Of a stretch of 64,000 nucleotides of DNA, positions 1-64,000 are shown piece by piece; position 1 is the stretch's first letter; the number at the start of each line of letters is the position of its first letter. This DNA comes from Candidatus Poribacteria bacterium. GTDB lineage: Bacteria; Poribacteria; WGA-4E; WGA-3G. Below the pieces are notes generated by a model, which saw only the letters and a program-made list of their open reading frames with translations, did not search any database and had not been told where the DNA came from. The translations under genes and the position numbers were made by a program. The DNA is taken from positions 64,001 through 128,000 of the forward strand of contig OZ242029.1 in assembly GCA_965205015.1 (NCBI GenBank), given 5' to 3'.

Positions 1-37
1 ATCCGAAATCCACGAAGACTTACCTTCAGAGGAAGAA

Positions 38-1474
38 TTGGCGGAATTGTTCCGCGCTGACCCGCCGCGGAGTAAAGCCCGAATCGCCGTCCCTATCGCA
101 ATGGCTATCGTTCTGATCGGCACAATTTTTGTGTACTACCGCACCCATGAACTCTCCGCAACGGTCTTGGAGCAACGGGATGCAGACGGAAACGCTATTG
201 GTAAATCGGAATACGCCAAGGGTAAAGTCGTTCAATTGCTTGAATCAAGCGGGAACTTCCTGTTTGAGATTGACAGGAGTGCCGCAAGTGATCTGGACAA
301 TCGTATTGTCCCTGCAGTTTTGCGGGAGGCGTTCAATAGCCATAAAATCCCGCTTTCGGACGAACTCACGGTTTCGGTTAAACCGTGGAAGGACAGTCGC
401 TGGCTCCTTTCGGATATGAAATACGAGCAGACTTATAGTATCCGGGCAATAGAGGACACTGTGGACGCGACCTCCGAATCGCGACTCAATGTCTATGCGT
501 CAAAAATCGAACATCATATCCTCGAAGTGGAAATGCTGAGCGGAATGTATAAAGGCAGACGCCTGGTGTTACGAAACATCGTGAACCACAATATGCCGTT
601 GCTGAGCATTCCTGCGGAACCGGGAGATGTTATTCTCTGTCGTGTTGCTGGGAGCCCGGACCAGGTGGGCCTCGTTAACATCGTTCAAGATTACGGGAGA
701 GACCGATTTCTGATCTGGATAGTGGGGGGGATGCTACTCTTAATTATCCTCGTCGGCAGGATCGAGGGGATCCGCACGGCGTGTGCGATGTTGATTTCCG
801 CAGGGGTTATCTACTTCTTCATGCTGCCGTTAATTTCGGGCGGTGCGAATGCGGTGTTCATCGTAACGCTGACGTCCGGTGTCGTGGCGTTTGTGTCGCT
901 GGTCTTCGTGATCGGTCCGAGTCGGAAAACCTTTTCAGCGGTCCTTGGAACGATGGGGGGTATCTTGGTTGCGGGTTTGATTGTCCTGTTTGCGCAGGAG
1001 CACCTCCATTTTTCTGGGTTAGAGAACGCGATTTCAGCGGACATTGTGGAGGCGACGCGCACACCCCCGTTCGATTTTGTGCAGATCCTCTTGGCAGGGA
1101 TGCTGATGGGGGTACTGGGTGTCGCCGTTGACGGCGCGATCGAGGTGGCATCCAGTATGGAGGAAATTCGCAAGGCGAATCCGAACATGCCGACATGGCG
1201 ACTCATCGCTTCCGGTTTGAACGTTGGCACGGACATTCTCGGCACGATGGTGAATACGTTGGTTTTCGCTTATCTCGGCGTGGAGTTGCTGCTTGTGGTC
1301 ACCGTTACAGCACCGAATCTGGACTTTTTCAAATCGCCACCCGTGCAGATGCTGAGTATCGGTGTTGTATCGGCGGAAATTGTGCGGCTGCTCGCTGGCA
1401 CATTGGGACTCGTCCTTGCGATCCCAATTACGGCAGTGATTTGCGCGTTCTGGAACCCAAAGCAAAGGGTGTGA
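38..1474 (+). CDS. YibE/F family membrane protein
   Basis: 478 aa. N-terminal TM, soluble domain, then a multi-TM C-terminus with YibE/F-like motifs GVLGVAVDGAIEVASS, GLNVGTDILGTMVNTLVFAYLG and EIVRLLAGTLGLVLAIPITA. Exact start (TTG) uncertain. Confidence 0.8.
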   Translation: MAELFRADPPRSKARIAVPIAMAIVLIGTIFVYYRTHELSATVLEQRDADGNAIGKSEYAKGKVVQLLESSGNFLFEIDRSAASDLDNRIVPAVLREAFNSHKIPLSDELTVSVKPWKDSRWLLSDMKYEQTYSIRAIEDTVDATSESRLNVYASKIEHHILEVEMLSGMYKGRRLVLRNIVNHNMPLLSIPAEPGDVILCRVAGSPDQVGLVNIVQDYGRDRFLIWIVGGMLLLIILVGRIEGIRTACAMLISAGVIYFFMLPLISGGANAVFIVTLTSGVVAFVSLVFVIGPSRKTFSAVLGTMGGILVAGLIVLFAQEHLHFSGLENAISADIVEATRTPPFDFVQILLAGMLMGVLGVAVDGAIEVASSMEEIRKANPNMPTWRLIASGLNVGTDILGTMVNTLVFAYLGVELLLVVTVTAPNLDFFKSPPVQMLSIGVVSAEIVRLLAGTLGLVLAIPITAVICAFWNPKQRV

Positions 1475-1491
1475 GATATCACAATGGCAAG

Positions 1492-1842
1492 CTACGTTAA
1501 AGGATACTTCCCTTCGGTAATCAATCTTTGTCGGGCTTCTTCCAAGCGTTCCTCCCAATCAATCAGCGTAGGAGTTCTGCCATACGCTTCTATGAGTTTC
1601 CCTGCCTCTTCATCCATAAGCTTCCCGCGCGCAAGGTAAGCCTCCACTTCCTCCTTGTTGGTAAGGTAATAGAGAATAGTGGCATAGATTTCTTCCATCG
1701 ACAAAGTTGGGAAGCGATGGAGGAGTTCATCAGTTCCCATGCCTCGTTGATACTTGTTCAACACATGCTGGATAGCAATGCGATGTCCTTTGATGCGTAT
1801 ATCAATTTCGCTGTTGAAGTCGAAGTAATCTTTTAGTTCCAT
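1492..1842 (-). CDS. DUF433 domain protein (putative antitoxin)
   Basis: IRIKGHRIAI...FPTLSMEEIYATILYY is the DUF433 pattern; GAGG upstream of ATG. Confidence 0.8.
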   Translation of the reverse strand: MELKDYFDFNSEIDIRIKGHRIAIQHVLNKYQRGMGTDELLHRFPTLSMEEIYATILYYLTNKEEVEAYLARGKLMDEEAGKLIEAYGRTPTLIDWEERLEEARQRLITEGKYPLT

Positions 1843-1856
1843 TTTTACCTCTCCCG

Positions 1857-2201
1857 TTATGGGAGATATTGTATAACATCTCGATATTGCTTAGGATCGA
1901 AGGAGTCCCAAATCCGGCGTAACTCCTTGATGTAAGTACCAATTGAGACGCGCTGTGAGAAGCAGAGAATTCCGGGGACATGTCCACCAACTTGCAAATG
2001 CTCGATAAGGTGTTTCGGCATTGTCGCTCGGTTGTTGGTCAGTAGGATATAGTTGTTGTGCTGAATCCACGTCAAAAGGTCTGGATCAGATGTTGCGAGG
2101 GGTGGTGCTCCCTTATCTCCAATACGGCTAATTTGCATTTCGGGGAGCTGTTCCTGAATCGCCCGGCTGAGATGCTCGTCTAAAAGAAACCGTGGTTTCA
2201 T
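1857..2201 (-). CDS. DUF5615 family PIN-like toxin
   Basis: RFLLDEHLS, SDPDLLTW and ILLTNNR motifs; ATGA overlap with the upstream DUF433 gene. Confidence 0.8.
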   Translation of the reverse strand: MKPRFLLDEHLSRAIQEQLPEMQISRIGDKGAPPLATSDPDLLTWIQHNNYILLTNNRATMPKHLIEHLQVGGHVPGILCFSQRVSIGTYIKELRRIWDSFDPKQYRDVIQYLP

Positions 2202-2566
2202 GCAGGTTCATCCCAGATCGGGTCAAACTCTCCAGCAGCAATCCGTTTTTCCCGCGCCTTTCGTAGGCGTTCTCTCTCTTCAATGAGCACTAACGTTGGT
2301 CCCTGAGTGTGCCGCCATTCCTGATCTAATGTTTTTTTCTTTTCCTTCACCCGTTCCAGGTAAGCCTCGACCTCTGTTCTGTTCGCCTCATAGTAAAGAA
2401 GCGTAGCATAGATTTTCTCTAAGGATAACTTTGGAAAATACCGGAGAATTTCTTCAGGTTCTCTGCCTTGTAAACGTTGTTCTAACACTTCGTCAATATA
2501 AACGCGATGCCCCTTGATACGGATGCTGGTTTCATCAATAAAGTCAAAATAGTCCCGCACGTCCAT
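2198..2566 (-). CDS. DUF433 domain protein (putative antitoxin)
   Basis: IRIKGHRVYI...FPKLSLEKIYATLLYY. Start moved to ATG 2566, which follows an AAGGAGG RBS. Confidence 0.8.
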   Translation of the reverse strand: MDVRDYFDFIDETSIRIKGHRVYIDEVLEQRLQGREPEEILRYFPKLSLEKIYATLLYYEANRTEVEAYLERVKEKKKTLDQEWRHTQGPTLVLIEERERLRKAREKRIAAGEFDPIWDEPA

Positions 2567-2662
2567 AATTTGCCTCCTTTCGAGCGATGTTAAAATTTTA
2601 TACGGAGGCGTGCAAAAAGTCAAGGAATAGTTGCAGATAGCGGGCTCCCCTCTTTCTGATAA

Positions 2663-3373
2663 CTACTGCGGGCACCACGCCATCACTGTTCCGAAACTCG
2701 CAAATGCACTGTTTTCACCGCTCGTTAGGATTCGCGAACCTTGGACGACAACCCGTGTGTCGCGGCTCGTGATTTTGTAACTCACAGGGGCATCTTTGGC
2801 AATCAGAGGTTCACCCTTTTCGTCTTTGAGTTTGTCGAGCCGATAATGCACTGAACGGTGCGCCGGCACTTCAAATTCACAAGAGACGTTTTCTAATCCG
2901 GGGTCCTCATAAAGCACTTCTAAGAGACAACGTGTATCGCTATCAGCGGTATTGGAGATACATATAGATTCATGCGAAAAATATCCCCCACCGTGTTCTT
3001 CCCACGCCTGTTCCGCTGGTGTGAGTGCCGCCATGTAGCCATCTGGAATGACCCAGACATAAGCACCATCGCCATCTGAAGTATAGTTTTTGAGCGCATC
3101 TGCTATCCGTTCCGGTTCATCTTCTACTTTGTCCAACGAAATCACGAGAAATCGGGAGCGTGTTTTTATTCCGTCCACTGATGGGGTGTGTTTTAACGCG
3201 CCTCTCACATTTAGACATAACGTGTTATCTCCCAACATCACAAGGTGACTGACGCCTTGCGATGCAAGCCAATCGCCGAACGTATCGTTGAGGAGTGTTG
3301 ATAAAGTTTCAAGGTTTGAGATGCCTGCCTGTTTGTAATCTTGAATCGTCGTCAGTAATTGTCCAAAATTCAT
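2663..3373 (-). CDS. Sensory rhodopsin transducer (ASRT)-like protein with N-terminal extension
   Basis: C-terminal half matches the ASRT pattern (WVIPDGYM, SHESICISN, VPAHRSVH, VVVQGSR); AGGAG RBS. Confidence 0.65.
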   Translation of the reverse strand: MNFGQLLTTIQDYKQAGISNLETLSTLLNDTFGDWLASQGVSHLVMLGDNTLCLNVRGALKHTPSVDGIKTRSRFLVISLDKVEDEPERIADALKNYTSDGDGAYVWVIPDGYMAALTPAEQAWEEHGGGYFSHESICISNTADSDTRCLLEVLYEDPGLENVSCEFEVPAHRSVHYRLDKLKDEKGEPLIAKDAPVSYKITSRDTRVVVQGSRILTSGENSAFASFGTVMAWCPQ

Positions 3374-3404
3374 ATATTTCTCCTAAAAAATAGCGAAAAT
3401 TTTT

Positions 3405-3767
3405 CTACACCATCCAGCGTTCGCCGATACCGAGGAGTGCCATTAATACCTGCAAAAGCACACTCTCTGCATCGGTTCCAACAAAGTGTCGGCGCGTATC
3501 AATATAAGTGCCGTAATCGGCTGCCCATTCGCGAAAATAGGTCTCATATTCCCAACCCTTCGCGGTCTGTCGGAAAACAGACCTTTCTGGATATGTGAGT
3601 TTCTGATGCAAGAGTTGCTGCAGTTGTTCGGAGGTGGGTATCCATATCTCTTCGGTGTTTTCTGCACCCGGTCGAAGTGCCTGAATCTCAGGGTGTCGGC
3701 ACCGCTCTAAGTATTCTTGGGAGTGTTTCTGGGTCTCAGCTGGATTCATCGGTTTATGAGCGAACAA
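3405..3767 (-). CDS. hypothetical protein
   Basis: 120 aa ORF co-oriented and closely spaced with the downstream gene; no family recognised. Confidence 0.55.
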   Translation of the reverse strand: MFAHKPMNPAETQKHSQEYLERCRHPEIQALRPGAENTEEIWIPTSEQLQQLLHQKLTYPERSVFRQTAKGWEYETYFREWAADYGTYIDTRRHFVGTDAESVLLQVLMALLGIGERWMV

Positions 3768-3964
3768 TTGGTTCCCGTTTTTGGAGTGTGCACACCCGAC
3801 ATCATACGACTGAGTGCCTCCCTGTTAATTTAAGCGATATTATACGGTGTGAAACACCCAATGTCAATATTTTACAAATTTTTGTTACTTTTTCACAGAA
3901 ATAACGTATTACAAAATACGTCATCATATTTTATCGAATCATCAAAAATCCTGAGAAATCAAGC

Positions 3965-4767
3965 AAGGAAAATCCAATGAATTTCCTAATAGTACTTTCC
4001 ATCTTTTGGGTGAGCGTGCTTGTCAAATTTTCCAGATATCCATAAGTCCAGACAGCACGTTAATACCACTTGATACCAACAAGCACGGGTAATGAGACGT
4101 GTTTGTTAAAACGCAACCATTTCTAAAACACAACTCATTGTTTGGGCAGGCTTCGCGCCTGCCCAATTTCTTTGCAGTTAAGTAACCCTCACGGTGTTTG
4201 TTTCAGACTCGCCCAAGTGCCGACTCGCTTGCGTTTGACCGCACTCGGTGCCGACGGCGCCGGTTGCTCGTAGAACCCGGGAGACCCCATGTCTTCCCGA
4301 TGTCCATAGTAATAAACCTCCGGGGGCGACTCGCTCGGGACGACCTGATGAGAGACACGCGCCTGGTTCTGATGGAGTGGTGCCACCGGATCCCCTAACG
4401 CACCAAAAGCTGCCCTACCGAGACGGTGAATCTCTGCGCCATCGGCATCCGTCAACACCCACCCGCGTTTGAGGACGTTGTCTATGTTCAAGTTGTAGAC
4501 CTGTGTTGCTTCTATCCCGGAAAATCGCCATGCCGAAACTGTTCCGGTTGATAGGATCGCGACACCACCCCCTGCTATGCTGAACCCATCCTGTGTTCCA
4601 GCGAGTGTCAGTGTGTGGACCTTATGGGGGGCGGTGGCAGACCGTCGGGTGGCATATTGGAACGTGTAGCCTTTGAGGTTAACTACCTCGGTGTTGGGGT
4701 TATACACCTCAATCCACTGTGGTAATCCACTACTCCCAGCAGACCAATCTCTGACCATATACTCTGT
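3965..4767. repeat. Direct repeat A1 (3' constant part of lamin-tail gene plus downstream region); copy A2 at 12931-13733
   Basis: Near-identical by eye at a constant offset of 8966; coding differences mostly synonymous. Confidence 0.95.
4142..4166. terminator. Hairpin terminator downstream of lamin-tail gene 1 (identical copy at 13108-13132)
   Basis: TTGGGCAGGC-TTCGC-GCCTGCCCAA, perfect 10-bp stem just after the stop codon. Confidence 0.7.
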
Positions 4768-5466
4768 TATGCGTATGGGGAATAAAGGTTGAGGCTCGGG
4801 TTGTGTTTCTGGTGTCCCCTCAAGCGTTGTTCCGTATTTTTGTTGGGCTCTGAGGAAATTTTGTTCTGTGCTTGTGTCAACAGGGGTTTGGCTCTCACCT
4901 GCTTCGGATGTCCCTTCAGATGTGCCTCCCGTCGCTACCGCTGTAGGTTGAGTAACCGTAGGATAATTCACTGTTGGCTGATTATTAGGCTGTTGATTCA
5001 CAGGTTGCTGATTTTCCGGGAGTTGACGCACAGCCCGCGGAGGTGCATCCTGTTGAGGTGAGGACCCCTGAATCAAAGACTGCTGAGGGGGAGACTGTGG
5101 TTCAGCAGGTCGCTGAACAGGGTCGTGCTTATGACCTGAAAGATAGTCACCGTGATCGTGCTTGTAAGCCGCCTGCGAGTTCTCATAGTTATGTACATGT
5201 TCACCTGAACTGTAATACCAGGCTCTTGTCATCCCGCCGTAACCTGGATTTGTGTTATCGGGGAAAATATAATTGTGCTCGTGCCAACGGGTTTCCCCAT
5301 AGATTTGCACTCCACGGTCGTCGCTCTCACGGGTTACATCGCGCTGACTGGATAATTCTGCTCGACCCCGTGTTGGGTCTACCCAAGATTCAATGTTATG
5401 CGCGAACACTGACGATGACACTGCTAAAAGTGAAAGCGTTAAGAGTAAGATGCTAAATCTAAACAT
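4189..5466 (-). CDS. Secreted His-rich protein with C-terminal lamin-tail domain (paralog 1)
   Basis: Signal peptide ending VFA-H, His-rich segment, Q/P/T linker, lamin-tail motif IRITEYM...QWIEVYNPNTEVVNLKGY and GSPG, C-terminal TWASLK; AAGGAG RBS. Confidence 0.8.
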   Translation of the reverse strand: MFRFSILLLTLSLLAVSSSVFAHNIESWVDPTRGRAELSSQRDVTRESDDRGVQIYGETRWHEHNYIFPDNTNPGYGGMTRAWYYSSGEHVHNYENSQAAYKHDHGDYLSGHKHDPVQRPAEPQSPPQQSLIQGSSPQQDAPPRAVRQLPENQQPVNQQPNNQPTVNYPTVTQPTAVATGGTSEGTSEAGESQTPVDTSTEQNFLRAQQKYGTTLEGTPETQPEPQPLFPIRITEYMVRDWSAGSSGLPQWIEVYNPNTEVVNLKGYTFQYATRRSATAPHKVHTLTLAGTQDGFSIAGGGVAILSTGTVSAWRFSGIEATQVYNLNIDNVLKRGWVLTDADGAEIHRLGRAAFGALGDPVAPLHQNQARVSHQVVPSESPPEVYYYGHREDMGSPGFYEQPAPSAPSAVKRKRVGTWASLKQTP

Positions 5467-5594
5467 TTTTTATCTCCTTAGTTTGTAAAAGAAACGGTCT
5501 CTTGGAAGTGTTTTTGCTTCGGTGTTTTCCGTAGGTTGAACGAGAACGGACACAAAGCATTGGGGTGTCCAATACATCGGGAGAGACCTGATGC

Positions 5595-5648
5595 AACAAA
5601 AATAGCCCGCAATGGGAGGCTCTGTGCAAAACAGAACCACCTGCGGGC
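5595..5648 (-). terminator. Putative leader attenuator hairpin, copy 1
   Basis: Minus strand GCCCGCA-GGT-GGTTCTGT-TTTGC-ACAGAGCC-TCCCAT-TGCGGGC followed by TATTTTTGTT; outer stem and tail conserved in copy 2. Confidence 0.55.
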
Positions 5649-5700
5649 GCGAAGACAGTCCGATGCAGGACCGTCAGGATCGTTTTATGAAATAAAATAC

Positions 5701-5856
5701 TTATCGTTTGTGAAGAATTCGGGGGGGGTTTTTACCTATTTGAGGATCGACAGAACGCCTCAAAACGCAGCAGCCACTCCCTCTCATCGGGGCGCGCACA
5801 TCCGCACGCATCTTCAGAGACCTTTTTAATTCAAAGGGTAAACTGCACTTCGTCAT
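5701..5856 (-). CDS. Leader uORF2 copy 1 (51 aa) containing the C8 tract at 5721-5728
   Basis: Manual translation MTKCSLPFELKRSLKMRADVRAPMRGSGCCVLRRSVDPQIGKNPPRILHKR*; GAGG upstream of ATG. Confidence 0.4.
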   Translation of the reverse strand: MTKCSLPFELKRSLKMRADVRAPMRGSGCCVLRRSVDPQIGKNPPRILHKR

Positions 5857-5887
5857 GAGCGTTCCTCAGGTAAAATGTTCAAGTCTA

Positions 5888-6022
5888 TCAAGGTTTTTTC
5901 GGTTGGCGAAGGTGTTGTTTTTCAAACGCCACCATCGCTTTTAAGTCAGTAGTTGTAAATCCATGAAATATCTCAAGGTTTTCTCTTTTGTCGTTGTGTC
6001 GGTTGCGAAAATCGCAACTCAA
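5888..6022 (-). CDS. Leader uORF1 copy 1 (44 aa)
   Basis: TTG start after AGAAAGAGGA; MSCDFRNRHNDKRENLEIFHGFTTTDLKAMVAFEKQHLRQPKKP*; N-terminal ~26 codons shared with copy 2. Confidence 0.45.
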   Translation of the reverse strand: MSCDFRNRHNDKRENLEIFHGFTTTDLKAMVAFEKQHLRQPKKP

Positions 6023-6304
6023 ACGTATCCTCTTTCTAATGCTCTATAGTTACTTAGGTCACTTTTTCATTATTCATCATATAAAATATAAATGGCATAG
6101 GTAACTATTATACAAAATTTCCAGGTAAAAAGCAAATTATATTTACAAAAATTGCTAATTTTCCTTAAAAAGTGAATAATATTTTAGAATTGTAGCTAAT
6201 TTTTTCTGAGAAACCCCTTTCCCAAATATCGTGGGGATCTTCAGCATTTACCAGAATTCACATTGATTTAAAATTTGACCCAAAATGAAATGCGTGATAG
6301 TATA
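5951..6304. repeat. Direct repeat B1 (promoter region and uORF1 5' part); copy B2 at 14972-15330
   Basis: Highly similar by eye, with few substitutions and small indels. Confidence 0.9.
6107..6135 (-). promoter_or_regulatory. Putative sigma70 promoter of lamin-tail gene 1 leader (copy 2 at 15132-15160)
   Basis: TTGCTT-17 nt-TATAAT on the minus strand, conserved in both copies. Confidence 0.6.
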
Positions 6305-6311
6305 CCCTATT

Positions 6312-6460
6312 TAGGGCTTACGCAGTTTACCTGTTTTTGTGCGGTCTTTGGTTCGTAGTAGCGCAATGGTGCAAGTCGCGTGTGGACTTGCGGGACAATG
6401 CGCTTTCTTCGGGAATATCACCTCAATTTTGGTATAGAAGCCAATTGTGCGTAAGTCCTG
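6312..6460. mobile_element. MITE-like element (left) with 13-bp terminal inverted repeats and an internal GTAG REP
   Basis: Ends TAGGGCTTACGCA and TGCGTAAGTCCTG; internal GTAGTAGCGCAAT; homologous to 12808-12929 in inverted orientation. Confidence 0.7.
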
Positions 6461-6588
6461 TTTATAATTTTTTCCGAAATTGTGTCAAGAAAAAAATGTG
6501 TGCTTCGGTGCATACCCTGTTTTGTTATCACAGCTTGAATAAGTTATTTCGCAGTTGAGAAATTCGCAACGCAAATGGAGGCATTTTC

Positions 6589-7107
6589 ATGGGTTTTGTG
6601 TCATGTCAAGAGGATAATCAGGATACTGCCGGTGAACCTGTAAAGGCAGGAAAACAGAAAGGTCAAGTTACGAAAATAGAAGAAACAGATAAACTCATAG
6701 AACCCGATCCCAAAATGGAGACATTGACAGTGAAAAATACGGTTATCGTCAAAGCAGATGGTCTGGCGGTCAACTCTACTGAGATAGAAAGTTATGCCTT
6801 CGACATCATGTTCATGGATGATGATGAGTAATTAGAACCGCAGATAGACCTCACTGCAACCGCACGAACAGAGCCAAGTAGCCCTGGGAAAGTGTATCTG
6901 ATCTCAAGGTTCTATGACATCAAAGAAGCTTGTTCTCTGCTAACAGATCTTATGTCAAACGTTGTCCCGAGAAAATTTTTCACATTCCGTGTCACATTAG
7001 ACTTAGGAGCGTTCCCAAAGCACCCCACCGCTTATTTCACATCTTGTGGACGCAGCACGACACACGGAATATCGGTTTGTGTCAAGATGAGTCCACAACG
7101 CCGATAA
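6589..7107 (+). pseudogene. Probable pseudogene (hypothetical protein with in-frame TAA at 6829-6831)
   Basis: ORFs 6589-6831 and 6892-7107 share a frame and the intervening 60 nt are open; GGAGG RBS at the first start. Confidence 0.45.
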
Positions 7108-7400
7108 CCCCCGCGGTTGTCAAACTACTGGAGATGTTTTTCTGTGACTGATAACTCTTGAGCCTTAAGTGGCATATTTGTATTGTCTTGATTCTTTCAG
7201 TCAAATATGCTATTATTTTGTTAAGGTCGATTGTGGTGGTGCGCGGTTTAAAGGTTCTACACATTTCACTTGTAAGGTCATTTCACAATAATATTGAAGG
7301 AAGTTTCGCATAGCATTTCATAAGTTTTGGCAAGGTCCTAACCTGCAGGAACGCGGAGGATTTCACGCTATATACTTTCGCTATCATTCTCGCTTTTTAC

Positions 7401-8558
7401 ATGAACACTCCAGAAGTTTTTACACCGGAAGAACGAAACGAAAATACTGAGCGAAAGCGAGAACTGATTGAACTTATTGCCTCTGGAGAGGCTATACTTA
7501 TCGTTGGAGCCGGAAGTAGCGCGCGTGTCGGTTACGTGACTTGGAAAGGTCTTCTGAAGGAATTGGAGGATTTAGCCAATGAGTGCGGGGCCGGTCTCAA
7601 TCAAGAGCGGAAAGGCGATGATTTAGCATACGCAGAAGACATCAAATCACATATCTACAATGAAATGGGTGATTTAGGTAGATACCATGCTTTCCTTGAT
7701 GAACTTTTTAAACCTAAATCTCTAACTTACGACGAATTCCATAGATTGCTTGTTGATCTTCCTTTCAGAGGTATCTTAACCACAAATTACGATATTGTTC
7801 TTGAAGAAGCGTTGTTAGGAAAAAAGATTGAAGCAGAACGAGAAGACAGAGAGATTCCTCCTATAGATGGATCCCCGTTGGTAATCGGGCAAGATACCCC
7901 TCGACTCATCCATGAATTCCTACTATCGCGGAGCAACGATCCACGAATACCGCAACGGATTGCACACCTACATGGAATGTACAGGAATCCAACAAGTATC
8001 ATTCTCAGTATCAACGACTACATTAAGGCCTATGGCTTGCATGTTGCGGAGGATGGAGAGCAAGTTAATGAGAAAGAAGTATGGACGCTTCATCGGAAAT
8101 TGTTATGGGCTGTCTTAGCAACCCGCAGAGTCGTTTTTGTCGGTTTCAGCATGGACGACCCCTACTTTAACAAGATGTTAGAAATCGTCAGTGCAGACCT
8201 GTGGGGATGGAACAAATCTATTCACTTCGCAATTATGGGTATCTCTGCCGAAGACAAGGGAGGCATCCAAGATTCAAAAGATAAAGCAAATAGCCTCAAG
8301 AGTAAGTATGGGATAGATACTGTATTTTACGAGGTTTTTAAGGATTCACATCAACGTTTGGAGGATCTCTTCACTGAAATCGCAGAGCAATGTGAGGATA
8401 GGAATCGATCTGTTGAAGAAACCCAAGACCTGTTAAGCGATAGTGAGCGTTCCGAAGGTGAAGAATTAAAATCCATTTCAAGTGGATCGAGAGATATATT
8501 GAATTGGATTAAACGAGAAAGCCAACGTATGATAAGGAGGATGGGCGATGAAGATTAA
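7401..8558 (+). CDS. SIR2-family (SIR2_2) protein, putative NADase effector
   Basis: Motifs LIVGAGSS, ILTTNYD, HLHG and VFVGFSMDDP, typical of defence-associated sirtuins. Confidence 0.88.
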   Translation: MNTPEVFTPEERNENTERKRELIELIASGEAILIVGAGSSARVGYVTWKGLLKELEDLANECGAGLNQERKGDDLAYAEDIKSHIYNEMGDLGRYHAFLDELFKPKSLTYDEFHRLLVDLPFRGILTTNYDIVLEEALLGKKIEAEREDREIPPIDGSPLVIGQDTPRLIHEFLLSRSNDPRIPQRIAHLHGMYRNPTSIILSINDYIKAYGLHVAEDGEQVNEKEVWTLHRKLLWAVLATRRVVFVGFSMDDPYFNKMLEIVSADLWGWNKSIHFAIMGISAEDKGGIQDSKDKANSLKSKYGIDTVFYEVFKDSHQRLEDLFTEIAEQCEDRNRSVEETQDLLSDSERSEGEELKSISSGSRDILNWIKRESQRMIRRMGDED

Positions 8559-11500
8559 GCGAGAGAAACTACTTAGGGACTTGCAAGACTTCGCCACGCT
8601 AGGAAATGGAGTCATTATAGGAAGTCCAGGCGTTGGGAAAACGTACCTACTAAAAGAACTCTATCGGAGTTTAGACTCTCTTGAAATACCGGAATTCATA
8701 CTTCCTATTGATCAACTTGGAGATGGGACTGACAAAACTTTACGCGAAGAGTTGTCTTACGAGGGTGATCTGATTGAAAGGTTGAAATCCGTCCCTGTTT
8801 CAGACAAGAAAGCAATATTACTTTTTGATGCCTTTGATGCTGCCCGAGATGAACAGACGCGTAAACGTTTTCTGGACCTCATTCGCAGTGCAATTTTTGA
8901 ACTCCACGAGTCGTGGAATATCATCGTTACAGTCCGAACATACGACGCGAAAAAATCGCAGGAACTCTTAGACCTATTCGGCAATCCCAATGAAGCAGAT
9001 CTAACCAAATACAAAAGTAAAGACATACTATGCCGACATTTTACAATTCCCCCTTTTGATGAGCATGAGATTCTACAGGCATTTGATCAAATCGGGTGCC
9101 CGAAATCCATATACGAGGACGAGGAGGTCTCTCAGGACTTTAAGAACATCCTTGCAAACCCTTTCAATCTTTGGCTATTAGAAAAGATTCTAAAGAGCTC
9201 AGACGGGATTCCCGATTTTAGTCAGATTCATTCTGAAGTCCAGTTACTCGGTCTGTTTTGGCAACGACGGATTGAGAACGAAAACAGTGAGCACCTTCTG
9301 AGGCAAATCTCAGATAAGATGGTTCAAGAACGCTCATTGAGTGTCAGGGTAGATGACGTTTATGACGATGTAGACCTCGATAAACCAATGAGAAAAAACG
9401 CTTGGGATAAACTCCAGAGTGATGAAATCCTATCAAAGGTCTCTTCGTCTGGACAACGGATCGCTTTTTCTCATAATATCCTTTTTGACTATGCAATTAG
9501 CATTCTGCTCATTGATGATGAATCTCAACACCTTGAAGATTTTATTCTTGAGGATGAGTCACGTCCACTTTTTCTGCGCCCGAGTCTTACCTACTTTTTC
9601 ACTCGACTCTGGTACTATGATGACTCCACAAATTTTTGGCGCGCCTTCTGGCATATTTTGCAAAGAGATCAATTTATATCTTTGCGTCTCGTCGCGCGCT
9701 TGATTCCGACAAGCGTTATCGCAAATGAAGCCCGCGGAATTGAGCAATTGGAACCACTCTTGAAGAAACTACAGAACAGAGAAAAAATCGCAAACGAGGC
9801 AATAACACGGCTTCTGCAGGCACTCCAAACTCTACAAATTAAGCGGGACGCGCTCTGGATTGATTTTTTCGACCAAATCTCAGCGCACTTGCATAGTGAT
9901 TTTGCTTGGGATTTGGCAAATCTCACTTCAGATATCCTTGAGCGAGCACCAAAGACTGAAACACCTATCATAGACCCTTGTGGACAGATTGGACGGCGAC
10001 TGTTGAAGTGGGTATGGCAGGAAAGAGAAACGGGCGAAAACAATTGGTATGATCGCTTTGGGGGGCGTTGGGCGGTGCCGCTTGTTGCCAAAACCTACGG
10101 CACCAATGTCGATGAATCTCGAACACTTCTCAAAAAGGTTCTTGAACTGACAAAGGAAGAAAATTTTCCGATAGGCTTTCTGTCATGGTTAACCGAACAT
10201 GTTACTAAGATTTGGGACCATGATCCTAAATTTGTTATCTCAATCTATTACACTGTTTTTTCACACCAATTCACTGGCGATGGAGAAACAATACGAGGTG
10301 GAGCTGTCTTACCAATAACAACTTATCGCAGACAAGATTTTGAGATGTGTCAGTATCGATTGGTAAAGCATTTCTCCAATTTTCTTCGAGCAGCACCATT
10401 ACACGCAGCGAAAGCGGTGATCCGAAGTTTAAACGTCTTTATTGTTAGAGAACATAGCGTCAGGACAGAAGACATAAAGATGTTCAATTTTCGTGGAAAA
10501 TCTACTTGTTTTGTGCAAGATCATAGTTATATCTGGGATGAACAACAGTACACCGACGAGCCGATTGAAATGGCGGACGCTCTGTTTGAATACATCGGAG
10601 AATTGGCGATGTCGGAAGATCCGCGTCTTGATTCACTACTTGATGTTTTCTACGATGAGGTGGTAGTTGCTTTCTTTTGGAAACGGCTTTTGAAGACAGG
10701 GTCCCAGTTTCCAAAGGTCTTCGCTCCCCGTCTTTTTGAATTGTGCATTGCAGAGCCGATACAGAGGCATTCCGAAGCCTTTTATGAACTTTGCCTGTTT
10801 TTAAAAGCCGCTGCGTCTGATTTCACACCGAATAAACTTCTTCAGATTGAAAAGAGCATTTTGGCACTCCCAAGCGAAGCGAGAGACAAAAATCATCGTA
10901 ACGTTCTTGAAGAGGATAGAAATCGGCTTCTTGCCCAAATCCCGGTGGATTTGTTATGTACTGACGAAGCAAAGAGAATTCGAGAAGAAATGGAGCGTAA
11001 AAACGATGTTTCGGAGAATCGACCACCGGTTCGTTTTAGCACCTCGTGGGGACCCGTTACTGAGGAGAAGTGGCTTCAAACACAAGGTGTTGACACGACT
11101 ATACCTGAAAATCAAGAGTTACAACGCTTGTCCAGCCCTCTCAATAAATTCAGTTCAGATTGGCTAAATGATGCCCCAACTCAAGAAGCTATTAGGTTAA
11201 TTTTACCGAAGTTACAGGAGGCGTACACTAAACTAAAAAGCAACACAGAAGCCAATCAGGAAGCAATCAATCTACTGTGGCATAATCTAACCGATTGTGT
11301 AGCAATTCTCGGCCGAATTGCTAATAACCTTGAAAGTAATTCTTTCGCCTTTTGCCGACAAGTTCTCCTAGAGGCTTCAAAACATGAACAGCCTCAGCCG
11401 GACCCTAAATACGATGACGAATTTGATCATCCGGGTTATTCCTCATTTCCACGGCATGAAGCCGCCCGTGGATTACTGAGACTTGCGTTTCATCAACCTG

Positions 11501-12585
11501 ACCCAGAAATATTAGAGGCAATTGAAATACTGGCGAGTGACCCTGTACCATCTGTTAGGATGGTAACGGCGATGGAATTAACTAATGTTTATGTCAAATC
11601 TCCAGAAAGGTTCTGGCACATCATGGACAATAGGGCAATCCATGAACGGAATCGCATCGTGCAAAAATATCTCTACCATACATTAACTCGGGTGGTTGCA
11701 AAGGAAAAAGAGAATGAAGACAAGACAACTCGCGTCATGGCGAAACTATTGGAGCATACACCTCCACCTACAGAAGGATTAGAACCGTCAGATTCATTCA
11801 TCGTTTTGTTAATGTGGCTGATAATTGATCGCCAAAATCCATGGGCATTGAAAACAATCGAAGATACATTTTTCACGGATCCCATCCGGTTTGCTAACCC
11901 TCTGAGTCGTGCAGTGTCTGAGATCGTGAGAGATTACGTCCTCCCTAAACATCTTGAAACAGATATAGGACGCGAAAGAGCAAAACGAGCTATTGGATGG
12001 TTAGGGCAAGTGATCGATATAATTGCTGATAGGGTTATGGAATTGTATGGTATCGCCAAAGAACATGAGACTGAAGAAGGAGTGAAAGAGTTACACAACA
12101 CCTACAAAGCAATTGATGAGGTGATAACACGTCTTTACTTTGCAGTTGCCTACAAAAGAGATCAATCTGAGGAACCTGTTGAGGAAATCTCCAACGAGTT
12201 ACGCTGTGATTTCTATAATGAAGTCAAACCTTTGATGCAACAGGTCATTACTTTTGCACAAAAACCAGAAAGCGGTATTATGTTTGCACCGACAGCACAC
12301 TATTTCATGCAACTTCTAACGAGTTTTCTCAGTTGCGATCCCAAAGGTATTTTACGCTTAGCCTCAAGGGTTGCGAAGTCAAGTGAACGGTTCGGTTATA
12401 CGCTTGATTCCATCGCGGTTCGGGATGTTGTCGAATTTGTTGAAATTGTCCTCGCTGACTACCGAGATGAGGTGCGTGATGGTGAAGCATTGGAGGACCT
12501 GCTAAATCTCTTGGATATGTTTGCCAAAATAGGATGGACGGATGCCCTTAAACTTGTTTGGCGGCTTGATGAGGTTTTTCGGTAG
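8548..12585 (+). CDS. STAND/NACHT-like ATPase with long helical sensor region (Avs/AVAST-like), no fused effector
   Basis: Walker A GSPGVGKT near residue 25, Walker B LLFDAFD, sensor TVR, NPFNL and FSHNILFDY, then ~1000 aa of helical repeats; own AAGGAGG RBS; 11-nt overlap with the SIR2 gene. Confidence 0.78.
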   Translation: MKIKREKLLRDLQDFATLGNGVIIGSPGVGKTYLLKELYRSLDSLEIPEFILPIDQLGDGTDKTLREELSYEGDLIERLKSVPVSDKKAILLFDAFDAARDEQTRKRFLDLIRSAIFELHESWNIIVTVRTYDAKKSQELLDLFGNPNEADLTKYKSKDILCRHFTIPPFDEHEILQAFDQIGCPKSIYEDEEVSQDFKNILANPFNLWLLEKILKSSDGIPDFSQIHSEVQLLGLFWQRRIENENSEHLLRQISDKMVQERSLSVRVDDVYDDVDLDKPMRKNAWDKLQSDEILSKVSSSGQRIAFSHNILFDYAISILLIDDESQHLEDFILEDESRPLFLRPSLTYFFTRLWYYDDSTNFWRAFWHILQRDQFISLRLVARLIPTSVIANEARGIEQLEPLLKKLQNREKIANEAITRLLQALQTLQIKRDALWIDFFDQISAHLHSDFAWDLANLTSDILERAPKTETPIIDPCGQIGRRLLKWVWQERETGENNWYDRFGGRWAVPLVAKTYGTNVDESRTLLKKVLELTKEENFPIGFLSWLTEHVTKIWDHDPKFVISIYYTVFSHQFTGDGETIRGGAVLPITTYRRQDFEMCQYRLVKHFSNFLRAAPLHAAKAVIRSLNVFIVREHSVRTEDIKMFNFRGKSTCFVQDHSYIWDEQQYTDEPIEMADALFEYIGELAMSEDPRLDSLLDVFYDEVVVAFFWKRLLKTGSQFPKVFAPRLFELCIAEPIQRHSEAFYELCLFLKAAASDFTPNKLLQIEKSILALPSEARDKNHRNVLEEDRNRLLAQIPVDLLCTDEAKRIREEMERKNDVSENRPPVRFSTSWGPVTEEKWLQTQGVDTTIPENQELQRLSSPLNKFSSDWLNDAPTQEAIRLILPKLQEAYTKLKSNTEANQEAINLLWHNLTDCVAILGRIANNLESNSFAFCRQVLLEASKHEQPQPDPKYDDEFDHPGYSSFPRHEAARGLLRLAFHQPDPEILEAIEILASDPVPSVRMVTAMELTNVYVKSPERFWHIMDNRAIHERNRIVQKYLYHTLTRVVAKEKENEDKTTRVMAKLLEHTPPPTEGLEPSDSFIVLLMWLIIDRQNPWALKTIEDTFFTDPIRFANPLSRAVSEIVRDYVLPKHLETDIGRERAKRAIGWLGQVIDIIADRVMELYGIAKEHETEEGVKELHNTYKAIDEVITRLYFAVAYKRDQSEEPVEEISNELRCDFYNEVKPLMQQVITFAQKPESGIMFAPTAHYFMQLLTSFLSCDPKGILRLASRVAKSSERFGYTLDSIAVRDVVEFVEIVLADYRDEVRDGEALEDLLNLLDMFAKIGWTDALKLVWRLDEVFR

Positions 12586-12807
12586 TTTTTTTATGAAGCA
12601 CGCGTTCGATAAAGTCTGCACATTTCGCTCCGCTGGGGCTTAGGGTTCGGGGATGTTGCATTTTCTATAGACATTGAAGAAACACCCAAGCAAAAACCCC
12701 CACTGGGGCTTTAAGGCAGTGGTAGGTTCCGTGTTCTATACATATTTCTTCCTGTTAGGGCTTAGGTATTTATACTCGGACATTTATGAAGGAAATTCCA
12801 ATTAAGG

Positions 12808-12929
12808 CAGGACTTACGCAAATTTGTATTCTGCGACCAAATTAATTGTTCAGAACCCAAGAATGCGCAATGAATTGCGCTACTACAAACCAGAGATGAC
12901 ACGAAAATGAGCAAGCTGCGTAAGTCCTA
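12808..12929. mobile_element. MITE-like element (right), inverted relative to 6312-6460
   Basis: Ends CAGGACTTACGCA and TGCGTAAGTCCTA; internal GCGCAATGAATTGCGCTACTAC REP. Confidence 0.75.
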
Positions 12930-12930
12930 T

Positions 12931-13733
12931 AAGGAAAATCCAATGAATTTCCTAATAGTACTTTCCATCTTTTGGGTGAGCGTGCTTGTCAAATTTTCCA
13001 GATATCCATAAGTCCAGACAGCACGTTAATACCACTTGATACCAACAAGCACGGGTAATGAGACGTGTTTGTTAAAACGCAACCATTTCTAAAACACAAC
13101 TCATTGTTTGGGCAGGCTTCGCGCCTGCCCAATTTCTTTGCAGTTAAGTAACCCTCACGGTGTTTGTTTCAGACTCGCCCAAGTGCCGACTCGCTTGCGT
13201 TTGACCGCACTCGGTGCCGACGGAGCCGGTTGCTCGTAGAACCCGGGAGACCCCATGTCTTCCCGATGTCCATAGTAATAAACCTCCGGGGGCGACTCGC
13301 TCGGGACCACCTGATGCGAGACCCGCGCCTGGTTCTGATGGAGCGGTGCCACCGGATCCCCTAACGCACCAAAAGCTGCCCTACCGAGACGGTGAATCTC
13401 TGCGCCATCGGCATCCGTCAACACCCACCCGCGTTTGAGGACGTTGTCTATGTTCAAGTTGTAGACCTGTGTTGCTTCTATCCCGGAAAATCGCCATGCC
13501 GAAACTGTTCCGGTTGATAGGATCGCGACACCACCCCCTGCTATGCTGAACCCGTCCTGTGTTCCAGCGAGCGTCAGTGTGTGGACTTTATGGGGGGCGT
13601 TGGCTGACCGTCGGGTGGCGTATTGGAACGTCCAACCTTTGAGGTTAACTGCCTCGGTGTTGGGGTTATACACCTCAATCCACTGTGGTAATCCACTACT
13701 CCCAGCAGACCAATCTCTGACCATATACTCTGT
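12931..13733. repeat. Direct repeat A2
   Basis: Matches 3965-4767. Confidence 0.95.
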
Positions 13734-14585
13734 CACACGTATCGGTTGCATCAGTGGAGCACTCGGTCGCCTTTCTTGCGGCGCGATGCCTGCCGCAATA
13801 GGTCCCACGGGTTGAGGACTGGATGTCCCTGCGGGGGTTCCACCCGTCACTACCGTTGTGGGTTGAGTAACCGTCGGTTGATTCACAGGTTGCTGATTCA
13901 CAGGTTGCTGATTCACAGGTTGCTGATTCACAGGTTGCTGATTGGCAGGGCGTTGAATCCCTCCCAAAGGTGCATTCACTTGAGGTGAGGACTGCAGAAT
14001 CAGCCCAGCGCTTTGAACCACAGTGCCTTCAACCATTCGTGTGCCTACATTCGAGTGGTCGTTATCCAAATAGTGAGGATTCGGGTGCGGATGTGGATTA
14101 GTTATCGAAGAGTGTTTGTGTCCCACGCGATGCGTGTGCGATGCATAGTCATCATGCCGGTGGGCAGTAAAGGTATGCCAATGCCACTCGTTGGTATTCT
14201 CTACGGGATCAGGAGTAGGATCCGGATCTGGAGCCGCTTCATATCCAGTGGCACTGGTATCATGAGAATTAGCGTGTGCATTGGCAAATCCATCTTTCAG
14301 ATGCGGGTGATTAATAGTCTTACCTGTGCCCGCCGGTGCTCTTGCCGGTGTAGTGGTAAGTCCTGGAACAGCAGTGTTGTGATGAATCTCCGGATGACCT
14401 GGATCTGTCAGCTCCCCGCTTTCCCAGTCGACGACATTTCTATGATAATGCCACCCTGAACCGTGTTCATGATAAAGATCACCATCGTAAGTAGGACTAC
14501 TCACATCGTGTGCGTAGACAGATGAAATAGCCGTCAATACGCAAAAAACGGATAAGACGCTAAAAGTCAGTATTTTTGAAAACAT
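13155..14585 (-). CDS. Secreted His-rich protein with C-terminal lamin-tail domain (paralog 2)
   Basis: Signal peptide ending VYA-H, very His-rich N-terminal region, NQQPV repeats; last ~190 aa nearly identical to paralog 1. Confidence 0.8.
   Translation of the reverse strand: MFSKILTFSVLSVFCVLTAISSVYAHDVSSPTYDGDLYHEHGSGWHYHRNVVDWESGELTDPGHPEIHHNTAVPGLTTTPARAPAGTGKTINHPHLKDGFANAHANSHDTSATGYEAAPDPDPTPDPVENTNEWHWHTFTAHRHDDYASHTHRVGHKHSSITNPHPHPNPHYLDNDHSNVGTRMVEGTVVQSAGLILQSSPQVNAPLGGIQRPANQQPVNQQPVNQQPVNQQPVNQPTVTQPTTVVTGGTPAGTSSPQPVGPIAAGIAPQERRPSAPLMQPIRVTEYMVRDWSAGSSGLPQWIEVYNPNTEAVNLKGWTFQYATRRSANAPHKVHTLTLAGTQDGFSIAGGGVAILSTGTVSAWRFSGIEATQVYNLNIDNVLKRGWVLTDADGAEIHRLGRAAFGALGDPVAPLHQNQARVSHQVVPSESPPEVYYYGHREDMGSPGFYEQPAPSAPSAVKRKRVGTWASLKQTP
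13879..13943. repeat. 15-bp tandem repeat (4 full copies plus partial) encoding NQQPV
   Basis: TGATTCACAGGTTGC x4 read directly. Confidence 0.95.
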
Positions 14586-14653
14586 TTTTCAAATCTCCTT
14601 TTTAATTTACTTTAGAAGCACAACCTAACAGGTGCTGCGACAAGGGACCTCTT

Positions 14654-14706
14654 AACAAAAATAGCCCGCAACGCGGCAAGCGTGTGGAAACGCAGCGCGG
14701 GCGGGC
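14654..14706 (-). terminator. Putative leader attenuator hairpin, copy 2
   Basis: Minus strand GCCCGC-C-CGCG-CT-GCGT-TTCCAC-ACGC-TTGC-CGCG-TT-GCGGGC followed by TATTTTTGTT. Confidence 0.55.
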
Positions 14707-14766
14707 GCGAAAAAACCGCGACAGCAGCGAAGCTGCGGACGCAGTTTATGAGATAGATATGTAAAA

Positions 14767-14901
14767 TTACTTCACGGGGGTTAAGAGGGGGGGGGTACTC
14801 GTACCTTGACTAACCACACACCAGCCGGATACCGGGACCCAGCACGGAGGCACGTTTGCTGTGGATATGGTCAGAAGAAGGGGGTCTCTATAAGCCTTCA
14901 T
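14767..14901 (-). CDS. Leader uORF2 copy 2 (44 aa) containing the C9 tract at 14787-14795
   Basis: Manual translation MKAYRDPLLLTISTANVPPCWVPVSGWCVVSQGTSTPPLLTPVK*; start overlaps the end of uORF1. Confidence 0.4.
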   Translation of the reverse strand: MKAYRDPLLLTISTANVPPCWVPVSGWCVVSQGTSTPPLLTPVK

Positions 14902-15043
14902 ACGCGTTAGTCGGGATGTCCTGAATTTGTAGATTTAAGTTATCATAAACCCAAGTTGCCAGTGAGTCGGCAGTTGTAAATCCATGAAATATCTCAATGG
15001 TTTCTCTTTTAGCGTTGTGTCGGTTGCGAAAATCGCAACTCAA
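14888..15043 (-). CDS. Leader uORF1 copy 2 (51 aa)
   Basis: TTG after AGAAAGAGGA; MSCDFRNRHNAKRETIEIFHGFTTADSLATWVYDNLNLQIQDIPTNAYEGL*. Confidence 0.45.
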   Translation of the reverse strand: MSCDFRNRHNAKRETIEIFHGFTTADSLATWVYDNLNLQIQDIPTNAYEGL

Positions 15044-15330
15044 ACGTATCCTCTTTCTAATGCTCTATAGTCACTTAGGTCACTTTTTACTTATTCATCA
15101 TATAAAATATAAATGGCATATGTAACTAAGGATTATACAAAATTGTCAGGTAAAAAGCAAATTATATTTACAAAAATTGCTAATTTTTCTTAAAAAGTGA
15201 ATAATATTTTAGAATTGTCGCTAATTTTTTCTGAGAAACACCTTTCCAAAATACCGTGGGGATCTTCAGCATTTACCAGAATTCACATCGAATTTAAAAT
15301 TTGACCCAAAATGAAATGCGTGATAGTATA
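14972..15330. repeat. Direct repeat B2
   Basis: Matches 5951-6304. Confidence 0.9.
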
Positions 15331-15529
15331 TACTATTACTATAACGCAAGTTGCCCCCTATTTAGAGACATAGCACCCCTACGGGGTGCTATCGCTTAAA
15401 TACGCCATTTTCCATAGACATATCACCCCTAAATCAACGTCAGAATGCGCGTGCTGAAACTGCTACAGATTTCCGGGATTATCAAGAAATTCGATCTAAC
15501 TTAAAAAAAGAAGGAAAACTTCGACGGAC

Positions 15530-16711
15530 ATGAAAATAAAAGAAATTCAAGCCGAATTATCAACATTAGGATTAGATGGATGGCTCCTCTACGATTTCCG
15601 TGGGATAAACCCGATTGCACAGAACGTCGCAGGCTTAGCAGAGGCACATATCACACGCCGATGGTTCTGTCTCATCCCCACCCACGGTGAACCGCGATGG
15701 CTCGTCCATAAGATTGAGACATCTAACTTCACGGGTGTCCAAGGCACCGTCGCCCTTTACGCCGGTTGGGAAGAACTTAACCAAGCAATCCGCGCCCTAC
15801 TCACTGGCGTTAAAACCGTTGCGATGGAGTATTCACCAAACGCCGAAATCCCTTATATCTCACGGGTAGATGCCGGCACTTTGGAATGGATTCGCTCGAT
15901 CGGAGTCGAGGTGCACACATCCGCGGAACTCGCCCAACGGATGGAAGCACGCCTGAGCGAAGCACAAGCAACCGGACACCAGACGTCCGCACACTTGGTG
16001 CTACAGGCGAAAGACTATGCCTTCGCGTGGATCGGTTCACAATTGCGTGATGGGAAAACAATTACGGAATACGACGTGCAGCAGGTCATTCTCGGACAAT
16101 TCGATGAGATGGATTTAGTCACCGATCACCCCCCGATCGTCGCTGCGAACGCCAAGAGCAGCGATCCGCATTATGCCCCGACTTCAACAGACACCCAAGA
16201 GATTAAAACAGGCGACTTTATCCTCATCGATTTATGGGCAAAACAGAAAGATCCCGATGCAGTCTTTGCAGATACCACCTGGGTGGCGTATGCGGATAAA
16301 ACGGTTCCGGGGCGGTATGTTGAAATCTTCGATATTGTCAAGGAAGCGCGGGATAGAGCCGTGCGGTTCATCCGTGAGAAATGGGCTGTCGACGCACCGA
16401 TTCACGGCTACGAAGTCGACGACTGCGTCAGAGGGTATATCACAGAAAAAGGATACGGTGAGTTCTTCATCCACCGCACGGGACACAACATCGGCACGGT
16501 TATCCACGGAAACGGTGTGAATTTAGACAACTTAGAAACGCGCGATGGACGTGCGTTGATTTCTGGGATCTGCTTCTCAATTGAGCCGGGTATCTACCTT
16601 ACCGATTTCGGCGTTCGGACAGAAATTGACGTTTTCTTAGCCGGTCCAGGGAGAGACGGCGTAAAAGTGACAACCGCGCCCGTTCAAAATCGGGTATTGC
16701 CGTTGCTGTAA
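15530..16711 (+). CDS. M24 family metallopeptidase (Xaa-Pro aminopeptidase-like)
   Basis: ILIDLW, FADTTW, HRTGHNIG, SIEPGIY and GVRTE metal-binding motifs. Confidence 0.9.
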   Translation: MKIKEIQAELSTLGLDGWLLYDFRGINPIAQNVAGLAEAHITRRWFCLIPTHGEPRWLVHKIETSNFTGVQGTVALYAGWEELNQAIRALLTGVKTVAMEYSPNAEIPYISRVDAGTLEWIRSIGVEVHTSAELAQRMEARLSEAQATGHQTSAHLVLQAKDYAFAWIGSQLRDGKTITEYDVQQVILGQFDEMDLVTDHPPIVAANAKSSDPHYAPTSTDTQEIKTGDFILIDLWAKQKDPDAVFADTTWVAYADKTVPGRYVEIFDIVKEARDRAVRFIREKWAVDAPIHGYEVDDCVRGYITEKGYGEFFIHRTGHNIGTVIHGNGVNLDNLETRDGRALISGICFSIEPGIYLTDFGVRTEIDVFLAGPGRDGVKVTTAPVQNRVLPLL

Positions 16712-17450
16712 CCTGATAATTCCGTTTTTTCAAATCAGTGAGAATGTGTGAAAGGTAGAGGCGTGCATTCAGGATCCATTGGTCGGCATACGCCGATGCG
16801 AGCAACGGAAGTGCCATTGTTAAACGTGGCGAGTCGAGGAGCCACTGTTCCGCGTACTCGGCATAGTCTGTATCAACAAGCCCAGTACTACCGATCGGAT
16901 AGATGACGTAGCGCTTATCGTCTCGCACTTCCAGTCTTGGATCGAGCGGCGTGTCAAGGTTCAGACGCTTGGTGCTGTCAATCTCGAGCACCCAAAAAAA
17001 ATAATCCTCATTGTGTCCCAAGTATCCGATCTCTACATCAAGCCGATGTCTATCTTCGGTCAGAATCGGGATTGCCTCCATATCGCGTTTAACTAAAACC
17101 GGATAGATCGCGGCGAAAAAGATCTGTTCAAATCCAAGCGGATGGTGCGCATGCCTCAGGATGTCTAAAAGAATTTGTGCATCTTCGGTGCGTTGCAATT
17201 CTAAACAACTTTTCGCGAAGACTTCATCACGGATGGATCGGAGGTCTGTGGGATCATTTGAATCCAGGGGTGAGAGTTCGCGTATCAGTTTGAGAATGTG
17301 TCGGCGTTTGGGCATAACTCGCCAAAGCATCCAATTCCATAAAGTCTGCCATGTCCCGCTTTCCCATAATTGATTGAGAAGGGCTCGCACGCTGAAAAAG
17401 AAGCGTTGGAATATGTTTTGAGATGGGAGACTTCGGTGTTCGTTCGCCAT
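16599..17450 (-). CDS. hypothetical protein
   Basis: Long ORF. Start moved to ATG 17450 because the longer version overlaps the tRNA and its promoter. 3' end overlaps the peptidase gene by 113 nt. Confidence 0.55.
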   Translation of the reverse strand: MANEHRSLPSQNIFQRFFFSVRALLNQLWESGTWQTLWNWMLWRVMPKRRHILKLIRELSPLDSNDPTDLRSIRDEVFAKSCLELQRTEDAQILLDILRHAHHPLGFEQIFFAAIYPVLVKRDMEAIPILTEDRHRLDVEIGYLGHNEDYFFWVLEIDSTKRLNLDTPLDPRLEVRDDKRYVIYPIGSTGLVDTDYAEYAEQWLLDSPRLTMALPLLASAYADQWILNARLYLSHILTDLKKRNYQVTATAIPDFERARLSLLRRLSLDRLRKRQFLSERRNR

Positions 17451-17476
17451 AATTCCTAAGACTGTTTGGCGTGAAT

Positions 17477-17505
17477 TTGACTTTCCGCCCAGAATATAGT
17501 ATAAT
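17477..17505 (+). promoter_or_regulatory. Putative sigma70 promoter of tRNA-Leu
   Basis: TTGACT-17 nt-TATAAT. Confidence 0.65.
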
Positions 17506-17530
17506 ATATGTGGTTTCCAATGATAGAATC

Positions 17531-17615
17531 GCCGGAGTGGTGAAATTGGTAGACGCACGGGACTCAAAATCCCGCGGGCCCTAGGTCCATGTCGGTTCGA
17601 GTCCGACCTCCGGCA
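17531..17615 (+). tRNA. tRNA-Leu(CAA)
   Basis: GCCGGAG/CTCCGGC acceptor stem, anticodon arm CGGGA-CTCAAAA-TCCCG, long variable arm, GGTTCGAGTCC T-loop; CCA not encoded. Confidence 0.96.
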
Positions 17616-17618
17616 TGC

Positions 17619-17647
17619 GGCGATGGTTTCTCAGGAGCCATCGCCTT
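17619..17647. terminator. Hairpin terminator between the tRNA and the convergent isomerase gene
   Basis: GGCGATGGTTTC...GGAGCCATCGCC followed by TTCTCTGTTT. Confidence 0.7.
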
Positions 17648-17658
17648 CTCTGTTTCCA

Positions 17659-18450
17659 TTACATCGCAACGATTTCACGCATCCGCTTCGCGAGGTCAAT
17701 TTGCGCGTCTCTATCACCGCCGACTTCGTGGATAACATAACCATCGTAGCCGATAGCACGGAACGCCGCCATAACCGCTTGCCAATCCGTATCACCATCT
17801 AAGAGGTTAACAAACTGGTGTGCACCGCGAGAGAAATCCTTGAAGTGCACCCGCTTGATACGATGTGCCAGTTCACGGATCCAATGCTCTGGATACCCAT
17901 AAGCCATCATATTCGCAGTATCGAGATAAGTGCCTACCCAATCGCTGCCTATTTCGTCTATAATATCGCGCATCTCCTTTGGGCTGAGTAGGAACTTGTT
18001 CCAGACGTTCTCAAGCCCGATTGCAACTTGATGCGCTTCCGCGGAAGGTGCAAGCTCTTTCAGCACACCCACGAGATTATCCCAAACCTGTTGGTAAGTC
18101 CCCTCAACAGTGAGCTGCCCGGGATGCAGTAAAATCCCACCCACACCGAGGGCACCAGCAACTTCTAAACCGCGAGCGAGAGAGACCGCGCCTTTTTCGC
18201 GTTGTGCTGCATCCAAACTGAGTAAATTCCCGCGGTCGGCGTAGCCTGCCGTGATACTACTGATTTCAATACCGGCGTCTTCACACTTCTCGGCAATGCC
18301 GCGTAACGCCGTATCGCTCATATTGATGTCGGTATCTTGTCCTTCACCGAAAGTGAGTTCAACGGCATCGTAACCGGCATCTTGACAGAGGGCGAGTGTA
18401 TCGTCGAGGGACATACCGCCAAGGATAATTTGGGTAACGCCTATCTTCAT
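17659..18450 (-). CDS. Sugar phosphate isomerase/epimerase (TIM barrel)
   Basis: GYDAVEL, LENVWNKFLLSP, YLDTAN and VHFKDF motifs; start at 18450 after AAAAGGAG. Confidence 0.88.
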   Translation of the reverse strand: MKIGVTQIILGGMSLDDTLALCQDAGYDAVELTFGEGQDTDINMSDTALRGIAEKCEDAGIEISSITAGYADRGNLLSLDAAQREKGAVSLARGLEVAGALGVGGILLHPGQLTVEGTYQQVWDNLVGVLKELAPSAEAHQVAIGLENVWNKFLLSPKEMRDIIDEIGSDWVGTYLDTANMMAYGYPEHWIRELAHRIKRVHFKDFSRGAHQFVNLLDGDTDWQAVMAAFRAIGYDGYVIHEVGGDRDAQIDLAKRMREIVAM

Positions 18451-18704
18451 TTCTTCTCCTTTTCGATGTGAAATTGCGTGGCTGTTAGGGATTGTATGCA
18501 GAGGTGCCGAGTTTCGAGACACTGTGGACACCGAATAGCGACGTAATAAGCGTCGTTGAACACGGTATCAATCAAATTGGCGTCCGTACGATTCGCCAAT
18601 GGATGCCCCAAAAACTGGTCAAGCACTTCGTACGCCCTGTCACAATCTGGACAGATTTGTAAGTCGTGACCGATGTCCGTCTGGTCGAGCCATCGCATCG
18701 TCAA
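18447..18704 (-). CDS. Small putative zinc-ribbon protein
   Basis: CPDC and CPQC pairs; AAAGG RBS; ATGA overlap with the next gene. Confidence 0.55.
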   Translation of the reverse strand: MTMRWLDQTDIGHDLQICPDCDRAYEVLDQFLGHPLANRTDANLIDTVFNDAYYVAIRCPQCLETRHLCIQSLTATQFHIEKEKK

Positions 18705-18712
18705 TACCTTTC

Positions 18713-20011
18713 TTAGGAAGAAACCAAAAATTGAGAGACCGATTTGAGATAACGGTTCGGCAAGCGTGCCTTGACGTGAACGGCTTCCGCTGTGTATTCA
18801 GTATCAAGCACGATGCCATACTTATGCAGTAAGTCGAGTGTCTTTCCTTCTGTATACGGAATACAGAGAGAGATATCCGTGCCGCGTTCGGCAAAACGCT
18901 GTGCCAAAGCATCTATTAACGCCGGAACACCGTCGCCACGTTGCGCTGAAATCGGCAGCGCATCAGGATATTGGCACTGTAAGATGTGCAATTCCTCATC
19001 ATCACTTTTGAGCCTATCGACTTTATTGAAAACCATGAACATCGGCATATCGGTAGCATCCAATTCTTCAAGAACTACGTTCACAGCGGCTATCTGTGCC
19101 TCTGCTTCCGGATGACTCACATCAACAACATGCAGCAAAAGATCCGCCTCTAAGACTTCTTCGAGTGTCGCCTTGAATGCAGCAACTAACTGGTGCGGCA
19201 ATTTCTTGATAAAGCCAACGGTGTCGCTCAACAGAATCTGCTGTTTTTGCGGCAAATCCAACTTCCGCGTGGTAGAATCCAAAGTTGCGAACAATTTATC
19301 TTCAGCCAAAACGGTTTCGCCTGTTAGGCGGTTAAATAGCGTTGACTTCCCCGCATTGGTATATCCCACGAGAGATACTTTGATTTTTTCGGACCGATTT
19401 CGCCGCTGAATATGACGCTGTTTTTCAACGGCATCAAGTGCCTTTCTCACATGTGCGATGTTCCTACGCACCCAGCGTCTATCCATTTCGAGCTGCGTTT
19501 CACCGGGACCCCGGAGGTGTCTACCCCCGCCACCGCCTGTCGCAAGTCGTGAGAGGTGTGTCCACATCCGAGTGAGGCGTGGCAGTGCGTATTCAAGTTG
19601 CGCCAATGCGACCTGTAAGCGCGCTTCTTTGGTGAGTGCACGTTGCGCAAAAACCTGAAGAATGAGTCCTGTCCGGTCAATTGTGGCGACCTCAAGTGCC
19701 CGCTCAAGATTCCGATTCTGCGCGGGTGATAGTTCCTCGTCAAAGATAATTGCGTCTGCGTTTAACTCTTCAATGAGAGGCTTGAGTTCTTCTTCAACCT
19801 TTCCTTCACCAATGAAATACGTTGGATTTGGCGCATTACGGGGTTGAATTGTCACAGCGACCACCTCAATGCCAGCCGTCTCTGCGAGTTGCTGGAGTTC
19901 TTGCAGCGATTCTTCGGTCTCGTGCATCAAGGTGTTCCGGAGTTTTATCCCTACCAATATCGCACGTGAGGGCGGATTCGGTGCACGCGTATCATAAAGT
20001 TCTTGCATCAA
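18713..20011 (-). CDS. hflX: GTPase HflX
   Basis: GPGETQLEMDRR, GYTNAGKSTL, LFATLD, DTVGF and NKVD motifs. Confidence 0.96.
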   Translation of the reverse strand: MMQELYDTRAPNPPSRAILVGIKLRNTLMHETEESLQELQQLAETAGIEVVAVTIQPRNAPNPTYFIGEGKVEEELKPLIEELNADAIIFDEELSPAQNRNLERALEVATIDRTGLILQVFAQRALTKEARLQVALAQLEYALPRLTRMWTHLSRLATGGGGGRHLRGPGETQLEMDRRWVRRNIAHVRKALDAVEKQRHIQRRNRSEKIKVSLVGYTNAGKSTLFNRLTGETVLAEDKLFATLDSTTRKLDLPQKQQILLSDTVGFIKKLPHQLVAAFKATLEEVLEADLLLHVVDVSHPEAEAQIAAVNVVLEELDATDMPMFMVFNKVDRLKSDDEELHILQCQYPDALPISAQRGDGVPALIDALAQRFAERGTDISLCIPYTEGKTLDLLHKYGIVLDTEYTAEAVHVKARLPNRYLKSVSQFLVSS

Positions 20012-20267
20012 GAAACTCCTTTCCTGAGTTCTGCGGGTGTACCGGGGTATAGTGCCACGGTTTACCCAATAACGTGGTACTTCTTATAGTATAGTTTATC
20101 AGATTTACGTGCCTTTTTCCACTAAAATCCTATTTTGCGAAAAAACTTCACATTTTTCACAAGGCCCCTTTTCTGTGTATGTCTTGGAGAGGGTTGTCGC
20201 TTGTCAAACAAATCAAACCTAAAGTTTTTCTTGCACACAAGTCAATTCTATGTTATACTTAAACACC

Positions 20268-20729
20268 ATGATGAAAAATGCCAAAAATTCCACTACGCCA
20301 GCGATTACTGTGAATCGAAAAGCGCGGTATGATTATCACCTGCGCGATCGCTATGAAGCCGGGGTCGTCCTCCAAGGTACCGAAGTGAAGGCAATTCGCG
20401 CAGGACGGCTCAACTTGGCAGATAGTTACGCACAGATAACAGATGGAGAAGTGTTCTTACTCGATGCCCATATCGGTCCTTACGAACACGGAAATATGGC
20501 AAATCACGAGCCGAAGCGGAAACGGAAACTCTTATTGCATCGGCGAGAAATCACTAAACTTGAACGCTCGATCCGTTCCAAAGGCATGACTATCGTTCCG
20601 ACGCGGGCGTATTTCAGCAAGGGTAAGATAAAACTGGAATTAGCCGTCGCTATGGGTAAGCGACTCTACGATAAACGCGACAAACTTGCGCGTGAAGCGA
20701 CCGCGAGTGAGATCCGGGCATACAATTGA
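20268..20729 (+). CDS. smpB: SsrA-binding protein SmpB
   Basis: NRKARYDY, EAGVVLQGTEVK, RKLLLHRREI and GKRLYDKR; start placed at ATG 20268, downstream of a TTGCAC-17-TATACT promoter. Confidence 0.96.
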   Translation: MMKNAKNSTTPAITVNRKARYDYHLRDRYEAGVVLQGTEVKAIRAGRLNLADSYAQITDGEVFLLDAHIGPYEHGNMANHEPKRKRKLLLHRREITKLERSIRSKGMTIVPTRAYFSKGKIKLELAVAMGKRLYDKRDKLAREATASEIRAYN

Positions 20730-20773
20730 CGTGGCTATCGGCTCTCTTGTCTCCGACTGCCAACAGTTATTCT

Positions 20774-21124
20774 GGGGGTGCACAGGTTTCGACGAAGGTA
20801 AATGAGATATAGGTTGCATGCCGAGGTCTCCGCAGGCCTCGTTAAACAGGCGGAACATTTATAAATGCTGATGAAGAATTAGCATTAGCTGCTTAATGCA
20901 GCTACGCTTGGCCGACCTGCCGCCCGTCAGGGAAGCTAAAGCGCCGCAATACGGGCTAGCTGCTCGCTCATTCTCAAGGGGCGTGCCGTGAAACACTTTT
21001 TGAGATAGCCTCTTATGGATCCTGCACAGGGGAGTCTGAGAGGCGAATCTTAAATCCTGTGATAAGCATGTAGTAGCCTCTATTGAAATGCCTTCGGACG
21101 CGGGTTCGATTCCCGCCACCTCCA
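20774..21124 (+). ncRNA. ssrA: tmRNA; tag peptide (A)ADEELALAA at 20867-20896
   Basis: 5' GGGGGTG...TTCGAC and 3' GACGCGGGTTCGATTCCCGCCACCTCCA with G3-U pair; tag ORF ending LAA; adjacent to smpB. Confidence 0.95.
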
Positions 21125-21176
21125 TTTCTACCGCGTCATTCCGTGTTTACCAACAACACACCGCCTGCAAAACGAC

Positions 21177-21602
21177 ATGGCTGAACTCGCGAACATGCCA
21201 CTTCGCATTCAAAAGATCGTGCAAGCACATATAGGTGAGGATGAACATATATATTTGTGCGTCCTGGGTCGTTCCAGCTTGCTGCGTCCAGATTATGTCT
21301 TCATCACATCGCGTCGGGTCTTGGTTTTAGATGAACGATATATAGGGAGCCTCGCTGTCTCTTACGCGAATGTCCGGTGTAATCTGCTGTTTACAGAAAT
21401 CAGCAGTGTTCAGTTAGTTCGACATCTTAAACATCGGTTTCTCCGCCAAGCAAAACTCGAAATTAGTGTCGTACGTAATGTTCACTGGATCGATAATATC
21501 AACTTCCGTGCCGCACAATGTGCTTACGCGTGCATCACTGAGCAGCTCTCGGAGGTACGCCATCACCACGATCGTAACGGCGGAACCTCCGAAGCCAGAT
21601 AA
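21177..21602 (+). CDS. Bacterial PH-domain-like protein
   Basis: VFITSRRVLVLD and EISSVQL pattern typical of bacterial PH folds. Confidence 0.55.
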   Translation: MAELANMPLRIQKIVQAHIGEDEHIYLCVLGRSSLLRPDYVFITSRRVLVLDERYIGSLAVSYANVRCNLLFTEISSVQLVRHLKHRFLRQAKLEISVVRNVHWIDNINFRAAQCAYACITEQLSEVRHHHDRNGGTSEAR

Positions 21603-21612
21603 AAAGGATGCC

Positions 21613-22314
21613 ATGATAGAATTCCTGAATTATCTCATCGTTTCTTATAATGTCTGGTTTACAGCCCCGTTAGCGATTGTGTTCCTATTGGCACTCTTCC
21701 GACTTGCCACAGGCGCAATGGACTTCGGCGATGTGGATACAGACGTTGATATGGATGCAGACATCGACATGGATGCCGATATGGATATAGACGCGGACGC
21801 AGATGTCGATGCTGATATGGACGCACATACAGGTACCCAAGGGACCTCCTTCGGAGATGTATTTGGGTTCTTGAACGTTGGCAGGGTCCCGTTGATGATT
21901 GTGCTGATGTCGTTGTTTGTGACATGGGGAATTTCTGGGCTTATTGTGAACGCGCTTCTTAACATCCCGGAGAACCCACACTGGGTTTGGATATCGTGTA
22001 TCATTGCGTTTTTCTGTTGTTTCTTAGGAACTCGGTATATCTCTATCGGACTTTCAAAACTATTTCCAGAGAGCGAAAAAGCCATCAGTGATGTCCAACT
22101 GCTCGGTCTAAGTGGGCGAGTGGTTAGTGGGCAAATTACAACCACCTTCGGAACCGCCCGCGTCCGAGTGCCAGACGGACCGGAATTAACCGTCAGTTGT
22201 CGTGCCAAACCAGATGAAACCACTCCTGTCAAGGGGGATACCGTTATCCTGATAAATTATGATCGGACCAAACGAATCTTTGACGTAAGAAAAAGCCAAA
22301 TGGATCCGCGATAA
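21613..22314 (+). CDS. YqiJ/NfeD-like membrane protein with C-terminal OB fold
   Basis: TM, acidic D-x repeat, LNVGRVPLMI, further TMs and an OB-fold tail; directly upstream of flotillin. Confidence 0.8.
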   Translation: MIEFLNYLIVSYNVWFTAPLAIVFLLALFRLATGAMDFGDVDTDVDMDADIDMDADMDIDADADVDADMDAHTGTQGTSFGDVFGFLNVGRVPLMIVLMSLFVTWGISGLIVNALLNIPENPHWVWISCIIAFFCCFLGTRYISIGLSKLFPESEKAISDVQLLGLSGRVVSGQITTTFGTARVRVPDGPELTVSCRAKPDETTPVKGDTVILINYDRTKRIFDVRKSQMDPR

Positions 22315-22347
22315 TGTATGGTTGTCAGTAAAAAGGAGAATTGAAAC

Positions 22348-24189
22348 ATGTTGGATGCCAACTTATTCGTTACGATTGTCGGCAGCGTGATTGCCTTACT
22401 CGTCATCTTCCTGCTAATCTATCGCTCTTTCTACAAAAAAGCACCAGCAGATTCAGCATTAGTTATCTCTGGAGGACGTAAAAAGCGGGCTGTTTTTGGG
22501 GGGAGCCTTATCAATCCACTTACGAACACGAGCCAACTTATTTCCTTGAATACGCTCCAACTTCCAGTTGAACGCACCGGACAAGCCGCGCTTATCACAA
22601 AAGACAGTTTACGGGTTGATTTGGAAGCAGAGTTCTATGTCAAAATTGAACCCAACGAACAGGATGTCCTCAAAGCGGTTGCGAGTCTTGGCGACAAAAC
22701 GTTAACGCCCGCCGAAGTTAATAAACTTCTGGAAGGCAAACTCGTCGGTGTTCTTCGAAGCGTCGCCGCAACAATGGAGCTGCAGGAATTGCACGAAAAA
22801 CGTCAACAGTTTTCTGACCAAGTTCAGGAGGCATGCCGAGACGACCTCGAACAGAACGGATTTAAGTTAGAAAGCGTCGCCGTCACCAATCTCGACCAGA
22901 CGCCACTTGAAGCACTGGACGAGAACAACCGTTTTGATGTCGTCGCAATTCAAACTATTAAGCAAGAGGTCGAAGATAGGCAAACTGAAACCGCGCGGAT
23001 CGAACACGAAAACCAAGTAAAGCGCGAAGAGAATCGACTCAAAGCCGAACTCGAAATCAAACAACGCGAAGAGGAAACGGAGAGCCAAGGCTTAGAAGTC
23101 GCCAAGCGACTTGAATTTGCACAGGAAGCGCAGCGCAAAGCAATCGCTACGAACAAAGCGGAACAGGAACGCGAGATTGAAGCACATAAACTTGAACAGC
23201 AACAAGCGGTTGAGGAAGCGCGAATCAAGCAGGAAGAAGTGGTGAAATCCACGGAAATCTCGCAGAAGCAGCGGCTCGATACGGCGCGGATCGAACAGGA
23301 ACGCCAAGTCCAAGAAACGGAGATCTCGCAGAAGCAAGCCGTCGAAATCGCACGCGTCCAGCAGGAACAGCAGATCGAAGAAGCACAGATCCAACGAGAA
23401 CTCACCGTCGAAAAAGCCAAGATTGAGCAGCAGCGCACTGTTGAAGAGACCGGTATCTCCAGCAGAATCGTTCTTATTGAGAAAGAACGCGAGGAAAAAG
23501 AGGCACAAGCCGAAAACGCAATCCAGATCTCTATCAAGGAGAAAGAACGCGAGGCAGCTCTGATAGAACTTTTAGACGTTAGCGCCCAAAAGGCGAAAGC
23601 TGAAGCGAGTGTCTTAACGGCTGAAGCCGTTGAGGAAGCGGAACGGCAAAGTAAAATCGCGCTTATCCGCGCCGAACAGGAAGCGGACGAGGAACGAATC
23701 GCCAAAGAACGCGCTGCTGACGCCGAAGCTTATGCCGTTGTAGAATCCGCTAAGGCGGAACTCGAAGCCGCAGAGGTTCAAGCACAAGCGCAAAGAATTC
23801 TCGCAGAAGCATTCCTTGTTGAAGCGAAGGCAAAAGCCGATGGTGAAGAGGCCTCAATTGCTGCAAAAAATCAAGCGGATTCCAAAGTTCTCGTTAGCGA
23901 TGCTATATTAGCACTCGTGGAATCTTTGCCTGAAGTAACCAATGAACTAATGAAACCCGCCGAGCGTATTGAAAGCATCCGTGTGCTTGACCTCGGGGGC
24001 GGTGGTAATGGCAATGGCAGCAACGGTATGAACCGGATCCTCAGCTCGATTGTGAACGCTGGGGCAGCAGTGCCCCTGCTGAAGGAAATTGTCGGATTCA
24101 GCGGTTTAGATACTGAAAGAATTGCACAGACAATTCACGATTATACTTCCAACATGGCAGTCAATGCCCAATCGGATTCAGAAGAATAG
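22348..24189 (+). CDS. Flotillin/SPFH family protein (YqiK-like)
   Basis: ALITKDSLRVD, LRSVAATM, LEQNGFKLESVAVTNLDQT and a long coiled coil. Confidence 0.92.
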   Translation: MLDANLFVTIVGSVIALLVIFLLIYRSFYKKAPADSALVISGGRKKRAVFGGSLINPLTNTSQLISLNTLQLPVERTGQAALITKDSLRVDLEAEFYVKIEPNEQDVLKAVASLGDKTLTPAEVNKLLEGKLVGVLRSVAATMELQELHEKRQQFSDQVQEACRDDLEQNGFKLESVAVTNLDQTPLEALDENNRFDVVAIQTIKQEVEDRQTETARIEHENQVKREENRLKAELEIKQREEETESQGLEVAKRLEFAQEAQRKAIATNKAEQEREIEAHKLEQQQAVEEARIKQEEVVKSTEISQKQRLDTARIEQERQVQETEISQKQAVEIARVQQEQQIEEAQIQRELTVEKAKIEQQRTVEETGISSRIVLIEKEREEKEAQAENAIQISIKEKEREAALIELLDVSAQKAKAEASVLTAEAVEEAERQSKIALIRAEQEADEERIAKERAADAEAYAVVESAKAELEAAEVQAQAQRILAEAFLVEAKAKADGEEASIAAKNQADSKVLVSDAILALVESLPEVTNELMKPAERIESIRVLDLGGGGNGNGSNGMNRILSSIVNAGAAVPLLKEIVGFSGLDTERIAQTIHDYTSNMAVNAQSDSEE

Positions 24190-24195
24190 CATATT

Positions 24196-24310
24196 GGTTA
24201 TCAGTTGTCAGTCATCAGTTACCAGTTAAGAGGTTTCGTTTAACGAAGGGACCCCCCAAGCAAAACACCCTCTTTAACTGAAAACCGAGAACCGAGAACC
24301 GACAGCCAAT
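24196..24310. repeat. Dispersed palindromic repeat with heptamer arms (CAGTTAAGAGG...CCTCTTAACTG family)
   Basis: Related copies at about 24858-24990, 31741-31808, 37321-37460, 38503-38617, 50013-50056 and 52086-52122. Confidence 0.8.
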
Positions 24311-24344
24311 AAGTTGATAGCCAATATTACGAAAGGATGAACAG

Positions 24345-24854
24345 ATGGAAAAAGAAAAACAAGCAAGAGTCGAGGTTAAAGTTAACTTCCTCTCAATTGA
24401 CCGGAGTACCGGCGCACCAATAGTTGCCCTGAAGGAAAAAGAGGGGGATTCAAATCGAATACTGCTGATTTGGATCGGTGAATCGGAGGCAGCGGCTATC
24501 CAGCGGTATACCGATAAAATTCAACTCCCGCGACCGATGACACATGACTTACTCAAGATAATGATTGAAACGCTTGGAGCCAAAGTTACAGCCGTGTGTG
24601 TACACGCTTTCGAAGAACGGACTTTCTATGCACATTTGACCTTGAAAGTCGACGGGAACAATATTGATGTGGATTGTCGACCGAGCGATGCAATCGCGCT
24701 TGCACTCCGCTGTGAAGCCCCGATGTACGTTGTTGAAGAGGTACTCGTAGAACAGGGATTCTCTGAACAGGAGCTCACCAAGGGACAAAAACCCGATACG
24801 AAAGATGTCTTGGAGAATTTAGACGACGATACACTAAAACAGTATACAGTCTAA
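24345..24854 (+). CDS. Bifunctional nuclease family protein (DUF151)
   Basis: IWIGESEAAAI, PRPMTHDL and DCRPSDAIALALR. Confidence 0.92.
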   Translation: MEKEKQARVEVKVNFLSIDRSTGAPIVALKEKEGDSNRILLIWIGESEAAAIQRYTDKIQLPRPMTHDLLKIMIETLGAKVTAVCVHAFEERTFYAHLTLKVDGNNIDVDCRPSDAIALALRCEAPMYVVEEVLVEQGFSEQELTKGQKPDTKDVLENLDDDTLKQYTV

Positions 24855-25004
24855 ATAGCTGTCAGGCGTCGGTCCGGATTTTCTACGAACATCCTTTCGG
24901 TTTTCAGTTAAGAGGTTTTTGGTAACAATTGACCGTGCCTTGGAATATTCCAAGTGAGGGAGTTTGGCACAGGAACCCTTTTTAACCGATAAAGGAGAAA
25001 AACA

Positions 25005-26699
25005 GTGTATGACCTTGTCATCCGCAATGGAACAGTCATTGATGGAACCGGTCAGCCCGGTTTCAAAGCCGACATCGCTATTAACGGTGAACGGATCACA
25101 GACGTTGGCGATGTTCCCGATGCGGCGTACCAGACGATTGATGCAACGGACAGACTCGTCACACCGGGCTTCATAGATACACATACACACATGGATGCCC
25201 AGTTCATGTGGGACCCACTCGGCACACCGACATGCTGGCACGGTATCACCACGTTGATCCTTGGGAGTTGCGGTGTGAGCTTCGCACCCGTCAAGCAAGC
25301 AGACCACATGGTTTTAGCGAAGGTCCTTGAAAGCGTTGAAGGCATTCCTGCGGAAAGCATCATGTCAAGCCTCCGTTGGAATTGGGAAACCTTCGGGGAG
25401 TACTACGACGCCTTGGACGCGTGCCCAAAGGGTGTGAATGTCTGCGGTATGATCGGGCATGCGGCAACACGCTACCACGCGATCGGGGAAGAAAGCCTAA
25501 AAAGGGACAGAAATCCAACGCCCGATGAAATGAAGACCATGCAAGCCTCCGTCGATGAAGCAATGGAGGCTGGAGCATTGGGATTCTCTACCTCTCGAAC
25601 ACTCACCCACAAGACCTCCGAAGGCATTCCGATTCCCGGCACATTCGCACATCTCGATGAACTGGTCGCGATCGCACAAGCCGTTGCAAGACACAATAAA
25701 GGGATTTTCCAATGGGCACCCGGTTTCGGGGAATATGAGGACTACCCGACAACGGAGTATCCAGAAACGCGAAAAGAGATCCACCGTATTGCTGAGGTGA
25801 ACCGGCAGAGTGGATGCCCCGTGATCTTCAGTGCCTTCACCCATGAAGCCGTACCCACGATCCAGACCCTATATTTGGGATGGCTTGATGAAGAACGCGC
25901 CGCTGGCGCACAGGCGCGTCCGATGGTCTCTTCCCGCGTTAACACGGTGATGGTTGGACTTTGCAATTGGATGCCGATTCGCGACGCGAGTGCGTGGCGT
26001 GAATTATACAGCCTTCCGTATCCTGAACGGTTGACAGCCATTCAAGACGAAAAGATACGTACAGGACTGTTAGATATTTCCGCCGAAAGTGATGAACGTC
26101 TCGGTAAAATGTTATACCGTTTCGGACCGGCAGCGTGCGAATACGTTCGTAAACCGGAGAATTTGTTACGCAATATCGCCGATGAAAACAGTGAACGCCC
26201 GATAGAGACAATCGTTCGGTTATTCCACGAAACGGGTGGGCGACAGTTATTCGCCTTCGCAACGAATAACCATAATCTCGCGCATGTTGAGGAAGTCGTG
26301 CGCTACCGAGACACGCTCCTCGGTCTCGGTGATGCAGGCGCACACGTAAACGCAATCTGTGATGCCTCCCTCTCAACGCATGCCCTCACATTTTGGCACG
26401 GGGAACGACACGTGTTCAGTTTGGAAGAGACGGTTCGCCGCTTGACTTCTGATGGCGCAGAAGCCTTCGGAATCCCGGAGCGCGGGTTATTAAAGCCAGG
26501 GTATTACGCCGATGTCAATGTGATTGACGCAGAAAATCTCCGGATGGACATCCCCGAATTTGTGTATGACCTACCTGTCGGTGCGGGACGTTGGACACAG
26601 CGCGCACAGGGGTATGACTACACCCTTGTGAACGGTAAAGTTGTCGTTGAGAAGGACAACCATACAGGTCGTCTCGTTGGGAAACTCATTAGAATCTAA
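25005..26699 (+). CDS. N-acyl-D-amino-acid deacylase family amidohydrolase
   Basis: DLVIRNGTVIDGTG, PGFIDTHTHMD, DAGAHV and RGLLKPGYYADVNV. Confidence 0.9.
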   Translation: MYDLVIRNGTVIDGTGQPGFKADIAINGERITDVGDVPDAAYQTIDATDRLVTPGFIDTHTHMDAQFMWDPLGTPTCWHGITTLILGSCGVSFAPVKQADHMVLAKVLESVEGIPAESIMSSLRWNWETFGEYYDALDACPKGVNVCGMIGHAATRYHAIGEESLKRDRNPTPDEMKTMQASVDEAMEAGALGFSTSRTLTHKTSEGIPIPGTFAHLDELVAIAQAVARHNKGIFQWAPGFGEYEDYPTTEYPETRKEIHRIAEVNRQSGCPVIFSAFTHEAVPTIQTLYLGWLDEERAAGAQARPMVSSRVNTVMVGLCNWMPIRDASAWRELYSLPYPERLTAIQDEKIRTGLLDISAESDERLGKMLYRFGPAACEYVRKPENLLRNIADENSERPIETIVRLFHETGGRQLFAFATNNHNLAHVEEVVRYRDTLLGLGDAGAHVNAICDASLSTHALTFWHGERHVFSLEETVRRLTSDGAEAFGIPERGLLKPGYYADVNVIDAENLRMDIPEFVYDLPVGAGRWTQRAQGYDYTLVNGKVVVEKDNHTGRLVGKLIRI

Positions 26700-26761
26700 G
26701 ACGCACAGATACATCAAAGGGTATTGGAGCCAAATACATCTTTTGGAAGGGATTACGCATT

Positions 26762-26950
26762 ATGAAAGAACACGCACAAACCCCTGAAAGCGACGAGTTC
26801 CGCGACTACATCCGGCACCGGCAATTAGAAATGATTTCCGAGGATTTATGGGATGAATATCTCTGGGGCGAACTCGGGGCTGCAGTCCGAGATTTCGAGA
26901 ACGAACCCTGGGGAAAGCCTTCAAAGGAAACCAATCCAGACGCATCCTAA
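26762..26950 (+). CDS. small hypothetical protein
   Basis: 62 aa ORF in an intergenic gap with AAGGG upstream. Confidence 0.4.
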   Translation: MKEHAQTPESDEFRDYIRHRQLEMISEDLWDEYLWGELGAAVRDFENEPWGKPSKETNPDAS

Positions 26951-26962
26951 CTCCTGCGGTCT

Positions 26963-27010
26963 CTGAAACGAAGGTTAAGGCGAGCCAAGGAGATGCAGAA
27001 AGCATTATGA
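26963..27010 (+). pseudogene. Probable C-terminal remnant of a RelE/HigB(Gp49)-type toxin
   Basis: Frame reads LKRRLRRAKEMQKAL* with an ATGA overlap on the HTH gene, as in intact toxin-HigA pairs. Confidence 0.4.
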
Positions 27011-27369
27011 GCAATAGAATTAAGATCGAAGAAGGCAGTGAAAATATTTTCAAAGATTTGGGTTTTTCTGATGAGGTTGCAGAGAAAGAACTCCTAAAAG
27101 CACAGTTGGGAACGGAAATTTTTCGGATTCTCAAGGAACGCAAGCTGACTCAGGAAGAAGCTGCGAAGTTACTTGGCGTTAAACACCTTGACATTCTTCG
27201 CCTGAAAGCCGCCAAACTTTCTGACTACAGCATTGACCAATTGATGACCTTTCTGAATCGGTTGAATCACGATATTGAGATACACATTATTCCTTCACAA
27301 GAGAGAGAAGGACACCAGCGGGTCGTTGCTGTTGAGTTATCAAGATTTTCCATCTCGGCAGAAAAATAG
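27007..27369 (+). CDS. XRE-family HTH protein (HigA-like antitoxin)
   Basis: GSENIFKDLGF, LTQEEAAKLLG and SIDQLMTFLNRL. Confidence 0.85.
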   Translation: MSNRIKIEEGSENIFKDLGFSDEVAEKELLKAQLGTEIFRILKERKLTQEEAAKLLGVKHLDILRLKAAKLSDYSIDQLMTFLNRLNHDIEIHIIPSQEREGHQRVVAVELSRFSISAEK

Positions 27370-27469
27370 AACGCTTTCACGTTTCACATTTGACCGCTCC
27401 TCGCCCCTGAAAGCATCATTTTTCAAGGACAGATTTAGAACTTTTCCTGCCAGTGCTGTTGAGAAAACC

Positions 27470-28207
27470 CTATTCAATCTCATAAGTCACGGTGACATTC
27501 ACGGTGACGGTGAGTTCACCGGCTTCAATAGGGGTTTTACTGCGCGCGGTATCAGCAGCGAAGTCTGCTTCTTCAGCATAGGCGATAGGTGGACTCGTAG
27601 CGTGCGAGGTCTCAGTGATCGTGATAGGTTTCCCGAGCGTAACACCGCTCGCTTCCGCCAAGGTTAAGGCTTTCGCCGCTGCGCTCTTTACCGCCAAACT
27701 ACGCGCCTGTGTCTGCAGCGGTGTGGTGTCCTCAATCATGAATTGGATAGAGTTCACAACGATAATATCCCCACCCGCTTCGGCAGCAGTATCAATGACC
27801 TCACTGAGATTCTCTAACTCTCGCACCTTTGCACTGACGGCGTTGTTCACACTATATCCACGAAGGACACGTCCATTATCCGTGTAGTCATACTGCGGAT
27901 AGATGCTAAACCTTTCCGTTTGAATGTCTTTTTCAACGACGCCACTGGCTTTCAGCGCGTCTATCACCGCCGTCATAGCGACGGCAGCTGCCTCACGGGC
28001 TGCCGCGACTGTTTTTTTCTCAACGGATACGCCTAAATTGAGGGTTGCTATATCCGGTTCACCGACGACTGAACCGCTTCCTGTCACGTGGATTTTCCCA
28101 CTCTCCTGCGACTGCAATAAAGGTCCTATAATTTGTGGTTCGCATCCGGTGAGCGTTATGGCGAGCAAGACACTAATCCCCAAAGACAGAAATTTTAATC
28201 TATGCAC
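27470..28207 (-). CDS. SIMPL domain (DUF541) lipoprotein
   Basis: Lipobox LTGC, VTGSGSVVGEPDIATLNLGV and DIQTERFSIYPQY. Confidence 0.9.
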   Translation of the reverse strand: MHRLKFLSLGISVLLAITLTGCEPQIIGPLLQSQESGKIHVTGSGSVVGEPDIATLNLGVSVEKKTVAAAREAAAVAMTAVIDALKASGVVEKDIQTERFSIYPQYDYTDNGRVLRGYSVNNAVSAKVRELENLSEVIDTAAEAGGDIIVVNSIQFMIEDTTPLQTQARSLAVKSAAAKALTLAEASGVTLGKPITITETSHATSPPIAYAEEADFAADTARSKTPIEAGELTVTVNVTVTYEIE

Positions 28208-28219
28208 GGCACATCTCCT

Positions 28220-29185
28220 TTATTCAGTTTCAACTTCCGGTGGTGTTTCCTCAGCCTTGAGCGTATCGGATTTCTTTATTAACTGATCTACATTCGACTT
28301 GAAGAGTCTGAAGATAGTATCCGTGTCGTCGCGTTTGACGTAAAGTTTACCCTCCTCCTCTTTCCCAACGTGCAGGGTTGCCGTTGTGCCATCGTTGAGT
28401 ACAGCAGAAATAGTGGATTGCGGTGCGTCTAAGTCGTATTCAGCAAGGTCATCCGTCGCTGCAGCGAAATCGTCTGTGTTCAATGCGCTGAACGCTGTCA
28501 GAAGCGTGTCAATCTCTGTTGTTTGAGCAGCAGCGGCTACAGGCTTAAGCATCTGCCATGCACCCGCTGCATCAAGACGCAGTTCGACCGTCTCCTCCGG
28601 CGAGATGATGTTCAGCTGTGTGACAATCCCTTTGTTAAAATTGAAGATAGTCCGATCTTTCCAAGTCCGAGTGCCTTTGTCAAAGACAGACTGGAGATAC
28701 CCTTGTGCTACATAGACCTCGTTGGAATCAGCAGGACGCACATAACTGCTCAGAAAGCCGGGGGTTGTTTTCCCCACAAACAGATGTGCTAACACTTCAC
28801 CGTTTGTATCCATCAATTTTGCTTCGACCCCAGTGCTATCCACTTCGAATTCAGACTGTTTCTCTGGGTTATTGGACACGCGCTGCGTATTCTTAAATTC
28901 GGTCACCTTGGACAGCAATTCCGCCACGCCTTCACTCTCCGCCGGATAGTTATCCATAGAAGCCACAACCCAACTGTCATTCTGTTTTGAAAGCGTTGTG
29001 GTTTCGCCGGTAGCGGTGATTTCTATTTTCGCGACCTGCTCCGCAGTGAAATTCGGAAACAAGGGCATTGCGGTTTCAACCTTCTTTTCATATTCGCTCT
29101 GCCCAAACGGGTTCTCGAAAATCAAAATAAGGAGTGCCAAAACGACAAAAATAGCACCTAAAATAAGGAGTTGTTTCGTTTTCAT
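28220..29185 (-). CDS. DUF4340 domain protein
   Basis: N-terminal TM plus two repeated domains; canonical position after GldG. Confidence 0.8.
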   Translation of the reverse strand: MKTKQLLILGAIFVVLALLILIFENPFGQSEYEKKVETAMPLFPNFTAEQVAKIEITATGETTTLSKQNDSWVVASMDNYPAESEGVAELLSKVTEFKNTQRVSNNPEKQSEFEVDSTGVEAKLMDTNGEVLAHLFVGKTTPGFLSSYVRPADSNEVYVAQGYLQSVFDKGTRTWKDRTIFNFNKGIVTQLNIISPEETVELRLDAAGAWQMLKPVAAAAQTTEIDTLLTAFSALNTDDFAAATDDLAEYDLDAPQSTISAVLNDGTTATLHVGKEEEGKLYVKRDDTDTIFRLFKSNVDQLIKKSDTLKAEETPPEVETE

Positions 29186-29280
29186 CTTTTAATTATTCCT
29201 TGCGGAGAAACGACCGGAATTAGGACTTTGACGTGCTATCCTCTGGAGTCGTCCTCCCATCACCGATTTTAAAACGTGAG

Positions 29281-30939
29281 TTATACGGAGCCGTAGGTCT
29301 CTACGAACCTTTTCGCTCGCCTTTTTAGGAAGTATCGAAGGAGCCCAAAAACAATAACTACCAGTGGAACCCCCACAATACAGAGGTACTTAATAAAATT
29401 TTTCTCAATTTCAGAAACCTCACGCAAGGGTCGATCCGTAATGGTATGCGACCGAATACCGATAAGCGCATCGCCAAGGGTCAGCCAATCGACGGTGTTT
29501 AAGAAAAAGTCGATGCCATCGCGACGGAGCTGTGTGAGAAATTGCGCCGTGCCGACCACAACAATTTGGGTCTGTCCACTCACAGTTTGGGTGATGCGTC
29601 CCTCTGTGTCCGACCCTGGAGCAGGCGTCTCGCTGTCCTCTGTTAAAGGAGGGGTTTCTAACCCGGATTCTGCTGCACCTTGGGGTGAGACCGGCGGAAT
29701 CTCTTTACCGGCATAGAAACTCTTGAAGGTGCCTTCCAAGGCGACAGCGACCGTATAAACTTGGGACTCAGCATTCGGCGGAATCGGAGCACTCGGCATT
29801 AGGTTGTAATAGCCTTGGATACTCCGTCCGGCTTCACTCGTCTTTGCCAATGGCGTCGCAGTGATCCCTTCTTTTGGCACTATCTCTAAAGAACTCGTCC
29901 ACGGTAATGTCAACACCTCCAACTGGTTGGTGATGCCGTGTTCCGTCGAGAAATTCGGTTTCACAATTTTAATAAAATAAGGGTACGGCTGAATAACCGT
30001 CATGAATCCTTGTTGGAAGCGCGCGGTGTCATGGAATCTGGCATCCAGCAAGAGATTGTTCCCAAGTTTCACACCGTAGTGTTCCAAGAGGTCATTCAGA
30101 CCGGTGCTCAACGGAGAACCTTGCAATGTACCGGGTTGCATTTGAATCGGATCGACCAAGAATACCGCTCTACCCCCACGCATGATAAACTGATCAATTT
30201 CATATTTATCGCGTTCCGTCAACGGTTGCTGGGCACCGGCAATAACCAATGTCGCAACGCTACCGTCAACGGCTTTCCCATCTTGCAGATTGACGGAGGT
30301 GAGATTATATTGCCCCCGCGCGTTTTTATCCAAAAGTTGATGAAACTGCTGATGGTTTTGATTATTGATATCGAATTCGCCGTGTCCGGTCAGAAACCCT
30401 ACCGTCTTCGCCTCTTTGGTGGTAACTTTGAGAATAGTAGAAGTGAGTTCGTACTCCAAATTAGCGGTTGATCGCACAACGGGTAAAATCTCTTCTTTAC
30501 CACTATAACCGATAGAGATCCCCATGTAGACGTTCGCGATTTCCGCTTTATCCTTTCTCACGACATTGATTTGGACTTCCGGGATCCCCTTGAAACGGAG
30601 TTCCTGTTTCTGTCCGTCGTCGAAATCCGCGGGATTCACAAAATCAATCTGGAGTCTCTTGGAAAATGCGTTGTATTCATCGAGTACGTCCCTGATATCG
30701 CGACGGATTTGTGCGACCTCCGCGGGATTCGTGGAAAAGTAGGCGGTGATCGTTACAATATCATCTAACGTGTCCAGCACATTCTTCGTTGCTTTCGAGA
30801 TCGTATAACGCTTATCTTCAGTGAGATCCGCGCGAATGAAGCGGCGCGTCGATAGGAAATTAATTAGCGCGAGGATGCCGAAGATGATTGCTACAAAAGC
30901 GAGGGTGTTGCCACCGTATTTGATTCGTTTATTAACCAA
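29281..30939 (-). CDS. GldG-family ABC transporter auxiliary component
   Basis: DLTEDKRYTIS, LEYELTSTI, GFLTGHGE, IDQFIMRGG and FLNTVDWL. Confidence 0.88.
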   Translation of the reverse strand: MVNKRIKYGGNTLAFVAIIFGILALINFLSTRRFIRADLTEDKRYTISKATKNVLDTLDDIVTITAYFSTNPAEVAQIRRDIRDVLDEYNAFSKRLQIDFVNPADFDDGQKQELRFKGIPEVQINVVRKDKAEIANVYMGISIGYSGKEEILPVVRSTANLEYELTSTILKVTTKEAKTVGFLTGHGEFDINNQNHQQFHQLLDKNARGQYNLTSVNLQDGKAVDGSVATLVIAGAQQPLTERDKYEIDQFIMRGGRAVFLVDPIQMQPGTLQGSPLSTGLNDLLEHYGVKLGNNLLLDARFHDTARFQQGFMTVIQPYPYFIKIVKPNFSTEHGITNQLEVLTLPWTSSLEIVPKEGITATPLAKTSEAGRSIQGYYNLMPSAPIPPNAESQVYTVAVALEGTFKSFYAGKEIPPVSPQGAAESGLETPPLTEDSETPAPGSDTEGRITQTVSGQTQIVVVGTAQFLTQLRRDGIDFFLNTVDWLTLGDALIGIRSHTITDRPLREVSEIEKNFIKYLCIVGVPLVVIVFGLLRYFLKRRAKRFVETYGSV

Positions 30940-30995
30940 AACAGCTTAACTCCTTTTCCATTGAATCACGGCACAACGGCGTGTGCCTACTACCT

Positions 30996-31712
30996 TTAAC
31001 GCCATTTGCGGCTCTCAACCGACAATGTGCTTAAATAGAGAAAAAAACCGATGAGCGACAGATAATAGATAATGTCTCGGGAATCCAGTACGCCTCGAAG
31101 AATACTGCTATAATGTGCACCGAGACCCAAATAACTGAAAATCGGGAACAACCAATTCGGGGCATTGAAAAGCACAATGTCCTCACCGATGATAAGCAGC
31201 ACGAAACACGCAGTGATCCCAAAAATAAACGCAATAATCTGATTTTCAGTCAACGTTGAGGTGAAAAGCCCAACGGCTATATATGCCCCGCCCATCAACA
31301 GAAGTCCGATGTAACCGCTGATGAGTGTCCCACCATCCGGACTTCCCAAGTACATGACCGACAGCGGCAGCACAAGTGAGAGTAGCACTGTGACAGTAAG
31401 AAGGGCAAAACTGGCTAAGAATTTTCCAATGACGACTTCGTAATCTCGAATCGGCAACGTCATTAGGATTTCTACCGTGCCGAGCTTCTTCTCTTCAGCC
31501 CAGAGCTTCATCGTAACAGCGGGGATAAAAAATAGGAAAATCCACGGCATCAACCCAAAAAAACCGCGCATTTCAGCTTGGTTAACCAGAAAAAAACCTC
31601 TGAAGAAGAGCCATGCGGAGATACCGAGGAAAAATGTGATGAAAATATACGCGATAGGTGAATTGAAATAACTTCTAAATTCCTTTTTAAGGATAGCTGT
31701 AATGTTCGTCAT
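30996..31712 (-). CDS. GldF-like ABC-2 permease
   Basis: KKEFRSYFNSPIAY, AEEKKLGTVEILMTLP and RGVLDSRDIIY. Confidence 0.9.
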   Translation of the reverse strand: MTNITAILKKEFRSYFNSPIAYIFITFFLGISAWLFFRGFFLVNQAEMRGFFGLMPWIFLFFIPAVTMKLWAEEKKLGTVEILMTLPIRDYEVVIGKFLASFALLTVTVLLSLVLPLSVMYLGSPDGGTLISGYIGLLLMGGAYIAVGLFTSTLTENQIIAFIFGITACFVLLIIGEDIVLFNAPNWLFPIFSYLGLGAHYSSILRGVLDSRDIIYYLSLIGFFLYLSTLSVESRKWR

Positions 31713-31809
31713 AATCTTTGATAAAGGCTATCGGAAGAGTGGTTATCAGTTACAAGAGAATTTTGTTAAACGAAAACCTCTTAACTGATGGCTGACAACT
31801 GACAACCAA

Positions 31810-32748
31810 TCATACCTGCTCCTTGTCTGTCAAATTAAGGAAGACATCCTCTAAGTCCACGGATTCTTGACGGAGTTCTGTCAGGCTCCACCCATTCCTC
31901 ACAACGACGTGAAAAAGCGTCTCCGCAGCATCACTCCCCTGAGCAGCATGGACCTGATAACCGACAACACCGTTGTCCGTGTCAACACAATTCCACTGTG
32001 AGACAAAATCTAATTCGTTGAGTTCTGCCTCAATTGCTTCTTGTGATCCCCGGATGGCGATGTGGACAATTTCTTCGCCCTTCGCCTGACTCGCAAGTTC
32101 GTCGGGTGTCCCGTTTGCAACAATCTTCCCGTTGTTGATAATTAGGATTCGGCTGCAGGTAGCAGAAACCTCAGGCAAAATATGCGTGCTGAAGAGCACC
32201 AATTTCTCCTGTCCGATATTTTTGATTAAGTTACGGATCTCAATGATTTGGCTCGGGTCTAACCCAGAGGTGGGTTCATCTAAAATCAGGATGGGTGGAT
32301 CATGGATGAGGCTTTGTGCCAAACCGACACGCTGACGATAGCCTTTTGAGAGTTCGCCGATGTCCTTTTGGATAACGTCCTCAAGCCCACAGATGTCGAT
32401 AACCGCTCGAATCCGCTCTTTCCGCTGATTCTTTGGGAGGTTCCGCACTTGCGTCATAAAGTTGAGGTATTCAATGACCCCCATGTCGGCATAAAGGGGC
32501 GCGCTTTCAGGGAGATAGCCAATCCGTTTCCGAACTTCAACGGATTCCTCGAATACATCATACCCCGCAACGGAGGCACTTCCTGCATCCGCAGACAGAT
32601 AGCAGGTGAGAATACGCATCGTGGTCGTCTTTCCTGCCCCGTTCGGACCGAGGAAACCTAACACCTCGCCAGCATGCGCGTCAAATGAAACATGGTCGAC
32701 AGCAACCGTCGTACCGTACGATTTTGTAAGTTCTCTAACTTCGATCAT
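31810..32748 (-). CDS. GldA-like ABC transporter ATP-binding protein
   Basis: GPNGAGKTT, LSKGYRQRVG and LDEPTSGLD. Confidence 0.93.
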   Translation of the reverse strand: MIEVRELTKSYGTTVAVDHVSFDAHAGEVLGFLGPNGAGKTTTMRILTCYLSADAGSASVAGYDVFEESVEVRKRIGYLPESAPLYADMGVIEYLNFMTQVRNLPKNQRKERIRAVIDICGLEDVIQKDIGELSKGYRQRVGLAQSLIHDPPILILDEPTSGLDPSQIIEIRNLIKNIGQEKLVLFSTHILPEVSATCSRILIINNGKIVANGTPDELASQAKGEEIVHIAIRGSQEAIEAELNELDFVSQWNCVDTDNGVVGYQVHAAQGSDAAETLFHVVVRNGWSLTELRQESVDLEDVFLNLTDKEQV

Positions 32749-32899
32749 ATTATTAATAACGTAGCAAACAATCGGCGAGAAAAGATGTCACCGATATGTC
32801 TGAAAAATAGGATATATTATTTAAAATAATAGCATACAATTCACCGAATGTCAAGAAAAAGTTGATCCTAAATCCGAGTTTATTCAGGCAGCGGAAAAC

Positions 32900-34831
32900 T
32901 TAAATCCAACTATACACCGCCGATCTCAACACAAGACTTAACAGGGGCCAAAAACACCCCATCAACGCTTCACCCAGCACCAACCCGATAAAGAACGGTA
33001 TCGCTTTTCGATAGGCGTTGATACCCCCGTGCCGCAAGATCACCCACTTTGCGACCATCGCCAGAAACAGCGGAAACCAGATGACATCGGTTGTTCCCGG
33101 CGCAACGCCGATCACATATCCCGCCGGATGCAACGGACACCACACAAAACGGGAACGCAGAAAGATGATACCCAAATTCGCAGCGAAGGCGAATCCGAGC
33201 ACAGAAGTCGCCAGCCAATCCGTCGGCTTCGGACTCACTAACCACGAAGAAAGAAAGTTGTAGGTATCGGCACCACCGGCATGAATCTGCTCCGAACCCG
33301 CCGCTACCCCCTCACTGTAAATCGCATACGGATAGAGAATCAGACTTGACAGGATGCCAACAAGACTCGCAACGACTAACACGCCGAACATCGTTCGGTT
33401 TCGGATACCCGTCCGCTCTGCGAGTTTAAACGCCTCCAATTGATCCGGCATCGGATGTGTCCGAAAGGAGGCATAACTCGCACCACTTAACCAATTCATC
33501 AACGAGAGCATCGTCAGATTGCCCGCCCGTAGGCGGCGCGTGCCAAGCAGTGAAATTATCATATATTGTGGTGTGAGATACCCAATCGCATGGATCGGCG
33601 GACCTAATTCCGCACGCATCCGGGTTAAACCCACCACAATCATGAGATAGACGGCGATGAAAATCGCAAACGCCCATAGCGTCATCCCGCTACGGACACA
33701 AAAAACCGCTAATAAAAGCAGACATATACCTAACGTAATGACGGCAGCACGATGTGAGATCGCCTCTGTTCGTGAGGCGGCGCGATCGGGTCGGATGACC
33801 TGGGACCACACATCTGAAAAATGTTTCCGCGCATGCCAACAGGCAATCGCAAGCAGTGCGAGTAATGCCCCCGCCCCTTGTTCTCCCAGAAACGGATAGC
33901 CGGGCAATCCTGAAACACCCACAGCACTGCCAAAGAGCAACTGTACTTTCTTCAGCACATAGAAAAAGGTACATGAAAACGCCAAATCCAAAGGTAAAAT
34001 AAAGGAGAAGCCAATGATGTAGGGATGAAATCTCAGCGGCGTACTGCCCATTGCAATCCACGGTTTCTGTGTAAAGTAAATATTGAGGTTGTATTTCCGC
34101 ACAGGAACCTCTGGGAGAATTGGGTAGAAGAACTGCAGCCCATTGAGTAGGTTGATCCCCATGGCTATTGCGAATCCGAGCCAGAGCAAGCGATTTGTGA
34201 AGATACGTCGGTTGGTCGTAATCTCAAGCGGAATCTGAATAATCGGATATGCGAGTTTCTCATTTTCTATCCACTGCTTGCGAATCAGGGAGGTCACACA
34301 CAAAAAGATTAGCATCAACAGGAAAATAACCACCGACCAAGCGAGAATCGGCACGATCCAATGCTGAACGTAACCTTCTGTAAAAAAGTTGACCTCACCC
34401 TCATAGAAATCGTTGACGGCCTTCGGGTCCTTCACCACAAGCCATTCGGGAAGATAATGAAAGAGGAGTGCCTCCCAATCATTTTCGGGGGTAGCGAAGC
34501 GAAAAGCGTACGGGATGAGTCCCATTAACCGTGGAATACAATCGTGTCCTGAAAAAGCACTGCCCACAGCGAGCATACTAAAAATGACAAGTAGATCCCG
34601 CGGCTGTAGCGCGGCGCGTGGGAAGATACGCCGCACGATCATGTTCAGAAACGTCATCGCTATAATGCCGAACATGACATTGACTGACATCGCGACCGTT
34701 GTCAGATGCGCAGTATGCCAAATCATTTCGACATAGGCTATCCAGTAACTATTCGCGATAATCAAAACAGCACCAATCAGCACTGCCCGTTTCGCGATCG
34801 TCTGCGAGGCATACGAGTCTGTAGTGTGCAT
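32900..34831 (-). CDS. DUF6785/DUF6784-type multi-pass membrane protein (possible transporter)
   Basis: Many TMs; RKQWIENEKLAYPIIQIP, WCPLHPAGY and PFFIGLVLGE. Confidence 0.7.
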   Translation of the reverse strand: MHTTDSYASQTIAKRAVLIGAVLIIANSYWIAYVEMIWHTAHLTTVAMSVNVMFGIIAMTFLNMIVRRIFPRAALQPRDLLVIFSMLAVGSAFSGHDCIPRLMGLIPYAFRFATPENDWEALLFHYLPEWLVVKDPKAVNDFYEGEVNFFTEGYVQHWIVPILAWSVVIFLLMLIFLCVTSLIRKQWIENEKLAYPIIQIPLEITTNRRIFTNRLLWLGFAIAMGINLLNGLQFFYPILPEVPVRKYNLNIYFTQKPWIAMGSTPLRFHPYIIGFSFILPLDLAFSCTFFYVLKKVQLLFGSAVGVSGLPGYPFLGEQGAGALLALLAIACWHARKHFSDVWSQVIRPDRAASRTEAISHRAAVITLGICLLLLAVFCVRSGMTLWAFAIFIAVYLMIVVGLTRMRAELGPPIHAIGYLTPQYMIISLLGTRRLRAGNLTMLSLMNWLSGASYASFRTHPMPDQLEAFKLAERTGIRNRTMFGVLVVASLVGILSSLILYPYAIYSEGVAAGSEQIHAGGADTYNFLSSWLVSPKPTDWLATSVLGFAFAANLGIIFLRSRFVWCPLHPAGYVIGVAPGTTDVIWFPLFLAMVAKWVILRHGGINAYRKAIPFFIGLVLGEALMGCFWPLLSLVLRSAVYSWI

Positions 34832-35182
34832 ATTCTCAGGAGAAAAATGGCAGCGATTTCATCTTCGCCTCGCCTCGATCTCGCGACCGCGACACCTCGA
34901 AACTCAATCGCTCTAATATATCTTGGTTAGGAGAACTTGAGTTGTAGAGTGGACAGGGCATTGTAGCGTGCATCGGCTCTATCGAAAAACGCAAAGCGCG
35001 AGCCCATGTTTAATCAAAATTTTCCTTTGTTATATCCATTAAATATGTTATACTGAATATAGGAGTTTGTCAAGGTTTTTCTTTTAAATCAAATAAGGAA
35101 TCACAGCCACAGCACCCCTAAAGAAAACTATTGATTTTTACGTACGTTTTTTCATACCATAACTTAGGAAGGAGAGCTTCGT

Positions 35183-36295
35183 ATGGAATTAACTTTTGAA
35201 AGGGATGATCTCTTGGACACCTTACAGGTCCTGCAAGGAGTCGCAAGTGGACGCACTACCCTACCAATTCTCTCAAATGTCCTCATCAATGCTACCGGAG
35301 GCACCATTGAGTGCCTGGCAACGGATCTGGAAGTCGGCATTAGAATGACGGTTGAAGGTACAATCACTGAGGAGGGGGCAATCACCGTCTCCGCTAAGAA
35401 GTTAGGAGATATCGTCAAGGAGTTACCCGCAGACAAATCGATACACTTAGCAACGACAGCAAACGACCGTGTTGAGATCACCTGTGGTGAGGGTGTTTAC
35501 AAAATCATCGGACTGCCCGATGAAGAATTCCCACAACTCCCCTCGGTTGAAGGGGAAGCCTTGAAGGTTGGGGGAGAGACGCTGCGCGATGTCCTTCAGA
35601 AAACGGAGTTTGCCGCGTCTACAGAAGAGGTGCGTTACTTCCTAAATGGGCTCTATTTCAATTTTCTTGAGCATGGGACGGAGATAGTTGCCACGGATGG
35701 TAAACGTCTGGCACTGGCACGCTGCGAACCCCTTACCGCACCGGGAGAAGTCAACGGGTTCATCGTGCCGTTGAAAGCCGTCCGCGAGATCGCGCGAACC
35801 TTCGCTGATGCGGGTGAGGTCAGCGTTTCAGTTTTTGAAAACCAAATCCTCTTTACCGATGGGAACGCCACCTTAACGACGCGACTTGTAGAGGGGGATT
35901 ATCCGAACTATGAGAAAATTATTCCCGAATCGAGCGAAGGCAAAACAGTTGTTTCAAAAGAAGGAATTTTAAGTGCGACGCGGCGGGTCGCGCTGCTGTC
36001 GAATCCGAAGAACTATTCAATCTGCTTAGAAATCGATTCAGAACAGGTCCAAGTCTCCGCGAAGACCCCGGAATTAGGGGAAGCACACGAGACGCTGCCT
36101 GTGGAGTCCAGTACTGGAAGTGTTAGGATCGGGTTCGACGCTCGGTTATTGATAGAAGCATTGTCACATATCGAAACGACGTCCTTATCAATGGAATTTT
36201 CAGGCGAGTTGAACCCCTTTCTCATTAAACCCGTAGGTGACGATAATTACGTCTCCCTGATAATGCCGATGCGCTTAGACCCCGCTTCAGCATAA
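35183..36295 (+). CDS. dnaN: DNA polymerase III beta sliding clamp
   Basis: TTLPILSNVL, ATDLEV, ATDGKRLA, EGDYPNY and LIMPMR. Confidence 0.96.
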   Translation: MELTFERDDLLDTLQVLQGVASGRTTLPILSNVLINATGGTIECLATDLEVGIRMTVEGTITEEGAITVSAKKLGDIVKELPADKSIHLATTANDRVEITCGEGVYKIIGLPDEEFPQLPSVEGEALKVGGETLRDVLQKTEFAASTEEVRYFLNGLYFNFLEHGTEIVATDGKRLALARCEPLTAPGEVNGFIVPLKAVREIARTFADAGEVSVSVFENQILFTDGNATLTTRLVEGDYPNYEKIIPESSEGKTVVSKEGILSATRRVALLSNPKNYSICLEIDSEQVQVSAKTPELGEAHETLPVESSTGSVRIGFDARLLIEALSHIETTSLSMEFSGELNPFLIKPVGDDNYVSLIMPMRLDPASA

Positions 36296-36383
36296 GAAGT
36301 TTTTGAGTTGCGTTCCTACCTCTGTGCTTCGCTGGTGCGGTTCCAGACCACACCAGCGAAGTATCATTACAATGAACTCACCT

Positions 36384-37301
36384 TTAGCTGATTTCAGCAC
36401 CAGACATCTGCTCCAATGCCAGCATCAGAGCCTGTGTGCCCAACCTACCATGCCCCTGTGCCTGCACCGCCGTGTACAGCTGATGCACCAACGCGAGTCC
36501 AGGCAGACTCAGATTCATCTTACGCGCCTCGTCCAAGGCGATGCTCATATCTTTAATAAAATGCTCCACAAAGAACCCAGGATCGAAGTTGCGTTGGAGC
36601 ACTCGCGGCGCCAAATTGTCCAGAGACCAGCAAGCCGCCGCACCGCCACTAATCGAGGACAGCATCGTTTCTAAATCCAATCCAGCCTTGTAGCCGTAGA
36701 TTAACCCTTCACAGACCCCGATCATCGTCCCCGAAATCGTGATCTGATTGCACATTTTGGTGTGTTGTCCAGCCCCCGCGCCCCCTTGATGGACGATGTT
36801 TTTTCCCATCGCCTCGAAGAGGGGCATAACGGCTTGGACAGCCGCCTCGTCACCGCCAACCATGATAGAGAGACGCGCTTCTCGGGCACCAACATCCCCC
36901 CCTGAAACAGGAGCGTCGATGGATGAGACATCCTGTGCCTGCGCTGCGGCGTAGATCTCTTGCGCGAGAGACGGTTCCGTCGTTGTCATATCAACGATGA
37001 GGCTTCCGGATTTCGCTCCCTTCAAAATACCATCGTCACCGAGGTAAACTTCGCGGACATCGGGTGGAAATCCGACAATCGTGAAGATAACATCAGAGGC
37101 GGCTGCAACTTCGCTCGGTGAATCTGCCCACGCCGCCCCCGCTTCGAGTAATGGGTCAGCCTTTGATTTCGTCCGGTTATAGACGGTCATCCCATATCCG
37201 AGGTCCATCAGATGTTGACACATCCATCGTCCCATTACGCCGGTACCAATCCAACCTAACTTCGTTGTTGTAGGTTCAATTTTCAATGTGGTAGTTTCCA
37301 T
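36384..37301 (-). CDS. 3-hydroxyisobutyrate/tartronate semialdehyde reductase family oxidoreductase
   Basis: [20 protein letters not shown] and GQHTKMCNQ. Confidence 0.9.
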
Positions 37302-37459
37302 AATTCTCCTTCTTTTTAAAGGTTGTCAGGCTTCAGTTGTCAGTTAAGAGGCTTTTTGTAACAATCGCCTATCCTCGGAATATTCCGAACTGGCGTGTGA
37401 AAGCCCAAAAAAATCTTTTTAACCGATAACTCTTAAAACTGAAGACCGATAACTGATAA

Positions 37460-38479
37460 CTATTTCAAATCCTTTGCTAATTGCGAACTAATGACAATAC
37501 CGCCCACGGCAACAGCACAATAAATGGCGAAGAACCGCGTCAACAACACATAGAGAGGTATCAATTCTTTGAGAATCAAATTTTCCATCAATCCAACGGT
37601 TACAACCTCTGCGACTCCACTTGCACCAGGGCTGGGTGCAAAGAGCACAACGAAATTGAGCAGCAACCCAACAACGCTGAGTTCCCATAGGGTCGCCTCC
37701 CCGTTGAGCGCCTTCACGATGATGTAACTGCCAACGATCCGTGCACCGAAGAAACCACAAGTTAAGAGGGCACTGAATGCGCATGTCCATTTATGGTGAC
37801 GCAAGAACATTACCGCAAACGATTTATGTTCAGTAACGAGTTCTTCCACCTTTGAAGTAGCACGCTCAAGAATAGGGGTGAGACGCGTGAACCGTCGCTG
37901 CGCAAAACCGCAGCACCAATGAAAAAAACGAAAAACAAAATCTGGCTTGAAAAGCAGTAACAGAAATCCTGAGAATGCCAAGCCAAACATCAAACAACTG
38001 AATAGGCTCACCCACGTAGCCCCTTTCGGTAAAAACGGGGGATTTAACCATACAATACCAACTGCGAAGAACATGAGCGTGGTTATAGTGGAGAGGAAAC
38101 AGATGATACCTGATGTTATTGATGCCGACAACGGCACGCCGACTCGCGCGTAAATATAGAGATACCCCACCCCGCCTGTTTGGAACGGTGTAATACAGGA
38201 AACACAGAGGGTCGCTAAGTTTGCACGCAGACTGTCCCAGAACCTGATGTCTGGTTTGACTTTTTGAATAAAAATATGGAAGCGGAGTGCCCCGAACACC
38301 CAATCCACGAACATACACAGACACGCGCCCAGTAGCATCTCAGCCTGCATCTCGCGAAAAACTTGCTTTATATCTTGAGTACCACCCCACAAAAAACTTA
38401 GGAATAACCCAGCGAATGTGCACAGCAGAAAGAAAAGCGTGCCGCGCGTCACATTTTCGCGGGTCAAGAATTCCTGCAT
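37460..38479 (-). CDS. Lysylphosphatidylglycerol synthase TM-domain (flippase-like) protein
   Basis: ITPFQTGG, PSPGASGVAE and LLTRFF; multi-TM. Confidence 0.82.
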   Translation of the reverse strand: MQEFLTRENVTRGTLFFLLCTFAGLFLSFLWGGTQDIKQVFREMQAEMLLGACLCMFVDWVFGALRFHIFIQKVKPDIRFWDSLRANLATLCVSCITPFQTGGVGYLYIYARVGVPLSASITSGIICFLSTITTLMFFAVGIVWLNPPFLPKGATWVSLFSCLMFGLAFSGFLLLLFKPDFVFRFFHWCCGFAQRRFTRLTPILERATSKVEELVTEHKSFAVMFLRHHKWTCAFSALLTCGFFGARIVGSYIIVKALNGEATLWELSVVGLLLNFVVLFAPSPGASGVAEVVTVGLMENLILKELIPLYVLLTRFFAIYCAVAVGGIVISSQLAKDLK

Positions 38480-38615
38480 TACCAGCGAAATCTCCTTTTT
38501 ACTGGCTGTCGGCTATCAGATCGAATTTTTCTACGAAAAATCCTTTCGGCTGTCAGGCACAAGAGGCAATCCTTGTGAAACGAGAACCTCTTAACCGGCA
38601 ACTGATAACAAACAA

Positions 38616-39461
38616 CTATTGAGCAATGAGCGTCAGCGTCAGACTAATATCCATCGGCATCGCTGAATGCGTCAATGCCCCGACAGAGATGAGATCTACA
38701 CCGGCTGCTGCCACAGTCTTTACTTTGTCAAGTGTAATACCACCGGACGCTTCTGTCACCGCAAGATCCCCCACTTCACGGACAACACGCGCCATCATGT
38801 TCGGAGACATGTTGTCAAGGAGCAGGATGTCCGCCCCTGCTTTTAGGGCGTCATCGACCTGATCGAGAGTTTCAACCTCGACCTCAATCTTTGCGGTGTG
38901 TGGAACAACCTGTCGCGCACACTGAACGGCGTTACCAACCCCTCCAGCCGCAACGATGTGGTTATCCTTAATCAATACACCATCATAAAGCCCAAAACGG
39001 TGGTTATGCCCACCGCCGATACGCACGGCGTATTTCTGAACTGCCCGCCACCCGGCTGCAGTCTTCCGAGTATCTACGATTTTGGTGTCGTAGCCATCGA
39101 CTGCCTCCACAAATTGTGCGGTGAGGGTCGCTATCCCGGAGAGCCGTTGCAGGAAATTAAGAGCCGTCCGCTCTCCGATCAGAATGGTTTTGGCACTCCC
39201 TTGGACCTCGGCAATCGGCGTACCCCTCTTCACAGCGTCCCCATCAGCGACAAGCCCACGAAACGACAACGTCTCATCTAATTTTGCGAAAACCCGTTCA
39301 GCGACTGGCAGTCCTGCGACAATGCCGTCACTCTTGGCAAGCAGGGTTCCTATACCCCCCTGTGCGGACGGCACTGTTGCTTCTGTTGTTATATCACCGA
39401 TACCGATGTCCTCTTCAAAGGCAAGTTCGATTAAGGGGTCTAATGCGCGAAGATTGAGCAT
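38616..39461 (-). CDS. nadC: Nicotinate-nucleotide pyrophosphorylase (carboxylating)
   Basis: ERTALNFLQRLSGIAT, DTRKT, HRFGLYD, LIKDNH and EASGG. Confidence 0.96.
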   Translation of the reverse strand: MLNLRALDPLIELAFEEDIGIGDITTEATVPSAQGGIGTLLAKSDGIVAGLPVAERVFAKLDETLSFRGLVADGDAVKRGTPIAEVQGSAKTILIGERTALNFLQRLSGIATLTAQFVEAVDGYDTKIVDTRKTAAGWRAVQKYAVRIGGGHNHRFGLYDGVLIKDNHIVAAGGVGNAVQCARQVVPHTAKIEVEVETLDQVDDALKAGADILLLDNMSPNMMARVVREVGDLAVTEASGGITLDKVKTVAAAGVDLISVGALTHSAMPMDISLTLTLIAQ

Positions 39462-39486
39462 ATTTTAATAGTCCGCCGATACCCCT

Positions 39487-40401
39487 TTAATACCTTTCCA
39501 AATACGGGGTCAGGAATTTCTTTGCGTCTTCCGTGACATCCCACGCGTTGGGCCAGAAACAGAGATCAATAGAGAACCAATCCCCGTCGTACCCAGTCTC
39601 ATCCATGATGACCGGAATAATCGCGTCAAAATCCAGCACACCGTCTCCGAAAGGCGCGTGCGTGCTTGTTTCGTCGCCATGGAGCGTGTTGTCGGAATCG
39701 ATGAGGTGGAAGTGACCGATCTGCCCCTTGAGTTGACGTGCCAAGTCAATGACCCCATTATCGCCGAGGGTCTCCTGCTCTCCGGGCTGTCGGGCACCGA
39801 CAACCGCACACATTTGGGCATGACAAGTATCAAACATCACCTTGAAATTGGGATGACCCACTGCCTGTGGCATATTGACAATGTCGCTGGGTTTGTTGAA
39901 CATAAATCCGGGTTCAAATTCCCAGAGCATCAACACGCCGTGATCTTCGGCGACTTGTGCACAGCGTCTCCAGACGGAGACGATCCGATCCCAAGCTTTC
40001 TCAGGCTCAACGCCAGGAATTCCCGCTTCGGGATCATCTACTGTATCCACACGAATCGCAGGCGATCCGAGATCAAGGGCGAGTTGGAGGCTCTCTTTGA
40101 ACAACTTGTAGTATCTATCGTCCTCCTGCCCCTCATCCGTAGCCGGACCGGGGTGCGACCAGAAGTCGGCGGCTAATCCGGAGACTTCCAAACCGTAATA
40201 GGAGATTAATCCCTTGACGGCGTCCCGATCGCTTTTCATCGGGTAATCGTTAATGTCAATATGCGGTTTAAACGCTCCAATTTCAATACCATCAAATTCA
40301 AGGTCGCTGAGCGTCTTGACGACGGTATCAAACGGAATAGGATTCTCTTCATAAGGACCAAAGGCATACGCCCAACTTCCAATGGACAATTTTTTTGCCA
40401 T
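39487..40401 (-). CDS. Sugar phosphate isomerase/epimerase (TIM barrel)
   Basis: FDGIEI, WEFEPGF, FDTCH and HFHLIDSD; start at 40401 after AAAGGAG. Confidence 0.85.
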   Translation of the reverse strand: MAKKLSIGSWAYAFGPYEENPIPFDTVVKTLSDLEFDGIEIGAFKPHIDINDYPMKSDRDAVKGLISYYGLEVSGLAADFWSHPGPATDEGQEDDRYYKLFKESLQLALDLGSPAIRVDTVDDPEAGIPGVEPEKAWDRIVSVWRRCAQVAEDHGVLMLWEFEPGFMFNKPSDIVNMPQAVGHPNFKVMFDTCHAQMCAVVGARQPGEQETLGDNGVIDLARQLKGQIGHFHLIDSDNTLHGDETSTHAPFGDGVLDFDAIIPVIMDETGYDGDWFSIDLCFWPNAWDVTEDAKKFLTPYLERY

Positions 40402-40441
40402 GTTTCTCTCCTTTTTAATTTTACCTTGCGGAGCAGCAGAA

Positions 40442-41659
40442 TTACGATACACCCGTGACCAACGTCCGAACCGCTGTTTCAAGTTCAAGGGTTATCTGCT
40501 CCACCGTTTCTCTTTTCTGTGCCTTGTAGGTATCGTAACAGTCTCGGAGATTTTTGGGTTCACCGACACGGACGGATGCGACCCGCGGTCCCCGCATTTT
40601 TGACGTACCAAAGACTTCTCTCTCCAGACGCACAATCACTTCAAGAAACCGCTCGGGTGAGCGCTCTTCTGCGACATATCCATCTGAAATCGCTATAAAA
40701 TTAATTAACCGCTCCAGGTCGGGATAGAAGCGTTGGAACTTCTGGAGCAGTTCTTCATGTATCTTCCGTTCGTACTCCGTCATCTGCTCAATGTCTTTAT
40801 AGACTTCGGCATCGACTAAATTTTTCAACGCCCGTACCCGCGTGAGAACATCCGCTTCAGAGTGAATCCCCATGATCCGTTCAGCATGGGACAAGATCTG
40901 CTCTTTCATCTTCTGGATATGTGTATCAAGCGGCACGGTCTCGTCCACTTTATATTTATACTCAGCCGCAAGCGTTTTGAATACCGCCACACCGATACGC
41001 CGCAACCGTTCATACCGTTCAATCGGCGTTCGATCCGCAGGCGGGAGAATGTTCCGCTCCAATTCCGTGAGGGCGGCATCAATGTCGTCCCACATGTCCC
41101 GTGGATACTGGTATTTGATCCCGATCGGAACCATATAAAGCGGTTTGTCAACCCCCGCCTTTGCCATATCGTCCAAAGCCCAGAAACAGAGCTGAACAAT
41201 ACCCCTCTCAAAGCGCATGACAGTATCATTCTGCCGTGAGATTTCCCCCTCCGCGAAGATAACAAGGGACGCATCACCTTCAGACAGGAGCTCCCGCGTT
41301 GTTCGGAATGCGTTCCGGTCGGCGGTGCCGCGCACAATGGAATACGCACCGAACCGTTGCATCAGAAAACCGCGTAAGCCACCGAATTTTCCCTTGCCAT
41401 AGGTCTCGCGTGCAGTCATGTAGTAGTACTGCTGAGAAAGCCGTTTGGACAAGGAGAACATAACAGCAGGATCTGCTCGTGCCGCGTGATTCGGGGCTAA
41501 TACGGTCGGATGTCCATCCGTCAAATTTAGACGGTCAATTGATTCCGCATCAACATCTAAGGTTAACCCCTTCAAACACAAGCGGTTGACAAGCGGGATA
41601 AGTCCTTTTGCAACTTGGATCAGAGCCGTACTCGGCTTAGGAGGTTTAAAATCTAACAT
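40442..41659 (-). CDS. Glycerolipid acyltransferase (PlsC-like)
   Basis: NHAARAD, IFAEGE and VPIGIKY. Confidence 0.85.
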   Translation of the reverse strand: MLDFKPPKPSTALIQVAKGLIPLVNRLCLKGLTLDVDAESIDRLNLTDGHPTVLAPNHAARADPAVMFSLSKRLSQQYYYMTARETYGKGKFGGLRGFLMQRFGAYSIVRGTADRNAFRTTRELLSEGDASLVIFAEGEISRQNDTVMRFERGIVQLCFWALDDMAKAGVDKPLYMVPIGIKYQYPRDMWDDIDAALTELERNILPPADRTPIERYERLRRIGVAVFKTLAAEYKYKVDETVPLDTHIQKMKEQILSHAERIMGIHSEADVLTRVRALKNLVDAEVYKDIEQMTEYERKIHEELLQKFQRFYPDLERLINFIAISDGYVAEERSPERFLEVIVRLEREVFGTSKMRGPRVASVRVGEPKNLRDCYDTYKAQKRETVEQITLELETAVRTLVTGVS

Positions 41660-41700
41660 TGCGTGCTGTTGTTACGGCACGCGGCGCGTGCCTACTGCTT

Positions 41701-42807
41701 TTAAAGGCTTGGCGGATAGCAACAGATGATCTCCATGGGTGTATCATCCGTGCTAACGATGACGTAACTGGACAAGCATCGTGGGATAAAGACAGATTTG
41801 CCGCGTTTGAGCGGGACATCTTCAAAATCGCCACGCAGCACGCCTTCACCGTCCAAAGTCACGAGCGCATAAAACCCTTTGTCTGCTGGCATACTGAGCG
41901 TCGAACGCACTGTTAAACGCGAGCATCCAAAGAATTTCGAGGCTTCCTCTGGCACGATCCGATCTTCTCGGTTATCGCCTTCCGCCCGGACGAGTTCTGG
42001 CGTGCGGCGGATGTAGTTGTTAAGATAGTCCAGTTCCAATTTATCAAACTCAGCAGCATCTACAGCGAGATCCCAGCCGAGTCCGAGGTGCCCATCATCC
42101 CTTTCAAACGGAAAACCTTCCCATTCCGCGAGGATGTTCCAGTCGGTAGGCTCTTGGGGTTCGAGCACACAGAGTCCTGTGCCGAGCGAATGGACAATCG
42201 GTGTCCGTAAAAAATAGACCTCCCCGACCTTCGGTTCAACCACGTGCATCAGGCTCCGCAGTGTCGGTACATCCTGTGCTTCCATCAGACGGCGGAATTC
42301 TGCCTTGTCTATCGCTTCCTTCCAGCCGATCCACGCCTTCGCGCCCGGACGCGTGCCGATGAGGATCCACGCTTCATTCTTACCGAACGGAGAATTGAGA
42401 TGTTTCTGCGAGAAATCCGGATTTGGATGCCAATGGATAGGGATATGTGCGCCTTCACCGACGTCAAAAATCTTGAGAAGTACGCCTAATTCAGTACCGT
42501 ATTTATCGACGTGCGCGCCACCGAGCGTCTCTTCTGGGAATGCGTCCAGCAGTGCTTTCAACAGGACGGTCTCACCGCTTGGGAGCTGGATGCGACTGAG
42601 TCCTTTGTCGGGCGGATTCTCTCTGCCGGGCGTGATTGCCCGGTTTGTGGAAAAGATCCATTCTTCAGAGTAATAGTCATCTTTCGGATCGGGTTCCCCC
42701 ATAAACTCGGCGCGGAGCTTTCCACCGTTATAAAAATGTAGGTAGGTATTTGGTGCTAAGCCAACGGGTGCGTCTAACATTGACCGCAGTTCATTTTGTG
42801 ATGCCAT
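41701..42807 (-). CDS. Class I mannose-6-phosphate isomerase-like cupin protein
   Basis: LLKIFD, IHWHP, GKNEAW, VHSLG and EPQEPTD. Confidence 0.8.
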   Translation of the reverse strand: MASQNELRSMLDAPVGLAPNTYLHFYNGGKLRAEFMGEPDPKDDYYSEEWIFSTNRAITPGRENPPDKGLSRIQLPSGETVLLKALLDAFPEETLGGAHVDKYGTELGVLLKIFDVGEGAHIPIHWHPNPDFSQKHLNSPFGKNEAWILIGTRPGAKAWIGWKEAIDKAEFRRLMEAQDVPTLRSLMHVVEPKVGEVYFLRTPIVHSLGTGLCVLEPQEPTDWNILAEWEGFPFERDDGHLGLGWDLAVDAAEFDKLELDYLNNYIRRTPELVRAEGDNREDRIVPEEASKFFGCSRLTVRSTLSMPADKGFYALVTLDGEGVLRGDFEDVPLKRGKSVFIPRCLSSYVIVSTDDTPMEIICCYPPSL

Positions 42808-43005
42808 ACTGCTTCCTTTCTTTTTCTTTAAGAACTAAGGGCATAGTTTTCAAGTTCCCTTGTTTAAAGCCAATTTATCATTTTGGACAGGTTTTGTCAA
42901 GTCACTTTTTGGGTGCTTCTTGGGGACTATAAGGGTAGTGAGTCGAGGCGGGTTAATTAAATGGGCTCTGGCTCTCTGTCCTACGACAGCATCAATATCT
43001 GTTTG

Positions 43006-43377
43006 TTACAAAACCCATGATTCTAAATGGGCTGCGATGACCTCAATATCGGTAATAGATCCATCCGCAATTTTGAAACCGAGCTCAATGATTGAATCCT
43101 CAATGTCAAGACGTAGGGTGCAACCGTTAAATTCTAAAAACAAGATCGCACAATTGAGACCGGTCCGCTTGTTACCGTCCAGGAATATATGTCCTGTAAT
43201 GATGTGATGCGCATACACAGCGGCTTTTTGGGATAGGGCGGGATAGAGCTCTGTATCACCAAACTTTCCGCGAACTGCCTCAACCAAATAGTGCAACTGA
43301 CTTTCATTCAACAATTGATAGTCGCCGACATGTCCTTCGGCGACCTCCAGAATCTCTGGAATCGTCAAATATCTCAT
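43006..43377 (-). CDS. Fic/Doc (death-on-curing) toxin
   Basis: Fic motif HIFLDGNKRTG; LYPALSQKAA. Confidence 0.9.
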   Translation of the reverse strand: MRYLTIPEILEVAEGHVGDYQLLNESQLHYLVEAVRGKFGDTELYPALSQKAAVYAHHIITGHIFLDGNKRTGLNCAILFLEFNGCTLRLDIEDSIIELGFKIADGSITDIEVIAAHLESWVL

Positions 43378-43682
43378 AGGTTACCGAGGGCTTTCCATGC
43401 GCGTTTATAATTTCGCAGCGTTTCGTCTAAGGCGGTGGCACTATTTATCCCGATGCTGCTCGCAGTTTTCATGTCTGCTTTCGCTTTTTCCACTTCTCCG
43501 AGGTGTAACCACACCTTGCTCCGCCTGTAATAGGCATCGGCATAGTCGGGGTTGAGCTCTATTGCTTTCGTATAGTCTTCAATCGCAAGTTTAAGCGCAC
43601 CGTTTTCGGCATGGGTTAAGCCGCGATTGTAATATGTCTCGGCACATTTTTGATTGTGTTCTTTTGTTATTTTCTGTTCCAT
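43374..43682 (-). CDS. Small TPR protein with C-terminal antitoxin-like helix
   Basis: Two TPRs, then ALDETLRNYKRAWKALG; ATGA overlap with doc. Confidence 0.7.
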   Translation of the reverse strand: MEQKITKEHNQKCAETYYNRGLTHAENGALKLAIEDYTKAIELNPDYADAYYRRSKVWLHLGEVEKAKADMKTASSIGINSATALDETLRNYKRAWKALGNL

Positions 43683-43703
43683 AATTCAAATCTTCTCAAT
43701 AGC

Positions 43704-45146
43704 TTAAACATTTGCCAACGCAGTTTCGAGTTCCTCCACCGCTTTAATGGCTTCCTCAACCTCTCTCTTGGGAGTATTTGTGATAGTGGCGTGATTGAGC
43801 GGGTTCAGGATAATACTCCGATACAACTCAACTTGCCTGATGAGTGTCTGTTGTAAAAAAGGAGTGCCATCCCTTTTTGTTCCAGTTTTTATGGGATCCC
43901 AGAAATCTTCACTCGTCAACTTTTTGGGATTTTCACAATATCTAACACGAAGATTCCTTTTCTCACAAAATCTCTTGATTATTGCCTCAAAAGCGGTCCG
44001 AAGATAGACTGCACAGGCTTTATAGTCATTGACATCAAGATATTCCCTCGCCTTTTCAAGGTACGCTTTATCCTCGACATAGATAGGGACCTCATATTCA
44101 TCGGTCTGCGAAAAATAGAATTCAGCATATTTCCAATCCTTCTGCTCCGTTCGCTGTTTAGCGATCTCATACCACGCCTTATCGTAAGTCGTCAAAAAGA
44201 TTTGGTGGTCTGGAAAATAGTCTTTTAGAATATCAAGAACTGGTAGGCGGTTTGACATGTCTAAACCTATCAACACGTCATCAAGCGCGAGGATCTTCAG
44301 TTCACTGTCTGGCTGGATCAAAATCGACGAAAGGTAGATCGCGATTGCAATCGCCGACAACTTTGCTTCGTTCAGGAAGCGGTGGTGTGAAGGTATATCT
44401 GTATCAAAGACTTCTACTTTTAAGAGAATCTCTTGGTTCTCAAGCGTTTTCTCATTTCGGTTGTATGTAACTCCCTGACAATCTAAGTCAAGCCCGACCT
44501 TGTATCCAAATCTGTTAAGAATTTCGGATACCTTCGGACGCAGTTCTCCTAATCTATGTGTCAGTTCATAGTTAAAAATGTCTACTCGTTCCTCAAGGGC
44601 TGCGATTTGAGTTTTCGCGTTTCTACGGGGAAATGGCGGCTGAATATCATTCCAAGCATTTGCAAGACTTCGTTCTGTCACGGGGTTAACAGTATTCACC
44701 AATAGCACATTAACCAACAAATCAAATAAATTCACAGTATCGTTCTCACGCTGGAGATAGTGTGTCTCCAGCAGTGATTTGTAGTCAAGAAATCCCTTTA
44801 CTTTTGAAGCCTCGGTAATCAACTCGTCAGTTGTCTCACCTTTAACGCGTTGCGACCACTCATAGATATTCGCTTTCGATTCTTGATCTGCGCGGAGGCA
44901 CAGTTTAATGTGCCCCGGATCTTCAACAAAGATATTCTGATGGTTTTCAAAGTTGGTGTCTTTGGCGTCCTTGTTATCCGTATCTCCCCCAGATTCAAGG
45001 AACAATTTTAGAGCGAGGTACAGGGACGATTTGCCGCTCCCGTTTTCACCATAGACCAATAAATTCTTTCCTGATTTACTCAGATCTATATGATAGTTAC
45101 CACGGAACGCTCTGAAGTTTTTGATCTCAATGTCGGTAATTCTCAC
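43704..45146 (-). CDS. ABC/SMC-type ATPase with C-terminal HEPN-like domain (RloC/PrrC-like architecture)
   Basis: IKNFRAF, GENGSGKS, variant signature LNEAK, LALDDVLIGLD and TTYD; tail YLRTAFE...YRSIILNPLNH. Confidence 0.72.
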   Translation of the reverse strand: MRITDIEIKNFRAFRGNYHIDLSKSGKNLLVYGENGSGKSSLYLALKLFLESGGDTDNKDAKDTNFENHQNIFVEDPGHIKLCLRADQESKANIYEWSQRVKGETTDELITEASKVKGFLDYKSLLETHYLQRENDTVNLFDLLVNVLLVNTVNPVTERSLANAWNDIQPPFPRRNAKTQIAALEERVDIFNYELTHRLGELRPKVSEILNRFGYKVGLDLDCQGVTYNRNEKTLENQEILLKVEVFDTDIPSHHRFLNEAKLSAIAIAIYLSSILIQPDSELKILALDDVLIGLDMSNRLPVLDILKDYFPDHQIFLTTYDKAWYEIAKQRTEQKDWKYAEFYFSQTDEYEVPIYVEDKAYLEKAREYLDVNDYKACAVYLRTAFEAIIKRFCEKRNLRVRYCENPKKLTSEDFWDPIKTGTKRDGTPFLQQTLIRQVELYRSIILNPLNHATITNTPKREVEEAIKAVEELETALANV

Positions 45147-47569
45147 AATTTCCCCTGAATGACGCGAACAGATTTTACACTGTCTAAAAAGAAAAGGTTG
45201 CGCCGGATTGGATGCGTTTTTTCATATAGGAGCTCAAAGATGTCCCGGAAAGCGGACATTTTATCACCCTGAATATCTTCAATTGGTGGCAACCCTTCGT
45301 CCAATAACGGTTGTAAAAAGACTTTATCACTCTTATGGAGTTCCGCAGGGAGGTAAGCCTCATACACCAATCCATCAATAACTCGCTCAAAATATCCGAG
45401 CATTATGCGGTCGCGAGCATACTTCAAATCCTTGCTGTTTATCGTCGGCTGCTGTTGTAGATAGATCAGGTAATCAACGATTTTAGCAATAAGTGCTTTG
45501 TGGACTGGCGTGATGTCGGGAATTGGAATTTGTTGGATATACCCACTGCGCGCCCGAAGCGGATCAATCGTCAATTGGTTCGATACCTGCGAATAAAACC
45601 ACTCCACCGTCCGGGAATTGAGAAGACCGCAAAGCCATTTTTCCTTGGTTGGAATGAGGTAAGACGTATTCCCGTAATAAAAACCTTCAGTATCAACCGC
45701 AAAAGTCTGATGGTTATAGGTGTTTGGAGAGACCAGTTTCGGTTGCACAAAACGCTCTGCATCCCGGAGAGACGTAGGTAACTCGTACCACGCCTGCTTG
45801 CCCTTTCTTTTTTCCAGGCTCTCTTTATACTTTTCCAGATACTTCAGAATTGCTGGATAGTCGTTTATCGGTATACCGCGGTGGGCAAAGATTAACCATT
45901 GCTGCGGTGTATCAACGTGCCAACGTCTGAGATCCTGCCCGTGCAAAAATGGTTTCAAAATATCAGCGGATGAGGGATGTGCCGCAATGAGTTCCTCTCG
46001 CGTTGCTTTGTCTACCACAAACACCTCAGTGGGTGCTGTGTTGATACCGAAGGCAGACTTGGCACTGATGTACTCGCTTAAGGGTGGCCCAGCGTTGCGT
46101 AATTGATCGCGTAAATTCACTACATTCGGCGATTCAAGCGGATTGCCATCAGCATCCAACACTTTTTGCAGCTTCGGATAGCGATCCCGCCGGCGTTGCG
46201 TTAGCAGCAGTGCAAGGTCCTCTGGCAATTTGACGAGATGGTTCTTCTGATACGTCTCAACATCTTTGTAGAAGTTATGGAACATTGCAATGATGTCGAT
46301 TCCCAATCGTTTAGCCGTTGTCAGGTCGGCTTTGGCTTTGTTCCACTCCTGCAGTTGTAACCACACTATTCCACGATTGTAATAGGCTATATCATGATTG
46401 GGGTTTAGTTCTATTGCTTTGGTATAGTTTTCTATGGCACAATCAGCATCATCTTTTTCCCCGTAGGCGACCCCGCGGTTATTGTAAGCATTTGCAGAAT
46501 TGGGATTTAGTTCTATTGCTTTGGTATGGTCTTTGATGGCACGATCATAATCACCTATATCGCTATAAACATTGCCGCGATTGATATAAGCATTAGCGAG
46601 ATCTGGTTTCAGTTCTATTACTTCGGTATAGTCTTCAATGGCACGGTCGTAATCGCCTTTTTCGTAGTAAATATTACCACGATTGTAATAAGTATTGGGA
46701 TTATCTGGATACAGTTCTATTGCTTTGGTATAGTCTTTTATTGCAAGTTCAACTTCACCCTTTTTGCTGTAAGTTACCGCACGATTGTGATAAGTTTGGG
46801 ACAATTCAAAATTCAGTTCTATCATCTTGATAGCTTCCTGAATAGCAAGACCATAATTGCCTTTGTTAGTGTAAATGACATTGGGATAATCAGGGCGTAG
46901 TTGTATAGCGATGTTATAGTCTTTTATAGCATTATCAAGTTTGCCTTTTTCAGCGTAAGCAATACCTCGATTGTTATGGGTGTTCGCGTTATGAGGGTTG
47001 AGGTTGATAGCGTCGGAGTATGTCTCTATTGCCACGTCTAGTTGTCCAAGCATCATTAGAAGGTTCCCGTGTTGGAATATTAATTCAGCATGTAGTTCTT
47101 TTTCAAATGTTCCAGACGATTCATCGGTCCAAGCCTGAATCTTGTGAACAACTTTTTGGACACCCTCTATCACATTCTGCCACCCTTGATTTTCAGGTTG
47201 CCATTTATTAATAGGCAAGCCTCTGTCAGGCAGGACTTGGAAGTCACTAAGTTGGTAGGTCTGCCAATCGCAAGGCTCTAGGATAATGGGGATAATCCTT
47301 ACTTCTCGATTTAACGCTTCCATCAATTCCCTATTGCAATTTTTGGAGGCAAGGCTCGCAGCGGAAACGAGATAGAGAAGCAGGTCCGAATCTGCAACCT
47401 TTTTGAGAATATCCTCCTGAAGTGCGCTGTCTCCAAGTGTAAGTTGACCATCATCCCAGGTTACTAACTCGTTTTGCTGTACCATCACAGCAAGGTGCTT
47501 CCGTAATTCGTCTTTTGCTTTTGTATCCTCGTGTGAATAGGTAATAAACCCCTTTAATAGCCTGCTCAT
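45143..47569 (-). CDS. TIR-TPR-TaqI_C(TRD) fusion protein
   Basis: TIR (FITYSHED, LVSAASLASKNCNREL, IIPIILEPCDW), about 7-8 TPRs, then a methyltransferase specificity region (LKPFLHGQDLRRW, YPAILKYL, WYEL, LCGLLNS, IQQIPIP). Start at 47569 after GGAG. Confidence 0.82.
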   Translation of the reverse strand: MSRLLKGFITYSHEDTKAKDELRKHLAVMVQQNELVTWDDGQLTLGDSALQEDILKKVADSDLLLYLVSAASLASKNCNRELMEALNREVRIIPIILEPCDWQTYQLSDFQVLPDRGLPINKWQPENQGWQNVIEGVQKVVHKIQAWTDESSGTFEKELHAELIFQHGNLLMMLGQLDVAIETYSDAINLNPHNANTHNNRGIAYAEKGKLDNAIKDYNIAIQLRPDYPNVIYTNKGNYGLAIQEAIKMIELNFELSQTYHNRAVTYSKKGEVELAIKDYTKAIELYPDNPNTYYNRGNIYYEKGDYDRAIEDYTEVIELKPDLANAYINRGNVYSDIGDYDRAIKDHTKAIELNPNSANAYNNRGVAYGEKDDADCAIENYTKAIELNPNHDIAYYNRGIVWLQLQEWNKAKADLTTAKRLGIDIIAMFHNFYKDVETYQKNHLVKLPEDLALLLTQRRRDRYPKLQKVLDADGNPLESPNVVNLRDQLRNAGPPLSEYISAKSAFGINTAPTEVFVVDKATREELIAAHPSSADILKPFLHGQDLRRWHVDTPQQWLIFAHRGIPINDYPAILKYLEKYKESLEKRKGKQAWYELPTSLRDAERFVQPKLVSPNTYNHQTFAVDTEGFYYGNTSYLIPTKEKWLCGLLNSRTVEWFYSQVSNQLTIDPLRARSGYIQQIPIPDITPVHKALIAKIVDYLIYLQQQPTINSKDLKYARDRIMLGYFERVIDGLVYEAYLPAELHKSDKVFLQPLLDEGLPPIEDIQGDKMSAFRDIFELLYEKTHPIRRNLFFLDSVKSVRVIQGKL

Positions 47570-47981
47570 TGGCTTTTCTCCACAATCCCAATTTTTTTGG
47601 AATAATACTCCCACAATTATTTCAATAGCGAACTTTCACAGATGAGATGGATGACACGGATTGATTCCGTTTACCGTACCAATGCCAGATGACACAGATT
47701 TAGAAATCCGCGAAATCTGCCTAATCCGCGTCAATCCGCGATTCAGACAATTTATCTTATGCCTTGAGGATAATGATAGCATGCAAGATGGATAGGTTTC
47801 AACCGAATTTTAGGATTAATTTCATCCCTCACATACCGCTCCGATGGAGCGGAACATCGGAGATTTCGGATAAGCACTTGTTTCCCCAAGCATTTAGTGT
47901 TATAATAAAGAATAGAAAGCACAGTTTCCATGTTTGCCGTCCTATGATAAACTCCAAAAAGCAAAAAGGATACGCAAGAAA

Positions 47982-48776
47982 ATGGCAAAATCCCAAAACA
48001 GGACACAGGTAGCAGCACGAAACTTGATAACATATTCTTTCCTTCTCTCAACGTTCCTCTTTTGCGTGCTTGCACCCGCCCAAGAACCCACCCCCGATGT
48101 CGAAACCATCATCAAAAAGATAGATCAACTCTATCGTAGCGAAACCAGTCAAGCTGAAATCGAGATGCACATCGTCACGCCGCATTGGGAACGCACGCTC
48201 GCGATGAACGTTTGGTCACAAGGGATGGATAAAACGTTTATCCGAATCACGGCGCCGAAGAAGGAACAAGGTGTCGCAACCTTGCGTATCGGCAATGAGA
48301 TGTGGAACTATCTGCCGAAAACCAATAAGGTTATGAAAATTCCACCATCAATGATGATGGGGTCGTGGATGGGGTCCGACTTCACGAACGACGATTTAGT
48401 CAGGGAATCGTCAATGCTCGATGATTATACCTATCAGTTCGTTACACCTGAAGATGCATCCCCCGACCACATTTATGTCCAACTCATGCCGAAAGAAGAT
48501 TCCCCGATCGTCTGGGGGAAGATTGTTGCCGCCGTGCAATCCAGCGATTATCTACCCGTGTGGCAGCGGTTCTATGACGAAAAAGGGAACCTCATGCGAA
48601 TTATGAATTTCAAAGAGATTAAAACCTTTGGTGACAAAATCGCACCCGCTGTGATGGAAATGATTCCACAAAACAAGGAAGGACACAAGACGGTTGTCCG
48701 ATGGTTAAACGCCACATTCGACGGAGACGTCGATGATAAAATCTTCACGCGCCGAAACCTCCAGAAAAGGAGATAG
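47982..48776 (+). CDS. Outer-membrane lipoprotein-sorting (LolA-like) protein
   Basis: MWNYLP, SWMGSDFTNDDL and IFTRRNL; start uncertain (47934-47982). Confidence 0.85.
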   Translation: MAKSQNRTQVAARNLITYSFLLSTFLFCVLAPAQEPTPDVETIIKKIDQLYRSETSQAEIEMHIVTPHWERTLAMNVWSQGMDKTFIRITAPKKEQGVATLRIGNEMWNYLPKTNKVMKIPPSMMMGSWMGSDFTNDDLVRESSMLDDYTYQFVTPEDASPDHIYVQLMPKEDSPIVWGKIVAAVQSSDYLPVWQRFYDEKGNLMRIMNFKEIKTFGDKIAPAVMEMIPQNKEGHKTVVRWLNATFDGDVDDKIFTRRNLQKRR

Positions 48777-48792
48777 GTAGTTCAAGGGGACC

Positions 48793-50010
48793 ATGATAAC
48801 ACTCAAAATCGCGTTTCGTAACACCTTCCGCCAAAAGCGACGGACAATCCTTACTGCCCTCGCAATGATTGTCGGTTTTACGCTCTTGTCGGTAACCATC
48901 GGCTTGTCTGATGGGGCGTATGGCGGTATTATCGAGATGTTCACACGAAATCGCACCGGGCATATCCAGGTACACCGAGAAGGGTATCTTGATAAGCCGT
49001 CGCTCTACGAAACGATTGATGGCTATGCTACTATTGGTGAAACGATTCAGGGGACTGCAGGCGTTGACGCGTGGACACCACGAGTGTACGCAGCTGGACT
49101 CGGCTCGGTCAGTGAAAAGAGTACGGCTGTCCAAATCGTTGGTATTGATGTGGCGCGGGAGATCCAAGCAACTCGATTTGACAAAAAAGTGATTGAAGGT
49201 AAGGCATTAGCCGAAACCGCTTCGCACGAAGCAGTGATTGGGAAAGGTTTGGCGAAGATTCTTTCTGCGAAGGTCGGTAGTGAGATTGTGATTTTTTCGC
49301 AGGGTGCCGACGGTTCGCTCGCGAATGACGTGTATAAGATCGTTGGCATCGCAGAGAGTGGGGACACCGTAACAGATCGAGTGGGATGTTATTTACACAT
49401 CGACGATGCACAGGAATTGTTTGTGCTCGAGGGGCGCGTCCACGAAATTGTTGTGATCGTCTCAAATATCAACCAGGTGGATAAAGTTAGGAACGCAATC
49501 GAAGCGAGTCTCAACGATTCGACGCTTGATGTCGCACCGTGGCAAGTGGTCGCGAAATCCTTCTATCGCGCCATGAAAGCCGATCAACAGGGAGACGCGA
49601 TTGCCCGCTGGGTGATTATGCTCATTGTGGCTATTGGGGTTCTGAATACGGTGCTGATGTCAGTGCTGGAGCGGACCCGTGAATACGGCGTGCTGAAGGC
49701 AGTCGGAACGAAACCCAGGCAAATTTTCTGGCTCGTCATCTGCGAAGTGATTATCATCGCTATCGGCAGTATCGCAGTCGGCATGCTCCTTGGGGTTTTC
49801 GCCAATTACTTGCTATCTATATACGGCATCACATATCCCGAGGCAATTACCTACGGTGGTATGACATTCAAGACGCTATATGCCGAAATCAATATCCGAT
49901 GTCTGATTGTTCCAGCCTTTACTGTGATGCTATCAGCGGCGGTCGTCAGTCTGTTTCCTGCGATAAAAGCCGCCCGAATCATGCCTGCACAGGCAATGCG
50001 GACACACTAA
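48793..50010 (+). CDS. ABC permease, MacB/FtsX (LolC/E-like)
   Basis: IAFRNTFRQKRRT and MSVLERTREYGVLKAVG. Confidence 0.9.
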   Translation: MITLKIAFRNTFRQKRRTILTALAMIVGFTLLSVTIGLSDGAYGGIIEMFTRNRTGHIQVHREGYLDKPSLYETIDGYATIGETIQGTAGVDAWTPRVYAAGLGSVSEKSTAVQIVGIDVAREIQATRFDKKVIEGKALAETASHEAVIGKGLAKILSAKVGSEIVIFSQGADGSLANDVYKIVGIAESGDTVTDRVGCYLHIDDAQELFVLEGRVHEIVVIVSNINQVDKVRNAIEASLNDSTLDVAPWQVVAKSFYRAMKADQQGDAIARWVIMLIVAIGVLNTVLMSVLERTREYGVLKAVGTKPRQIFWLVICEVIIIAIGSIAVGMLLGVFANYLLSIYGITYPEAITYGGMTFKTLYAEINIRCLIVPAFTVMLSAAVVSLFPAIKAARIMPAQAMRTH

Positions 50011-50157
50011 GACAGTTATCAGAAAGAGCACTTTCTTTTCTTGATAACCGATGACCCAATTGACACCAGAAACCAAGCCTGCAGGCGCAGGCGACTCGTG
50101 AGAAGGGCACGTCAAACTTTCAACCTACGCCGTTCCTCCGCAAGGTAAAATTAAAAC

Positions 50158-51381
50158 ATGATTTTAGTGAAACTCGCATGGAGAAATATCTTTCGGAATA
50201 AACGCCGCACCTTCATCGCCGCAACAGCGATCGGTATCGGTCTGACCGCCCTGATTTTTATCGATGCCTTCATGATAGGGATGGAAGAGACGATGATTCG
50301 GACAGCAACCGCTTCTTTCCTCGGCGATGCGCAGATCCATCGTGAAGGTTTTCGAGACGTGCAAGAGGTATCATTGACAGTTCAGGCACTGGATTCGGTG
50401 ACTGAAAATCTCGCGAAAGAAGAGATTGTTGAGCAGTTTACGCAACGGACACTTGCTTCGAGTATGATTACGTCCCCAGCGAATGTTAGCGCGATTAATC
50501 TCGTTGGGATTCATCCACTAACAGAAAAATTCTTGTCTCTCATTGATGATGCAATAACGGAAGGCGTCTATTTTGAAGGCGATAACAGTCGCGACATTGT
50601 TATCGGTGCGAAACTCGCTGAAATCTTAGAAATAGAACTTGCGGACCGCGTGGTCGTGACGGTAGCACAAGCGGGAACCGGAGAACTTTCCCAAGAGATG
50701 TTCCGCATTTCGGGTATCTATCACTTTGCCGACGAAGCGATGAACAGTGGTATGGCGTTCGTCCGGATCGAAAAGGCACAAGAGATGCTTGCTATCGGTA
50801 AGGATGTCCACGAAATCGCGATTAAATTTACTTCCATCGCCTACTCTCAGGATACAGCACTCTCCTTTTGGGATACCTATTCCCAGCACGGCAACGAAGC
50901 CTTAAGCTGGACAGAACTGATGTCGCAATTGACCGTCGTGTTAGAAATGACAAAATACAGTAAATACATCATGGGCGTTATACTGTTTGGAGTGGTTGTC
51001 TTTGGAATTATCAACACACTTTTCATGTCGTTGTATGAACGGATGTTTGAGTTTGGTGTGTTACGCGCCGTCGGAACCCGTCCCTTCGGAATGGCGCGTG
51101 TCATCTTATTCGAGGCAGGTGCTTTGGCAATCGTGAGTATCGGGCTGGGAGCAATCCTCGGCTTTGTTCTGACAGCAGCCCTCGCACATGTCGGTATTGA
51201 CTATACCGGCATTGAAATGATGGGCGTGACAATGCAGGAGTTCATCTATCCGGTCCTGGAGGTTCAACAGTTCATCATTTATCCTATATGGGTTTTTATT
51301 TTTACTATCATCGCCGGACTATATCCGGCTCGACACGTAGCGAAAATGGCGCCTGTAGACGCAATGCGGCGGAGTTTTTAA
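50158..51381 (+). CDS. ABC permease, MacB/FtsX (LolC/E-like)
   Basis: LAWRNIFRNKRRT and MSLYERMFEFGVLRAVG. Confidence 0.9.
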   Translation: MILVKLAWRNIFRNKRRTFIAATAIGIGLTALIFIDAFMIGMEETMIRTATASFLGDAQIHREGFRDVQEVSLTVQALDSVTENLAKEEIVEQFTQRTLASSMITSPANVSAINLVGIHPLTEKFLSLIDDAITEGVYFEGDNSRDIVIGAKLAEILEIELADRVVVTVAQAGTGELSQEMFRISGIYHFADEAMNSGMAFVRIEKAQEMLAIGKDVHEIAIKFTSIAYSQDTALSFWDTYSQHGNEALSWTELMSQLTVVLEMTKYSKYIMGVILFGVVVFGIINTLFMSLYERMFEFGVLRAVGTRPFGMARVILFEAGALAIVSIGLGAILGFVLTAALAHVGIDYTGIEMMGVTMQEFIYPVLEVQQFIIYPIWVFIFTIIAGLYPARHVAKMAPVDAMRRSF

Positions 51382-52086
51382 ATGGAACAGACACAAAAGA
51401 TAGATGTTATCGTCACAGAAGGTGTGACAAAGGTGTATGCAGCCGATGGAATCCCCGTCAATGCTCTTAACGGGATCGATTTAACCATCCAATCGGGAGA
51501 ATTTACGGCACTGGTGGGTCCCTCGGGTTCGGGCAAAACAACCTTTCTCAACATCATTTCTGGGTTAGACAGTCCGACAGAAGGAAAAGTATGGCTTGCC
51601 AGCAAAGTGCTATCAGAGATGAGCGGCAACGAACTCTCCGACTTCCGACGGGATAATATCGGGTTCATCTTTCAGGCTTACAACCTGATTCCTGTGCTGT
51701 CGGTTGAAGAAAACGTTGAGTACATCATGCTCTTAGCAGGCGTACCGAAATCAGAGCGGCACGAGCGGGTTATAGCAATGCTTAAGGCAGTCGGGTTAGA
51801 GGGTGTAGCAAACCGACAACCCACCCAACTTTCAGGTGGACAGCAGCAACGCGTCGCTATTGCGCGCGCTATGGTTTCCGAACCCGCAATTATTCTTGCT
51901 GACGAACCGACGGCGAACCTCGACTCGAAAACAGGTGCCGATCTCCTTGAGATGATGCAGCGCCTTAACGCCGAAACCGGCATGACGTTCATCTTTTCAA
52001 CCCACGATCCGATGGTGATGGAGAGTGCCCAACGTCTGATTACGCTTCGCGACGGGCAAATAGACAGTGATGAGACGAAGCAATAG
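51382..52086 (+). CDS. ABC ATP-binding protein (LolD-like)
   Basis: GPSGSGKT, LSGGQQQRVAIARA and ADEPTANLD. Confidence 0.93.
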   Translation: MEQTQKIDVIVTEGVTKVYAADGIPVNALNGIDLTIQSGEFTALVGPSGSGKTTFLNIISGLDSPTEGKVWLASKVLSEMSGNELSDFRRDNIGFIFQAYNLIPVLSVEENVEYIMLLAGVPKSERHERVIAMLKAVGLEGVANRQPTQLSGGQQQRVAIARAMVSEPAIILADEPTANLDSKTGADLLEMMQRLNAETGMTFIFSTHDPMVMESAQRLITLRDGQIDSDETKQ

Positions 52087-53335
52087 TTGTCAGTTCTCAG
52101 TTATCAGCCGTCAGTTAAGAGGAATTGTGGTGCTTGCCATCTGTTTGATGACGACGTCAATTGTAGGAATCGCCAATGCTGAACTCAAAATCGGTGGCTA
52201 CTACAAAAACTTTTCCACGGTGTTCAACTCACCGCTTCCAGACGCATCAATGATGGGAGTCGTGGTCAACCGACTGCGTATCAACCTCTCTCACGCACCA
52301 ACAGATTCACTTTCTTATGACCTCGCCTACGACTTTACGCCGCGGGTTCAAGACCCTTTACTCTTTTCCCAGTCTCCGATCGCCGTTGGTATCGCTTCGT
52401 CCCGTTATCGGGTTGCGGACTTCGGCTCACCGATTTACCCCAGAACAGATGAACCCGTCGGCAGTGTCGGCATCTACCATAACCTCGATCGCGCTGCGGT
52501 TCAGTTCAGCACAGATTTTGCGGATTTCTCCATCGGTCGAGACGCAATCGCATGGGGGAGCGCACGGATCATAAACCCAACCGACATCATCGCCCCTTAC
52601 ACCTACGATCAACTGGATACGGAAGACCGTGTGGGTGTAGATACAATCCGGGTTCGTATTCCCATAGGGGTTATGGGGGAAGTAGATACGGGATACATTT
52701 TCGGGGACACATTCAATTTTGATAAAAGTGCGGTCTTTCTCCGAACACAATTGAACGCTGTAGAAACAGACTTCTCAATTCTATTATTGGAATTTCAAAG
52801 GGATCTGCTTGTCGGCTTTGATATAGCACGCGGTATAGGGGGTGCGGGATTTTGGTTGGAAACGGCTTATGTATTCACCGAACCGTTCAATGGCAACGCC
52901 GATACCTTGAATAATTATCTACGCACCTCCATCGGTTTCGACTATAGTTTCGGTGGAGAGACATACGCATTCATCGAATACCATTTTAACGGAGCAGGTA
53001 CGCAGAACCCCGAAAATTTCCTTACCAATTTAGAGAAGTCCGCCTATACGCGTGGTGGGGTTTATTTGCTGGGAGTCCATTATCTCGCGCCTGGTGTCAC
53101 CCATCAACTCACGCCACTCATCAGTCTCAGCGGTCAAATGTTGTTCAACCTATCTGACCCATCAACTTGGATCGCGCCACAGATCGCATACAACGTCGCA
53201 GAGGATATTCATCTCGCTGTCGGCGGTTTCATTAGCCTCGGAAAGCGACCAAAAAACGGCGATTCTACGCAATTGCAATCGGAATTTGGCAGTTATCCCA
53301 ATCTCTTCTTCTCCTCATTCCGCGTCTACTTCTGA
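52067..53335 (+). CDS. Putative outer-membrane beta-barrel protein
   Basis: Signal-like N-terminus, alternating beta-strand pattern, C-terminal VYF; start uncertain. Confidence 0.65.
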   Translation: MMRRSNSCQFSVISRQLRGIVVLAICLMTTSIVGIANAELKIGGYYKNFSTVFNSPLPDASMMGVVVNRLRINLSHAPTDSLSYDLAYDFTPRVQDPLLFSQSPIAVGIASSRYRVADFGSPIYPRTDEPVGSVGIYHNLDRAAVQFSTDFADFSIGRDAIAWGSARIINPTDIIAPYTYDQLDTEDRVGVDTIRVRIPIGVMGEVDTGYIFGDTFNFDKSAVFLRTQLNAVETDFSILLLEFQRDLLVGFDIARGIGGAGFWLETAYVFTEPFNGNADTLNNYLRTSIGFDYSFGGETYAFIEYHFNGAGTQNPENFLTNLEKSAYTRGGVYLLGVHYLAPGVTHQLTPLISLSGQMLFNLSDPSTWIAPQIAYNVAEDIHLAVGGFISLGKRPKNGDSTQLQSEFGSYPNLFFSSFRVYF

Positions 53336-53381
53336 TAGTCTCAATCGTAAACCGAAATTGTGCCTCGGAGGAAACGAACCC

Positions 53382-54212
53382 ATGAAGAAAAAACAGATAT
53401 TTTTGATCGGTATACTCGGTATCTTAGCTCTGTGCGTAGGGCTCTTCTATTGGTATACGCAACGTCAAGCCACCTACGCAAAAACACGAGAACTCTTCGC
53501 GCCTATTTACGAATATTCAGGAAGGCTCACCCCAGAGGAACAAAAACGCTTTTCTGAACTTGTCCATTCAATAGAGCTCAAAACTGTCGAGGGAAAAGGA
53601 TACGCGCTGCCCAAACGCGAAAGCCTTCAATTGCAAGCGTATAGTATGACGTTGTACCGAAACACCCCTGAACTCTTCTTCAGGGGCCCTACCGATGTTG
53701 ATGTCGAGCCATATATACGGTATTTCAGTATCCTCACACTGATTGCCAAAACCAAGTTAGCAGATTTGCCAGCCGGTAGCAGAAAATCTATAATATCGCA
53801 TCTTGACGCACTCGAAAAACGTCTCACCAAAAACAGCGTTGAGATATATCTTCAAGAAGTCCAAGACCTTCCGTTTCGTCCGAGACAAAAAGCCCCAACG
53901 ATGCGATTTGGTGTCGCGTCCGGTCCTGGAAGGGTTGGCGGTGACCACTGGATCTTTGAGGCGGATGGTTCATTCACATGGCCCGAAGGCGCGAAACGCG
54001 GGGTCGTTCAGATTGTTGACCATTACGGAAACGAATATGCCGTCGACTTGGATGCCCCAGTTGATATGGAAATAACAGAGGATACGTCCGAATTGTATGC
54101 AGAGATCGACCGACTTTTTGAGAAACTGACAGACGCAGCGTTTCAAAGACTCTCAACGCTCAAGAAGAAAGATCTGTCGGTAGAGATTGAAAAGTTGTTT
54201 TCATCGGAATAG
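53382..54212 (+). CDS. hypothetical membrane-anchored protein
   Basis: Start moved to MKKKQIF after GGAGG; single N-terminal TM. Confidence 0.6.
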   Translation: MKKKQIFLIGILGILALCVGLFYWYTQRQATYAKTRELFAPIYEYSGRLTPEEQKRFSELVHSIELKTVEGKGYALPKRESLQLQAYSMTLYRNTPELFFRGPTDVDVEPYIRYFSILTLIAKTKLADLPAGSRKSIISHLDALEKRLTKNSVEIYLQEVQDLPFRPRQKAPTMRFGVASGPGRVGGDHWIFEADGSFTWPEGAKRGVVQIVDHYGNEYAVDLDAPVDMEITEDTSELYAEIDRLFEKLTDAAFQRLSTLKKKDLSVEIEKLFSSE

Positions 54213-54220
54213 ATGGATTA

Positions 54221-55285
54221 TCATTTAAAGACCACGACTAACTTCCGGTATGCCGTGCGCTGTGAACCCATCCTCGCACGAATTAGAAGAAAATAACGTC
54301 CGTTGCGGACGAGCCTCCCATCATCTGTCAATCCATCCCACTGTGCAATGTGAGGACCGATATAGTGAGGCGCGTTCTCAAGCAGTCGCCGAACCCGTCT
54401 GCTCCGAAGATCGAAGATATCTATCGTTACAAACGCTTGCATCGCCTCCGGTGCGTTGAGTTGATACGCTATGGTTAGCCGATTCCTGTCCGGTGCGAAA
54501 AATACACGCGGCGAAAGTTTGACGTTCTGGATCTGTAGTCGATCAGTGCGTTCCAAATCTGTAGGAGTCGGCACCATCAATGTATAGATACCGAAGTGGT
54601 TAATAGCGGCGGTTACACTCCCCTGAATAGTGTTCACGCGACTTCGCAAGGGTACCCACTGTTTCCCAAACGCCTCCCAAAAATAAAGGCGTGGCTCTGT
54701 ATCTGGAAACACATCACCTTCAAAGCGAAATGTCAGCTGCGCCGGCCGTTTCAAGACAAGCCGTGTCGGTGAGATCTGAACGACACGGATGAACTGCCGG
54801 GCTGTCGGCGGTAATCCCGGCGATGCCACGATTTCTATCCCAATGTGTCGTTCAATCGCAAGTGCACCGTCGGGCAGCGTGATTTCCACACCCGCAGGAC
54901 TTTTAAGTGTCCCACCACGGCTTCCGATAGGACTCATTGCCGGAACGACGTTTAACCTGACGCGCCGTTCCACCCCGTTCACACGGCAAATCAGATCGCC
55001 CATCCCTACAAAAACAGCCGTTAGCGTGGGTTGATTCCCTGTCGTAATTCGACCTAAATTCCCGGCGAGAAACCACTGTGCTGCAAGCACGTCCTCATCC
55101 GCAGAGACGGCTTGAAGTCGGTACCGCTTTCCAGAAATTAGTTCATAGGGTTGCATGACTTCTACTTGACCGTCAAACACCCGAATCTCAAAGAGGTCCT
55201 CAACCGCCGTAACGTCTGAAGAGTACCACATCATCAGCACAATCAATATAAAATATATTGGTGTTGGGTGGAAGGGAGTTCGCAT
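54221..55285 (-). CDS. Secreted protein with ZU5-like and FlgD-type Ig domains
   Basis: GGTLKSPAGVEITLPDGAL...INHFGIY and WDGLTDDGRLVRNGRYF; start moved to 55285. Confidence 0.7.
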   Translation of the reverse strand: MRTPFHPTPIYFILIVLMMWYSSDVTAVEDLFEIRVFDGQVEVMQPYELISGKRYRLQAVSADEDVLAAQWFLAGNLGRITTGNQPTLTAVFVGMGDLICRVNGVERRVRLNVVPAMSPIGSRGGTLKSPAGVEITLPDGALAIERHIGIEIVASPGLPPTARQFIRVVQISPTRLVLKRPAQLTFRFEGDVFPDTEPRLYFWEAFGKQWVPLRSRVNTIQGSVTAAINHFGIYTLMVPTPTDLERTDRLQIQNVKLSPRVFFAPDRNRLTIAYQLNAPEAMQAFVTIDIFDLRSRRVRRLLENAPHYIGPHIAQWDGLTDDGRLVRNGRYFLLIRARMGSQRTAYRKLVVVFK

Positions 55286-55343
55286 ACTCACATCGTAGCA
55301 TACATCCGATTTGCATTGCAAGCCATCTTGTGCTACACTGCAA

Positions 55344-55427
55344 AGTAGTAGGCACGCTCCGCCGTGCCGTACACAGATGACAAAACCCAGAAAGCGCAAA
55401 CGGCAGAACGGAGTCTGCCTGCTACTA
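55344..55427. repeat. Inverted pair of GTAG-type REP elements
   Basis: AGTAGTAGGCACGCTCCG...CGGAGTCTGCCTGCTACT; single related copies near 30968-30993 and 41674-41698. Confidence 0.7.
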
Positions 55428-55441
55428 TGTCCTGATATATT

Positions 55442-57514
55442 ATGGGGAAACACGCTTTAACGTCAAAAACACCTGATGGCACAGCTCTCATCAAGACCGA
55501 TCCTTTGCTAAAGCCGTATGCGGCGCAGCTGCGTGAGCGGTTCGCACACTATCAACGTTTCAAAGCAGCCATCGAGAAAACCGGCGGCATCTTAGGCGAA
55601 ATAAGCCAAGGACACCAATATTTCGGTTTCAATCGCGGAGAAAAGGACGGTGAGACCGGGGTCTGGTATCGCGAATGGGCACCGGGTGCACACGCCCTTG
55701 CCCTTATCGGCGACTTTAACGGCTGGGATCGCGGGGCACATCCGATGTCCGTCGATGATTATGGCGTATGGCATCTCTTCTTGCCCGATAGAGACTACGC
55801 CGATCGACTCACACACGGCAGCCGAGTCAAAGTACATGTCGTATCAGAACTCGGTGGACTCGACCGGATCCCTGCTTATGTGCAGCGTGTTGTGCAGGAA
55901 GGGAATGCCGACTTCACCGGACAGTATTGGGCATCACCATCCCTGTATCAGTGGAGACATGACGTCCCTCGTTCCAATGCGCACATCGAGGGTAATCTGC
56001 GGATCTATGAGGCACACGTCGGTATGGCGCAGGAAGCGGAAAAGGTCGGAACGTTCGTTGAGTTCACGCAAAACGTGCTACCCCGAATCGCTGATCTGGG
56101 CTATAACGCCGTGCAACTGATGGCGGTCATGGAACATCCCTATTACGCAAGCTTCGGGTACCACGTGAGCAATTTTTTCGCCGTTTCAAGTCGCTTCGGG
56201 ACACCGGAAGAACTCAAAGCACTTATCGATACCGCACACGGTATGGGTCTACGGGTTATCATGGATCTGGTCCATAGCCATGCCGTCAAAAATCTGAACG
56301 AAGGATTGAACCGTTTTGACGGCACGGCACACCACTATTTTCACGCCGGTGAGAAAGGTGAACATACTGCATGGGATTCGCGCTGTTTCGATTACAGTAA
56401 ATACGAAGTGCAACGCTTTCTCCTGAGCAACATCCGCTACTGGCTGGAGACGTATCGGTTCGATGGATTCAGATTCGACGGCATCACAAGCATGCTCTAT
56501 AGCGATCACGGGTTAGATCGGGAATTCGAAGGCTACGCCGATTATTTCGGGGCTGACGTTGAACTCGACGCGATTGCCTACCTGATGTTGGCAAACGAGG
56601 TCGTTCACGCCGTCAATCCTACCGCAATTTCAATTGCTGAAGATATGAGTGGCATGCCCGGTCTCGCGCGCCCCACCGAGGAAGGTGGACTCGGCTTCGA
56701 TTACCGGCTCGCAATGGGCATCCCAGACTACTGGATACGGTTGTTGAAAGAGAAAGAGGATGAAGACTGGCATATCGGCGAGATTTACGGCATGTTGCGG
56801 AACCGTCGGACCGGCGAGAAACACATCGCTTATGTCGAGAGCCACGACCAAGCCATCGTTGGGGATAAGACACTCGCTATGCAACTCATGGACGCCGAAC
56901 TTTACACGCACATGAGCATGTTCGCAACAAGCCATCGCATTGCTCGCGGTATCGCGCTCCACAAACTCATCCGACTGCTGACCTTCAGTTTAGGGGGCGA
57001 GGGGTATCTCAACTTCATGGGGAACGAGTTCGGGCACCCGGACTGGATCGACTTCCCGCGCGAGGGAAACAATAACTCTTACCGGTATGCACGCCGACAA
57101 TGGTATCTCGTCGACGATGACACGCTTCGCTACAAACACCTCAACGCTTTCGATCGCGCCATGCAACATCTTGATGCAACCCACCCTCTGCTTTCCGATG
57201 AAGACATCCATCTTTTATCTATTGACGAAGACATGAAACAGATCGTCTATGAACGGGGTGGCCTCGTCTTCGCCTTCAACTTCCATCCGACCGCATCCGT
57301 CCCAGACTGGCGCATCCCCGTCCCCGAGAAAAAGGATTATCGCCTTATTCTCAATACCGATGATACCCCTTACAGTGGCTATGGTGCCGTAGAGGGCGTG
57401 CATTACCCATGGCAAGATGTCGCCATGGAGGGGCACACACAATCCATCCAACTGTATGTCCCTGCCCGGAGTGCACAGGTATTAGCGGCTGAAAAAAGTC
57501 AAATTCATAGATAG
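55442..57514 (+). CDS. glgB: 1,4-alpha-glucan branching enzyme (GH13, eukaryote/Bacteroidota-like type)
   Basis: YREWAPGA, IYEAHVGM, YYASFGYHV, GFRFDGITSMLY, ESHDQAIVGDKT and YLNFMGNEFGHP. Confidence 0.92.
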   Translation: MGKHALTSKTPDGTALIKTDPLLKPYAAQLRERFAHYQRFKAAIEKTGGILGEISQGHQYFGFNRGEKDGETGVWYREWAPGAHALALIGDFNGWDRGAHPMSVDDYGVWHLFLPDRDYADRLTHGSRVKVHVVSELGGLDRIPAYVQRVVQEGNADFTGQYWASPSLYQWRHDVPRSNAHIEGNLRIYEAHVGMAQEAEKVGTFVEFTQNVLPRIADLGYNAVQLMAVMEHPYYASFGYHVSNFFAVSSRFGTPEELKALIDTAHGMGLRVIMDLVHSHAVKNLNEGLNRFDGTAHHYFHAGEKGEHTAWDSRCFDYSKYEVQRFLLSNIRYWLETYRFDGFRFDGITSMLYSDHGLDREFEGYADYFGADVELDAIAYLMLANEVVHAVNPTAISIAEDMSGMPGLARPTEEGGLGFDYRLAMGIPDYWIRLLKEKEDEDWHIGEIYGMLRNRRTGEKHIAYVESHDQAIVGDKTLAMQLMDAELYTHMSMFATSHRIARGIALHKLIRLLTFSLGGEGYLNFMGNEFGHPDWIDFPREGNNNSYRYARRQWYLVDDDTLRYKHLNAFDRAMQHLDATHPLLSDEDIHLLSIDEDMKQIVYERGGLVFAFNFHPTASVPDWRIPVPEKKDYRLILNTDDTPYSGYGAVEGVHYPWQDVAMEGHTQSIQLYVPARSAQVLAAEKSQIHR

Positions 57515-57522
57515 TATTTGTT

Positions 57523-57551
57523 TTGACAATTAGATCTGTATGTGATATAAT
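57523..57551 (+). promoter_or_regulatory. Consensus sigma70 promoter of PIN TA pair
   Basis: TTGACA-17 nt-TATAAT. Confidence 0.75.
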
Positions 57552-57569
57552 AACCATAAGTTATAAACA

Positions 57570-58046
57570 ATGCAGAAACGTATCTATATTGAAACCACAA
57601 TTCCCAGTTCTTACTATACGTTGCGAACCGATGAGGTGTCACTCGCCAGACAGAAATTGACTCGGCAATGGTGGGCTGAATATGCGGAACTGTCTACCCT
57701 TACTTCAAGTACTGCTGTAATTGATGAACTCGAGGAAGGCAGCAGGGAAGTAACATTAGATCGGCTTGCTTTACTTGATGGTATTGAGATACTTGATCCT
57801 ACAGTTGAGATTGTGCATATCGCACAAATTTATATGGAAAAATTGATAATGCCGCAGGAACCACAAGGAGATGCATTTCATTTAGCAATTGCTTCGTTTT
57901 ATAGAGTTGATATACTACTTACATGGAATTGTACACATCTTGCGAATCCGAACAAATTTGATTTTATCACACGTATTAACCGAGAATTGGGATTAACTAC
58001 ACCAGAATTAAAAACACCGCAGGACTACTTAGGAGGGATCGCATAA
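57570..58046 (+). CDS. PIN-domain (VapC-like) toxin
   Basis: IYIETTIPS, DAFHLAIA and LLTWNCTHLAN. Confidence 0.88.
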   Translation: MQKRIYIETTIPSSYYTLRTDEVSLARQKLTRQWWAEYAELSTLTSSTAVIDELEEGSREVTLDRLALLDGIEILDPTVEIVHIAQIYMEKLIMPQEPQGDAFHLAIASFYRVDILLTWNCTHLANPNKFDFITRINRELGLTTPELKTPQDYLGGIA

Positions 58047-58047
58047 A

Positions 58048-58284
58048 ATGGATAAGAAAATTGATCTTTGCAGTCCAGAAATGAATGAAGTCGTTAAGGA
58101 AGTTCGCGAAATGCGGATGAAAATTTCAGAAGAATGTGGACATGATCTTTATCGATTACTCGCTCATTACCAAGAGGTAGGGAAAAGATTGAGGAAAACA
58201 GGTAAGTATAAGTTTGTCAATCCGGAACCGCCTGCTGAGAAGCCCGCGTCTACAAAATCGACTCGTGATGAAGCTGCAGATTAA
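58048..58284 (+). CDS. Small putative antitoxin
   Basis: EVVKEVREMRMKISEECGHDL pattern; immediately follows the PIN gene; GGAGG RBS. Confidence 0.7.
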   Translation: MDKKIDLCSPEMNEVVKEVREMRMKISEECGHDLYRLLAHYQEVGKRLRKTGKYKFVNPEPPAEKPASTKSTRDEAAD

Positions 58285-58440
58285 GGTATAACACCATCCT
58301 CTGATAACATCTTTGCCCGAATACGTGCCATATGGACGGTGTTTTCCCCTCAGGAAAAATAGGGACAGCCAACCGTGACCTCTGCCGCTACGGCATGTCT
58401 ATGTTGGGTTGCTAAAGCCAGACACTTTAGCTTTTTTTAT

Positions 58441-58567
58441 TTATAGTAGAGTCAATAATTACTTGGGCACCCCGATTGTAGCGCAAACTGTTAGTTTGCG
58501 TGCCTCCCCTGCACAAACTGGACAGTTTGTGCTACGAATGTTCACTTATTTTTGGGTTTTACTATAA
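58441..58567. mobile_element. MITE-like element with imperfect TATAGTA terminal repeats carrying an inverted REP pair
   Basis: TTATAGTAGAGTCAATAAT ... ATTTTTGGGTTTTACTATAA; internal GTAGCGCAAACTGTTAGTTTGCG and GCACAAACTGGACAGTTTGTGCTAC. Confidence 0.6.
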
Positions 58568-58682
58568 AATTTCTCGGTAGGTGCGGTTTTGCGGCGTACT
58601 CGCCCCGGTGAATGCCACACGGCATTCATACCGTTGATTCATGCGATCTGCATTCTAACCGCACCTCTTAAAAGCACCGTCA

Positions 58683-59522
58683 TTACGTGGTATTATTATC
58701 CAACGAATACGCACGGTTCCCACCAGGACCGCCACCGATTGCCCACGTGCCTCGGAACAGGGACTGCCGCCTCGGTGGCATCGTTTCAATGATCTCGTGG
58801 CTCAGGTTGAGCCGATGCCACTGCGCCCAGATGGAGTTGTAACAGTTGAAAACCGCACACCGAGGGTTCGATGGATTCGTCCAATCGTTCGCCGCATGGA
58901 CGAGACTTTCGGTGAAGATGACAACAGAACCCGGCGGACAACTATAGTCGTCCATCACCTCACGCATATTCGCTTCCCACGGTGATTCACTGATATTCGG
59001 ACGATACCGGTCAGGACCTCCATAATTGAAGTGCGCTTTATGCGAGCCACTGAGAAAAGAGGTAGCCCCTTGTCCTGACTTGACCTCCTCAAGTTCCCAC
59101 ACAACGCGCGTCAGTCCGGCAAAAATCTTCCCGCCAGCGACCTGATACCGCATCGCGTTTGCCTGCTGCGGTGGACGCACAACGTGCGGTAGACCGTTAT
59201 CGCCACGTTCCGCCACACCCCACCCCGGGGGTCTCACGGTCGTGAATGACCCTTCACACCGAAACCCATAACAATCGTCCATCACAAACGGATCTTCGGA
59301 CAGGATCTCGTTCAAGATACCCACGATCGCCGGATGGTCGAGGAGCGTTTGGAGTGCCCCTTGATAACTCTGTCTCGCACCGGCATAGACCTCTGCCTTC
59401 ATCTCCTCAATTTCTGGCTCCGATAAGACCGACGGCAACAGAATCCAACCGCGGAGATCGAAGAAAAATTTCTGTTCAGGTGTCATCGCCACTGGTGCAT
59501 TCGTTGAAGTTTGATTTGACAT
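58683..59522 (-). CDS. Phytanoyl-CoA dioxygenase (PhyH) family protein
   Basis: MTPEQKFFFDLRGWI, LSGSHKA and GSVVIFTESLVHA. Confidence 0.8.
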   Translation of the reverse strand: MSNQTSTNAPVAMTPEQKFFFDLRGWILLPSVLSEPEIEEMKAEVYAGARQSYQGALQTLLDHPAIVGILNEILSEDPFVMDDCYGFRCEGSFTTVRPPGWGVAERGDNGLPHVVRPPQQANAMRYQVAGGKIFAGLTRVVWELEEVKSGQGATSFLSGSHKAHFNYGGPDRYRPNISESPWEANMREVMDDYSCPPGSVVIFTESLVHAANDWTNPSNPRCAVFNCYNSIWAQWHRLNLSHEIIETMPPRRQSLFRGTWAIGGGPGGNRAYSLDNNTT

Positions 59523-59534
59523 TGAATTTCCCTC

Positions 59535-61283
59535 CTAAAGTGCCCTTTCCAATCCAGGCAGGAAATAATCCTTAACAACGACTTCCCAACTCATACGGGA
59601 AGCGATATCGTAACCTTCTCGAAGCATATCTTCTACGTCACGCGGTTTGCGAGGTAAGCGTCCCAAGAGCTTCGCCGCGATGTCTCTGCTATTCTCCATC
59701 TCAATCGCATTCCGTTCCGCCAACCCGATATGAATTACATCCTCCAATGACTTCGGCGGGATATTCAGCTGCGTATAGTCGGCAACAACGATATTTGGGA
59801 CCTCACGGTTATCGGTCGCACGCTGAATGAAGCCGCAACACCCACATACATTGCTAACGACACAAATCGCGCCGAAACTCAGCGGCTCTACCTGCGCAAT
59901 CCCGAACGGCTCGTAAATCGACTGCCCAAACTCCGCATCACTCCCCTTGCGAATGTCCATAAATTCCATCTCTATCGGCATCCGTTTTCCACACGCCGCT
60001 TGACTCCACCCGAACTGATTGACGAAAACCACCTTAATCGCCTGAGACTGTAGATTGAAAGCAGAGACGCCGTTGTTGAGTTCAATTTCCGCACCAACAA
60101 GATCGGGATAACCAATTTTGTGGTACACGGGCCAGCCATACGTCTCCTCCATCTCATGAATACTTTCGGGGGGACGACCCGTCGCAATTTCTGTGGAGAG
60201 AATAAACAGTACGGCTGTTCTATCATTGGAAGCGAGCAGATCATCCAAGTGCATAAGCACCTGTAAATCGCGCCACAGTCCTTTACTCTTGACGAGCCGC
60301 GTTACATGTGTGAAAACATAATCAGGACGATAATCGAGAAGTGTCTTTGCGTATTTTTGGAGCAGCGCCTTCGACGTTAATTTTTCCTGTAGACTCACCT
60401 CAAACGCCGGAATGCCGTTGTAGACGAGGTTAATTGGAAATTCCTCAAACGACTTTGCCAAGAATCGCAATTCATCCACAACCAGATCCCCGACTGCAAA
60501 AATTGTATCACAGAGATGTGCTTTGTCGATCAATGCGTGTTTGAAATACCAAAACGGATCGTCGAACACCTCATGGATCGATTGTCCCTGGGCTTTTGCT
60601 TGCTTCAATACGTTGTAAAAACGTATATCATGCCCGGGATGCCCCTCAACAATGGGACGTATCGTTGCCACTTCATGGGCATAAAAGACGGTGCGCAGGT
60701 TCGCAGCGTCTTCATTGCGCTTACGTTCAATCAGCGTCTTAAGCGCAAGCGGCATTCCCATAAACTCGTGTGAGATGACGAACACTGGGGTCTTCGTTTT
60801 CCCGCCGATAAGTACCTGTAAGGCATCATACGCAGGCTCCGCAAGACGGACATACTCTTCATATTCCCATTCACTCTCATATCGACTTGATTCGATGTCA
60901 AAATGCTCATAGAGATGCCACTTAAACTGGCTGGTTTGAACTTCATTGCTATTTGACACGTTCACCAAGAGGACGTCCGTGAGGGTCGTAACGCCTTTGT
61001 TCTTATCTACAAACTTTCGCTGTCCGTAAACGATCTCTACATGATAGATCTGCTCAATCTCACTGAGCGCCGCTGCGTGGGGTGTGTCTGTTATCCCTTC
61101 ACTTGCGCGATACAGCACAGTATCCAATTCTCCTAAATCGGCACCAGGAAAGAGGGGTCCGACGAGAAAAGTGCGCTCAATCGCTTCGTTGTAGGTGCGG
61201 GTTGTCAGCAACCCTTCTAAAACCGCTCCGATGCCTCCCATTTTTTGGATAGCTTCGTGTGTTACATGAACAACAATACTCAA
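59535..61283 (-). CDS. Putative glycogen synthase-like glycosyltransferase (GT-B, GT3-like motifs)
   Basis: HEAIQKMGGIGAV, SHEFM, YNGIP and SIYEPFG; located between glgB and glgP; TTG start at 61283 after GAGG. Confidence 0.7.
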   Translation of the reverse strand: MSIVVHVTHEAIQKMGGIGAVLEGLLTTRTYNEAIERTFLVGPLFPGADLGELDTVLYRASEGITDTPHAAALSEIEQIYHVEIVYGQRKFVDKNKGVTTLTDVLLVNVSNSNEVQTSQFKWHLYEHFDIESSRYESEWEYEEYVRLAEPAYDALQVLIGGKTKTPVFVISHEFMGMPLALKTLIERKRNEDAANLRTVFYAHEVATIRPIVEGHPGHDIRFYNVLKQAKAQGQSIHEVFDDPFWYFKHALIDKAHLCDTIFAVGDLVVDELRFLAKSFEEFPINLVYNGIPAFEVSLQEKLTSKALLQKYAKTLLDYRPDYVFTHVTRLVKSKGLWRDLQVLMHLDDLLASNDRTAVLFILSTEIATGRPPESIHEMEETYGWPVYHKIGYPDLVGAEIELNNGVSAFNLQSQAIKVVFVNQFGWSQAACGKRMPIEMEFMDIRKGSDAEFGQSIYEPFGIAQVEPLSFGAICVVSNVCGCCGFIQRATDNREVPNIVVADYTQLNIPPKSLEDVIHIGLAERNAIEMENSRDIAAKLLGRLPRKPRDVEDMLREGYDIASRMSWEVVVKDYFLPGLERAL

Positions 61284-61371
61284 TTTCTTACCTCGCCTAA
61301 TCTTTTTTATGTGGACTTGCAAGCCACATCCAAAAGGATAAAAAATCATAAAATCGCATTCTCTACGAAAG

Positions 61372-61449
61372 ATTATAGCATAACATCAGAACAGGTGTCA
61401 AATTCCGTAAACCTTTGTCCTTGACAACCTCGCCAAAAACCACTATAAT
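61372..61449. promoter_or_regulatory. Back-to-back consensus sigma70 promoters
   Basis: Minus: TTGACA(61401-61396)-18 nt-TATAAT(61377-61372). Plus: TTGACA(61421)-17 nt-TATAAT(61449). Confidence 0.8.
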
Positions 61450-61572
61450 ATTAGGGTGAAGGCTGTGCGACAACGCTGCATGAGAGACTTCAGCACAAGT
61501 CGCACAAAGCGTTGGTTAAGGTGTGTTCAACGTTAGAAGAGAAAACTAAGCCCGTAACGAATGGAGGTAGGC

Positions 61573-61797
61573 ATGTTAGAAAATATTGGAAGCGTGGCTG
61601 GTGCTATATGGCACTATCTCGAAGATAACAACGAAGCCACTGTTACAAAATTAACACGCGAAATCGGCGAAAACGAACGGACAGTTTTAATGGGTGTCGG
61701 TTGGCTCGCCCGCGAAGGAAAATTAGATTTCGAGAAACGGAAACAGGGTACCTACATCACCTTGAAAACACAACAATCAAACGCAGAAGTCGTGTAG
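61573..61797 (+). CDS. Small winged-helix protein (DUF2582-like)
   Basis: IGSVAGAIWHYL...GVGWLAREGKL; GGAGG RBS. Confidence 0.85.
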   Translation: MLENIGSVAGAIWHYLEDNNEATVTKLTREIGENERTVLMGVGWLAREGKLDFEKRKQGTYITLKTQQSNAEVV

Positions 61798-61820
61798 ATT
61801 TCGGAAGGAGAACGGATTAG

Positions 61821-64000
61821 ATGAAGCCACTTCGCCAACTAACAGTGGTGCCGACGTTACCGCCGAATCTTGAACCGCTGCGCGAACTTGCCTTAAACCT
61901 GTGGTGGACCTGGGATCGTGAAGCCTTGGGTTTATTTCGGCACCTTGATACCGAATTGTGGGAAAAGACTTATCACAATCCAGTTGCGATGCTCGGTCAA
62001 ATTTCCCAAGAACAGTTAGATACCGCCGCAAAAGACAGCGTATTCCTCGCCCGCCTTGAAGTTATCCACAAAAAGTTTAAAGAATACCATAACACGGCCT
62101 CATGGTTTGAAACAAATCATAACGACGACACGCTCAATACCCTAAAAATTGCCTATTTTTCAATGGAATACGGATTAACTGAGTGTATGCCGCTCTATTC
62201 CGGCGGTTTAGGCGTCTTAGCAGGGGACCATCTGAAGTCCACAAGTTACTTAGGACTGCCATTTGTTGCAGTCGGACTGCTCTATCAGCACGGGTATTTC
62301 CGTCAGACACTCACAGCAGACGGCTGGCAGATGGCGGATTACCCAACGAATGACTTCTACAACATGCCCATTCAGCCCGCAAAGTGCGCTGATGGAACGC
62401 CACTCCTCGTGGAAGTTATGTATCCAGAGGGTAAAGCCTTCGCGAAAGTCTGGTGTGCACAAGTCGGACGCGTTCCCTTATATCTCCTCGACACGAACAT
62501 CCCCGAAAATCAGAGCGAGGAATTACGACACATAACCGATTACCTGTATGGCGGTGACGAACGCCTCCGTATCAAACAGGAGATTCTGTTAGGTATCGGT
62601 GGATACCGTGCTTTGACTGCCCTCGGTATACAACCGACTGTCTGCCACATGAATGAAGGTCACGCTGCGTTCCTTACAATTGAACGCATCCGGCAACTCA
62701 TGCTGGAAACAGGAATCCGTTTTGAAGAAGCCTGCGAAGCCACGAAATCAGGAAATATCTTCACCACGCACACACCCGTCCCCGCCGGTATTGACTGGTT
62801 CCCACCCGAGTTGGTGAATCACTACTTCAGCGGTTACTGTAGAGAACTCGGCGTTTCTGTTGATACTTTTCTCGGTCTTGGCAGAACGAATCCCACCAAC
62901 ACACACAGTGAATTCAGTCCAGCGCTCCTCGCACTCCGACTCTCAGCAATGTGCAACGGTGTGAGTCAATTACACGGGCACGTCTCCCGTGACATGTGGA
63001 AAGATCTCTGGCACGGGACACCTGTGCATGAAGTCCCGATTGGTGCCATAACAAACGGAATCCATACCCGTTCTTGGGTCTCTGGGGACATGCAGAGCCT
63101 CTTTGACAGATACCTCGGCCCTCGCTGGATCGTTGAACTTACAAATCAAGCCGTCTGGACACAGATCTCGCAGATTCCAGATCCTGAGTTATGGCGAACA
63201 CATGAACGCCGACGCGAACGGCTTATCACCTTCGCACGCCAGCGACAAGAACAGAAACACGCGCTCGGAAGTGCCACAACCGCTTTGGATGGCAAACGTT
63301 CTCAGGAAAGCGAGAGCGTCGCAACGAAGATTCTTAACTCAGCGGCATTAACGATCGGGTTCGCACGCCGGTTTGCAACCTATAAGCGTGCAACCTTACT
63401 CTTCCAAGATGTCGACCGTCTCGACAAAATTCTCAACCATCCAGAACGTCCTGTTCAACTCATTTTTGCGGGCAAGGCACACCCACATGACTATGAAGGG
63501 AAATTGCTCATTCAGCGCATCTCTCGTATCGCATCAGAACCACGATTTTACCATAAAATCGTCTTCATTGAGAACTACGACATCTGTGTCGGACGCTATC
63601 TCGTTGAAGGGGTTGACATTTGGCTCAACAACCCGTTACGTCCTAATGAAGCGAGTGGTACAAGCGGCATGAAAGCAGCCGCGAACGGAGTCCTCAATCT
63701 CAGCATTGCGGATGGATGGTGGGCAGAGGCAAATCATCTCGGGGGTGGCTGGACAATCGATGCGGGTGCCACGCATGTGGACGCAAAATCGACCGACAAA
63801 ACACACGCCAACACTATTTATGAACGCCTCGAAAAAGAGATCGTGCCCCTCTTCTACCAGCGTAATCCTGTTGACGACGTGCCTTACGAATGGGTTGCCC
63901 GGATGAAGACTGCGATGCAGAACCTCGCTCCGATCTTCAATACCAAACGTATGGTAGCAGAGTACGCAGAGCAGCTGTACTTTCCGGCACACCGCCGCTG
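61821..64000 (+). CDS. glgP: Alpha-glucan phosphorylase (partial, runs off the window)
   Basis: Not in the ORF track (no stop in window). Manual reading gives MKPLRQLTVVPTLP, LALNLWWTW, AYFSMEYG, YSGGLGVLAGDHLKS, HMNEGH and the PLP site EASGTSGMKAAANG. Confidence 0.95.
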   Translation, partial: MKPLRQLTVVPTLPPNLEPLRELALNLWWTWDREALGLFRHLDTELWEKTYHNPVAMLGQISQEQLDTAAKDSVFLARLEVIHKKFKEYHNTASWFETNHNDDTLNTLKIAYFSMEYGLTECMPLYSGGLGVLAGDHLKSTSYLGLPFVAVGLLYQHGYFRQTLTADGWQMADYPTNDFYNMPIQPAKCADGTPLLVEVMYPEGKAFAKVWCAQVGRVPLYLLDTNIPENQSEELRHITDYLYGGDERLRIKQEILLGIGGYRALTALGIQPTVCHMNEGHAAFLTIERIRQLMLETGIRFEEACEATKSGNIFTTHTPVPAGIDWFPPELVNHYFSGYCRELGVSVDTFLGLGRTNPTNTHSEFSPALLALRLSAMCNGVSQLHGHVSRDMWKDLWHGTPVHEVPIGAITNGIHTRSWVSGDMQSLFDRYLGPRWIVELTNQAVWTQISQIPDPELWRTHERRRERLITFARQRQEQKHALGSATTALDGKRSQESESVATKILNSAALTIGFARRFATYKRATLLFQDVDRLDKILNHPERPVQLIFAGKAHPHDYEGKLLIQRISRIASEPRFYHKIVFIENYDICVGRYLVEGVDIWLNNPLRPNEASGTSGMKAAANGVLNLSIADGWWAEANHLGGGWTIDAGATHVDAKSTDKTHANTIYERLEKEIVPLFYQRNPVDDVPYEWVARMKTAMQNLAPIFNTKRMVAEYAEQLYFPAHRR

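Follow-up and report, generated by a model that had tools for sequence, protein, structure and literature searches.

A candidate poly-C-controlled leader cistron gating terminator read-through ahead of surface and defence genes in Candidatus Poribacteria

Introduction

Can a run of cytosines in a short leader ORF decide whether the gene behind it is expressed? The question is raised by two lamin-tail-domain (LTD) genes on the minus strand of a 64,000-nt stretch of DNA from a Candidatus Poribacteria bacterium (assembly GCA_965205015.1, contig OZ242029.1, positions 64,001 to 128,000), called the window below. In a first-pass annotation, the two leaders were read as attenuators in which slippage in the C run of a small upstream ORF governs passage through a terminator, forming an ON/OFF switch for surface proteins.

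Two Leaders With One Layout

Both genes lie inside a 2.4-kb segmental duplication (3965-6311 vs 12931-15337), which accounts for the 91-96% identity of the first ~300 nt of their leaders; the earlier description of the leaders as largely unrelated was wrong. The tract-to-terminator parts of the window are diverged members of one repeated module. Copy 1 is made up of the following parts:

4189..5466, minus strand: lamin-tail-domain gene 1, 425 aa, Pfam LTD at 3.5e-10, with an N-terminus that looks like a signal peptide by eye
6107..6135, minus strand: putative leader 1 promoter, TTGCTT, 17 nt, TATAAT preceded by TG, read from the sequence
5701..5856, minus strand: uORF2 copy 1, the leader ORF, 51 codons and a stop, reading through C8, with AGGA 6 nt before its ATG
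5721..5728, minus strand: poly-C tract C8, in the OFF state, one added C leading into the read-through frame
5676..5720, minus strand: conserved post-tract block holding the early stops of two frames (alignment A3)
5654..5675, minus strand: small stem-loop P1, GACGGTCC / GGACTGTC, from the fold
5595..5653, minus strand: two-tier hairpin followed by TATTTTTGTT, resembling an intrinsic terminator
5575..5594, minus strand: second hairpin P3, GCATCAGG..CCCGATG, directly 3' of the T tract
5459..5731, minus strand: slip-accessible read-through frame, 90 codons stop to stop

The corresponding parts of copy 2 are:

13155..14585, minus strand: lamin-tail-domain gene 2, 476 aa, Pfam LTD at 2.2e-10
15132..15160, minus strand: putative leader 2 promoter, the same cassette as in leader 1
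14767..14901, minus strand: uORF2 copy 2, the leader ORF, 44 codons and a stop, reading through C9
14787..14795, minus strand: poly-C tract C9, in the OFF state, one added C leading into the read-through frame
14654..14711, minus strand: hairpin followed by TATTTTTGTT, resembling an intrinsic terminator
14612..14809, minus strand: slip-accessible read-through frame, 65 codons stop to stop

The C-terminal ~200 aa of gene 2 are identical to those of gene 1. The leader 1 promoter shares the 91-96% identity with its counterpart, and the cassette that carries it (~65 nt) was found again at many sites in related genomes. It was missed by a simple sigma-70 scan because its -35 hexamer matches at only 3/6 positions. 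A further small ORF, uORF1, lies within a ~190-nt block (about 6100-5912) that is absent from the closest relative, L003. Homologues of the copy 1 uORF2 were found in L003, in L011, and in the database proteins P0001-P0003. Substitutions among the copies from the window, L003, and L011 are evenly spread over codon positions and give no sign of a selected peptide; this flat spread is neutral for the leader ORF and adds no proof of its translation.

Most of what had been described for the two leaders holds base for base, beginning with the C8 and C9 runs. The window has exactly two matches to the pattern TTCGCGCCCGC-N-GCGGGCTATTTTTGTT, one at each leader hairpin and both on the minus strand, with none expected from 100 shuffles. 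The predicted folding energies are -28.6 kcal/mol for copy 1 and -23.9 kcal/mol for copy 2, and only the copy 1 hairpin is more stable than its own shuffles (z -3.9, against -0.5 for copy 2). In each copy the stop of uORF2 lies 20 nt past the tract and ahead of the hairpin, 48 nt before the pattern in copy 1 and 56 nt in copy 2.

By frame analysis, both copies are OFF and each is one added C away from ON, as had been proposed. The added C opens the frame that crosses the hairpin, and this frame ends 8 nt inside the gene in copy 1, overlapping the LTD start region, and 26 nt before the gene ATG in copy 2. Removal of a C instead gives an early stop, at +36 and +6, respectively. The post-tract stops of copy 1 are the TAA of CGATAAG at +18..+20 and a TAA at +34..+36. 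The two read-through frames pass the 3' arm of the hairpin in differing registers, again as described. The openness of the frame across the hairpin is real, and it had been offered as a conserved feature, but in the window alone it is not significant, since all three minus-strand frames are open in each copy and the relevant frame also stays open in 53% of shuffled copies. Only at the level of the module family does this openness reach significance.

A Module Family Across Poribacteria

The first-pass annotation had suggested looking elsewhere for an upstream C run with a slip-accessible open frame, and the outcome was positive on a far wider scale than anticipated: 39 modules were collected, representing about 30 genomes at the species level. 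Matches to the 180-nt tract-to-terminator part occur in 45 of the 175 genomes of Candidatus Poribacteria (the phylum of G002), placing the module in at least 45. Its order is a promoter, a leader ORF of ~40-70 codons, poly-C, early stops usually in two frames, an intrinsic terminator, and the gene, which is always 3' of the module on the same strand. This layout is present at all 32 runs of C8 or longer among the window and the loci fetched by similarity, and a census of such runs in two genomes added seven modules. The set of 39 leaves out L098 and L104, which have no terminator and no ATG ORF of at least 100 nt reaching the tract, and L004, a duplicate.

In 37 of the 39 modules, the tract is entered by an ORF whose ATG lies 100 nt or more upstream, against a fraction of 0.117 in dinucleotide shuffles, and SD-like G-rich stretches and promoters resembling TTGACA/TATAAT can be seen by eye upstream. 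The family thus has, in sequence terms, the putatively translated leader ORF of a ribosome-mediated attenuator. Its codons match no regulated pathway; the Pro codons precede surface and defence genes, not proline biosynthesis genes.

The sole frame that is stop-free over the first 39 nt past the tract stays open through +140 in 36 of 39 modules (0.526 in shuffles). Between +40 and +170, counted in 32 modules, the read-through frame holds 5 stops and the other two 37 and 22. The module strand is poor in A (15%) and, in every frame, poor in stops (64 vs 98 +/- 8 in shuffles); one copy with an open frame is little proof by itself. Because the modules share descent, binomial p-values overstate their independence. 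Across the 36 copies aligned over the terminator, the read-through frame crosses its end in all three registers (16, 12, and 8 copies), which means that the peptide is not conserved. These copies have no stop before the stem in the read-through frame, against 11 and 5 in the others, and 9 in the 60 nt after the T tract, against 25 and 22. Inherited motif positions cannot account for a scarcity of stops that follows one frame through three registers.

In at least 10 modules, no more than about 30 nt separate the end of the read-through frame from the main start codon. The distances (nt) of the frame's end from the main start are:

L034, -3; L043, +1; L066, -5; L074, -5; window copy 1, +8
L052, -15; L087, -15; L071, -16; window copy 2, -26; L010, -27

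Distances for four DUF4007 genes were not counted, because the ATG+SD start finder mis-set their TTG/GTG starts.

The terminator lies between the leader ORF and the gene, and 36 of the 39 modules align over the hairpin and T tract; L074, L084, and L058 have no canonical terminator. The median free energy of hairpin plus T tract is -21.8 kcal/mol, with values of -15 or lower for 29 of the 32 that were located. The T-tract finder put the tract in the wrong place, or failed to find it, in 10 of 39 copies, so the terminator counts are lower bounds. Compensatory changes occur in five of the six outer-stem pairs. The RNAalifold consensus of alignment A3 holds this 6-pair outer stem only, the inner stem being lost because MAFFT misaligns it. 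Stems with other sequences at the P1 position, and P3 with altered stems, were seen by eye in other module copies, many of them in the case of P3. Rfam gave no match at the gathering score in either leader and none at E<=1 in 5400-6300 of leader 1; leader 2 was covered at the gathering score only.

The module is mosaic, with the promoter cassette, the uORF, the tract-to-terminator part, and a 35-45-nt element each recurring separately. The ORF and the open frame are kept nonetheless through an alignment with 45% mean column identity and frequent indels. Homologous leaders without the C run, named beforehand as counting against a switch, were partly found. The G159 LTD gene has the same promoter and a uORF2 homologue with neither C run nor hairpin, and none of 11 more distant LTD loci has a C run of 7 or more. 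The module is optional and portable rather than a property of LTD genes. Homology to G159 stops about 5 nt before the tract. A genome scan with LTD protein 1 returned two distant loci (L001, L002), the hairpin pattern being in neither, and a metagenome scan returned seven, with the leader only in L003 and L004, which are identical to each other over 5274 nt. By eye, L003 has a TATAAT-like hexamer between hairpin and gene.

What follows the module is varied. Among 32 downstream ORFs scanned, there were two LTD, five LRR, two cadherin plus LRR, two fn3, one Laminin_G_3, and one dockerin protein, along with four DUF4007 proteins, one DUF1156 methylase, one transposase, and 13 ORFs of no family. 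PADLOC, run on two of these, identified the L054 DUF4007 protein as SspB and the L069 methylase as HmaB. Surface proteins and DNA-modification defence genes are targets typical of contingency loci.

Tract Length and Frame State

All tracts lie within the range in which a homopolymer is considered slippable (about 7-8 or more), with C8 and C9 in the window and 8 to 34 across the family. Among the 39 modules there are ten C8, six C9, ten C10, five C11, three C12, three C13, one C18, and one C34, with the proviso that several genomes are single-contig assemblies in which homopolymer lengths may be mis-called. By frame, 12-13 modules are ON, 13 are OFF and need one more C, 7 are OFF and need one fewer, 5 are OFF with both other frames long, and 1 has none. 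Frame states across species look unconstrained.

Relatives differ in tract length and frame between collinear flanks, the copy-1 subfamily excepted. L054 (C10, OFF) and L067 (C11, ON) align without gaps over 150 nt before the tract and 130 nt after it; L055 (C9) and L063 (C13) are likewise gap-free, as are L041 (C10) and L043 (C11) on the downstream side. The indels among relatives are concentrated in the poly-C tract. An IS1595-type element present in 12 copies in G164 has tracts of 9-14, yet no mismatches in 1800 nt of flank (66 pairs), which speaks for the mutability of such tracts.

Alleles from other assemblies in which the leader ORF is joined to the read-through frame exist in protein databases, for copy 2 as P0005 and P0006 and for L012 as P0007. 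Residues 1-38 of P0006 match the copy 2 uORF2 (76%) and residues 37-67 its slip frame (84%). P0005 is fused in the same way, a uORF2 N-terminus (62% match to residues 1-38 of copy 2) running into the copy 2 read-through frame. P0007 joins the L012 uORF (69%) to the read-through frame, while L012 itself is OFF; residues 2-46 of P0007 are also 67% identical to the copy 1 read-through frame. P0004 is a hybrid of both window types, with a copy-1-like N-terminus and a copy-2-like slip frame crossing the terminator.

Copy 1 behaves differently. All five copy-1-type alleles (the window, L003/L004, P0001, P0002, and P0003) are in the same OFF frame with C8-compatible peptides, and a search with the copy 1 uORF2 found no longer, fused form. 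Either C8 hardly changes length here, or there is a strong preference for OFF, or no switching takes place at this copy. Of the 36 indel entries from assembled contigs aligned to the window, 12 were inspected, and none of these falls in either tract. Some aligned contigs have an inserted T behind 14785, and others end at 5722 and 14787, which suggests, though only weakly, that the assembly branches at the tracts. In X2, LTD/leader bins have 10-30 times the depth of SIR2-STAND bins, indicating many related copies.

Proposed Mechanism and Alternatives

These observations are probably best explained by a leader cistron under slip control, which would gate both terminator read-through and translational coupling, with the window copies OFF and one C short. 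The proposal that the tract acts as a slip switch gains support from the recurrence of the module, the fused alleles, and the surface and defence targets; we infer termination, its relief by translation, ribosome gating, coupling, and both the rate and the level (DNA, RNA, or ribosome) of slippage.

A portable cassette would stand ahead of each lamin-tail gene, supplying a promoter, RBS, leader ORF, and poly-C near the ORF end, followed by a block closing (usually) two of three frames within 6-36 nt, a stem-loop, a strong terminator, a second hairpin, and the gene. The length of the C tract would set the frame in which ribosomes exit it. In the OFF frames, the ribosome would be released 40-100 nt before the terminator, leaving naked RNA to fold and transcription to stop; Rho may add to this. 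In the ON frame, the ribosome would trail the polymerase through both hairpin arms and suppress termination, as expected from the established interplay of ribosomes and terminators. When a terminator follows a translated gene by only a few bp, it is repressed almost completely, and its efficiency grows with distance (PMC4824070). The ON-frame ribosome would stop at or near the main start codon, making translational coupling possible. Slipped-strand mispairing would change the tract length and hence make switching heritable and stochastic.

One alternative keeps the anatomy and makes the slip programmed rather than heritable. The DNA would be fixed, and a set fraction of polymerases (by transcriptional slippage on the C run) or ribosomes (by a -1 shift on C CCC CCC) would change frame, giving a rheostat that sets a low basal level instead of an ON/OFF switch. 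The copy-1 subfamily fits this, with five of five alleles in the same zero frame and a -1 frame that stays open over 90 codons in the window and over 83 in L003. The C CCC CCC of copy 1 also has the X XXY YYZ shape in the zero frame, and OFF modules with one long frame more often need an added C, which equals a -1 shift, than a lost one (13 vs 7). Against this, zero frame and open frame keep no fixed relation across the family, tract lengths run from 8 to 34, and some alleles are fused in the DNA itself. The interval 5-9 nt past the tract holds no stem-loop, P1 beginning 45 nt or more downstream. Programmed slippage is therefore judged unlikely.

The C run could instead be an element bound by RNA or protein, for example one at which Rho loads or one targeted by a G-rich sRNA, as in the Helicobacter pylori G-repeat/RepG pair, with length tuning the binding and frames incidental. 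In all 39 modules the sense strand carries C, though their ancestry is shared, and the leader has C>G and is A-poor. Variable leader homopolymers can tune sRNA control (PMC8295292). Such binding leaves unexplained why an ORF reaches the tract in 37 of 39 modules and why stops are scarce in one specific frame, making this account quite improbable.

The long ORF might itself encode the product: a small protein of ~80-125 aa that contains a run of prolines and is phase-varied by the tract, the hairpin merely lying inside its coding region. Gene callers do predict such ORFs (P0004-P0007), and the read-through frame is kept open. The peptide, though, is not conserved, the products having a mean column identity of 16%, and a Pfam search on 10 long leader products gave chance-level matches only. 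The compensatory change, moreover, sits in the RNA hairpin, and a gene always follows on the same strand. A protein product is on these grounds hardly to be expected.

Two further readings seem still more remote. If the leader were a phase-variable promoter like that of Bordetella fim, the C run would lie at the -35 of a second promoter and set its spacing to upstream TTAAC boxes; by eye, a TAnnnT hexamer does lie exactly 17 nt past the tract in most copies, with two to three (G)TTAAC boxes ahead of the tract, but the gap-free conserved block, which also supplies two stop codons (TAAGTA), explains the fixed spacing, a sigma-70 scan of the two window copies scores no minus-strand site at that position, and the leader ORF and open frame go unexplained. 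A neutral leader cassette, spread by recombination with a drifting tract and no switch function, would suit the mosaic parts and the hybrid P0004, but not the retention of ORF and open frame through such divergence, nor the consistent sense-orientation placement before surface and defence genes.

Relation to Known Systems

Poly-G/C contingency loci are known in genes of Neisseria, Haemophilus, Campylobacter, and Helicobacter. The proposed leader-cistron switch resembles them in having a homopolymer of 8 or more that sets the frame, surface and DNA-modification targets, and frame states that vary among relatives. Their tract is in the regulated gene or its promoter, whereas here it is in a dedicated, non-conserved leader ORF, and the output would pass through a terminator and coupling. 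Leader-peptide transcription attenuation is known from the trp, his, and pheA operons, where a translated leader ORF also lies ahead of an intrinsic terminator and ribosome position decides termination, as is proposed here. In those operons the signal is tRNA charging; here it would be the frame and stop position set by the tract, with a ribosome melting the terminator by reading through, and no antiterminator pairing was identified in the A3 consensus fold, which gives the terminator stem only.

In the Bordetella fim promoter, a variable C stretch alters promoter spacing. A variable C run upstream of surface-protein genes is common to both systems, but here it is inside a putatively translated ORF, and the sigma-70 scan finds no promoter at the tract in either window copy. 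In a further known system, a variable 5'-leader homopolymer likewise tunes expression after transcription initiation, although it acts by sRNA pairing with no ORF or terminator logic.

In cwpV of Clostridioides difficile, an intrinsic terminator likewise stands between the promoter and a surface-protein gene in the OFF transcript, but switching there is by recombinase-driven inversion of 195 bp rather than by the ribosome-read homopolymer slip proposed here (PMC2784873). In siaD of Neisseria meningitidis, a C-run frameshift leads to a premature stop, uncoupled translation, and the end of transcription (Lavitola 1999, as cited in PMC3025981). That effect is reportedly a Rho-dependent by-product inside a structural gene, whereas the separate leader cistron and intrinsic terminator here appear purpose-built.

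The literature searched, whose coverage excludes most subscription journals, yielded neither phase variation in Poribacteria nor a repeat-bearing leader ORF that gates a terminator. To our knowledge, phase variation is known almost only from cultivated pathogens, with the repeat in the regulated gene or promoter. Here the repeat lies in a separate leader cistron and would be read by way of a terminator, and the unit is modular enough to stand before unrelated genes.

Implications

If the proposed mechanism is right, it is a new wiring scheme for both phase variation and attenuation. It would also provide a compact, tunable genetic part consisting of a promoter, leader ORF, Cn, and terminator. 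For annotation, it carries a warning, as ON forms are called hypothetical proteins (P0004-P0007) and OFF forms go unseen.

The broadest form of the proposal is evenly balanced between right and wrong: a phylum-wide, portable poly-C gate would give stochastic, heritable ON/OFF control of surface proteins (LTD, LRR, cadherin, fn3, LamG) and defence operons (Ssp, Hma) in these uncultivated sponge symbionts through leader-ORF frame, terminator read-through, and coupling to the main gene. The tract codes for a proline run in every frame, which may further tie such a switch to EF-P-dependent ribosome speed. Individual symbiont cells would then differ both in the eukaryote-like proteins that face the host and in the modification systems used for phage defence. 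Such variation would bear on how the symbionts evade phagocytosis and phages.

Anatomy of the Window Leaders

The two lamin-tail-domain (LTD) genes of the window (Pfam LTD matches of 3.5e-10 and 2.2e-10) lie on the minus strand behind leaders of ~640 nt (copy 1) and ~550 nt (copy 2). The features used here are as follows.

5856-5701, minus strand: uORF2 of copy 1, with its stop 20 nt past the C tract
5721-5728, minus strand: poly-C tract of copy 1 (C8)
5731-5459, minus strand: read-through frame of copy 1 with one C added, open
5595-5653, minus strand: terminator-like pattern TTCGCGCCCGC-N-GCGGGCTATTTTTGTT of copy 1, from a pattern search
14901-14767, minus strand: uORF2 of copy 2, with its stop 20 nt past the C tract
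14787-14795, minus strand: poly-C tract of copy 2 (C9)
14809-14612, minus strand: read-through frame of copy 2 with one C added, open
14654-14711, minus strand: terminator-like pattern TTCGCGCCCGC-N-GCGGGCTATTTTTGTT of copy 2, from a pattern search

The pattern occurs at these two sites only in the window (0 expected from 100 shuffles), and the hairpins fold at -28.6 (copy 1) and -23.9 kcal/mol (copy 2). On recomputation, the first-pass annotation had placed the tracts, hairpins, uORF2 stops and slip frames correctly. Its claim that one added C opens a frame across the hairpin and one removed C leads to an early stop (at +36 in copy 1 and +6 in copy 2) was confirmed in both copies. Since none of the three frames meets a stop across the hairpin in either copy, openness within the window alone is weak evidence.

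The leader sequences had also been described as largely unrelated, which does not hold for their first ~300 nt, where the copies are 91-96% identical. Both LTD genes sit in a 2.4-kb duplication (3965-6311 and 12931-15337) whose 3' 300 nt are 100% identical. The duplication is a mosaic, diverged past alignability from uORF2 through the N-terminal half of the protein, a pattern pointing to gene conversion of the ends or to cassette exchange between them. Between the promoter and uORF2 lies a block of ~190 nt (about 5912-6100 and 14935-15125, minus strand) with a GTTGCGATTTTCGCAAC hairpin and short ORFs; it is found in both window leaders and in part in genome G159 (L011), and is missing in locus L003. 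A second hairpin, GCAYYGGG..CCCRRUGC, immediately follows the terminator T tract (window 5575-5594) and has the same place in most related leaders, with a stem sequence that differs between copies.

A SIR2-like gene overlapping one for a 1345-aa STAND/NACHT NTPase lies between the duplicated units (7401-12585, plus strand). The former matched Pfam SIR2_2 and the PADLOC ThsA-type STALD model, the latter the PADLOC candidate PDC-M54A (1.9e-190), and together they resemble a defence pair that was placed inside the duplication or is bracketed by it. Across window positions 3900-15400, summed contig depth in sequencing run X2 is 10-30 times as high in the LTD and leader bins as in the SIR2-STAND bins, which means that many related copies or strains occur side by side in the sponge metagenomes. 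Rfam models also mark a tRNA gene (17531-17615, plus strand) and a tmRNA (20774-21127, plus strand, 192.6 bits).

A Module Family across Relatives

Two mutually identical loci, L003 and L004, emerged from a protein scan of contigs from metagenomes; the LTD domain they encode is 72% identical to the window's. Their leader shares the window's promoter and hairpin, and it also has a homologue of uORF2, a C8 tract and a slip-accessible frame of 83 codons. BLAST with leader 1 matched 58 of the 175 genomes in the phylum of genome G002 (Candidatus Poribacteria), and the 180-nt tract-to-terminator part alone matched 45 of the 175. The leader 1 matches split into independent pieces.

Promoter cassette, ~65 nt
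uORF2 region, in genome G159
Tract-to-terminator part, in genome G136, upstream of an LRR gene
Element of 35-45 nt near the gene

The promoter cassette (AAAATTAGCAATTTTTGTAAATATAATTTGC..TTTTGTATAAT; window 6107-6171 and 15132-15196, minus strand) recurs in dozens of related genomes at 75-85% identity; a single genome can have as many as about 100 preliminary candidates. The 35-45-nt element (window 5500-5542, minus strand), just 5' of the LTD ribosome-binding site, has many matches in related genomes at 85-97% identity.

All 32 C8-or-longer runs from the window and from the loci retrieved (L004 left out) share one anatomy, a module of leader ORF, poly-C tract, early stops and intrinsic-terminator-like hairpin upstream of a gene. 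Counting the listed runs of this kind in genomes G164 and G163 brought in 7 more, for a set of 39 that excludes the ambiguous tracts L098 and L104. The upstream C run and slip-accessible open frame thus recur in relatives. Alignment A3 (36 copies, 45% mean column identity) gives a consensus order of tract, aCTTnACA and (G)TTAAGTA, TTCACAA, a small variable stem-loop, a two-tier GC-rich hairpin, TATTTTTGTT and the GCAYYGGG..CCCRRUGC hairpin. These leaders form a family and are not a chance resemblance; searches of the leaders against Rfam returned no family membership. Two to three (G)TTAAC boxes, spaced 5-15 nt, lie 5' of the tract within the leader ORF in L017, L041, L043, L060, L010, L044, L051 and L053, and could be a protein-binding array or reflect shared ancestry only.

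The first-pass annotation had counted homologous leaders lacking the C run, or a separate promoter past the hairpin, against its proposed switch. The run recurs in the 39 modules, but the LTD leader of G159 has the same promoter and uORF2 with neither tract nor hairpin, and all 11 more distant LTD loci lack a C run of 7 or more; the module is therefore optional for LTD genes. A simple scan found no promoter-like site 3' of the hairpin in the window copies, but L003 has a TATAAT-like hexamer there by eye.

Conservation of the Open Frame

In 37 of 39 modules an ORF whose ATG lies at least 100 nt upstream extends into the tract, versus 0.117 of dinucleotide shuffles. Its peptide shows 16% column identity and its substitutions are flat across codon positions, which fits a leader ORF better than a protein with a function of its own. 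On the 3' side, two frames are usually stopped within 6-36 nt, most frequently by the TAA of a conserved (G)[AT]TAAG at +14..+16. The third is open through +140 in 36 of 39 modules versus 0.526 of shuffles, on a strand that is A-poor (15%) and stop-poor in general and among family members that are kin-related, not independent.

Between +40 and +170, stops in 32 modules number 5 in the open frame versus 37 and 22 in the others. Owing to indels between the block and the terminator, the open frame meets the terminator end in all three registers (16/12/8). It has no stops before the stem (versus 11 and 5) and 9 in the 60 nt past the T tract (versus 25 and 22). Since the depletion persists despite these register shifts, inherited motif positions cannot explain it. 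That openness and not peptide sequence is conserved, as first proposed for the window, is borne out by the kept frame and the divergent peptide. The stop of the open frame is no more than about 30 nt away from the main start codon in at least 10 modules. Across modules, the hairpin with its T tract has a median free energy of -21.8 kcal/mol, and compensatory changes affect 5 of 6 outer-stem pairs.

Tract Variation and Fused Alleles

Tract lengths in the 39 modules are C8 (10), C9 (6), C10 (10), C11 (5), C12 (3), C13 (3), C18 and C34. In the assemblies, 12-13 modules have the leader ORF in the read-through (ON) frame, 13 need one more C and 7 one fewer; for 5 there are two long alternatives, and for 1 there is none. 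The lengths come from assembled contigs, some of which may mis-call homopolymers. The distribution of frame states is close to random. Related pairs have unequal tracts and flanks that align without gaps, as with L054 (C10, OFF) and L067 (C11, ON), both upstream of SspB genes, and with L055 (C9) and L063 (C13). The C34 tract of L053 (genome G080, locus 1628-1661) is far longer than in other modules; its assembled form lies in the read-through frame and codes for 11 prolines in a row.

Genome G164 carries an IS1595-type element with a poly-G/C tract of 9-14 between a transposase ORF and an N6/N4 DNA-methylase ORF (L070, L072, L077-L079, L082, L088, L089, L092-L094 and L096). The 12 copies show 0 mismatches per 1800 nt of flank in 66 pairs but tracts of 9-14; either the mutation rate of the tracts is far above that of single bases, or the assembly has them wrong. 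Expression of the methylase may vary by phase or depend on a frameshift.

Four database proteins join the two frames. In P0006 (83 aa), residues 1-38 correspond to the copy-2 uORF2 (76%) and residues 37-67 to the slip-accessible frame of the window (84%); P0005 is a fusion of the same kind. In P0004 a uORF2 of copy-1 type runs on into a read-through frame of copy-2 type that crosses the terminator, and P0007 fuses an L012-type uORF (69%) to a read-through frame, L012 itself being OFF. ON alleles of such leaders therefore exist in nature, and these fusions are the most direct evidence for tract switching. All 5 alleles of the copy-1 subfamily (window, L003/L004 and P0001-P0003) are OFF, and the protein collections yielded no fused form of its leader. 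Its C8 may be almost too short to slip, OFF may be the favoured state, or the subfamily may depend on infrequent -1 slips during transcription or translation.

A Proposed Slip-Gated Leader and Its Targets

As a programmed -1 frameshift site the module falls short on structure and conservation, and the pathway-matched codons typical of an amino-acid attenuator are missing from it. In the slip-gated leader, a ribosome in an OFF frame would leave 40-100 nt 5' of the terminator, and the hairpin would then fold. This half of the mechanism draws on the report that a terminator behind a translated gene varies in efficiency with its position (PMC4824070). In the ON frame, the ribosome would trail the polymerase through the hairpin and finish at the start of the gene, suppressing termination and enabling translational coupling. 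Among replicative, transcriptional and ribosomal slips, we favour replicative slippage as at least one layer because DNA frame states vary across species. The comparative tests (39 modules, frame conservation and fused alleles) support the tract-gated switch of the first-pass annotation, and we consider this slip-gated leader model moderately probable.

The module has its repeat logic in common with contingency loci and its leader-ORF-plus-terminator logic with attenuators. Its output is like that of cwpV, whose OFF leader also forms a terminator but whose switch is a DNA inversion (PMC2784873), and like siaD C-run frameshift polarity (as cited in PMC3025981). A literature search covering few subscription journals turned up neither a device of this kind nor any account of Poribacteria phase variation.

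A scan of 32 downstream ORFs found LTD (2), LRR (5), cadherin plus LRR (2), fn3 (2), Laminin_G_3 (1), dockerin (1), DUF4007 (4), a DUF1156 methylase (1), a DDE transposase (1) and no family in 13, many of which have signal-peptide-like N-termini by eye. PADLOC, run on two downstream proteins, identified the DUF4007 protein of L054 as SspB and the methylase of L069 as HmaB. The classical cargo of contingency loci is surface proteins and DNA-modification systems, and the targets of the module match it.

What the first reader, a model, noticed from the sequence alone, without database searches (positions are those of the whole stretch)
43006..47569. Candidate new defence operon: TIR-TPR-TRD fusion, ABC ATPase-HEPN, TPR-antitoxin and Doc
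Seen: four co-oriented, tightly coupled genes (4-nt overlaps at 45143-45146 and 43374-43377, one 21-nt gap). The first joins a TIR domain that retains the Glu in the CNREL motif, a TPR array, and a TaqI_C-like target-recognition region. I see no methyltransferase catalytic motifs (NPPY, FxGxG) and no nuclease domain. Established: bacterial TIRs consume NAD+ or make immune signals; PrrC and RloC are ABC-ATPase/HEPN tRNases, and PrrC guards a restriction-modification complex; PARIS senses DNA-mimic anti-restriction proteins. Inference: the orphan TRD could be an integrated decoy or DNA sensor that activates TIR and/or the ATPase-HEPN partner. The alternative is a recent chimera in which a TIR-TPR gene replaced the 5' half of a type IIG RM gene.
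Basis: partly seen in the sequence, partly recalled or inferred. Interest (0 to 1): 0.82.

Follow-up and report, generated by a model that had tools for sequence, protein, structure and literature searches.

The report
Restriction-derived TIR and ATPase defence pair
A sponge-symbiont bacterium carries a conserved gene pair in which the DNA-recognition end of a restriction enzyme has been re-attached to a TIR immune domain and stays coupled to an ATPase-toxin partner, which looks like a restriction "guard" that has outlived its restriction enzyme.

Summary
The four minus-strand genes and their domains are real. They are not one conserved operon. The core is the first two genes. A is [TIR]-TPR-TaqI_C-tail. 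B is a Rad50/SMC-type ABC ATPase with a HEPN-like C-terminus, and its start overlaps A's stop.

This pair recurs in 80 loci kept of 105 confirmed, from Poribacteria and Latescibacterota. A's N-terminus varies: TIR 41, FRG 11, HNH-like 4, none 23, unknown 1. dN/dS on the orphan TRD-tail is 0.09-0.17.

B homologues occur in many phyla. In 63 of 66 loci outside the sponge-symbiont type they sit behind a gene with the same TRD-tail. That gene is usually a full-length Eco57I-type methyltransferase, often preceded by a PLD-SNF2 helicase.

So A-B derives from a restriction-modification enzyme plus a PrrC-like ABC-HEPN partner, with the methyltransferase replaced by effector-TPR. A co-fold puts A's last ~100 residues on B's ATPase insert (ipSAE 0.83, best control 0.00).

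The TPR-Doc pair is an occasional accessory. The HEPN assignment is probable only. The trigger (anti-restriction decoy or DNA) is untested. I rate it a new variant of a known kind.

The parts
45143..47569 (-). Gene A: TIR-TPR-TaqI_C-tail protein, 808 aa from ATG 47569 (the ORF is open from GTG 47614)
47237..47548 (-). A: TIR_2 domain with a conserved Glu in CNxEL
   Evidence: Pfam; PADLOC ThsB 1.3e-20; Glu present in 44 of 44 TIRs
46295..47107 (-). A: TPR array with a 102-nt period, ending in a TPR_END_plus cap and a linker
45443..46204 (-). A: TRD part of the restriction-derived module (A1 positions 1-254; Pfam TaqI_C at 45521-45955)
   Evidence: matches the M.BseCI TRD in 7qw5, 2.2e-12; 42% identity to the C-terminus of type IIG P0258
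45146..45442 (-). A: helical C-terminal tail (A1 positions 255-353), shared with Eco57I-type methyltransferases; predicted docking surface for B
44112..45146 (-). Gene B, residues 1-345: Rad50/SMC/RecF-type ABC ATPase head. Walker A is GENGSGKS, the LS signature is in LNEAKLSA, and Walker B is LDD.
43704..44111 (-). Gene B, residues 346-480: all-helical HEPN-like domain with invariant R383, E387, N448 and H452 (stop codon included)
43374..43682 (-). Gene C: 102-aa TPR protein with a TPR-end cap and a short tail; presumed Doc antitoxin
43006..43377 (-). Gene D: Doc/Fic toxin with HxFxDGNKR
47773..47802 (-). Promoter-like site upstream of A (10 of 12 consensus matches; the number of such sites in the region is not above chance)

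Best explanation
Genes A and B form a self-contained anti-phage (abortive-infection type) module that descends from a restriction-modification enzyme and its PrrC-like guard.

B is a Rad50/SMC-type ABC ATPase fused to a HEPN-like domain, which is the presumed RNase toxin.

A keeps only the last ~350 residues of an Eco57I-type methyltransferase: the TaqI_C target-recognition domain plus a helical tail. The tail is the docking surface for B's ATPase insert. The methyltransferase and its helicase-nuclease partner have been lost. A TPR array with an exchangeable head (here a TIR NADase-type domain; elsewhere FRG, HNH-like or nothing) has taken their place.

Inferred working: at rest, A holds B silent, as EcoprrI holds PrrC. 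A phage cue acts on the TRD-tail. That cue is either an anti-restriction protein that mistakes the TRD for a restriction enzyme, or DNA. The cue changes the A-B complex, B's ATPase switches on the HEPN-like domain, and TPR-mediated clustering switches on TIR.

Genes C and D are a separate TPR-tailed antitoxin and Doc toxin cassette that rides along in a minority of loci.

Shown by computation: gene coupling, ancestry, folds, the predicted interface and purifying selection. Inferred: RNase activity, silencing, the trigger and the outcome.
For: 1. Recurrence. The A C-terminus has more than 120 distinct 90%-identity clusters at 81-100% identity, all with TPR plus TaqI_C. In genomes, 105 loci were confirmed and 80 kept, from Poribacteria and Latescibacterota.

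2. Coupling. B starts at A's stop in 7 of 7 loci. Over the 80 loci, B is intact and adjacent in 51, intact after a 214-nt gap in 1, fragmented in 15, absent in 7 and lost at a contig end in 6.

3. Exchangeable N-terminal heads, as is typical of immune effectors: TIR 41, FRG 11, HNH-like 4, none 23, unknown 1, of 80. The TIR Glu is kept in 44 of 44.

4. Selection. dN/dS of the TRD-tail is 0.094-0.173 in 7 comparisons, like the other domains at 0.076-0.197.

5. Ancestry.
- After the family's own representatives, the best hits of the A1 profile are 1000-1400-aa Eco57I plus TaqI_C proteins, aligned to their very C-terminus.
- Identity is 42% to P0258 and 29-31% end to end to the L088 and L091 methyltransferases.
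- Those two loci carry a B homologue just downstream, at 47% and 32% identity. L091's overlaps the methyltransferase stop by 4 nt.

6. Generality. Of 66 B-homologue loci outside the sponge-symbiont type, 63 have an upstream same-strand gene matching A1 or its tail. 40 of these end within 60 nt of B. Of 12 upstream genes sampled, 10 are Eco57I plus N6_Mtase plus TaqI_C and 2 are TaqI_C only. A Nostoc conjugative plasmid carries the bare TaqI_C protein plus ATPase pair.

7. Tree. The 22 TPR-type B rows need 2 label changes (0 of 500 shuffles are as low). They sit inside a supported 30-row set with methyltransferase-type B proteins.

9. Co-fold of the A C-terminus with B. ipSAE is 0.83 and the best of 3 controls is 0.00. 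That mark was reached by 116 of 157 solved complexes and 2 of 215 mismatched pairs; these counts hold only roughly because my own alignments were used. The runs agree in at least 82% of contacts and the partner pLDDT is at least 76. All contacts on A lie in tail positions 258-352. Contacts on B lie at 54-55, 108-115, 153-158, 189-200, 223-225 and 277-281.

10. Independent co-variation. Over 50 loci, A-tail distances track B residues 1-120 (r 0.72) and 121-255 (r 0.76) better than A's own TRD (0.54) or B's HEPN-like part (0.43).

11. HEPN-like domain. R383, E387, N448 and H452 are invariant across 28 sequences from many phyla. DUF4145 is hit weakly in 19 of 28 and HEPN PF05168 in 4 of 28. The domain is all-helical in the model.

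12. Literature (passages read in PMC3710099). PrrC and RloC are ABC-ATPase plus HEPN. PrrC is silenced by the linked R-M enzyme. ABC-HEPN plus R-M plus DOC neighbourhoods were described as multi-level defence.
Against: - There is no experiment of any kind and no known phage of these uncultured symbionts.
- HEPN membership fails every curated threshold. The best DUF4145 E-value is 7e-4 and below the gathering score. A DUF4145 scan of 5 genomes did not pick up B. hhalign against one DUF4145 domain gave probability 0.2%. The PDB profile search found nothing.
- The conserved motif is R-x4-N-x3-H, with only N and H invariant. It is not a clean Rx4-6H.
- B has LDD instead of LDE in Walker B and no H-loop histidine, so it may hydrolyse ATP poorly.
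- B is fragmented in 15 and absent in 7 of the 74 loci that can be judged. Either the pair decays often or the assemblies carry indels.
- 23 of 80 A proteins have no N-terminal head, so TIR is dispensable.
- The mirror-tree signal is confounded by physical linkage.
- Interface columns are barely more conserved than the rest (0.81 against 0.74 and 0.79).
- The co-fold says nothing about silencing or the trigger.
- The A1 monomer model is poor (pLDDT 44), so the TRD fold rests on sequence only.
- PADLOC v2 has no model for either protein as a system.
Confidence: 0.55

Rival explanations
1. Direct DNA sensor. The TRD still binds a DNA sequence or a modified base. B's Rad50/SMC-like heads clamp the same DNA, and foreign DNA itself triggers HEPN and TIR. 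No anti-restriction protein is involved.
For: TaqI_C domains are DNA target-recognition domains; the homologous M.BseCI TRD is matched at 2.2e-12. B's head resembles DNA-clamping Rad50/SMC/RecF. The TRD part is as conserved as the tail (mean pairwise distance 0.354 against 0.352) and has net charge +5. This fits a kept ligand site. RloC is reported to respond to DNA and DNA damage (abstract starts of PMC3458546 and PMC3874168 in the listing; passage in PMC3710099).
Against: With no methyltransferase in A or in the 64-kb window, a sequence-reading TRD cannot tell self from non-self by methylation. In real restriction-enzyme relatives the TRD part diverges while the tail is kept: of 63 loci, the match was tail-only in 13 and partial in 19. 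In this family the TRD is frozen, unlike a specificity-switching DNA reader.
Confidence: 0.25
2. Addiction module. A-B is a toxin-regulator pair that stabilises its own locus or plasmid and has no role against phages.
For: The bare TaqI_C-protein plus ATPase pair sits on a conjugative Nostoc plasmid. A Doc toxin-antitoxin cassette travels with the pair in some loci. B decays in 15 and is lost in 7 of 74 assessable loci.
Against: The swapping of TIR, FRG and HNH heads and the ancestry next to restriction enzymes with PLD-SNF2 helicases are hallmarks of defence genes. The window locus is chromosomal and syntenic with L001 and L005. No flanking repeats were found.
Confidence: 0.1
3. Host-interaction protein. 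The TIR-TPR protein is a 'eukaryote-like' symbiont factor that acts on sponge cells. Its link to B is incidental.
For: The family is confined to sponge-associated Poribacteria and Latescibacterota in the scans made. Papers on sponge symbionts come up for TPR, TIR and defence terms in the listing; I did not read them.
Against: No signal peptide or secretion context was looked for. The strict translational coupling to B, the restriction-derived C-terminus, the FRG and HNH alternatives and the 23 head-less forms do not fit a secreted host effector.
Confidence: 0.05
4. Assembly artefact or decaying pseudogene: a one-off fusion without function.
For: None was found.
Against: The same architecture is found in 80 kept loci from independent assemblies, including complete chromosomes. 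dN/dS is 0.09-0.17.
Confidence: 0.01

Closest known systems
PrrC anticodon nuclease guarded by the EcoprrI type Ic restriction-modification enzyme
   Same: Both have an ABC ATPase N-domain plus a C-terminal HEPN-type domain. Both are encoded beside a restriction-enzyme component to which they are presumed to bind. Fic/Doc toxins are reported in such neighbourhoods (passages in PMC3710099 and in preprint 10.1101/2024.01.29.577857).
   Different: B does not reach Pfam AAA_13. Its HEPN-like motif is N-x3-H with an upstream R, not a clean Rx4-6H. Its partner is the TRD-tail of an Eco57I-type methyltransferase, not HsdMSR. In the window the restriction enzyme itself is gone.
Unnamed three-gene systems: PLD-SNF2 helicase, Eco57I-type methyltransferase-TaqI_C and a B-like ATPase (for example L088 Acidobacteriota, L091 Opitutaceae)
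   Same: These carry true homologues of both B (47% and 32% identity) and the A C-terminus (29-31% end to end). The gene order is the same and the stop and start overlap in the same way.
   Different: They keep the methyltransferase and the helicase-nuclease. PADLOC calls them REase_MTase_IIG and 'HKD+Snf2'. They have no TIR or TPR. I found no name for the ATPase partner. RefSeq calls it 'AAA family ATPase'.
RloC
   Same: A Rad50-like ABC ATPase fused to a HEPN tRNase that works without an obligatory restriction enzyme.
   Different: In the paper passages, RloC is a single long protein with a coiled coil and zinc hook. B has only a short insert and depends on a separate TRD-tail protein.
PARIS (AriA ABC ATPase plus AriB TOPRIM)
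   Same: An ABC ATPase that senses anti-restriction proteins and releases a tRNA-cleaving effector (passages in PMC12839542 and the 2024 preprint). This is a functional model for the decoy reading.
   Different: AriA profiles match only B residues 3-123 (2.7e-12). There is no TOPRIM partner. B is of Rad50/SMC type, not OLD type.
TIR defence proteins (Thoeris ThsB; the BcTir/BcTpr pair)
   Same: A TIR domain with the catalytic Glu. ThsB profile 1.3e-20. A TIR-TPR association is reported in preprint 10.1101/2023.05.26.542521; I saw only the start of its abstract in a listing.
   Different: No ThsA-type signal receiver was seen in the window. TIR is optional in the family. The fusion to a restriction TRD is not described in what I could search.
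Phd-Doc toxin-antitoxin
   Same: D is a Doc-family protein with HxFxDGNKR. It overlaps the upstream small gene by 4 nt.
   Different: The upstream gene is a TPR protein with a short tail. It gave no match to any Phd, YefM or AbrB family model in the Pfam and NCBIfam scans.
Hma (helicase, methylase, ATPase)
   Same: Helicase, methylase and ATPase in the same order. An HmaA profile hits the L088 helicase weakly (3e-23).
   Different: HmaC is a DUF499 ATPase and HmaB was described as an m5C methyltransferase (passages in PMC8565338 and PMC12839542). B is an ABC ATPase.

Membership tests
PrrC/RloC-type ABC-HEPN anticodon nucleases | N-terminal Rad50/SbcC-like ABC ATPase domain | tested here: met
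PrrC/RloC-type ABC-HEPN anticodon nucleases | C-terminal HEPN domain with Rx4-6H | tested here: inconclusive
   R383, E387, N448 and H452 are invariant; the motif is R-x4-N-x3-H. DUF4145 is hit in 19 of 28 and HEPN in 4 of 28, all below cut-off. Negative or powerless tests. The C-terminal domain could not be folded alone.
PrrC/RloC-type ABC-HEPN anticodon nucleases | Match to the family model (Pfam AAA_13) | tested here: not met
   No AAA_13 hit at E<=0.01 for B. L091's homologue scores 23.7 bits, below the cut-off of 36. ESM Atlas neighbours with AAA_13 score only 0.83-0.84.
PrrC/RloC-type ABC-HEPN anticodon nucleases | Silencing by a linked restriction enzyme and activation by an anti-restriction factor | not testable with these tools
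   Only genetic linkage to methyltransferase-TRD genes and a predicted interface are available.
Type IIG restriction-modification enzyme (Eco57I/MmeI-like) | N6-adenine methyltransferase domain with an NPPY-type motif | tested here: not met
   No MTase Pfam hit in A. No [DNS]PP[YFW] in A, while P0258 has NPPY.
Type IIG restriction-modification enzyme (Eco57I/MmeI-like) | Nuclease domain or a nuclease-helicase partner | tested here: not met
   None in A. No SNF2 or PLD ORF among 42 window ORFs scanned.
Type IIG restriction-modification enzyme (Eco57I/MmeI-like) | TaqI_C target-recognition domain plus C-terminal tail | tested here: met
Thoeris | ThsB-like TIR with catalytic Glu | tested here: met
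Thoeris | ThsA (SIR2/SLOG or equivalent) effector in the same locus | tested here: not met
   The locus genes are A-D only. A SIR2_2 gene lies 35 kb away at 7401-8558 and is not linked.
Phd-Doc toxin-antitoxin | Doc toxin with the Fic motif | tested here: met
   TIGR01550 at 53.6 bits, above the cut-off. The motif is kept in 6 of 6 homologues.
Phd-Doc toxin-antitoxin | Phd/YefM/AbrB-type antitoxin upstream | tested here: not met
   C hits only TPR models in Pfam and NCBIfam.
PARIS | AriA plus AriB (TOPRIM) pair | tested here: not met
   The AriA profile covers only B residues 3-123. There is no TOPRIM gene in the locus.
Hma | DUF499-type HmaC ATPase | tested here: not met
   B is an ABC ATPase. 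The definition of HmaC is taken from PMC12839542 passages.

The most novel reading that the evidence does not exclude
The orphan TRD-tail is an integrated decoy, the bacterial counterpart of plant NLR integrated decoys. Phage anti-restriction proteins that evolved to jam Eco57I-type enzymes bind the bait instead. This fires two independent suicide effectors: a HEPN-like RNase on the ABC ATPase and a TIR NADase (or FRG or HNH) on the TPR scaffold. Under this reading, guards of restriction enzymes can be uncoupled from the enzyme they guard and become free-standing sensors of counter-defence. The wider methyltransferase-TRD plus ABC-HEPN pairing in many phyla would then be a large PrrC-like guard system for type IIG-like enzymes for which I found no name.
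Probability: 0.3. Interest if true: 0.85.

Novelty: new variant of a known kind. Interest (0 to 1): 0.66.

Why it matters
If the reading holds, it gives two testable things.

First, it defines a broad pairing between Eco57I-type methyltransferase-TRD proteins and a Rad50-like ABC ATPase with a HEPN-like end. I found no name for it. It occurs in Cyanobacteriota, Bacteroidota, Pseudomonadota, Verrucomicrobiota (including Akkermansia), Acidobacteriota and others. This would extend the PrrC principle from type I to type IIG-like restriction.

Second, it offers a natural experiment in which the guarded enzyme was deleted and only its docking and recognition end was kept, fused to immune effectors. 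That makes directly testable the question of what a restriction guard actually senses: the enzyme's state, DNA, or a phage inhibitor.

It also adds a defence family to sponge symbionts, whose phage biology is little known.

Tried and rejected
- Unique chimera or assembly artefact: rejected.
- Four-gene operon as one system: rejected. C and D are accessory.
- Hma membership: rejected from paper passages and B's fold.
- My early impression, from 7 loci, that the A C-terminus co-varies with B's HEPN part was not upheld on 50 loci. The tail tracks B's N-terminal ATPase and insert instead.
- HEPN tests that gave nothing: a DUF4145 scan of 5 genomes (1 unrelated hit, none on B); a PDB profile search with A4 (best E 0.26); hhalign of A4 against a single DUF4145 domain (probability 0.2%, low power); the ESM Atlas (scores 0.83-0.84, leads only, no structure search possible).
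- The VIA wide search did not test B residues beyond about 388.
- The A C-terminus monomer model was too poor to search with (pLDDT 44). No fold search of the TRD was made.
- No B homologue was found in 50,697 phage records.
- No flanking direct repeats or att-like sites were found around the island. Counts of promoter-like and terminator-like sites are at chance level.
- No whole genome is held for the window.
- Krishnan et al. 2020, the ABC ATPase classification that I recall as the likeliest place for a prior description of this ATPase family, is not held. So 'unnamed' rests only on PADLOC v2, RefSeq product names and literature searches, none of which returned this architecture.
- Supplementary tables of the papers cited were not opened.


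Full report
**1. Observation**

The window carries four co-oriented minus-strand ORFs at the stated places:
- A: 45143..47614, with the likely start at ATG 47569.
- B: 43704..45146.
- C: 43374..43682.
- D: 43006..43377.

The two 4-nt overlaps and the 21-nt gap are as reported. The ATG 47569 start (808 aa) is backed by an identical 808-aa protein in the public collection and an RBS-like GGAG.

Pfam finds TIR_2, a long TPR array and TaqI_C in A. It finds AAA_23/SMC_N in B, TPR in C and Fic/Doc in D. NCBIfam adds Doc (TIGR01550, above cut-off) for D and the 'TPR end-of-group' model for both A and C. PADLOC aligns A's C-terminal part to the last quarter of type IIG REase-MTase profiles and its N-terminus to ThsB.

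A has no NPPY-type motif, whereas a type IIG relative has one.

The ~4.7-kb island has GC 0.41-0.45 against 0.49-0.53 in the flanks. It lies between housekeeping genes. No DNA methyltransferase, SNF2 helicase or PLD nuclease was found among the window ORFs scanned. A full-length type IIG protein matches the window only at A's C-terminus, with 42% identity over 352 aligned positions.

**2. The fusion is a family, not an accident**

The last 354 residues of A have more than 120 distinct 90%-identity clusters at 81-100% identity. All carry TPR plus TaqI_C, and their lengths run from 457 to 1018 aa. The few names given are 'tetratricopeptide repeat protein [Candidatus Poribacteria bacterium]'.

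A scan of one genome per species confirmed 105 loci, of which 80 were kept. Most are Poribacteria. Six are Latescibacterota, three are 'uncultured bacterium', and one is a 2.7-kb contig labelled Curvivirga. The window is therefore most likely poribacterial. This is an inference from nearest relatives, from synteny with L001 and L005 and from the tree.

dN/dS of the TRD-tail against seven relatives is 0.094-0.173, no different from the TIR, ATPase or HEPN-like parts. The TRD does not evolve neutrally, and the fusion is seen in many independent assemblies.

**3. What is conserved**

The gene after A is B in 7 of 7 loci found through B. Across the 80 loci found through A:

| State of B | Loci |
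|---|---|
| Intact and adjacent (start overlapping A's stop) | 51 |
| Intact after a 214-nt gap | 1 |
| Fragmented | 15 |
| Absent | 7 |
| Lost at a contig end | 6 |

A's N-terminus varies:

| N-terminal head | Loci |
|---|---|
| TIR (two subtypes) | 41 |
| FRG | 11 |
| HNH_5-like (below Pfam cut-off) | 4 |
| None | 23 |
| Unknown | 1 |

Some 'none' cases are frameshifted TIR forms. The Glu of the CNxEL motif is present in all 44 aligned TIRs.

C and D are accessory. C plus D follow B in 3 of 80 loci. Doc without B occurs in 1 and C alone in 4. Doc lies upstream in 2, one of them partial.

All six Doc homologues keep HxFxDGNKR. In L043 and L029 Doc is again preceded by a TPR protein ending in ...YDRAWKTL.... 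L043's carries the same TPR-end cap and linker that precedes the TRD in A. The TPR-end plus linker thus looks like a shared adaptor. It is joined either to the TRD-tail, which partners B, or to a short antitoxin-like tail, which partners Doc.

**4. Where A-B came from**

A profile of A's C-terminus was searched against 1.84 billion representatives. It finds the family first. Next come 1000-1400-aa proteins that align over the full 353 positions at their extreme C-terminus. Of the 10 proteins checked, 9 are Eco57I methylase plus TaqI_C and one is a divergent TIR-TPR-TaqI_C.

Among 80 loci of relatives of the closest such enzyme, the two near the top also encode a B homologue just downstream. 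They are L088 (Acidobacteriota) and L091 (Opitutaceae).
- B identity is 47% in L088 and 32% in L091 over the full length.
- The order is PLD-SNF2 helicase, then Eco57I methyltransferase-TaqI_C, then B. L088 has a PIN gene between the methyltransferase and B.
- In L091 the B start overlaps the methyltransferase stop by 4 nt.
- A's C-terminus is 29-31% identical end to end to the last ~345 residues of those methyltransferases, down to the final ...FFLDS..VR.I.GK.
- PADLOC calls these proteins REase_MTase_IIG (3e-222) and 'HKD+Snf2'. It has no model for the ATPase.

**5. Generality of the pairing**

A B profile that includes the two distant members confirmed 142 loci, of which 80 were kept. They come from many phyla: Nostoc, Pseudanabaena, Bacteroidota, Agrobacterium vitis, Shinella, Desulfonema, Geomobilimonas, Akkermansia, Planctomycetes and others.

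Of the 79 new loci, 13 are of the sponge-symbiont type. Of the other 66, 63 have an upstream same-strand gene matching A's C-terminal profile or its tail. The distance from the end of that match to B's start is:
- within 60 nt in 40 loci;
- 61-300 nt in 13;
- further, with embedded genes, in 10.

In the remaining 3 of the 66 there was no match.

The upstream ORFs are mostly 1150-1400 aa. Of 12 sampled, 10 are Eco57I plus N6_Mtase plus TaqI_C and 2 are TaqI_C only (Nostoc, Desulfonema). A helicase like L088's is visible upstream in 20 of 79 loci, a count limited by the flank length. A conjugative Nostoc plasmid carries the bare pair, annotated 'TaqI-like C-terminal specificity domain-containing protein' plus 'AAA family ATPase', with a 4-nt overlap.

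In many methyltransferase-type loci only the tail (13 loci) or part of the TRD (19 loci) is recognisable. In the sponge family the whole TRD-tail is conserved.

A quick maximum-likelihood tree of 71 B proteins puts the 22 TPR-type rows inside a supported 30-row set (SH-aLRT 96) with methyltransferase-type B proteins of cyanobacteria, Anaerolineae and Acidobacteriota. The label needs 2 changes, and 0 of 500 shuffles are as low. One Latescibacteria locus with a full-length methyltransferase (L175) nests among the TPR-type rows. The careful tree search did not finish.

**6. What B is**

Across 30 family members, the Walker A motif (GENGSGK[ST]), an LS signature (LNEAKLSA), LDD (Walker B with Asp in place of Glu) and GLD are invariant. 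There is no H-loop His.

A profile hits the Rad50 head 3qku at 2.5e-9.

Residues 361-480 are all-helical. In 28 sequences from many phyla, R383, E387, N448 and H452 are invariant. Per-member Pfam scans give DUF4145 in 19 of 28 (best 7e-4), HEPN PF05168 in 4 of 28 and Ymh in 1 of 28, all below cut-off. Some relatives carry a precomputed Abi_C hit. DUF4145 belongs to the HEPN superfamily (passages in PMC3710099). Other tests were negative or powerless. I therefore call the domain HEPN-like and probable, not shown.

**7. How A and B meet**

A co-fold of A's C-terminal 353 residues with B supports binding.
- ipSAE is 0.83 (runs 0.69, 0.83, 0.84), and the best of 3 controls is 0.00.
- The mark was reached by 116 of 157 solved complexes and 2 of 215 mismatched pairs. 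These counts hold only roughly because my own alignments were used.
- The runs agree in at least 82% of contacts, and the partner pLDDT is at least 76.
- I know of no similar solved complex, so a pass from memory seems unlikely, but I cannot exclude it.

The confident contacts on A lie only in the tail: positions 258-274, 292, 327-343, 350 and 352 of the 353. These include the YFE and FFLD motifs shared with the methyltransferases. The contacts on B lie in the ATPase insert and nearby loops: 54-55, 108-115, 153-158, 189-200, 223-225 and 277-281.

Independently, over 50 loci, pairwise distances of the A tail correlate with B residues 1-120 (r 0.72) and 121-255 (r 0.76). These are stronger than the correlation with A's own TRD (0.54) or with B's HEPN-like part (0.43). 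All are Mantel p 0.001. Linkage confounds this, but the drop on the A side and the agreement with the predicted interface are worth noting.

Interface columns are only slightly more conserved than other columns.

Window against L001 is mosaic. dS is 1.23 in B's ATPase part and 0.15-0.43 in the neighbouring segments, which shows recombination inside the module.

**8. Mechanism, with marks**

Shown by computation:
- a conserved, translationally coupled pair;
- descent from a methyltransferase-TRD subunit plus ABC ATPase partner of restriction systems;
- a predicted tail-to-insert interface;
- exchangeable effector heads;
- purifying selection.

Established for relatives (paper passages): PrrC and RloC are ABC ATPase plus HEPN tRNases. 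PrrC is silenced by its linked restriction enzyme and released by the phage Stp peptide. ABC-HEPN, R-M and DOC genes co-occur as multi-level defence (PMC3710099; preprint 10.1101/2024.01.29.577857).

Inferred here:
- B is a latent RNase.
- A's TRD-tail holds or positions it.
- A phage cue at the TRD-tail releases B and, through the TPR scaffold, the TIR domain.
- The outcome is abortive infection.

An orphan TRD cannot use methylation to tell self from foreign DNA, and in this family the TRD is frozen rather than diversifying. For these reasons I lean to an adaptor or decoy role over sequence-specific DNA sensing, but only mildly.

My odds:

| Claim | Probability |
|---|---|
| Defence function | about 0.75 |
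| Physical A-B complex through the tail | about 0.7 |
| Decoy for anti-restriction proteins | about 0.3 |
| Direct DNA sensing | about 0.25 |

**9. Comparison and novelty**

The module works like PrrC-EcoprrI but is not a member of the PrrC/RloC family model. It is not a type IIG enzyme, because the methyltransferase and nuclease features were tested and not met. It is not Thoeris, PARIS or Hma.

The general theme of ABC-HEPN beside R-M and Doc was described in 2013. What I did not find in PADLOC v2, in RefSeq names or in six literature searches are two things:
- the specific, widespread pairing of this ATPase family with the TRD-tail of Eco57I-type methyltransferases;
- the sponge-symbiont offshoot in which the methyltransferase is replaced by TIR, FRG or HNH plus TPR.

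The 2020 ABC ATPase classification paper (recalled, not held) and all supplements were not seen and may bear on the first point. I rate the finding a new variant of a known kind, with interest 0.66.

Noticed in passing
window 7401-12585 (+): A SIR2_2 protein (7401-8558, 2e-19) overlaps by 11 nt a 1345-aa ORF (8548-12585) that has no Pfam hit at 1e-10. This may be a second, unrelated defence pair.
   Followed up: no
window 44127-45146 compared with L001:6001-7023: The allele is mosaic. B's ATPase part differs from the syntenic L001 copy at dS 1.23 (70% aa identity). The flanking A C-terminus and the B HEPN-like part are at dS 0.36-0.43 (90-91% identity). This shows recombination inside the gene pair.
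   Followed up: partly
L248 (Nostoc cf. commune plasmid pANSO36B) 5988-8434: A minimal two-gene form sits on a conjugative plasmid: a 338-aa TaqI_C-only protein plus the ATPase, with a 4-nt overlap and no methyltransferase nearby. Similar short forms occur in L184, L210, L218 and L199.
   Followed up: partly
L043:5900-6731 and L029:1000-1752: Doc is preceded by TPR proteins ending ...YDRAWKTL.... L043's also has the TPR-end cap and the 'VKLPEDLAAMLT' linker that precedes the TRD in A. This suggests a shared TPR adaptor joined to different toxin-binding ends.
   Followed up: partly
L006:7-2611 (same place as L047): A further TaqI_C gene end (38% identity to A's C-terminus) and an FRG-TPR gene of 574 aa without TaqI_C lie directly upstream of the TIR-TPR-TaqI_C gene.
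   Followed up: no
L007:1473-3975 (same place as L037): An IS1595-family transposase and a C-5 cytosine DNA methylase lie upstream of a head-less A. B there is split at residue ~390.
   Followed up: no
L175:1084-6413: A Latescibacteria locus has a full-length 1306-aa Eco57I methyltransferase-TaqI_C. Its B nests among the TPR-type B proteins in the tree. It could be the closest surviving ancestral form or a back-recombinant.
   Followed up: partly
L088:8805-9233 and L091:10-1758: Extra defence-like genes sit in or beside the methyltransferase-type systems: a PIN_3 gene between the methyltransferase and the ATPase in L088, and an OLD/AriA-like ATPase upstream in L091.
   Followed up: no
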